The notes below the pieces were generated by a model. It was given only the letters and a program-made list of their open reading frames with translations, was not told the DNA's origin and searched no databases. Of a stretch of DNA of 25,040 nucleotides, positions 1 through 25,040 are shown in pieces; positions within the stretch are counted from its first letter, which is position 1, and each line of letters begins with the position of its first letter. The position numbers and the translations under genes were made by a program. The DNA comes from Candidatus Sigynarchaeum calidifontis (GTDB lineage: Archaea; Asgardarchaeota; Lokiarchaeia; Sigyniarchaeales; Sigyniarchaeaceae): the NCBI GenBank assembly GCA_030587475.2, contig JAUQYZ020000091.1, forward strand, positions 1 to 25,040. Reading direction: 5' to 3'.

Positions 1-240
1 GATGACCTGACCAAAAAAATACCGGGGTACATCAAATTGGGCGTGAAGGAGGTTTGGATCATCGATGCCGTCGAGAAACACGTGATAGTCCATTCCGGAA
101 ACAAGAAAATGGTAATGGGTGGCGATGATTGGGCGATCTCTTCCGAAATAAAAGGTTTCAAGGTTCGCGCTAGCTGGTTGTGGAACGTTGAAAAAATCTC
201 TGTCCTTGAAAAACTTGGAGAGATCTCGAAGCCGTTATAG
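1..240 (+). CDS. Uma2/DUF820-family (PD-(D/E)XK) endonuclease, 3' part (runs off window start)
   Basis: The frame is open from base 1: DDLTKKIPGYIKLGVKEVWIIDAVEKHVIVH...SSEIKGFKVRASWLW. This matches the Uma2 C-terminal pattern D-x-x-x-K-x-x-x-Y-x-x-x-GV-x-E-x-W-I-I-D...S-x-x-[LI]-x-GF. Visibly more AT-rich than the downstream DNA. Confidence 0.8.
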   Translation, partial: DDLTKKIPGYIKLGVKEVWIIDAVEKHVIVHSGNKKMVMGGDDWAISSEIKGFKVRASWLWNVEKISVLEKLGEISKPL

Positions 241-283
241 ATGCTCCACACGTGGAGGCGCGGAGGCCGAGGGGAAAGAGGCG

Positions 284-601
284 ATGGAGGAGGCCGCCGC
301 AACGGTCGACATGCTCGTCGGGCCTAATTGGGAGGCGCACGCCATGCGGAACATCATCGCGAGCCGCGCCGAAGCATTGAAGCGGACGTCGCTGTACTTG
401 TTCTGCGAGGCTCAAGACGAGCTCGGCCTGGCGGTCACGACACGGGCCATGCACGATGCGATGGTGGCCCACGGGATCCCCCACGAGTTCGTCGTGGGAT
501 CCGATATGAAGAACGCGCTCTCTCCGCACGTGCTGGCGAGATTGTCGCAGATCGAGCCCGTGTTCCGCACTTGCGCCGAGTATTTTAGGGGAACGAAGTG
601 A
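284..601 (+). pseudogene. C-terminal fragment of a putative alpha/beta-hydrolase (esterase)
   Basis: LYLFCEAQDELGL...MHDAMVAHGIPHEF...SPH resembles the catalytic Asp and His segments of putative esterases. There is no GxSxG nucleophile elbow, and the in-frame upstream sequence runs into the Uma2 gene. Confidence 0.5.
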
Positions 602-638
602 CAAATTTCCTTTTACACTTCCAGAGCGAAATCATCTC

Positions 639-2255
639 ATGGCTACTCGACGGCCGAATATTCTCTTCATCATGTCCGACGACCACGCGTCGCACGCTAT
701 CTCGTGCTACACGGGCGCCGACGCCAGCCCGCCACGGCCGGCCATCAACAAGACCCCCAACATCGACCGCATCGCCAACGAGGGAATGCGATTCGACAAT
801 TGCTTCTGCACGAACTCGATCTGCACGCCGAGCCGCGCCGTCATCCTCACGGGCAAGCATTCGCACAACCCGCTGAACGGGGTGAAGACCTTCTTGCCGA
901 TGGACAACGAGCTGCCCAACGTCGCCAAGGACTTGCAAGCGGCGGGTTACCAGACCGCGATTTTCGGCAAGTGGCATCTCGGGCTCGGGCCGCGGCACTG
1001 CCCCAAGGGATTCGACGAGTGGAAGGTCCTTCCCGGGCAAGGCGAGTATTTCGATCCCGAAATGCACGTGAACGATCCCGCGGTGCCTGGCGGCCGCGTC
1101 GTCAAGGCAAAGGGGTACACGACCGACATCATCACGCGTGACACGCTCGATTTCCTGGCCCGCCGTGACAAGGCCCGGCCATTCTTCGTGATGTGCCACC
1201 ACAAGGCACCACACCGCCCGTGGCTCGCCGACGAGGCACATTGGAACGCCTTCAAGGACGCCGTGGTTCCGCTGCCCGCGTCGTTCACGGACGATTACTC
1301 GTCATCAAAAGCCAGGGCGAATGCTTGCATGCGCATCGAGAAGGATTTCGATTGCGAGGATGTCGACGTGCTCCCGCCGGCCGGCACCGGGTGGAAAGTG
1401 CGCTTGGCACCGCCCCCTCGCATCGAGGACTACATGCTCGAGCCGTTCGACCGGTTCGACGAGGACGCCGAGACGGAAGGGGTGCGATTTTCATCGCTCG
1501 AGGCGCGCAAGCAATGGCTCTACCAGCGGTACATGCGCAAGTACCTCGCGGTGGTCGCGTCGGTCGACGACAGCGTCGGCCAGCTGCTCGCCTATCTTGA
1601 CAAGGAGGGACTTGCCGAGGATACCATCGTCATGTACACGAGCGATCAAGGGTTCTTTCTCGGCGACCACGGGTGGTACGACAAGCGGTTCATGTACGAG
1701 GAAAGTCTCCGCATGCCGTTCTTGTTAAGGTACCCCCGGGCGGTCCGCCCAGGGACAACGAGCAAGGCCTTGGTGCTCAACCTGGACTTTGCCCCGACGT
1801 GGCTGGACTATGCCGGCGTCCCGATTCCCAAGGAAATGCAAGGCACGACCTTCCGGGAGATACTCGAGTCCGGCGGCCAGGCACCACCTGGCTGGCGAAC
1901 GTCGATGTACTACCGGTACTGGATGGAGGCGGACGGCGCCCACAACACGACCGCCCACTACGGCATCCGCACGGTCGGCCCCGGGCGCCCTGCCATGAAA
2001 TTGATCTACTACTATGCCGATGGCATGGGCATTCCCGACACGAACCAGTTTGGCAAGATGGTCGATGTTGCGGAACGGGACAAGTACAAGCACGTGCGCG
2101 AGTGGGAATGCTTCGATCTTGACAAGGATCCCTACGAAATGCGAAACATCTACAAGGATCCCGCCCGCGCGGCCGAGATAAAGGCCTTGAAAGGCGAGCT
2201 GCACCGGCTCCAGGCCGAGTGCGGCGACGTGCCTTACCCGGAGGAGGAACCATGA
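639..2255 (+). CDS. Formylglycine-dependent (Cys-type) sulfatase, N-acetylglucosamine-6-sulfatase/mucin-desulfating-like
   Basis: PNILFIMSDDH, signature CTPSRAVILTG, GKWHLG, HKAPHRPW, SDQGFFLGDHGWYDKRFMYEES, and a C-terminal ECFDLDKDPYEMRN. No obvious signal peptide. Confidence 0.93.
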   Translation: MATRRPNILFIMSDDHASHAISCYTGADASPPRPAINKTPNIDRIANEGMRFDNCFCTNSICTPSRAVILTGKHSHNPLNGVKTFLPMDNELPNVAKDLQAAGYQTAIFGKWHLGLGPRHCPKGFDEWKVLPGQGEYFDPEMHVNDPAVPGGRVVKAKGYTTDIITRDTLDFLARRDKARPFFVMCHHKAPHRPWLADEAHWNAFKDAVVPLPASFTDDYSSSKARANACMRIEKDFDCEDVDVLPPAGTGWKVRLAPPPRIEDYMLEPFDRFDEDAETEGVRFSSLEARKQWLYQRYMRKYLAVVASVDDSVGQLLAYLDKEGLAEDTIVMYTSDQGFFLGDHGWYDKRFMYEESLRMPFLLRYPRAVRPGTTSKALVLNLDFAPTWLDYAGVPIPKEMQGTTFREILESGGQAPPGWRTSMYYRYWMEADGAHNTTAHYGIRTVGPGRPAMKLIYYYADGMGIPDTNQFGKMVDVAERDKYKHVREWECFDLDKDPYEMRNIYKDPARAAEIKALKGELHRLQAECGDVPYPEEEP

Positions 2256-3022
2256 CGATGCCCCGTGCTACATCGCTCGACGTGAAGGCATGGCTAAAGA
2301 TATTTTTCACGGGCACGTTCTCGCGCCAATTTTTCATCAAGCGCCTCGTCCCGTTTATATATTGCTTCCTGTTTGGCTGCATGTTTTTATCCGACTTGTT
2401 GTTTCCCCCCAAGCCCGATGGCACGCCTGGTTACATCCCGTTCACCCGTACGATCAGCGGGCAAGGGAACCACGGGGACAATCCCGTGGGTGCATGGTTC
2501 TTCGCGGCGGGGCTCGTCGGTACGGCGGTGTGCCTCGTGCCCTTCGCGATCTACGCGTGGCGGCGGATCTCGGTGGCTTGCAACGTCGCGGCGGCGCTGG
2601 CCCTGGTGTTCGCCATTGCCGGGGCAGTGGGATTTGCCATGGTCGGTATCTGGGACGAGCAAGGTACTTGCTTGCTGCTCGATGGGACCGGCACGTGTAC
2701 ATTGAGAGCGAGCGAAGTGCACGGCGTTGGCTCCGCGATCGCCTTCGGGGGCAATCTGCTTGCGGTTTTATTCAACTTGTTCCCCATGATCTCGCGCCGC
2801 GTCAAGGCGGGGAAGGACGAGTTCGGCGCGTGGTGGCAGCTCGCCCACGTCATGTCGTTCATCTTGCTCATGCTGACGGCACTGGTCGTCACGAACAGCG
2901 ATGGCGTCCCGGAGTTTTTCACGAGGTGGGCGTTCTGGCAATGGTCACTGTTCTCGGCCCTGGCCATCTACATGCTCTCTCTCGCGCTTCGATTACCTGC
3001 TGTCGTTCCGTCGTCTCGATAA
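2252..3022 (+). CDS. Polytopic membrane protein (DUF998/Frag1-like, about 6 TM)
   Basis: ATGA overlap with the sulfatase stop, preceded by a GGAGGAGG SD. About six hydrophobic segments, a TISGQG motif after TM1, a His in SEVHGVGS and a WAFWQW motif before the last TM. Confidence 0.7.
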   Translation: MTMPRATSLDVKAWLKIFFTGTFSRQFFIKRLVPFIYCFLFGCMFLSDLLFPPKPDGTPGYIPFTRTISGQGNHGDNPVGAWFFAAGLVGTAVCLVPFAIYAWRRISVACNVAAALALVFAIAGAVGFAMVGIWDEQGTCLLLDGTGTCTLRASEVHGVGSAIAFGGNLLAVLFNLFPMISRRVKAGKDEFGAWWQLAHVMSFILLMLTALVVTNSDGVPEFFTRWAFWQWSLFSALAIYMLSLALRLPAVVPSSR

Positions 3023-3040
3023 CAGCATGTTAATACCAAG

Positions 3041-3056
3041 ATAATGAAAAAAAAAA
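3041..3056 (-). terminator. Oligo-T terminator-like tract downstream of hdrA
   Basis: The minus strand reads T10-CATTAT about 50 nt after the hdrA stop, in a convergent intergenic gap. Confidence 0.55.
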
Positions 3057-3104
3057 GCGTTTCAGGTTGTTATCAAAGTAGAACGAAATTTTACGCAGAA
3101 AAAC

Positions 3105-5120
3105 CTATTTGCCGTTCGCTGGAATGGCCGTGTCGAGCATCGCGAAGAGCTGGCGCTCGCGGAAGTGATTTTGGGAGATCGCGCCGCACGGGCAAGCCGC
3201 CGCGCACGTGCCGCAACCCTTGCATTGTGCCTCGTTGATGCTCACCTGGTTGCCCAGCTTGTCGAAGCTGATGGCGCCGTAGGGACAGAGATCGATGCAG
3301 CTCAAGCACCTGGAACACCTCGCCGAGTCGATTACACTGAAGTAGGGTTCTATCTCCACCTCGCCACGCGCCATCAAGGATGCCGCCGCGCTGGCAGCAC
3401 CCTTGGCCTGGGCGACCGCATCCGGGATGTCCTTGGGACCTTGCACGGCGCCGGCAACGAACACGCCGTCGGAAAGCGTGTCGACAGGCCGTAGTTTCGG
3501 GTGTGCTTCCATGAGGAAGCCATCGGCGGTCTGCGCGACGCCGATCATGCGGCTCAAGTCCTGGATGTCGGGGCGCGGCTCGAGGCCCACGGAAAGGACG
3601 ACCATCTCGACTTCGAGTTCGACCGGGCGCTTGAGCAGCGTGTCCTCGGCCCTGATGATGACGTTCTTGTTCGCCGGATTCTCGTAAATCTCCGATGCTC
3701 GCCCCCGGATGAACATGATCCCGTACTCGCGGGCCGCGATCTCGTAGAATTCCTCGTATCCCTTCCCGAACGCCCGGATGTCCATGTACAGGATGTATAT
3801 TTCTGCCTCGGGATGTTTCTCCTTGTACTGGCGGGCTTGTTTCATCGCGTACATGCAGCAAACCCTGCTGCAGTACGCGTGCATGCCGGCCTGGCAGTTC
3901 CGGCTGCCCACGCACTGGAGGAACGCTATCGAGTGCGGTGCCTTGCCATCGGAAGGCCGCACCGGCTTGCCCATGGTCGGCCCGAAGCTCGACAGCTCCC
4001 GTTCCATCTGGAGCCCCGTGATCACGTTCTCGAACCGGCCGAAGCCATAGGGCGCGTACTGGGTCGGATCGTAGGCGTCGTAGCCCGTTGCCGCGATGAT
4101 CGTCCCGACGTCGAGCTCGATTTTCTTGGGCTTGTCGTCGAAATTGATCGCGTGGGGCTCGCAAACGCTCTTGCAGAGGCCGCACTGGATGCAATGCTCG
4201 ATGTCGATCGTGTACTTGTTCGGGATGGCTTGCGGGAACGGGATGTAGATGGCCTTCCGGTCCTTCATGCCCTCGTCGAACTCGTTCTCCGTGATGACGG
4301 GACAGATATCGACACATCCACCGCAGCTATTGCATTTATCTTGATCCACGTAGTGTGGTTTCTTGTTGATGGTCACGTGGAAATTTCCCACGTAGCCGGA
4401 GATGTCCGTGACCTCGGCGTTGTTGATGATCTGGATGTTGGGGTGCTGGCCAACGGCACTCATCTCGGGGGTGATGATGCACGCGGAGCAGTCCATCGTC
4501 GGGAAGGTCTTGTCGAGCTGTGCCATGTGGCCGCCTATCGTGAGCGATTTCTCGACCAAGTAGGTCTTGAAATTTTGATTGGCGAGATCCTTGGCGACGT
4601 TGATGCCGGCAACTCCTCCACCGATCACGAGGGCTTCCGGCTTGACCTTGACCTTCATGACCTCGAGCGGTTCGAGGTTGCTCGCCTTGGCCACGGCGAT
4701 GCGCACGTGATCCATGGCTATCTCGAGCGCTTTCTCTTGCTGGCGCATGTGCACCCACGTGTTGTGCTCGCGGATGTTAGCTTGCTCGAAGAGGAACTGG
4801 TTCATGCCCGCTGATTTCAGCGTCTTGCGGAAGGTTGGCTCGTGCATGCGCGGGGAACACGCGGCGACGACGACGCGGTTTACCACGGCGTTCTTGATGT
4901 CATCCTTGATCATGTTTTGCCCCAGGTCCGAGCACATGAACTTGTATTGCACGACCTTGACCACGTTGGGAAGTGTTTTCGCGTAGGCTTCCAGCTTGTC
5001 CATGTTAATAACGCCGGCGATGTTGATGCCGCAATGGCACAAGTACACGCCCACCTTCGGTTCGGGACCAGGCGCACCCGCGCCTTGCGATGGGCCCGTT
5101 GAAGCGGTTTCGCTTGTCAT
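3105..5120 (-). CDS. hdrA: Heterodisulfide reductase subunit A (FAD, electron-bifurcating)
   Basis: GVYLCHCGINI, VVAACSPRMHE, ANIREH, FAD motif VIGGGVAG, GGHMAQLDKTFPTMDCSACI, QCVGSR...YCSRVCCMY, EAHPKLRPV, GPKDIPD and four CxxCxxCxxxC ferredoxin motifs. Confidence 0.97.
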   Translation of the reverse strand: MTSETASTGPSQGAGAPGPEPKVGVYLCHCGINIAGVINMDKLEAYAKTLPNVVKVVQYKFMCSDLGQNMIKDDIKNAVVNRVVVAACSPRMHEPTFRKTLKSAGMNQFLFEQANIREHNTWVHMRQQEKALEIAMDHVRIAVAKASNLEPLEVMKVKVKPEALVIGGGVAGINVAKDLANQNFKTYLVEKSLTIGGHMAQLDKTFPTMDCSACIITPEMSAVGQHPNIQIINNAEVTDISGYVGNFHVTINKKPHYVDQDKCNSCGGCVDICPVITENEFDEGMKDRKAIYIPFPQAIPNKYTIDIEHCIQCGLCKSVCEPHAINFDDKPKKIELDVGTIIAATGYDAYDPTQYAPYGFGRFENVITGLQMERELSSFGPTMGKPVRPSDGKAPHSIAFLQCVGSRNCQAGMHAYCSRVCCMYAMKQARQYKEKHPEAEIYILYMDIRAFGKGYEEFYEIAAREYGIMFIRGRASEIYENPANKNVIIRAEDTLLKRPVELEVEMVVLSVGLEPRPDIQDLSRMIGVAQTADGFLMEAHPKLRPVDTLSDGVFVAGAVQGPKDIPDAVAQAKGAASAAASLMARGEVEIEPYFSVIDSARCSRCLSCIDLCPYGAISFDKLGNQVSINEAQCKGCGTCAAACPCGAISQNHFRERQLFAMLDTAIPANGK

Positions 5121-5142
5121 GTCTTTTCTCCTCGCATGTTGC

Positions 5143-6096
5143 TCATTTCATGTTGGCAAGGATCTTGTCCATCAAGGGCTTCGTCGAAATGAACGGCGAC
5201 GTGCCCGCGGGCTTGTCTGCCGTCGGGAGCAGGCCCAGGTCGTACGGGCTCAAGCCCATGGCGAGCCCGAGCAGTTGCGTGTAGTATACGACGGGAATGT
5301 TGAATTCTTGCTGGAAGATCTGCTTGATCTCGACTTGCCCGAGATCGAACTGCAAGTGGCAGAACGGGCAAGCATCGACGACACAATCCACGCCTGCTTC
5401 CTTCATGTTCACCAGCTTTTCGCGCGTGAAATCGAGCGAGATATCCTTCACCGCCGTGCGAACACCGCCGCCCGCACCGCAGCACATGTACTTGTCCTTG
5501 TAGTCGATGCTATCTGCACCGGTTGCCTCGACGAGCTCGTCGAAGAATCTCGGGCGCTCGTTCTTTCCCCACGGGCGAATCTCCGTGGGCTTGAGCAAGT
5601 GGCAGCCATAATGCACGGCAACCTTGATGCCTCGCAAGGGATTGACCGCGAGATCCGCGACCGCGGGGACGCCGATGTCGTGGTAGATGATATCAAGGAT
5701 ATGGCGGACCTTCACGGTACCCTTGAACTCTCTCTTGATCTTGGCGAGAACGGCATTCGTGGCATTCCTTTTCTCGGGTTCCGATTGCATGATGTGGTTG
5801 GCCTCGAGCAGCGTGCCGAAGCAACCGTTGCAGATGACGGCAACGTCGCGCTTGTCTTCCTCGGCGATCGTGATGTTCCTGGCCGCGATGGCGAGCCAGG
5901 TAGGGATGTCGAATGACCGGAACACGCCTGGTGCGGGACAGCAGCTCGCGCCCTTCATGTCGTGGAGCGTGATGCCCAGCTTTTGGAACACGAGTTGCGT
6001 GGCGGCCTCGATTTGCGGGTATCGGTTCGGGCCGACGCAGCCGAGGTAGAAGTCGTAATCACGCACGATGTCCTTGGACGTGGCAGCTTCGGTCAT
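5143..6096 (-). CDS. hdrB: Heterodisulfide reductase subunit B (two CCG domains)
   Basis: YLGC...SCCPAPG...CNGC and HYGCH...CCGAGGG...CPFCHLQFD are the two non-cubane cluster motifs. The start overlaps the hdrC stop (ATGA). Confidence 0.96.
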   Translation of the reverse strand: MTEAATSKDIVRDYDFYLGCVGPNRYPQIEAATQLVFQKLGITLHDMKGASCCPAPGVFRSFDIPTWLAIAARNITIAEEDKRDVAVICNGCFGTLLEANHIMQSEPEKRNATNAVLAKIKREFKGTVKVRHILDIIYHDIGVPAVADLAVNPLRGIKVAVHYGCHLLKPTEIRPWGKNERPRFFDELVEATGADSIDYKDKYMCCGAGGGVRTAVKDISLDFTREKLVNMKEAGVDCVVDACPFCHLQFDLGQVEIKQIFQQEFNIPVVYYTQLLGLAMGLSPYDLGLLPTADKPAGTSPFISTKPLMDKILANMK

Positions 6097-6737
6097 TTCT
6101 TCTCCGCCTCCGCCTTGAGCTTCTTGAGCTGTTCCTCCAATGCCTGGATCTTTTTCGGCGCCATTTCCTTGTCTTTCTTGATCATCTCCTTTTGCATCTC
6201 CTCGCCATACGTTATCAACTCGTCAAACTTCATTTCCTTGACGATGGTCTGCACTTCCTTGAGGGCATCGGGATACGAATGCACGGTAGGTGGGATCGGC
6301 TGGAGCTTGAGCGATTTCCGGAGGTTCATCCAGTTCGGGCTCTTTTCATGGTCGAGTGGCACGCCATGCCCCGTGGCGATGAGGTTCTTCGAGACAGCGA
6401 TGTGCGGGCCGCGCATGAATCCCTTGTGGGCGGCGATGTTTCGCATCTTGAGAATGATGTCCGTGCTCGGCACGTCGCGTGGGCACCGCTCGTAGCACGT
6501 GTAGCACGTAGAACAAAGCCAGAGCAGATCTGACGTGAGAAGCTCGTCCGTGAGACCGACCAAGCCTTGTCGAATCAACTCTCTCGTGCGCATCGCCGTT
6601 CGGCGACCGGAGGGACATCCCCCCGAACATGTGCCACACTGGTAACAAGATTTGAATCGTTCGAGAAGCTCGTCCTCGACCACTTGTTCGACGATGGAAT
6701 GGTCGATCTTCTTGATAGTTTCTCGTTTTATTGACAT
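6093..6737 (-). CDS. hdrC: Heterodisulfide reductase subunit C (2x[4Fe-4S])
   Basis: CYQCGTCSGGCPSG and LWLCSTCYTCYERCPR motifs, plus TGHGVP and PPTVH. Start taken at the ATG of MSIKRE (6737); the ORF track extends to 6761. Confidence 0.94.
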   Translation of the reverse strand: MSIKRETIKKIDHSIVEQVVEDELLERFKSCYQCGTCSGGCPSGRRTAMRTRELIRQGLVGLTDELLTSDLLWLCSTCYTCYERCPRDVPSTDIILKMRNIAAHKGFMRGPHIAVSKNLIATGHGVPLDHEKSPNWMNLRKSLKLQPIPPTVHSYPDALKEVQTIVKEMKFDELITYGEEMQKEMIKKDKEMAPKKIQALEEQLKKLKAEAEKK

Positions 6738-7070
6738 GTGATATAAAACCTCGTCGTGCACCGAGATCGTGCTTGTATTCTATTCGCGCAACGAGTTATG
6801 TAGCTTATATTGATCAATTGGCTCCGAGACTTTTAATACGCTTTCATTACAAATCAAATCCCCGTGAACGCAGCGAAACACGGGATCGACCGCAAGATAG
6901 GATGCGACAGCAATCCTGTTTTTTCCTTTCGCATTCCGACATGCATACGATTGAAATGTGGAAAAAGCAACCATTTTTCGCTGATCGATCTTCGATCACA
7001 AACACGACCTCGGTTGAAACAAGGGATGGACCTTGCTCGGAATCAAGAAAAAAGCAGCACGTAATAAAGA

Positions 7071-7105
7071 AATACGAAAAAGATCGCGCATGCTTACGCG
7101 ATCTT
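7071..7105 (-). terminator. Hairpin plus T-tract terminator at the end of fwdA
   Basis: A perfect 9-bp inverted repeat, AAGATCGCG (7080-7088) / CGCGATCTT (7097-7105), spans the fwdA stop. It is followed on the minus strand by TTTCGTATTTCTTTATT. Confidence 0.55.
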
Positions 7106-8827
7106 GAGGATTTTTTGCTTTGGCACGTAGGAATCGAACACGGGATAGTTGTTATAACTGACCGTGTATCGCTGTATCCAGTCCTTCTTGACTTGCTCGA
7201 CCAGCTCGTTGTACTTGTCGACGGGCTGCGTGATGTCTGTCCAGATGGTCGCGCCTTGCACAGACGTCACGACCTGGCCTCCCTTGGACACGACTTGTCC
7301 CTCCTTGACCGTGCACCACGCGCTGCGGAAAGCCTTGATGATGTCTGTTGCCACGTTGCCCTCCTTCTTGAGGTCATAGATCGCCACGGACCCTTCGGCG
7401 CCGATGCCCAAGTGCCCCTTGTCCGACATCCCGAGGCTTTTCGCCGTGCCGGCACGGGTGATCGTCGCTATCTCCTGGATCGTGTATTCCCGCGTTAAAT
7501 CCTTGAGCTTGGTCTTCTCGGTTGCACCTTTTGCGACGTTCGCGAGTGCCGCGTCGCGGTGTTTCTTGTCCATGAGGAGCGCGATGATCTCCGGGTAGCG
7601 CGTGAACGGCCCGCCGTTGGGGTGATCCGTGGTGAGGAACACCTTGAACGGGTCCTTGATCATGAGGAACAATTCGAGGCCGATCGCCCATTGGATAGCA
7701 TTCACGTTGACCTTCGGGTCGAAGATGTACGGAACGATGCCCGTGCCTGCTTCTGTTTCCGCGTGGCCGTTCACCCATTTCACGCCTGGTTTCACGCCCC
7801 ACGCGGACTGGCCACCGAGCATGTAAAGCGCGTGCTCCCACGGGCTATCTGCCGTCATGGTCGTCGTGTTCTCGCCGAGCACGACCTGCCCGACATCGAT
7901 GGTCACGTGGTCGTGGCTGTTCAAATACTCGGCGATCGGTTCCGCGGCCGAGGCGAAATCTTTCCACGTCACCAAATCCTTTCCCGCATACGAGTTGAAC
8001 TGGCAGTGCGTGACGTGCATGACCGGCTTCCGCCCGTCCTTTGGCTCGATCCCCCTCACGCACTCGAAGGTTTCCTTCATGATCTCGTAGTTCCCGGGGT
8101 GGCCGAGATTGTTGCCGTGCACGTGGATGGTGTGGGGCAGCTTGAGCTTCTCGTTGACCTTGCAGAGACTCGTGATGATGTCACGCGGGGTCACGTCGAA
8201 GTGGAGCACCTTGTCGTCGAGATGGCCAAACTCTGCCTTCCCCCAGGCCCACATCTCTGCACCGCCGGGGTTCACGATCTTCACGGCATATCCCTTGGTC
8301 GTCTTGAGGAGCCACTTGACATAAGCAGTGAGGCTATCCAAGTCGCCATTCTTGATGAATTCCATGACGAACCAGTTGTTGTCGAATAGCGGGAAGCAAG
8401 CCTTGTCGATGATCGGGATGTCGTGAAACTCCTCGTGCGTGTGGCGGGCCATGATGGGTGGCATGGCCGGCTCGACGACGGTCGTGTAACCCATCTGGGC
8501 GTAGCGGTAACCTGTCACGAAGGTGGACGGCACCGAGTAACCGACGCCGGATCTCGTCACAGCGGTCTTGGCAACGGCGTCCTTCACGTGATCCTCTGGA
8601 CGGAACAGCCTGCCTACATTGACTTTTGGGCCAGCGATGTGGCTGTGGATATCGACCCCACCAGGCATCACGACCTTGCCGCTCGCGTCGATCACGTCCG
8701 CATCCTTCGGGACATCCTTCGGGTCGACGATCTTCCCGTCCTTGATGCCGATGTCCATCTTTTCGCCGGCAATCTTGTTTATGGGGTCATAAACGAACCC
8801 GTTGCGAATTAGGAGGTTGGAGCCCAT
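7094..8827 (-). CDS. fwdA: Formylmethanofuran dehydrogenase subunit A (amidohydrolase fold)
   Basis: IRNGFVYDPINKIAGEKMDIGIKDGKIV, PGGVDIHSHIAGPKVNVGR, ARHTHEE, KIVNPGG, IHVHGNNLGHPGN, THCQF, TTDHPNGGPF and ITRAGTAK are all FwdA/FmdA hallmarks. Start taken at the ATG at 8827. Confidence 0.96.
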   Translation of the reverse strand: MGSNLLIRNGFVYDPINKIAGEKMDIGIKDGKIVDPKDVPKDADVIDASGKVVMPGGVDIHSHIAGPKVNVGRLFRPEDHVKDAVAKTAVTRSGVGYSVPSTFVTGYRYAQMGYTTVVEPAMPPIMARHTHEEFHDIPIIDKACFPLFDNNWFVMEFIKNGDLDSLTAYVKWLLKTTKGYAVKIVNPGGAEMWAWGKAEFGHLDDKVLHFDVTPRDIITSLCKVNEKLKLPHTIHVHGNNLGHPGNYEIMKETFECVRGIEPKDGRKPVMHVTHCQFNSYAGKDLVTWKDFASAAEPIAEYLNSHDHVTIDVGQVVLGENTTTMTADSPWEHALYMLGGQSAWGVKPGVKWVNGHAETEAGTGIVPYIFDPKVNVNAIQWAIGLELFLMIKDPFKVFLTTDHPNGGPFTRYPEIIALLMDKKHRDAALANVAKGATEKTKLKDLTREYTIQEIATITRAGTAKSLGMSDKGHLGIGAEGSVAIYDLKKEGNVATDIIKAFRSAWCTVKEGQVVSKGGQVVTSVQGATIWTDITQPVDKYNELVEQVKKDWIQRYTVSYNNYPVFDSYVPKQKILKIA

Positions 8828-8925
8828 GTTGATCACTTGATTTATGATCTTAGATTGGTCACGAGAATATTTAATTGTCCCATTTGGAATGTAATGATAG
8901 AATTGAACAAGAAAAGGAATCCTAG
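8828..8925. promoter_or_regulatory. AT-rich divergent promoter region (fwdA / aminotransferase)
   Basis: A 98-bp AT-rich gap between divergent genes, with TATA-like elements such as TATTTAAT near 8868-8875 and TTTATGAT near 8841. Confidence 0.45.
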
Positions 8926-10221
8926 ATGAGCGGAGAACGGATCACGGGGACGGCAACGCAGAAGGATCTCGTGAAGCTCTACGCGGAGCACGTGTCTGCC
9001 CCGAAAGCCCAATTTTTCAAGGACTTGGGCATCGCGTTCGTGCAAGGCGAGCGTCACGGCATCTACATCAAGGCACTGGAGGGATTGCGGAAAGGTCAAC
9101 CCCCGTTGGAGCTGGTCGACTGCCGGACGAGCGGCGGCGTGTTTAACCTTGGTCATCGCCACCCGTCCATCATCAAGGCGATAAAAGATGGCATCGATGC
9201 GGGCCTCGACATCGGCGATCATCACGCGATTAGTGAACAGCGCGCGCTGCTCGCCAAGAAACTCGCCGCCTTGATGCCACCCGGCATCACGAAGACCGCC
9301 TTTTGCGTCGGCGGTGGCGAGGCCATCGACCTCGCCATCAAGCTCGCGAGGGGCATCACGAAGCGCAAGAAGGTCGTCTCGGCCGAGGGCGCCTATCACG
9401 GGGTGACGGGGCTGGCATTGGCCGCCGGCGATGCCCGGTTCAAGGATCCGTTTGGCTGGCATCTACCAGACTTCATCCACGTGCCGTTCGGGTCGGTTGA
9501 CGCGTTGGAGAAAGTCATCGACGAATCCGTTGCCGCGGTCATCCTGGAGACCATCCCTGCGACGGCCGGCATCTTGATCGCGCCGCCGGGATATTTCCAG
9601 CAAGTGCGCGAGCTGTGCGACAAGGCAGGTGCCTTGTTCATCGCGGACGAGGTCCAGGCCGGGCTCGGCAGGACCGGGAAAATGTGGGGGATCTACGGCG
9701 GCGTCCACGAGAACGAGAAGGTGATTCCCGACGTGATCGTGCTCGCGAAGGGCATGACCGCGGGGTATTACCCGATAGCGACGTGCAGTTACAAGCCGTT
9801 CATCGAGCACGTGTTCCAGCAGGACCCGTTCCTCCACATCAGCACGACCGGCGGCTCGGAACTCGGCTGCTACGTGTGCAGCAAGATGCTGGACATCGTG
9901 TCGGATCCTGCCTTCTTGAATCACGTCAAGGTTGCCGGGGCGAAACTCGGCGCCGGGCTCGCAGCGTTCAAGGACGAGTCCCCGTCGATCGTGGTCGACG
10001 TGCGCGGTCGTGGCTTGATGTGGGGGTTAGAATTTGTCAACGAGAAGTATGGTCACGGCTTCACGCTCAAGATGATCGAGAACGGCTTGTTTGCTGACTA
10101 CTGCGGAAACCGTGAGAACACGATCAAGCTCATGCCGCCGCTCGTGACGACGCTGGACGAGATCCAGCTCATCATTGACCGGCTCAAGAAAGCATTTGCG
10201 GGGCTACCAATTCCGAAATAG
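8926..10221 (+). CDS. Class III PLP-dependent aminotransferase-family enzyme (ArgD/PatA-like)
   Basis: FNLGHRHP, GGGEAIDLAIKLAR, AYHG, VILETIP, FIADEVQAGLGRTG, the PLP lysine in LAKGMTAG, VRGRGLMWG and IKLMPPL. Confidence 0.93.
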   Translation: MSGERITGTATQKDLVKLYAEHVSAPKAQFFKDLGIAFVQGERHGIYIKALEGLRKGQPPLELVDCRTSGGVFNLGHRHPSIIKAIKDGIDAGLDIGDHHAISEQRALLAKKLAALMPPGITKTAFCVGGGEAIDLAIKLARGITKRKKVVSAEGAYHGVTGLALAAGDARFKDPFGWHLPDFIHVPFGSVDALEKVIDESVAAVILETIPATAGILIAPPGYFQQVRELCDKAGALFIADEVQAGLGRTGKMWGIYGGVHENEKVIPDVIVLAKGMTAGYYPIATCSYKPFIEHVFQQDPFLHISTTGGSELGCYVCSKMLDIVSDPAFLNHVKVAGAKLGAGLAAFKDESPSIVVDVRGRGLMWGLEFVNEKYGHGFTLKMIENGLFADYCGNRENTIKLMPPLVTTLDEIQLIIDRLKKAFAGLPIPK

Positions 10222-10240
10222 AAAACGCGGAAAGGAGGTG

Positions 10241-11209
10241 ATGCAAGTGGAAATCGACACGGCATTGCTGGCGGAATTCGAGCGGACGATCGACACGGCG
10301 CGCCCGGAGAGGAACAAGATCCCCATCAAGGTGCTCGGCTATGGCGAGATAAGCATCGTTTTCGAAATCACCGGAGACAAGTACCCCGTCGCGTACAAGC
10401 GGTTACCGATCTTCGACGACGAGGACCAGGTCACCCGGCACGTCAACGCCTACAAGGAATACACGCGGTTGCTGCGCGACGACATCGGTATCGTCGTGCC
10501 GTGGTCGGACGCTGCGTGGTTCCGGTCTGCCGGCGGTCGCGTCATCGTGCTCTATTGCGTGCAAGAAAAGCTCGATCCCAGATCCATCGGGAACCAGGTG
10601 ATCCACGCCGTGGACGACCCGAACTTGAAAGTCCTCGTCCTTTGCGTGATGCGCGAGCTGAAAAAAATATGGGCGTTCAACAAGCGGCAATCGAAGATCC
10701 AGGTCGGCATCGACGGCCAGGTTTCCAACTGGTCCATCCCGGGCTTCGATCCCGCATTGCCCGTGGTGGATCCCGCCAAGCAGCTTTTATACATCGACAC
10801 GAGCACCCCCATGTTCCGGGTCGATGGCGTGGAGGCGATGGACGCGGTCTTGTTCTTGAAGAGTGCCCCGGGTTTCCTGCGGGGGACGCTGATGGGGATG
10901 CTCCACGAGGTCGTGGACCGGTACTACGACTGGCGGCTCGTTGCCAACGATTTCATCGCCAACTTCTACAAGGAGCAGCTGCCCGGGGCGGTGCCCACGG
11001 TCGTGGCAGCGGTCAACGAGTTTTTCGCCACCGAGGCGAGCGATTTCGGCATCAAGCCATTTACCGTGGACGAGATAAAAAAATATTACAAGCATGACAA
11101 GCAGATCTGGGTCTTGTTCCAAAACATGCGGCGGTTTGACCGGTTCGTGAAGACCAAGATCTTTCGCAAGCCTTACGACTTCTACTTGCCCGGAAAAATA
11201 AAGCGATGA
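10241..11209 (+). CDS. DUF6206-like protein with protein-kinase-like (small-molecule kinase) motifs
   Basis: Strong SD (AGGAGGTG), 19 nt after the aminotransferase stop; a GTG start at 10247 is also possible. Motifs are VLGYGEISIV, VAYKR, GIDGQVSNW, YIDTSTP and a C-terminal YDFYLPGKIKR. The family name is from recall and was not searched. Confidence 0.7.
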   Translation: MQVEIDTALLAEFERTIDTARPERNKIPIKVLGYGEISIVFEITGDKYPVAYKRLPIFDDEDQVTRHVNAYKEYTRLLRDDIGIVVPWSDAAWFRSAGGRVIVLYCVQEKLDPRSIGNQVIHAVDDPNLKVLVLCVMRELKKIWAFNKRQSKIQVGIDGQVSNWSIPGFDPALPVVDPAKQLLYIDTSTPMFRVDGVEAMDAVLFLKSAPGFLRGTLMGMLHEVVDRYYDWRLVANDFIANFYKEQLPGAVPTVVAAVNEFFATEASDFGIKPFTVDEIKKYYKHDKQIWVLFQNMRRFDRFVKTKIFRKPYDFYLPGKIKR

Positions 11210-11227
11210 GGGGGAGAAGGGGAAGGA

Positions 11228-12208
11228 CTAAGTCGCCTTGCACGCGCCGTCCGGCCGCGCTGCTTGCACGTAATGGAAGGCTGCCGTGCAAGCCTTGGCA
11301 CCATCAGCCGCGGCGGTGATGGCTTGCTTGAGCTTGTTGCTCGTCACGTCGCCAGCAGCGAACAAGCCCTCCACGTTCGTCTTGCAATCCTGATCCACGA
11401 TGATCTCGCCCTCCTTGTTGAGCTTCACGCCGAGATTCTTCACGAGATCAGACCTGGGCGTGAAGCCGACATCGATGAACACGCCCTTGGTTTCGATTTC
11501 CTGGCCCGTGTCGAGGATGACCTTGCAAACCATGCCTTTCTCGTCCGCGACGATTTCCTTGACGTTCGCGTTGTGGATGACCTCGATGTTGCTGCACGAG
11601 TAAACTTTCTCGGCCATGGCAGGCTCGGCCCGGATCTTGCCCTTCCGGTAGATCACGTAGACTTTCTTGGCGACACGGCTGAGAACGATCGCTTCCTTGG
11701 CAGCACTGTCCGAGCCACCGACGACGCAAGTGACCTTGTTCTTGAAAAATGCAGCATCGCACGTGGCACAGTAGCTCACGCCACAGCCGTCAGCATATTC
11801 CTCCTCGCCTTTCACGCCGAGCTTGCGCCGCTCGCTTCCCGTCGCGACAATCACGGAACGAGCAACGAATATCCTGTTTTCGGTCGCGATGGTAAAATCT
11901 TGCCCTTGCTTTACGATGGACTTGACCCGCTCGTTCACGACCCTCCCGCCGAGCGCGTCCAGGTGCACTTTGAACCTGTCCATCAATTCCTTGCCCTTCA
12001 CTGACGGGAAGCCAGGGTAGTTTTCGACGATATCTGCGGTGAGCATGAGTCCCCCGAGATCCTCGGCGATCATGGCATGTTTTAACATGAACCGGGTCGC
12101 GTAGATCGTCGCGGTATACCCGGCTGGCCCGCCACCGATGATCGCGACGTCAAGCTTTTCGTCGGTCACGTGCAATCGCTCTAGCGTGTTGTCAGTTGAT
12201 GGATCCAT
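11228..12208 (-). CDS. trxB: Thioredoxin-disulfide reductase
   Basis: IIGGGPAGYTA, VENYPG, IVATG, redox motif GVSYCATCD, VVGGSDSA, and TNVEGLFAAGDVT...KQAITAAADG. Start taken at the ATG at 12208. Confidence 0.92.
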   Translation of the reverse strand: MDPSTDNTLERLHVTDEKLDVAIIGGGPAGYTATIYATRFMLKHAMIAEDLGGLMLTADIVENYPGFPSVKGKELMDRFKVHLDALGGRVVNERVKSIVKQGQDFTIATENRIFVARSVIVATGSERRKLGVKGEEEYADGCGVSYCATCDAAFFKNKVTCVVGGSDSAAKEAIVLSRVAKKVYVIYRKGKIRAEPAMAEKVYSCSNIEVIHNANVKEIVADEKGMVCKVILDTGQEIETKGVFIDVGFTPRSDLVKNLGVKLNKEGEIIVDQDCKTNVEGLFAAGDVTSNKLKQAITAAADGAKACTAAFHYVQAARPDGACKAT

Positions 12209-12309
12209 GAAGGCCGGGGGAGTTTTATACACGCCTATCGCGCCCTTGACATGGGAAATTCACGGCATGAAGGCGGCCCTTTTTTATCGGCGCGGCATTC
12301 GACATCCCG

Positions 12310-13635
12310 ATGTCATCCAACGCGTCCAGGTTGCTGCTCGGCGGGTTTTACGACACGATCCTCGTCCGGTTCGTCGGCGAGATCGGCATCAAGTCTGAAA
12401 AGGTGCGCCGGCGGCTTATTAACCGCCTGGCGACGTGCATCAAGAACCAGCTGGAACGAAAGCGGATTCTGGGGCTATCAATTTCTATTACCCATGCACG
12501 ATTATTTTTATCCATCAAGGATCCAAGCAGCGTAGAAGCCGTACACGAGATCTTGCAGCGGATTCCTGGGATCCACTCGTTCAGCTACTGCGCCGTGCTC
12601 CAACTAGATCTCGAAAGGGTGCACGAACGAGCGGTGTCGCTCGCTCGATTGCTGTTCCAAGAAGCAGCGTCGTTCGCGGTGAGGGTCACCAGGGACGGCA
12701 CGCACGAGTTCTCCTCCCAATCGCTTGCCCGGGACGTTGGCTCAACTATCCTCGATTCGCTAAGCGATATGCACCCGCGGGTAGATCTCACCACGCCTGC
12801 GGTCACCATCTATATCGAGGTGCGGGATACCACTGTCCTGCTCTACCATGAAAAGCATGATGGATTCGGCGGGATGCCACGTGATGTTTCATCGCCCGTA
12901 CTCGGTTGCATTGGCCTGGCGCCCGCGTCCTGGGAAGCGTGCGGCCTCGTGATCAAGCGCGGTGCTAACTTGCACCCCGTTTTCCTGCACCGTATTGGAT
13001 TGATGGATGCCCACGCGTCTACAACCATTGACACGAAGGCATTGGCGGAAGCACTCAATGCGGATCCAGGTATCGTTTCACAAGTCTTTCAACTGCTCGA
13101 TATGCAAGAAGAAAACCTGGTTCGGATAACAATCGTGCCGATAACCAAGGAGATCGATGAATGGCTTGCACACGAGCATGTTTCGAGCAATTCACGGGCA
13201 GTCGCTGCGGTTCTCGGTCTCATGATTCCCGCGCTTGTCCATGCACGGGTACTTTCCCATTCAGCAGGTAGGCCTAGAAAGGCAATGGATTTCAAGGCCA
13301 TCGTGTCCGAGTACGCTCCCCATCCCTTCGCTGAAAGCTCGCCAGGGGCATTAGAATGGATCCAAACACTGGGCACGGCTGTGGAAACGATGATGCCAGC
13401 TGGACTTCCAGCATTACCGATCCTATTTCCGCTGATTCCAGGAAGGATGGCTACTGACGATCGAGCCGTGATCCCGTCAAGCAATGCCATGTTCACGCGA
13501 GATGACAAGATCTTATTTGACTTGCTTCGCCGGCCATCCACGAGGGACGAGTTGAGCATTCTCTTGCGTCGTGCCGTCGACCAACAGCGAGTTCTGCAAT
13601 TTGACATGATCAACCGGCGGTTCTTGTCCCGATAA
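12310..13635 (+). CDS. ThiI-like THUMP-domain RNA-binding protein with degenerate PP-loop domain
   Basis: The N-terminal YDTILVRFVGEIGIKS...IPGIHSFS and THUMP SFAVRVTRDGTHEFSS...VDLTTP..IYIEVR..GFGGMP match ThiI. The SGGxDS motif is replaced by IGLAPAS. Confidence 0.75.
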   Translation: MSSNASRLLLGGFYDTILVRFVGEIGIKSEKVRRRLINRLATCIKNQLERKRILGLSISITHARLFLSIKDPSSVEAVHEILQRIPGIHSFSYCAVLQLDLERVHERAVSLARLLFQEAASFAVRVTRDGTHEFSSQSLARDVGSTILDSLSDMHPRVDLTTPAVTIYIEVRDTTVLLYHEKHDGFGGMPRDVSSPVLGCIGLAPASWEACGLVIKRGANLHPVFLHRIGLMDAHASTTIDTKALAEALNADPGIVSQVFQLLDMQEENLVRITIVPITKEIDEWLAHEHVSSNSRAVAAVLGLMIPALVHARVLSHSAGRPRKAMDFKAIVSEYAPHPFAESSPGALEWIQTLGTAVETMMPAGLPALPILFPLIPGRMATDDRAVIPSSNAMFTRDDKILFDLLRRPSTRDELSILLRRAVDQQRVLQFDMINRRFLSR

Positions 13636-13778
13636 TGAGATTTTCTGGCATGGGCGGGAGCCATCGCACGTCTCGCCTTGGAAACCTTCAAAAGTGAGCC
13701 GCGCCATTACAACGTGGTCTCTATATACTATACCGAAGGCCGATGGTTCCGATAATCGTGAAATCCACTACTGCGAAC

Positions 13779-14393
13779 ATGGCCGGCATCCAAGCGACCC
13801 CCGTGGGATCCATCGATGTCGTCCAGCAGAAGGAAGAGTTGCGCCAGCGAATCCGCGAGAAGCGCTACATCATGCCCTTGGACGAATATCGGCGTGCCTC
13901 CGAATCAATCGAGTTGGGGGTGATCAAGATTCCCGAATTCTCGGCGGCGAGCAAGGTCTGCTGCTACGTGCACAAGGAAACGACCCGGGAACCCGCCACC
14001 GACGCCATATTGCGCGCCGTGCTCGCGGATCCGGGCAAGGAACTCGTCGTCCCGATCACGCGGATCAAGGAAGGTCGCATCGACTTGTCTGTCGTGGACG
14101 ACCTTACAGATCTGCGGCCATCGACGTTCGGGGTGCCCGAGCCCGTTCACGAGTGCATCATCGACCCGTCGACCGTGGATCTCGTTATCGTTCCTTGCCT
14201 GGCCGTCGACCTTCGTGGGTTCCGGCTCGGGTACGGGAAGGCATTCTATGACAAGCTACTTTCGGCCATTCCCGCGGGCGTGCCGGCCATCGCGATGGCC
14301 TTCGAGTTCCAGGTCTTCCCCGAGATCCCCGCCGCGCCCCACGACAAGCCCGTGTCGGCGATCGTGACCGAAAAGCGCGTCATCCGCTGTTGA
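13779..14393 (+). CDS. 5-formyltetrahydrofolate cyclo-ligase
   Basis: KEELRQRIR, FGVPEP, DLVIVPCLAVDLRGFRLGYGKAFYDKLL and PHDKPVSAIVTE. The start could be 13743 or 13779. A TATATA box lies near 13722. Confidence 0.92.
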   Translation: MAGIQATPVGSIDVVQQKEELRQRIREKRYIMPLDEYRRASESIELGVIKIPEFSAASKVCCYVHKETTREPATDAILRAVLADPGKELVVPITRIKEGRIDLSVVDDLTDLRPSTFGVPEPVHECIIDPSTVDLVIVPCLAVDLRGFRLGYGKAFYDKLLSAIPAGVPAIAMAFEFQVFPEIPAAPHDKPVSAIVTEKRVIRC

Positions 14394-14399
14394 TAAACC

Positions 14400-15050
14400 A
14401 TGAGGCTGTGTGAAACGTTCCGCTCCATTCAAGGCGAGGTGCAAGGCATCGGGCGCCAGGCGTTCTTCGTCCGTACCGCCGGGTGCAATCTCGGGAACAA
14501 GTGCACGGTCGATTGCGACACGCGCTACTCGTGGGACGTCGAATCGGGCAACAGTTCCTATGAAATGTCCGTCGCCGCGATAGGCAAGGAGATCATCGCG
14601 TCAGGTGTCAGCGCGGTCGTGATCACCGGCGGGGAACCGTTACTCCAGCAAGCAGAAGTCGTGAAGCTCGTCCACCTCGTGCCCGGCATCGACTGGTTCA
14701 TCGAGACGAACGGCACGATAGATCCTGTGGATATATTACACGATGACGAGCGAATCTTTTTCAACGTGAGCCCAAAGCTACCGTCGTTCGATCCAAGTCC
14801 ATTTCCACTCGATCGCAGCATCTTCAAGCACGTTGTCAATCCAGGATCGGATGATCTTGCCGCGTGGGAAGACCGGATGCGTTCCATGCCGGCGATCGTT
14901 AAGCAGCGTGTCTATTTCATGCCAGCTTCGCGCACTCGTGCCCAATATCTCGAGAACGCCCCCGCCGTTGCGCTCTGGTGCAATGCGAACGGCTTCAATT
15001 TCGGCCCCCGGGAGCACATGGTCGTTTTCGAGGGCAAGCGGGGCTTGTGA
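14400..15050 (+). CDS. queE: 7-carboxy-7-deazaguanine synthase (radical SAM)
   Basis: ETFRSIQGE, FVRTAGCN...CDTRYSW, VVITGGEPLLQ, IETNGT, NVSPK, FKHVV, YFMP and a C-terminal PREH...KRGL. Confidence 0.85.
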   Translation: MRLCETFRSIQGEVQGIGRQAFFVRTAGCNLGNKCTVDCDTRYSWDVESGNSSYEMSVAAIGKEIIASGVSAVVITGGEPLLQQAEVVKLVHLVPGIDWFIETNGTIDPVDILHDDERIFFNVSPKLPSFDPSPFPLDRSIFKHVVNPGSDDLAAWEDRMRSMPAIVKQRVYFMPASRTRAQYLENAPAVALWCNANGFNFGPREHMVVFEGKRGL

Positions 15051-15082
15051 TGCGTGGATTTGCCTCTCGATCGCCCCGCGAC

Positions 15083-16441
15083 TTAATTTGCCTGATTGCG
15101 AGCCATCCGCTGCTTGACCTCATCCTGGCTCAGCAAGCAGCACACGTAAAGCCCTATAATCGTCCAGGAAAAAGCAGCGTTGAGCAAGAATGCGAGCCTT
15201 GGCGCGGCTTTCCATTCCAGCAGCAGCCCGATCCCCACGGCAAGGGTGATATTGGCAAGGGTAGCGAACACGACGCCGAGCACCGCCACGACCGCGAGAA
15301 GCATCTCGGGCGTAGCGATCGAGAGTGCTTGGGGCCACTCGGTTACGACGATGTCGACGAGCGCGCCCCCGGACGTGAAAGCGATGCCAGCCAATACGAT
15401 GCATGTGAAACAACCACCGAACGTGATGCCTATGCTGGCCAACACGTTCACGTTGATATCTCTTTTGCGCTTGTTGTAAATAACCGCGAGCACGCATAGC
15501 GATCCAAACGAGATAGAAGCGATGCCCGTGAACACCAAGAGCAAGTGCAAGGCGCTCGCGTGTGCCGCCAGTGGTGCCCAGGCTCCCACGGCGATGGTTA
15601 CCAACCTGTCGACCAAGACAAGAAGGGCTATCCCCATGGCGAGGAAGGCGATGCCCAGGATCAAGCCGAGCCCGGACAAGACCGGTATGAGGTGCTGCTT
15701 GAGTCTCGCCCTCTGTTCCACGGGTGACCGGGGTGGTGGTACTTTCATTGCCAGGGCGTATAACCCAAACGGGATCACCCAGAACAGAGCGACGTACACG
15801 ATCGCGCCACCCTCGGCGTGCAAGGTCGTGAGGCTCCCGACGAAGAAATACAAGACCATGAAAACCCCAATGAACGCGGTGACCTTGAGCGCGAACCGCC
15901 GGTCAAGATTCTTCAACATGTACCAGAAAAACGGCATGAACGCGAGAACGAGACCCATGCCAGCGATCAGCGACAAGGCTGCATTGGCCGGGACGAGAGG
16001 TTCATACCAGAAATTGAAAAAATCATTGATCGACACGATGAACTCATCGAGATTGCCAATCTCGGGGAAAAGGTGGAAATTGCCTTGATGATTCATCACG
16101 CCGTCGAGGTAGACGTGCATGATGCCCCCGGCACATGCCAGGAGGAATGAATTCGCATACGGAATGCGGTTGTACCCGTTATCTTCCAGGATCCTTTTCT
16201 TGAAATTGGGTGAGAACCTGGTGAAATAAGAATAGAAAAATGCAAGAAAGAGCGCGAAGACAAGATAGCCCGCGTACGTGTGCGTGAAATAACCGATTCC
16301 GAGCACCCAACCGAGATCGGGGCCGAGATAATTGGCCAGGAAAAGGATCATAACGTGGTATTTCGAGAACCGCTTGTCGCTGATCATGTATAACGAATAC
16401 CCGACCATGCCGCCAAGGAAAAGATGTGCGATCGAGGGCAT
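15083..16441 (-). CDS. Polytopic membrane protein with N-terminal YdjM-like metal-dependent hydrolase domain
   Basis: MPSIAH, LGPDLG, FTHT and MHVYLD form the H/PD/HS-T/HxxxD signature, followed by many more hydrophobic segments. Confidence 0.7.
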   Translation of the reverse strand: MPSIAHLFLGGMVGYSLYMISDKRFSKYHVMILFLANYLGPDLGWVLGIGYFTHTYAGYLVFALFLAFFYSYFTRFSPNFKKRILEDNGYNRIPYANSFLLACAGGIMHVYLDGVMNHQGNFHLFPEIGNLDEFIVSINDFFNFWYEPLVPANAALSLIAGMGLVLAFMPFFWYMLKNLDRRFALKVTAFIGVFMVLYFFVGSLTTLHAEGGAIVYVALFWVIPFGLYALAMKVPPPRSPVEQRARLKQHLIPVLSGLGLILGIAFLAMGIALLVLVDRLVTIAVGAWAPLAAHASALHLLLVFTGIASISFGSLCVLAVIYNKRKRDINVNVLASIGITFGGCFTCIVLAGIAFTSGGALVDIVVTEWPQALSIATPEMLLAVVAVLGVVFATLANITLAVGIGLLLEWKAAPRLAFLLNAAFSWTIIGLYVCCLLSQDEVKQRMARNQAN

Positions 16442-16595
16442 TGTACACTACATCGCTCGTGATAGCATTCTCCCGTCTCGCGTGAATTTAACGATTTTCT
16501 TCTTGCAATAGACCAATTTCGATTTGCGAGTTTCGTGTACACAAAACAAGGCTCGCCAGCTGTGCAAGTCGGAAATCTTTTTTGGATTCAGACCC

Positions 16596-16618
16596 GATTT
16601 GATATTGGGAATCAAATC
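16596..16618. promoter_or_regulatory. Inverted repeat (possible operator) upstream of the longin-like gene
   Basis: GATTTGAT-N7-ATCAAATC has perfect 8-bp arms and ends 14 nt before the ATG at 16633. Confidence 0.4.
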
Positions 16619-16632
16619 CAGGTTGTTGGTGC

Positions 16633-17106
16633 ATGATCGAAGCGTTTTACCTCGTCAAGGAAAGCGGGCTCTCCATTTACACGTACCATCAAGATGACAA
16701 GAAAGCATCCGATCTCGACGACTTGATTTCGCCATTTCTTGCCGCGATCGATCTATTCTCGACGGAAAACTTCAAGGGGCGCATCAAGGCGATCGTCCTC
16801 GAGGATAACAGGAAGCTCTACTTCCGGTCGTTCAAGATCGCCGGGAACAAGATCATCAAGTTCATCGCCCTCACCAACACGGACAACATCGGCGAGCTCG
16901 ACGGGAAAATGATCAACTTGAAATGGATCATGGAAAGGCTCGGTAAATACCTCGATGATCCCACGGGCCGCCTCCCGCGACAGCTAGAAGCCGAGATCGT
17001 CGAAAAGATAAAGGGATTGCTCTCGTCACCCCCTCACGGTGCGGTTCATGGACGGGGGGAGAATGCCCCAGATGGCGCGATGTCTGCTCGTCGATTGCCG
17101 AGATAA
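16633..17106 (+). CDS. Longin-like domain protein (Asgard-type eukaryotic signature protein candidate)
   Basis: MIEAFYLVKESGLSIYTY...DDLISPFLAAIDLFSTE...IKAIVL...KLYF...KFIALT...helix gives the beta-beta-alpha-beta-beta-beta-alpha pattern. The SG-x-x-[IL]Y and LIS-x-FL-x-A-I-x-x-F motifs are typical of longin-like domains. Confidence 0.65.
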   Translation: MIEAFYLVKESGLSIYTYHQDDKKASDLDDLISPFLAAIDLFSTENFKGRIKAIVLEDNRKLYFRSFKIAGNKIIKFIALTNTDNIGELDGKMINLKWIMERLGKYLDDPTGRLPRQLEAEIVEKIKGLLSSPPHGAVHGRGENAPDGAMSARRLPR

Positions 17107-17170
17107 CCCCGCCGATTGCCGTTTTCGTTCGTGCTTGCTCGTAACGTGCTGGAAATTCCAGGAAATGCAA

Positions 17171-17182
17171 ATAATGAAAAAA
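17171..17182 (-). terminator. TTTTTTCATTAT terminator-like tract downstream of the giant surface protein gene
   Basis: The same 12-mer is found after hdrA. It lies about 40 nt past the stop in a convergent gap. Confidence 0.5.
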
Positions 17183-17221
17183 GGTGTAATGGCCAGTCCT
17201 TTAGCCAAAAAATACGCTCGA

Positions 17222-20200
17222 TCATGATGGCGGCTTTTCTTGCCGAGTGCTCGTCGCGTCTCCTTGGCCGGGCGGGCTTGCAGCCGGCGCGCTCTCTTTC
17301 GTTTCATCAACCGGCTTGGGTTCTAGCTGAGCATCTCCACCACCATCACCACCCGTACCAGCCTCTTCGCTTTGTGGCTGCGGGATGTCGATCGCGATAT
17401 CCGCGCCGCACGACCAGCATTTCTCGCCTTTCTGCTTGAGGACAAGGGCGCAAGTCATGCAATAGAACACCTTGCACTTCGGGCACAAGAAAATAGCGCC
17501 GGCTATCGGTCCCTTGTGCACCACGCAGATGTGTTGCGTCTCGAACGCCTGCACTTCTTTCTCGGTCTTCTCCATCTCCGCGCGGTCTTTCTCGGTCATC
17601 TGCGCCGGTTGCTCAACCTCCACTCCTGCTTTTGCATCCATGCCGGGGAGTTTGCCTTTTGCTAACATAACACCGGTTGGTGCTGCCTTTCCAACAGCCG
17701 GGCGTTTTTTTGTAGCATCTTCTGAGCCTCTTAACTTCGCTTTCTTAGCCCGGATCTTCTTTCTTTGCCTGCTGCCCATGGCAGCGATCACGATACCGAT
17801 GAACGCGACTCCACAAAGAACGATGATCAGCGCGAGGTTGAAAGGCGATGCCGGCTGCGTGATCGTGATGATGACCGTGTCCCGCCCGCTGTACCCGAGC
17901 GTGTTGTTGAACTCGGCCGTGTAGTTGTAGACGCCGGCGACGGTCGTGTGGATCGTGAAGTTGATCTGCATGCCCGTTGTCCAAGCTGTCCAGTTGGTCG
18001 CGGGTGTACCATCGAGCAAGATGCGGTATTGCCCGCCAACGCCGTATGGATCGAAGAGGGTCCAGTGGAGGACTCTATCGCCCGTGTTTTGCGGGAAGGA
18101 TTGATCGAGCGGTCCCGTGGCTGTCGGGTAAAGGGACGAGCTCGTTATCCAGAACGGCCCCAGGTGGAATATCACCGAGCCATGGCCGACTGCATCGACT
18201 GCACGGATGTTGAAATAGTAATCGTTCGCAGAAGCGAGGACCGGGCTCAATGCAGATAGGCCATAAGGCTCTGTCGCATTATCCACTCCCTGAACACCGC
18301 GAGTCCACGAATACGAATACCCGACGACGCCCGAGCCGTTGCCATCGCTCGTGGCGGACCACGAGACGTTTATGATGTTCGTCATCGAAGGAACGCCGAC
18401 CACGTGCGTGTTGCTCGTTGGTACGGGGGCTGACGGGGGAGTCACGTCGACGTAGAACGGGCCGATGGATGCCGACGACGAGACCATGCCGACGCCATCG
18501 ATCGCAGCGATGTTGAAGTACCAATCGGTTCCTTCCCCGAGCGGGCTACTGCTAGTCGACGTGCTGGCCGTGTCGATGGTCGAATCCGGGACCGCTGCCC
18601 CGTGGGTCCATGAAACCGAGTACCCGGCGACGCCGGAGCCATCACTATCCCCGGGATTGCTCCACGAGACAGAAATAACGGGGATTGCAGACCACGTGCT
18701 TTGCACGTGCGTGCTCGATGTTGGTGACGGAATCCCGGGAGCCTGGGTGTCAATGCGGAACGGCCCGAGCGATGCATGCGACGACCATTGGCCGACCGCA
18801 TCCACCGCCCGTATGTTAAAGTACCAGTCGTTCGCGTCGGCTAGCGGAGCACTCAATAACGAACAGAGCGACGTCATTGGTGTTGTGCCTGGGACCTGGG
18901 GGCCGCGTGTCCACGAGTAAGAGAAATTGACCACGCCTGAGCCGCCCCAATCGCTTGGCATGCTCCACGTTATGTTGACTACCGTGGTTGACGACCATGT
19001 TAACGGCGCATGCGTCGGGCTCCACGGGGACGGCGCCGCTGGCGAGTTTCCATCGATATAGAATGGCCCCAACGACGTTATACTTGACCATAAACCAACC
19101 ATGTCTACTGACCGAATGTTGAAGTACCAGTCATTCGCGTCTGTTAACGCCGGACTCAACAGCGTCCGGAAAGAAGTCATGAGCGTTGTGCCCGGATCGT
19201 GTGCACCTCGTGTCCATGAATATGAATATCCCGCGATCCCAGAGCCGTTATCCGAGGGTGATATCCACGTGACGTTGATCACGGTCGTCATGGACCACGT
19301 GGATACCACGTGCGTCGGGCTGGCCGGCTCTGGTGCCGCGGGCGGGTCCGTGTCGATGAAAAACGGCCCCACGCTCGTGACCGCGGACCACGATCCGGCA
19401 CCATCTCGGCTGCGGATATTAAAATACCATGCGTTACCGGTGGAAAGGGATGGGCTTAACACGGACGTGCTCGTCGTGGTGACGGCCGTGCCGGGGTTTG
19501 CTGCCCCCACGGTGAACGAGGTTGCATAACCTGCAATGCCGGAACCGCCGACATCGCCGGGCACTATCCATGTCATGTTGATGATGGCATTGATGCTCCA
19601 CACCGAGATAGAATGGGTGGTACTCGCAGGACTTGGCGGAGATGGAGGTGAGTTGTCGATCCAGAAAGGACCAATCCAGGTAACCGGCGATGGACTGCCC
19701 GCCCCATCTATCGCGATGATGCAAAAATACCAGCTATTGCCCGCAGGCCGCCAGCCCGTGTGGGTCGTGGAATTGTCAATAACGGTCGATCCGGGGGTTA
19801 CAGGAGATGTTGCCCACGTATACGAGTATCCAGCTATCCCGGAACCTCCCATGTCCGACGCAACGTCCCACGCAAGGTCGATCCACGTGTCATTGGACCA
19901 CTGGCTCACTATGTGCGAAATGCTGTGTAGATTTTGGACGGCGGCGGGTGGAGTGGCATCGATCAAGAAGGGGCCCAGCGACGCGACCGTGCTCCACTTG
20001 TACGTGTTGTCCGAGGCGCGAATGTTGAAGTACCACGTGCCGCTGCCGAGCGCCGTGCTGTTGATTGTTCGTGCCGTGGTCATTATACTGGTGCCGGGAT
20101 CCGCTGGCGAATCATTAGTCCAAGCGTACGAATAGCCGGCCACGCCCGAGCCGTCGCCATCGCTTGGCATGCTCCACGTAATGTTGACTATCGTGGTTGA

Positions 20201-23200
20201 TGACCATGTTGACGGCGCGTGCGTTGGGCTCCACGGGGACGGCGCCGCGGGGGGCTCCACGTCGATGTAGTATGGCCCGACGCTCCTGACCCCCGACCAC
20301 GAACCGGCATTATCTCGGCAGCGCAAGTTGAAGTACCAATTGTTGCCGGTGAACAGGGACGTGCTCAGAATCCACGTGTTGTTGGTAGTTATCGTGGTGC
20401 CCGGGTCAGATGCCCCGATGGTGAACGAAACGGCATAGCCGGCGATGCCCGAACCGCCCGTATCGTTGGCCACCGGCCACGTCATGTTGATGATTGAGGC
20501 GTTGCTCCAGACCGAGAACGAGTGGGTGGTGCTCCATGGGGCTGGCGCCGAGGGCGGGGACGTGTCGATCCAGAACGGGCCGATCCAGACGTTGGTCGAC
20601 GGGTTGCCAGCGAGGTCGATCGCGATGATGTTGAAGAACCAGCTTTGCGAGTTGCCGAGGGAACCGCTCGTGCAAGTCGTGCTGTTGCCATCGATGCCGA
20701 AATCCGGGGTCATGGGGATCAGCATCCAGGTATACGAATAACCCGCAATGCCGGAACCGCCCCCGTCCGTGGCGGCGTCCCACGCGAGATCGACCGTGCC
20801 ATCGTTCGACCATTGGCTGATGACGTGCGAAAGGCTGTGGAGGTTTTGGATCGGGGCAGGCGGCGTGATGTCGATTAAGAACGGGCCCAGCGACGCGACC
20901 GTGCTCCAATTGCCCGTGTTGTCCGAGGCGCGAATGTTGAAGTACCACCGGCCAGTTCCCAATGGTATGCTATTTACCGTGAGGCCGGTCGTCGTGATCG
21001 TGGTGCCGGGATCGGCTGAAGAACCATTAGTCCACGAGCACGAGTACCCGGCGATGCCGCTTCCACCGAAATCGGTCGGGAGCGTCCATTGCATCGTGAT
21101 CACGTTACTGCTGTTCCAGACACCTATCTGGTGGGATGGGGACGTCGGCGAAGGGGCTGCAGGCGCCATGGAGTCCTTTCCGAACCGCCATCGCCATTCG
21201 CCGCTCTCGCCCACGATGTTGTTGAGATCATCGCTCGCCGAGAAGTAGAGCACGTGCCAGCCTTCTGGCAAGACTTCCCACGTTAAATTGTCCATTTGCC
21301 ACCCAGCTTGCGACCAGGTCGTTCCGCTCGCCCCGGAGAATAAAATATTGTCCGGCGTCGCGTCGTCGACGTCCCAACAGCCGTTGTTGATGCCCGCGGC
21401 GTCCATGAACTCGAGATCGAGGATGGGGTTCGTACTATGCCAGGTGTTGTTCGCGGGAAGGATCCCCGTGTTCCACGCGGGCCCCGTGTTGTCCGTGATG
21501 AACGTGTAGTTACGGATCGCGGTATTTCCCGACGAGTCATTGGCCATCAAGGACAAGATGTGGGGCCCCTCGACCGGGCAGAAATTGACGTAGGCATCTG
21601 GAGCCAGCGAGAACCAACCTGACACCCCGACCCACCTGTACTGGAACGTCGACAAGTACGAATCCGTCGCTGTCACGTGGATCGTTGCTGATGAACGGGC
21701 TCTCGTGCCATTCGCGGGCGATACCAGGTTGATCGATGGTGCGGTGACATCGTAGACGAGTTTCGTGAGGAACGCATCGTCGCTCCCTTGGTCGCTCTGG
21801 TAGGGATTCCAAAGTGGGAAAGTGGTCCCGGTGGTCCACCCACATACGGCGACAGATTCGCCATCAATGATCGCTAAACCTTCCGGGCTGTCGTCTCCCG
21901 CGCCTGGGCTGCCGAGATACGTAGAAAACACGAGCGAATTTCCTGCGCTCGTGAACCGAACGACCATCGTGTCGATATCCGTTTGCCGGCCTTGAAATGC
22001 ATTCACCAACGGCATGCCGGGGGATCGCGTAGAAAAGGCCACGCAAATCTCCCCGGTCGGGCATACGTCTATCTCTTTCCCCGCATCCGTGCTCAATCCT
22101 CCAAAAAACGTGCTAAAGACCAGCGAATTTCCTGTCACGGATAGCTTGCTCACGAAGCCATCCGACGAGCTGTTCTTGGATGCATCATACGCGTTTTGGG
22201 TTGGAAAATTCACGCTGGAAGAATCCCCGGTGACATACGCATATCCCGAACTATCCACGGCTATTCCATTACCATAATCCGTGGAATCTCCACCTAGATA
22301 CGTGGAATACACGAGTGTATTGCCCGAGATGCCTACTTTTGTCACGAAGGCATCATAGGTGCCATCGCCGGGATCGGACATGATTTGGTTCACACAAGGA
22401 TAATTGGTGGAATAAGTCCTTCCCGTGATGTAGGCGTAACCGCTATCATCCACGTCGATGTCGAAGAGTCCGTCTTCGTTCGATCCACCGATGATAGTGC
22501 TGTAAATAAGAGTGTTCCCAGATTGCGTGAACCGAGCGATGAAAACGTCGTAATCAGAGCCGCTCGTGCTCTTGTACGAGTTGATCTTCGGGAAATCGGC
22601 GGAATACGTGTCTCCACCGACGAATGCGCACCCGCTTGGATCCACGTCGATAGCATTCCCCAAGTCAGTACCACTCCCGCCAAGATACGTGCTGAAAACC
22701 AACCCGTTGCCTGTAGCGTTCAATTTCGTGACGAACGCGTCCGTGCCACCTGGACGAATCGGGTATGCAGCGTTCACAAGTGGAAAATCTGGTGATTGGG
22801 TTGATCCTGTTATATATACGTTGCCGTCGTTTCCAACCGCCACTTGATTCGATCTATCTAATGACGAACCTCCTATATACGTGCTATACGCAAGGCTACC
22901 GTTTTCATAGAACTTCATGACGAACGCGTCATAACTCGCGTCACCTGGATCGCCCATGTATGGTTTCTTGGTTGGAAAATCTACCGAGGTCGTGCATCCT
23001 GTTAAATATATATTCTTGGCCTCATCCGCCGCAACATCATAGGCATAATCATAAGATGCTCCTCCAATATACGTGCTGAACGTCGTGATGAGCGGATCGA
23101 TGACCGTTGGCAATCCTGGATCGTAGCTTGCGAGAACGAAGCGAATGGCGTTCTCGCGATCCTCGTCCAGCAAGAATGCCGACGGGATCAATTCACCGGC

Positions 23201-23932
23201 ACCTTGGTACACGTTCAAGGCACTTTCCTTGTACAAGGCTTGCCCGTTTACCCTGGAAATTGCCGTGATGTTGTCCGGAGTTACCTCTAGCACAGCGTTG
23301 GTGGAAAAGTGCATCGAGATCAACGATGGATCGACACCTGCATCGAGCACGAACTCGTATTTCAGCCCTTGTTCTGCCATGTAATAGCGCAAGTCGATCC
23401 CGTCATAAAGGTCGTGGTACCAGATCTCGCCATAGCTCGGGACATCCGTGTATTGACTGCTCCCGATGAAATAATTCGTGAAATGCGCCATCACTCCCGT
23501 CCCGCAAGGCTCCACGAGATTTCCACCTGGAAAATCCAGTCGCAACGTTTCCTTGCCGGTTCCATTAATGCCCCACGTCACGAAACGCACCGAGCTCGAT
23601 TCGAATCCGATCCACTGGTCTTTTCCTTGAAGATAGTATAACACGTCCGGATCCGCCACCTGGCCGTCGTTCTGGACGAATCCCGAGAACTTGGACTTGT
23701 TCATGCGTGTAAATATCTCGCTGGTGTTTAGAAGCGGCTTGAACGACACGATCTCGCCGCTATCCTCGATCGAGGATTTCCCGCGCGGGATCGCTCTGGC
23801 ATTACCATGTTCATCATGAAATGCTGCGGAAATGACGAGCGACGAATAGATCACGCCGATGAGGAAGATCGGGACGAAGAATCCCATGAAGAATGAGCGT
23901 TTCTTGGTGGTGGTCTGCTTGTTCAGTTTCAT
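17222..23932 (-). CDS. Giant (~2236 aa) membrane-anchored surface glycoprotein: SBBP beta-propeller, Ig-like domains, 10 FnIII-like repeats, TM helix, cytoplasmic RING-like Zn finger
   Basis: The likely start MKLNKQTTTKKR is followed by a hydrophobic segment; the ORF track extends to 24049. The protein has an SBBP-associated N-terminal domain (GFVQNDGQ, LYDGIDLRYY, LKYEF, VIDP), 7 SBBP repeats, 2 Ig-like units, 10 repeats, 1 Ig-like unit, a TM at about 17775-17843, a basic stretch and a CxxH/CxxC/CxxC/CxxC finger at 17408-17527. Many NxS/T sequons lie before the TM. Confidence 0.9.
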   Translation of the reverse strand: MKLNKQTTTKKRSFFMGFFVPIFLIGVIYSSLVISAAFHDEHGNARAIPRGKSSIEDSGEIVSFKPLLNTSEIFTRMNKSKFSGFVQNDGQVADPDVLYYLQGKDQWIGFESSSVRFVTWGINGTGKETLRLDFPGGNLVEPCGTGVMAHFTNYFIGSSQYTDVPSYGEIWYHDLYDGIDLRYYMAEQGLKYEFVLDAGVDPSLISMHFSTNAVLEVTPDNITAISRVNGQALYKESALNVYQGAGELIPSAFLLDEDRENAIRFVLASYDPGLPTVIDPLITTFSTYIGGASYDYAYDVAADEAKNIYLTGCTTSVDFPTKKPYMGDPGDASYDAFVMKFYENGSLAYSTYIGGSSLDRSNQVAVGNDGNVYITGSTQSPDFPLVNAAYPIRPGGTDAFVTKLNATGNGLVFSTYLGGSGTDLGNAIDVDPSGCAFVGGDTYSADFPKINSYKSTSGSDYDVFIARFTQSGNTLIYSTIIGGSNEDGLFDIDVDDSGYAYITGRTYSTNYPCVNQIMSDPGDGTYDAFVTKVGISGNTLVYSTYLGGDSTDYGNGIAVDSSGYAYVTGDSSSVNFPTQNAYDASKNSSSDGFVSKLSVTGNSLVFSTFFGGLSTDAGKEIDVCPTGEICVAFSTRSPGMPLVNAFQGRQTDIDTMVVRFTSAGNSLVFSTYLGSPGAGDDSPEGLAIIDGESVAVCGWTTGTTFPLWNPYQSDQGSDDAFLTKLVYDVTAPSINLVSPANGTRARSSATIHVTATDSYLSTFQYRWVGVSGWFSLAPDAYVNFCPVEGPHILSLMANDSSGNTAIRNYTFITDNTGPAWNTGILPANNTWHSTNPILDLEFMDAAGINNGCWDVDDATPDNILFSGASGTTWSQAGWQMDNLTWEVLPEGWHVLYFSASDDLNNIVGESGEWRWRFGKDSMAPAAPSPTSPSHQIGVWNSSNVITMQWTLPTDFGGSGIAGYSCSWTNGSSADPGTTITTTGLTVNSIPLGTGRWYFNIRASDNTGNWSTVASLGPFLIDITPPAPIQNLHSLSHVISQWSNDGTVDLAWDAATDGGGSGIAGYSYTWMLIPMTPDFGIDGNSTTCTSGSLGNSQSWFFNIIAIDLAGNPSTNVWIGPFWIDTSPPSAPAPWSTTHSFSVWSNASIINMTWPVANDTGGSGIAGYAVSFTIGASDPGTTITTNNTWILSTSLFTGNNWYFNLRCRDNAGSWSGVRSVGPYYIDVEPPAAPSPWSPTHAPSTWSSTTIVNITWSMPSDGDGSGVAGYSYAWTNDSPADPGTSIMTTARTINSTALGSGTWYFNIRASDNTYKWSTVASLGPFLIDATPPAAVQNLHSISHIVSQWSNDTWIDLAWDVASDMGGSGIAGYSYTWATSPVTPGSTVIDNSTTHTGWRPAGNSWYFCIIAIDGAGSPSPVTWIGPFWIDNSPPSPPSPASTTHSISVWSINAIINMTWIVPGDVGGSGIAGYATSFTVGAANPGTAVTTTSTSVLSPSLSTGNAWYFNIRSRDGAGSWSAVTSVGPFFIDTDPPAAPEPASPTHVVSTWSMTTVINVTWISPSDNGSGIAGYSYSWTRGAHDPGTTLMTSFRTLLSPALTDANDWYFNIRSVDMVGLWSSITSLGPFYIDGNSPAAPSPWSPTHAPLTWSSTTVVNITWSMPSDWGGSGVVNFSYSWTRGPQVPGTTPMTSLCSLLSAPLADANDWYFNIRAVDAVGQWSSHASLGPFRIDTQAPGIPSPTSSTHVQSTWSAIPVISVSWSNPGDSDGSGVAGYSVSWTHGAAVPDSTIDTASTSTSSSPLGEGTDWYFNIAAIDGVGMVSSSASIGPFYVDVTPPSAPVPTSNTHVVGVPSMTNIINVSWSATSDGNGSGVVGYSYSWTRGVQGVDNATEPYGLSALSPVLASANDYYFNIRAVDAVGHGSVIFHLGPFWITSSSLYPTATGPLDQSFPQNTGDRVLHWTLFDPYGVGGQYRILLDGTPATNWTAWTTGMQINFTIHTTVAGVYNYTAEFNNTLGYSGRDTVIITITQPASPFNLALIIVLCGVAFIGIVIAAMGSRQRKKIRAKKAKLRGSEDATKKRPAVGKAAPTGVMLAKGKLPGMDAKAGVEVEQPAQMTEKDRAEMEKTEKEVQAFETQHICVVHKGPIAGAIFLCPKCKVFYCMTCALVLKQKGEKCWSCGADIAIDIPQPQSEEAGTGGDGGGDAQLEPKPVDETKESAPAASPPGQGDATSTRQEKPPS
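18146..21175 (-). repeat. Ten tandem ~303-bp (~101 aa) FnIII/Ig-like coding repeats
   Basis: 3030 bp = 1010 aa. Each unit reads approximately D-x-x-PP...S-x-[TS]H...WS...W...D-x-GGSG[IV]AGY...WYFNI-x-A-x-D-x-x-G-x-x-S...GPF-x-I. Confidence 0.9.
21758..23080 (-). repeat. Seven SBBP beta-propeller coding repeats (~63 aa each)
   Basis: Seven copies of [FY]ST[YIF][ILF]G[GS]...D...[IV]AVD..G..Y[IV]TG.T.S.[DN]FP...DAF[VL].K. Confidence 0.88.
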
Positions 23933-24183
23933 GAACCAAGTACCCCAGATCCACCTAATTAACTTATTGGGGATGGGCGATGATTGAAGACGTTGATGGA
24001 TCGACGCCAATAATTCGATGCTGCGCGATGATCTCCACGTGCCAGCCATGATAGAAACATGATGGGCATCGTGAGTCTCGTCAATCTCAAAATCGCCTTG
24101 ATACTTGCGTTCGAGGCCGCTGAGTTCGATTTCGCGGCATTGGGTGGTTCGATTGCGACCGGTAGAAATATCTGGCTATTTAA

Positions 24184-24399
24184 TCATACTGCGACCAATA
24201 TGGCATCGAATCGCTCTTCTGGCACAGGTATCTTGTCATCATCCAAGGCCTTGATATACCCGTCGATTGCTTCTTCGATGTTGATGATGGCTTCTTCCTT
24301 CGTCTTCCCCTGGCTCACACAGCCAGGAAGGCTTGGGCATTCTGCAATCCAATACCCGTCCTCGCCCGGATAGATCATGACTTGTCGCAACGTTACCAT
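24184..24399 (-). CDS. hicB: HicB-family antitoxin (short form, no DNA-binding domain)
   Basis: RQVMIYPGEDGYWIAECPSLPGCVSQGKTKEEAIINIEEAIDGYIKALDDDKIPVPEE is a classic HicB/UPF0150 sequence. Confidence 0.9.
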   Translation of the reverse strand: MVTLRQVMIYPGEDGYWIAECPSLPGCVSQGKTKEEAIINIEEAIDGYIKALDDDKIPVPEERFDAILVAV

Positions 24400-24680
24400 C
24401 TCGTTTGTATGACTCTACTAAACCGTTGTATTTCTCTTTTTGGTATGCTTGATAGATGTGGCGTACTCACGAGGTCATTGCCTAGATTGGCCAATCTGTA
24501 TCTCTTGACATCCTCCGCTTGCTTTTTTCTTACCACATGTCTTGCGCGTGGACACGCAATCAGAAATGCTCTTGCGAGTCATGACCACATATCAATTCAT
24601 CGTTTCTTCAAGCCCAGACACTCTTGAAAACCGACGGAGATTAGATTTCACGTGGATTCCCGAAAAATGAAGCCTTCGCC

Positions 24681-24899
24681 GTGAAGGTGCCGGCCGACGA
24701 GCTCGCCGCCGCGCCCCGGTACCCCTTCACGCACCTCATCCTCCACGGCAGCCCGACCCATTGCCTCACGGTCTACGTGGACGAGCACGGCGCGGTGCGC
24801 TGCTCCGAATCGTCCCGGTCGCTCCAGATCGACCGCACGTCCGCCACGTTCGCCGAGCTCGTCAAGTGGTGGGCCATGACCGCGGAGGGCGACGCGTGA
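24681..24899 (+). CDS. Small hypothetical protein, probably 5'-truncated
   Basis: Strong GC3 coding bias from about 24672 and protein-like sequence YPFTHLILHGSPTHCLTVYVDEHGAVR. An in-frame TAG lies at 24642 in AT-rich DNA. The stop abuts the next ATG. Confidence 0.6.
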   Translation: MKVPADELAAAPRYPFTHLILHGSPTHCLTVYVDEHGAVRCSESSRSLQIDRTSATFAELVKWWAMTAEGDA

Positions 24900-24900
24900 G

Positions 24901-25040
24901 ATGGTGCTGCTTTACAACCTCGTTCGCGGCAACGTCGAGCCTGGCATCTACCACTTGTTCGGGCAGGCCGCGGCGGGCAAGATGACCATCGCCGCGTGCT
25001 GCGCGGCTAGCGTGGCGGCCCGCGGGCGCCCGGTCGCGTG
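24901..25040 (+). CDS. RadB/RecA-like P-loop ATPase, 5' part (runs off window end)
   Basis: Not in the ORF track. Translates MVLLYNLVRGNVEPGIYHLFGQAAAGKMTIAACCAASVAARGRPVA, i.e. strand, Walker A-like GxxxxGK, helix, then G-x-x-V-x, as in RecA-superfamily N-termini. Confidence 0.6.
   Translation, partial: MVLLYNLVRGNVEPGIYHLFGQAAAGKMTIAACCAASVAARGRPVA

Follow-up and report, generated by a model that had tools for sequence, protein, structure and literature searches.

A giant surface protein of an Asgard archaeon with a predicted cytoplasmic RING-type finger: a candidate membrane-tethered ubiquitin ligase

The gene and its product

The window, which is the whole stretch of 25,040 nucleotides that was analysed, carries on its minus strand at 17222..23932 a gene for a type I membrane protein of 2,236 aa; the stop codon (17224-17222) is within this span. 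The open frame is longer (17222..24049, minus strand) and would give 2275 aa from its first methionine, M1. The exact 2236-aa product starting at M40 is a called gene in the public collection, from which the M1 form is absent, and in the same-genus orthologue the start is conserved only at MKL (M40, MKLNKQ...) and in the sequence beyond. Because the public gene call and the orthologue both favour it, M40 (23932) is preferred over M1 (24049), in agreement with the start chosen by the first-pass annotation. Residues are numbered here from M1 at 24049, and 39 has to be subtracted for the M40 form. All features described below are on the minus strand. The giant surface-protein gene is neighboured by a 157-aa ORF.

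The product is well supported as a single-pass surface glycoprotein of the adhesin type, with its N-terminus outside and its C-terminus inside the cell and a propeller head on a FnIII stalk.

Leader and ectodomain

The protein begins with a signal-like leader (residues 40-76, 23822..23932), recognized by hydropathy and kept in the orthologue, in which a K/R-containing n-region, MKLNKQTTTKKR, is followed by a hydrophobic core; the hydrophobic stretch itself spans residues 51-79. The leader is followed by a DUF7948 domain (residues 124-320, 23090..23680; Pfam 103.1 bits, cut-off 27) and by a seven-blade SBBP beta-propeller (residues 324-770, 21740..23080), whose seven repeats occupy residues 324-745 with a period of 64 aa. 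The SBBP match of 102.9 bits (cut-off 20.5) places the head of the protein in the SBBP/DUF7948 class.

Behind the head, segmentation gives two putative non-repeat beta domains (residues 771-959, 21173..21739; 72% identity to the orthologue). Repeat alignment and predicted fold then define a tandem array of ten FnIII repeats, each about 101 aa long (residues 960-1969, 18143..21172), and segmentation a membrane-proximal module (residues 1970-2065, 17855..18142) that recurs in other surface proteins of relatives. One 101-aa repeat was modelled by AF2 as an FnIII beta-sandwich with a pLDDT of 95.1, and Foldseek matched the model to FN1 of Robo3 and Fn3 of titin (E 4e-4 to 2e-3, TM-score up to 0.73). 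The repeats are assigned to the FnIII class on this predicted fold; Pfam fn3 has no match in the protein. The repeats share 39-62% pairwise identity with the reference repeat, and TRF detects no tandem array at the DNA level, which rules out an assembly artefact or a collapsed repeat.

The protein contains 37 N-x-S/T sequons, compared with the 24 that its composition predicts; all of them fall in the ectodomain, and the tail has none. The picture drawn from the first reading of the DNA, of an N-terminal hydrophobic leader and a sequon-rich ectodomain of about 2000 aa with a seven-blade propeller on about 13 Ig/FnIII-like domains, is therefore upheld: the stalk comprises two, ten and one domains, 13 in all.

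Membrane anchor and tail

A single transmembrane (TM) helix (residues 2070-2092, 17774..17842) reaches a hydropathy of 3.06 and is followed by 12 K/R within 28 residues. These begin a K/R-rich stop-transfer stretch that continues into a poorly conserved linker (residues 2093-2150, 17600..17773). The rest of the tail consists of a conserved acidic helix (TEKEV) with a RING-like finger (residues 2151-2224, 17378..17599; eight-ligand core at 17408-17527) and a low-complexity C-terminal end rich in P, E, G and A (residues 2225-2275, 17225..17377; 42% identity to the orthologue). In relatives, this region contains additional zinc ribbons or else a helical domain; the domains added there have generic zinc-ribbon matches or none.

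The tail, at 181 aa with 29 K/R, is close to the 190 aa originally estimated, and the single helix and its positive-inside stretch are as first described. With its position on the positive-inside flank of the sole C-terminal TM helix, the tail is predicted to be cytoplasmic. The charge pattern is family-wide, with 5.1 K/R in the 15 residues downstream of the helix versus 0.8 upstream. In the comparison with the same-genus orthologue, the acidic helix and finger (88% identity) are the best-conserved part of the protein; the ectodomain is 47-72% identical, the linker 32% and the TM helix 28%.

A RING-superfamily finger

The finger reads C2175-x2-H2178-x10-C-x2-C-x4-C-x2-C-x10-C-x2-C2214, so the eight ligands announced for it are all present. 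Across 149 modules of the family none of the seven Cys varies, and ligand 2 is H in 77% and C in 22%; eight Cys/His ligands are thus kept in a conserved register, as in the RING superfamily, whose fold is a binuclear cross-brace treble clef. In an AF2 model of the finger (pLDDT 85.7), two short strands come first and a helix follows ligand 6, that is, a single predicted beta-beta-alpha domain. The top Foldseek matches of this model are the RINGs of RING1B/BMI1, TRAF3 and MDM2, with a probability of about 1, yet with E-values of just 0.02-0.2; ZZ domains are also among the matches and, with lower TM-scores, so are a few small zinc proteins of the ribosome. In an exhaustive VIA search with the same model, RING-type fingers or U-boxes make up about 47 of the top 50 matches, and the RING of RNF146 ranks first (Z 6.6, rmsd 1.9 A over 52 residues).

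Profile searches point the same way. The family profile, run by hmmsearch against PDB sequences, matches the RINGs of TRIM37 (E 7.7e-5), RNF4 (5.8e-4) and MDM2 (2.5e-3), and also TFIIH p44 (4.6e-4 to 7.2e-4). An hhalign comparison of 106 family modules with the Pfam-positive zf-RING_2-type fingers of the same genome gives a probability of 96.4% and E 1e-9 over 56 columns, with all eight ligands aligned. This similarity to accepted RINGs is found although the Pfam RING models stay below cut-off: searches of Pfam and NCBIfam with the tail alone yield nothing above cut-off, the best models being an ANCHR-like B-box, C1_4, zf-C3HC4_3 and Prok-RING_1 (E 0.003-0.2). A DZR match (E 1.6e-5, below cut-off) is confined to small soluble paralogues that have an extra N-terminal CPSC pair.

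That the finger might be two independent zinc ribbons is rejected on the AF2 model and the fold matches, which predict one RING-type domain that the profiles relate to true RINGs. It is well supported, on the strength of these models, that the tail carries one binuclear RING-superfamily finger after the conserved acidic helix.

The nature of the tail also raises the idea that it is released by cleavage in or near the membrane, in a Notch-like or anti-sigma-like manner, and then targets nucleic acid or transcription. Its K-rich composition and zinc finger would suit such a role, as would the generic zinc ribbons that some relatives add after the finger. We regard this as very improbable, however: no DNA-binding family is matched in Pfam or NCBIfam, no protease gene is linked, and the fold matches are to RING-type rather than nucleic-acid-binding fingers, save for the few ribosomal zinc proteins.

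A portable cassette in one Asgard order

In the public protein library the finger family accounts for 1,218 clusters, and our literature search found no paper that describes it. An Asgard origin of the DNA, as first guessed, proves right. This genome has about 11 copies, and relatives have as many as 24. In a sample of 301 genomes of the phylum, the family is confined to a single order. The E2, but not the finger family, is present in a sister family of that order, which indicates that the E2 does not depend on the finger; three single-contig genomes of sister family f3 (4.4, 4.3 and 6.0 Mb) contain only weak matches to it.

The finger is nearly always 40-150 residues inside of a TM helix, and the ectodomains that precede the tail include beta-helix, PKD, Ig, FnIII and propeller types. 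The tail recurs behind diverse ectodomains, as the HMM check proposed at the outset was to show, both in this genome and in the 1,218 clusters. The TM helix, basic stretch, acidic helix and finger are a portable cassette, placed behind hundreds of fast-evolving ectodomains in one Asgard order.

Such a cassette could chiefly serve to sort, insert or retain very large secreted proteins, as a cytoplasmic knot that would hold or mark the C-terminus during export and anchoring, with no signalling. The finger is indeed at or near the extreme C-terminus in proteins of 55 to 5,839 aa with unrelated ectodomains, as C-terminal sorting cassettes are, and a TM helix lies at most 150 residues upstream in 76 of the 83 family proteins of at least 400 aa. 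We nevertheless consider this explanation improbable. No TM helix at all is present in 42 of the top 150 members (some of them short fragments), some soluble members have 4-7 tandem fingers, and soluble copies of 67-70 aa occur in this very genome. Moreover, a plain anchor needs no binuclear finger conserved to this degree and with a conserved exposed face.

The host ubiquitin system and the function of the finger

The genome has the ubiquitin/E2 system on which a ligase would depend. One operon on contig C26 encodes a ubiquitin-like protein, an E1-like ThiF, a UQ_con E2 (92 bits) and a JAB protease; there is also a second E2 paralogue. The operon E2 has HPN and Cys motifs and is 70-77% identical in nearly all the orthologues found across the families of the order. 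Adjacency to ubiquitin genes has to be rejected as a general feature of the finger family: in the five richest genomes, only 1 of 91 finger genes is within 5 kb of a ubiquitin match, and none is in this genome. One more family gene is about 8 kb from an E2 (G138:C123).

The positions of the finger that correspond to the E2-binding face of RINGs are strongly conserved in the family: Val two residues after the first Cys (C1+2) in 91%, Leu at C6+4 in 93% and Trp at C7+1 in 93%. In srfp, an archaeal E3, I30 and W58 are required for activity (PMC5654768); the family Val at C1+2 and Leu at C6+4 are at the equivalent positions. Compared with canonical RINGs, as with srfp and the genome's own RINGs, the family has Leu for the helix Trp and Trp for the Pro expected after ligand 7, and lacks a conserved linchpin. 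At the linchpin position, which follows the last Cys, this protein has Gly, and the family has G (35%), K (18%) or E (12%). The R69A substitution at this position impaired the activity of srfp (PMC5654768), and K/R is likewise absent from it in the genome's own zf-RING_2-type fingers. The family also has a signature, HKGPIxG ... ExCW, that is absent from canonical RINGs.

The best explanation of these findings, to which we give a little less than an even chance, is a membrane-tethered RING-type E3 on an adhesin-like surface glycoprotein, coupled to contact. Its architecture and fold are well supported; ligase activity is its weak step. The finger would act as a membrane-tethered docking site for E2~ubiquitin, the E2 binding the usual RING face through the Val after the first Cys, the Leu of the central helix and the Trp of the second zinc loop. 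When ectodomains crowd or bind a ligand, their tails would come into the proximity that dimeric RINGs require; ubiquitin would go onto the tail itself or nearby membrane or cortical proteins; and tail clustering would tie contact at the surface to turnover or to sorting of the ubiquitin/ESCRT type.

Alternatively, the finger may be a non-catalytic module for binding or self-association, like p44, B-boxes, ZZ and MYND, that clusters tails or ties them to a cytoplasmic partner (cortex, cytoskeleton, ESCRT or chaperone) and transfers no ubiquitin. The finger of TFIIH p44 is best known as a protein-binding module, and the ligand spacing here is almost the same. Sub-threshold matches to C1_4 and B-box models are at least as frequent as those to RING models, and the ZZ domains in the Foldseek output, the unconserved linchpin, the signature foreign to canonical RINGs and the lack of linkage to ubiquitin genes all fit such a module. 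Set against it are the strongest profile and structure matches, which are to catalytic RINGs, the conserved exposed hydrophobics at E2-contact positions, and the complete ubiquitin cascade of the genome, which needs E3s. On balance we rate it as a serious, if somewhat doubtful, possibility.

Of the proposal in the first-pass annotation, that the protein is an E3 or signalling adhesin, the predicted RING-type fold and the host ubiquitin cascade thus stand. Transfer and signalling are no more than plausible, given Pfam RING scores below cut-off, Gly at the linchpin and the rarity of ubiquitin genes nearby, and the labels 'receptor' and 'signalling' are ones that we infer. Since hundreds of surface proteins in the order carry it, the tail is a candidate link between the cell surface and the ubiquitin system.

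Significance

In place of an ordered S-layer, Asgard archaea have numerous complex surface proteins, displayed on one single membrane (PMC9834061). Reconstitution of their ubiquitin cascade, and of the connection between it and ESCRT, has used only small soluble RING proteins (PMC5654768; bioRxiv 10.1101/2023.07.25.550441). With at least 1,200 clusters placing a RING-type finger at the inner end of surface proteins, the family described here would supply membrane-resident ligases or adaptors to this system and would offer a plausible route to sense what touches the cell. It bears on cell-cell contact and membrane-protein sorting before eukaryotes.

A bolder proposal, which we think unlikely, is that one Asgard order independently evolved a large, fast-diversifying set of receptor-type ubiquitin ligases in which contact leads to ubiquitylation at the inner membrane face and on to ubiquitin/ESCRT. 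If true, it would give the receptor down-regulation and outside-in signalling of eukaryotes a counterpart among prokaryotes. If the finger is non-catalytic, it is still a new and abundant cytoplasmic handle by which to trace the inner partners of Asgard surface proteins.

Comparison with known systems

The head of the protein resembles that of the Leptospira LipL53 family (NF047494), which also combines DUF7948 with an SBBP propeller, both above Pfam cut-offs here. With the NCBIfam equivalog model, whose cut-off is 400, the protein scores 53 bits, and LipL53 is a lipoprotein, whereas the archaeal protein is TM-anchored with a predicted cytoplasmic finger.

Among archaeal fingers, soluble RING proteins of Asgard archaea and Aigarchaeota are proven E3s (PMC5654768; bioRxiv 10.1101/2023.07.25.550441). 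The srfp of Caldiarchaeum subterraneum (PMC5654768) and the RING E3 of Helarchaeia (bioRxiv 10.1101/2023.07.25.550441) share with the family finger its eight ligands and a host with the same Ub/E1/E2 cascade, and the family retains a hydrophobic residue at the position equivalent to srfp I30. The genome's own zf-RING_2-type fingers likewise have eight ligands, and their C-P-x-C-x4-[H/C]-x2-C core spacing is common to the family finger. The family finger is CHC6 (ligand 2 His, ligand 5 Cys) rather than C4HC3 as in these RINGs. Srfp is small, soluble and operon-encoded, whereas the family finger is membrane-tethered behind huge ectodomains and is not beside ubiquitin or E2 genes.

In ligand spacing the C4C4 finger of TFIIH p44/Ssl1 (C1_4, PF07975; PDB 1z60, 5o85) is nearly identical, with x2,x11,x2,x4,x2,x10,x2 versus x2,x10,x2,x4,x2,x10,x2 in the family and an aromatic residue before ligand 5 in both; VIA matches p44 (8ebs_E) with Z 5.2. 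The C1_4 score of 13.7-18.1 bits is below the cut-off of 28.9, the protein has no vWA domain, and the p44 finger belongs to a nuclear context, the family finger to a membrane one.

In overall layout the closest parallel is with the eukaryotic ectodomain-TM-RING ligases, namely RNF43/ZNRF3, the PA-TM-RING protein RNF13, GRAIL/RNF128 and plant RMR. The order of signal peptide, ectodomain, single TM helix and cytoplasmic RING-type finger is the same, and likeness in function hinges on the E3 reading. Unlike PA-TM-RING proteins, the protein described here has no PA domain (no Pfam match), its finger is CHC6 and not RING-H2 (C3H2C3), and its ectodomain of propeller and FnIII stalk is about 10 times larger; it thus belongs to neither the PA-TM-RING nor the RNF43/ZNRF3 group. 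Given its restriction to a single Asgard order, we regard the family as an analogue, and not an orthologue, of these eukaryotic ligases.

Gene model and genomic context

The gene for the giant surface protein is a single minus-strand open frame (window 17222..24049) of 2275 aa, counted from the 24049 start, which is M1 in the residue numbering used here. The first-pass annotation had placed the start at 23932 (M40), and this is the likely one, since public gene calls already contain exactly this 2236-aa product, together with five close members sharing >=90% identity; the M1 form is absent from that record. In the orthologue from the same-genus genome G302, a gene spread over two contigs, an MKL start and leader are the sole part conserved as a start.

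Directly upstream lies a 71-aa HicB-like antitoxin (24184-24399, minus strand; PF15919, 33.5 bits). A 157-aa ORF (16633-17106, plus strand) runs toward the giant gene's 3' end; farther downstream, 15083-16441 (minus strand) encodes a polytopic membrane protein of 452 aa. Pfam has no match for either. Elsewhere in the window, consecutive genes (3105-6761, minus strand) encode a flavoprotein resembling HdrA and carrying 4Fe-4S domains, an HdrB-like protein with a CCG domain and an HdrC-like 4Fe-4S protein; nearby are genes for a sulfatase (639-2255) and for a protein resembling thioredoxin reductase (11228-12232).

Protein architecture

By hydropathy, the leader has a K/R n-region followed by a hydrophobic core, and the sole other strong hydrophobic segment lies at residues 2070-2092. 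Between them are DUF7948 (124-320, Pfam), a seven-bladed SBBP propeller with a period of 64 residues (324-745, from Pfam SBBP and repeat spacing), a pair of beta domains (771-959), ten tandem repeats of 101 aa each that are 39-62% identical among themselves (960-1969; window 18143-21172, minus strand) and a membrane-proximal domain (1970-2065). The model of one repeat (pLDDT 95) matches FnIII domains found in Robo3, titin, myomesin and gp130. TRF detects no array at the DNA level, which indicates that the repeats are old and leads us to reject an assembly artefact as their source. The array looks to be built from super-units of three repeats: repeat 4 shares 62% identity with repeat 1, against 40% with repeat 2 and 50% with repeat 3, and repeats 2 and 5 share a distinctive 'QNLHS.SH' start. 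All 37 N-x-S/T sequons fall in the ectodomain (composition predicts 24), and the tail has none.

The transmembrane helix is preceded by a nearly uncharged stretch and followed by 12 K/R in 28 residues. The 181-aa tail is rich in K/A/G/E/P, and 7 of the protein's 22 cysteines are packed into 40 of its residues, forming a finger with the spacing C-x2-H-x10-C-x2-C-x4-C-x2-C-x10-C-x2-C.

The finger is a predicted RING-type domain

An AF2 model of the finger, computed from an alignment of ten paralogous modules of the host genome, has a pLDDT of 85.7, a helix directly after ligand 6 and two short strands, a predicted arrangement that is the RING core. Its best Foldseek matches are the RINGs of RING1B/BMI1, TRAF3, MDM2 and PCGF, with the p62 ZZ domain also among the matches; the probability is about 1, and the modest E values (0.02-0.2) reflect the domain's small size. 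In an exhaustive structural search RING/U-box domains make up nearly all of the top 50, led by RNF146 (Z 6.6, 1.9 A across 52 residues). A Z below 8 might by itself reflect a common arrangement, and sequence evidence therefore matters. The family profile matches the TRIM37 RING (E 7.7e-5) and the TFIIH p44 C-terminal finger (4.6e-4), as well as RNF4 and MDM2, among PDB sequences, and hhalign of 106 family modules against the host's native zf-RING_2-positive fingers brings all eight ligands into register, at 96.4% probability and E 1e-9. The native RINGs share the core spacing C-P-x-C-x4-[H]-x2-C with the tail finger, which therefore reads as derived from the local RING type with Cys in place of His, Leu in place of Trp and Trp in place of Pro. 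The Pfam RING, B-box and C1_4 models all score below their own cut-offs for the finger. From fold model and profiles together, we conclude that it is a single predicted RING-type domain.

A membrane cassette confined to one order

The host genome has about 11 strong finger copies (tblastn and profile search). Several have the order leader, ectodomain, transmembrane helix, finger, with ectodomains that are NosD/beta-helix plus TSP3, Glucodextran_B/Big_13-like or unmatched; others are small soluble proteins. A profile search of 1.84 billion representatives yields 1,218 clusters at E <=1e-3 and 611 at <=1e-10, with proteins of 55 to 5,839 aa. A transmembrane helix lies within 150 residues upstream of the finger in 100 of the top 150 members and in 76 of the 83 proteins of at least 400 aa, with a mean of 5.1 K/R in the 15 residues that follow the helix and 0.8 before it. 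Ectodomains in 45 members include beta-helix/NosD (15), PKD (8), Big_13, fn3, Big_7, TSP3 and several propeller types. A common motif, T-x-E-E-L-x-E-L-x-K-T-E-x-E-V, precedes the finger, which is followed by nothing, by additional zinc ribbons or by a helical domain without family match. The finger family is thus a membrane cassette.

Soluble members include tandem 67- and 70-aa proteins (contig C192, L007:2897-3100 and 3153-3365, both minus strand) with the same finger and an extra N-terminal CPSC pair, possibly free-standing versions of the tail module. P0128 (362 aa) and P0131 (376 aa) have 6-7 matched stretches, that is, tandem fingers, and lack a transmembrane helix.

Among 301 genomes sampled across the phylum (E <=1e-6), finger matches are restricted to the window's own order, where they occur in the window's family and in 55 of 68 genomes of family f2, with up to 24 copies per genome. 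At this threshold the sister family f3 (0/7) and the families outside the order (0/225) have none; three single-contig f3 genomes give weak matches at best. Helix plus finger is 88% identical to the G302 orthologue, against 47-72% for ectodomain parts, 42% for the C-terminal end, 32% for the linker and 28% for the transmembrane segment. As E2 is 90% identical between the two genomes, the finger is kept as tightly as the core enzyme. By these identities, the outside of the protein evolves fast while the finger is held.

Ligase or adaptor

The host encodes a ubiquitin system. On contig C26 are a Ub-like gene and genes for a ThiF-type E1, for a UQ_con E2 (with the HPN motif and the catalytic Cys) and for a JAB protease; adjoining the operon is one for a 585-aa vWA protein that ends in a ubiquitin domain (L024:9691-11448, minus strand), and a 378-aa gene without family match lies between the JAB and vWA genes. 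Of 61 genomes from the order, 60 have the E2. Most genomes of the order carry two E2 paralogues, about 75% and 45% identical to the operon E2; in some f3 genomes only the 45% type is seen. A 200-aa ORF at the start of contig C202 (48-647, plus strand) combines an RWD/UBC-like domain (Pfam RWD 25.2 bits, cut-off 22.8) with a C-terminal RING/PHD-like finger, a layout reminiscent of RNF25 or FANCL.

The tail finger may, at somewhat under even likelihood, be a putative RING-type E3 or E2-docking site. Its RING homology favors this, as do exposed, very highly conserved hydrophobic residues at the positions where RINGs contact E2 (V at C1+2, 91%; L at C6+4, 93%; W at C7+1, 93%), the V and L being counterparts of I30 and W58 in srfp, the proven small RING finger E3 of archaeal ubiquitin operons. 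A conserved helix also precedes the finger and may be likened to the helices that flank dimeric RINGs. However, the linchpin position is Gly in the giant protein and variable across the family, although it is likewise non-basic in the host's canonical RINGs. In the five richest genomes just 1 of 91 family genes has a ubiquitin gene within 5 kb, and the host has no such case; the ligand spacing is nearest to that of the TFIIH p44 finger, a protein-binding module. A non-catalytic adaptor is a possible reading, somewhat less likely than the ligase one, and sorting or other roles for the cassette are less probable still.

Comparison with known systems

The archaeal RING E3s found in our literature search are soluble (PMC5654768), and it yielded no account of archaeal RING tails tethered to a membrane; the 5,839-aa family member is publicly annotated merely as a 'beta strand repeat-containing protein'. 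The giant surface protein with a RING-like tail, as first noted, is real and well defined. Its known part is the predicted RING finger, its function is putative, and its architecture, undescribed in archaea, is familiar in eukaryotes.
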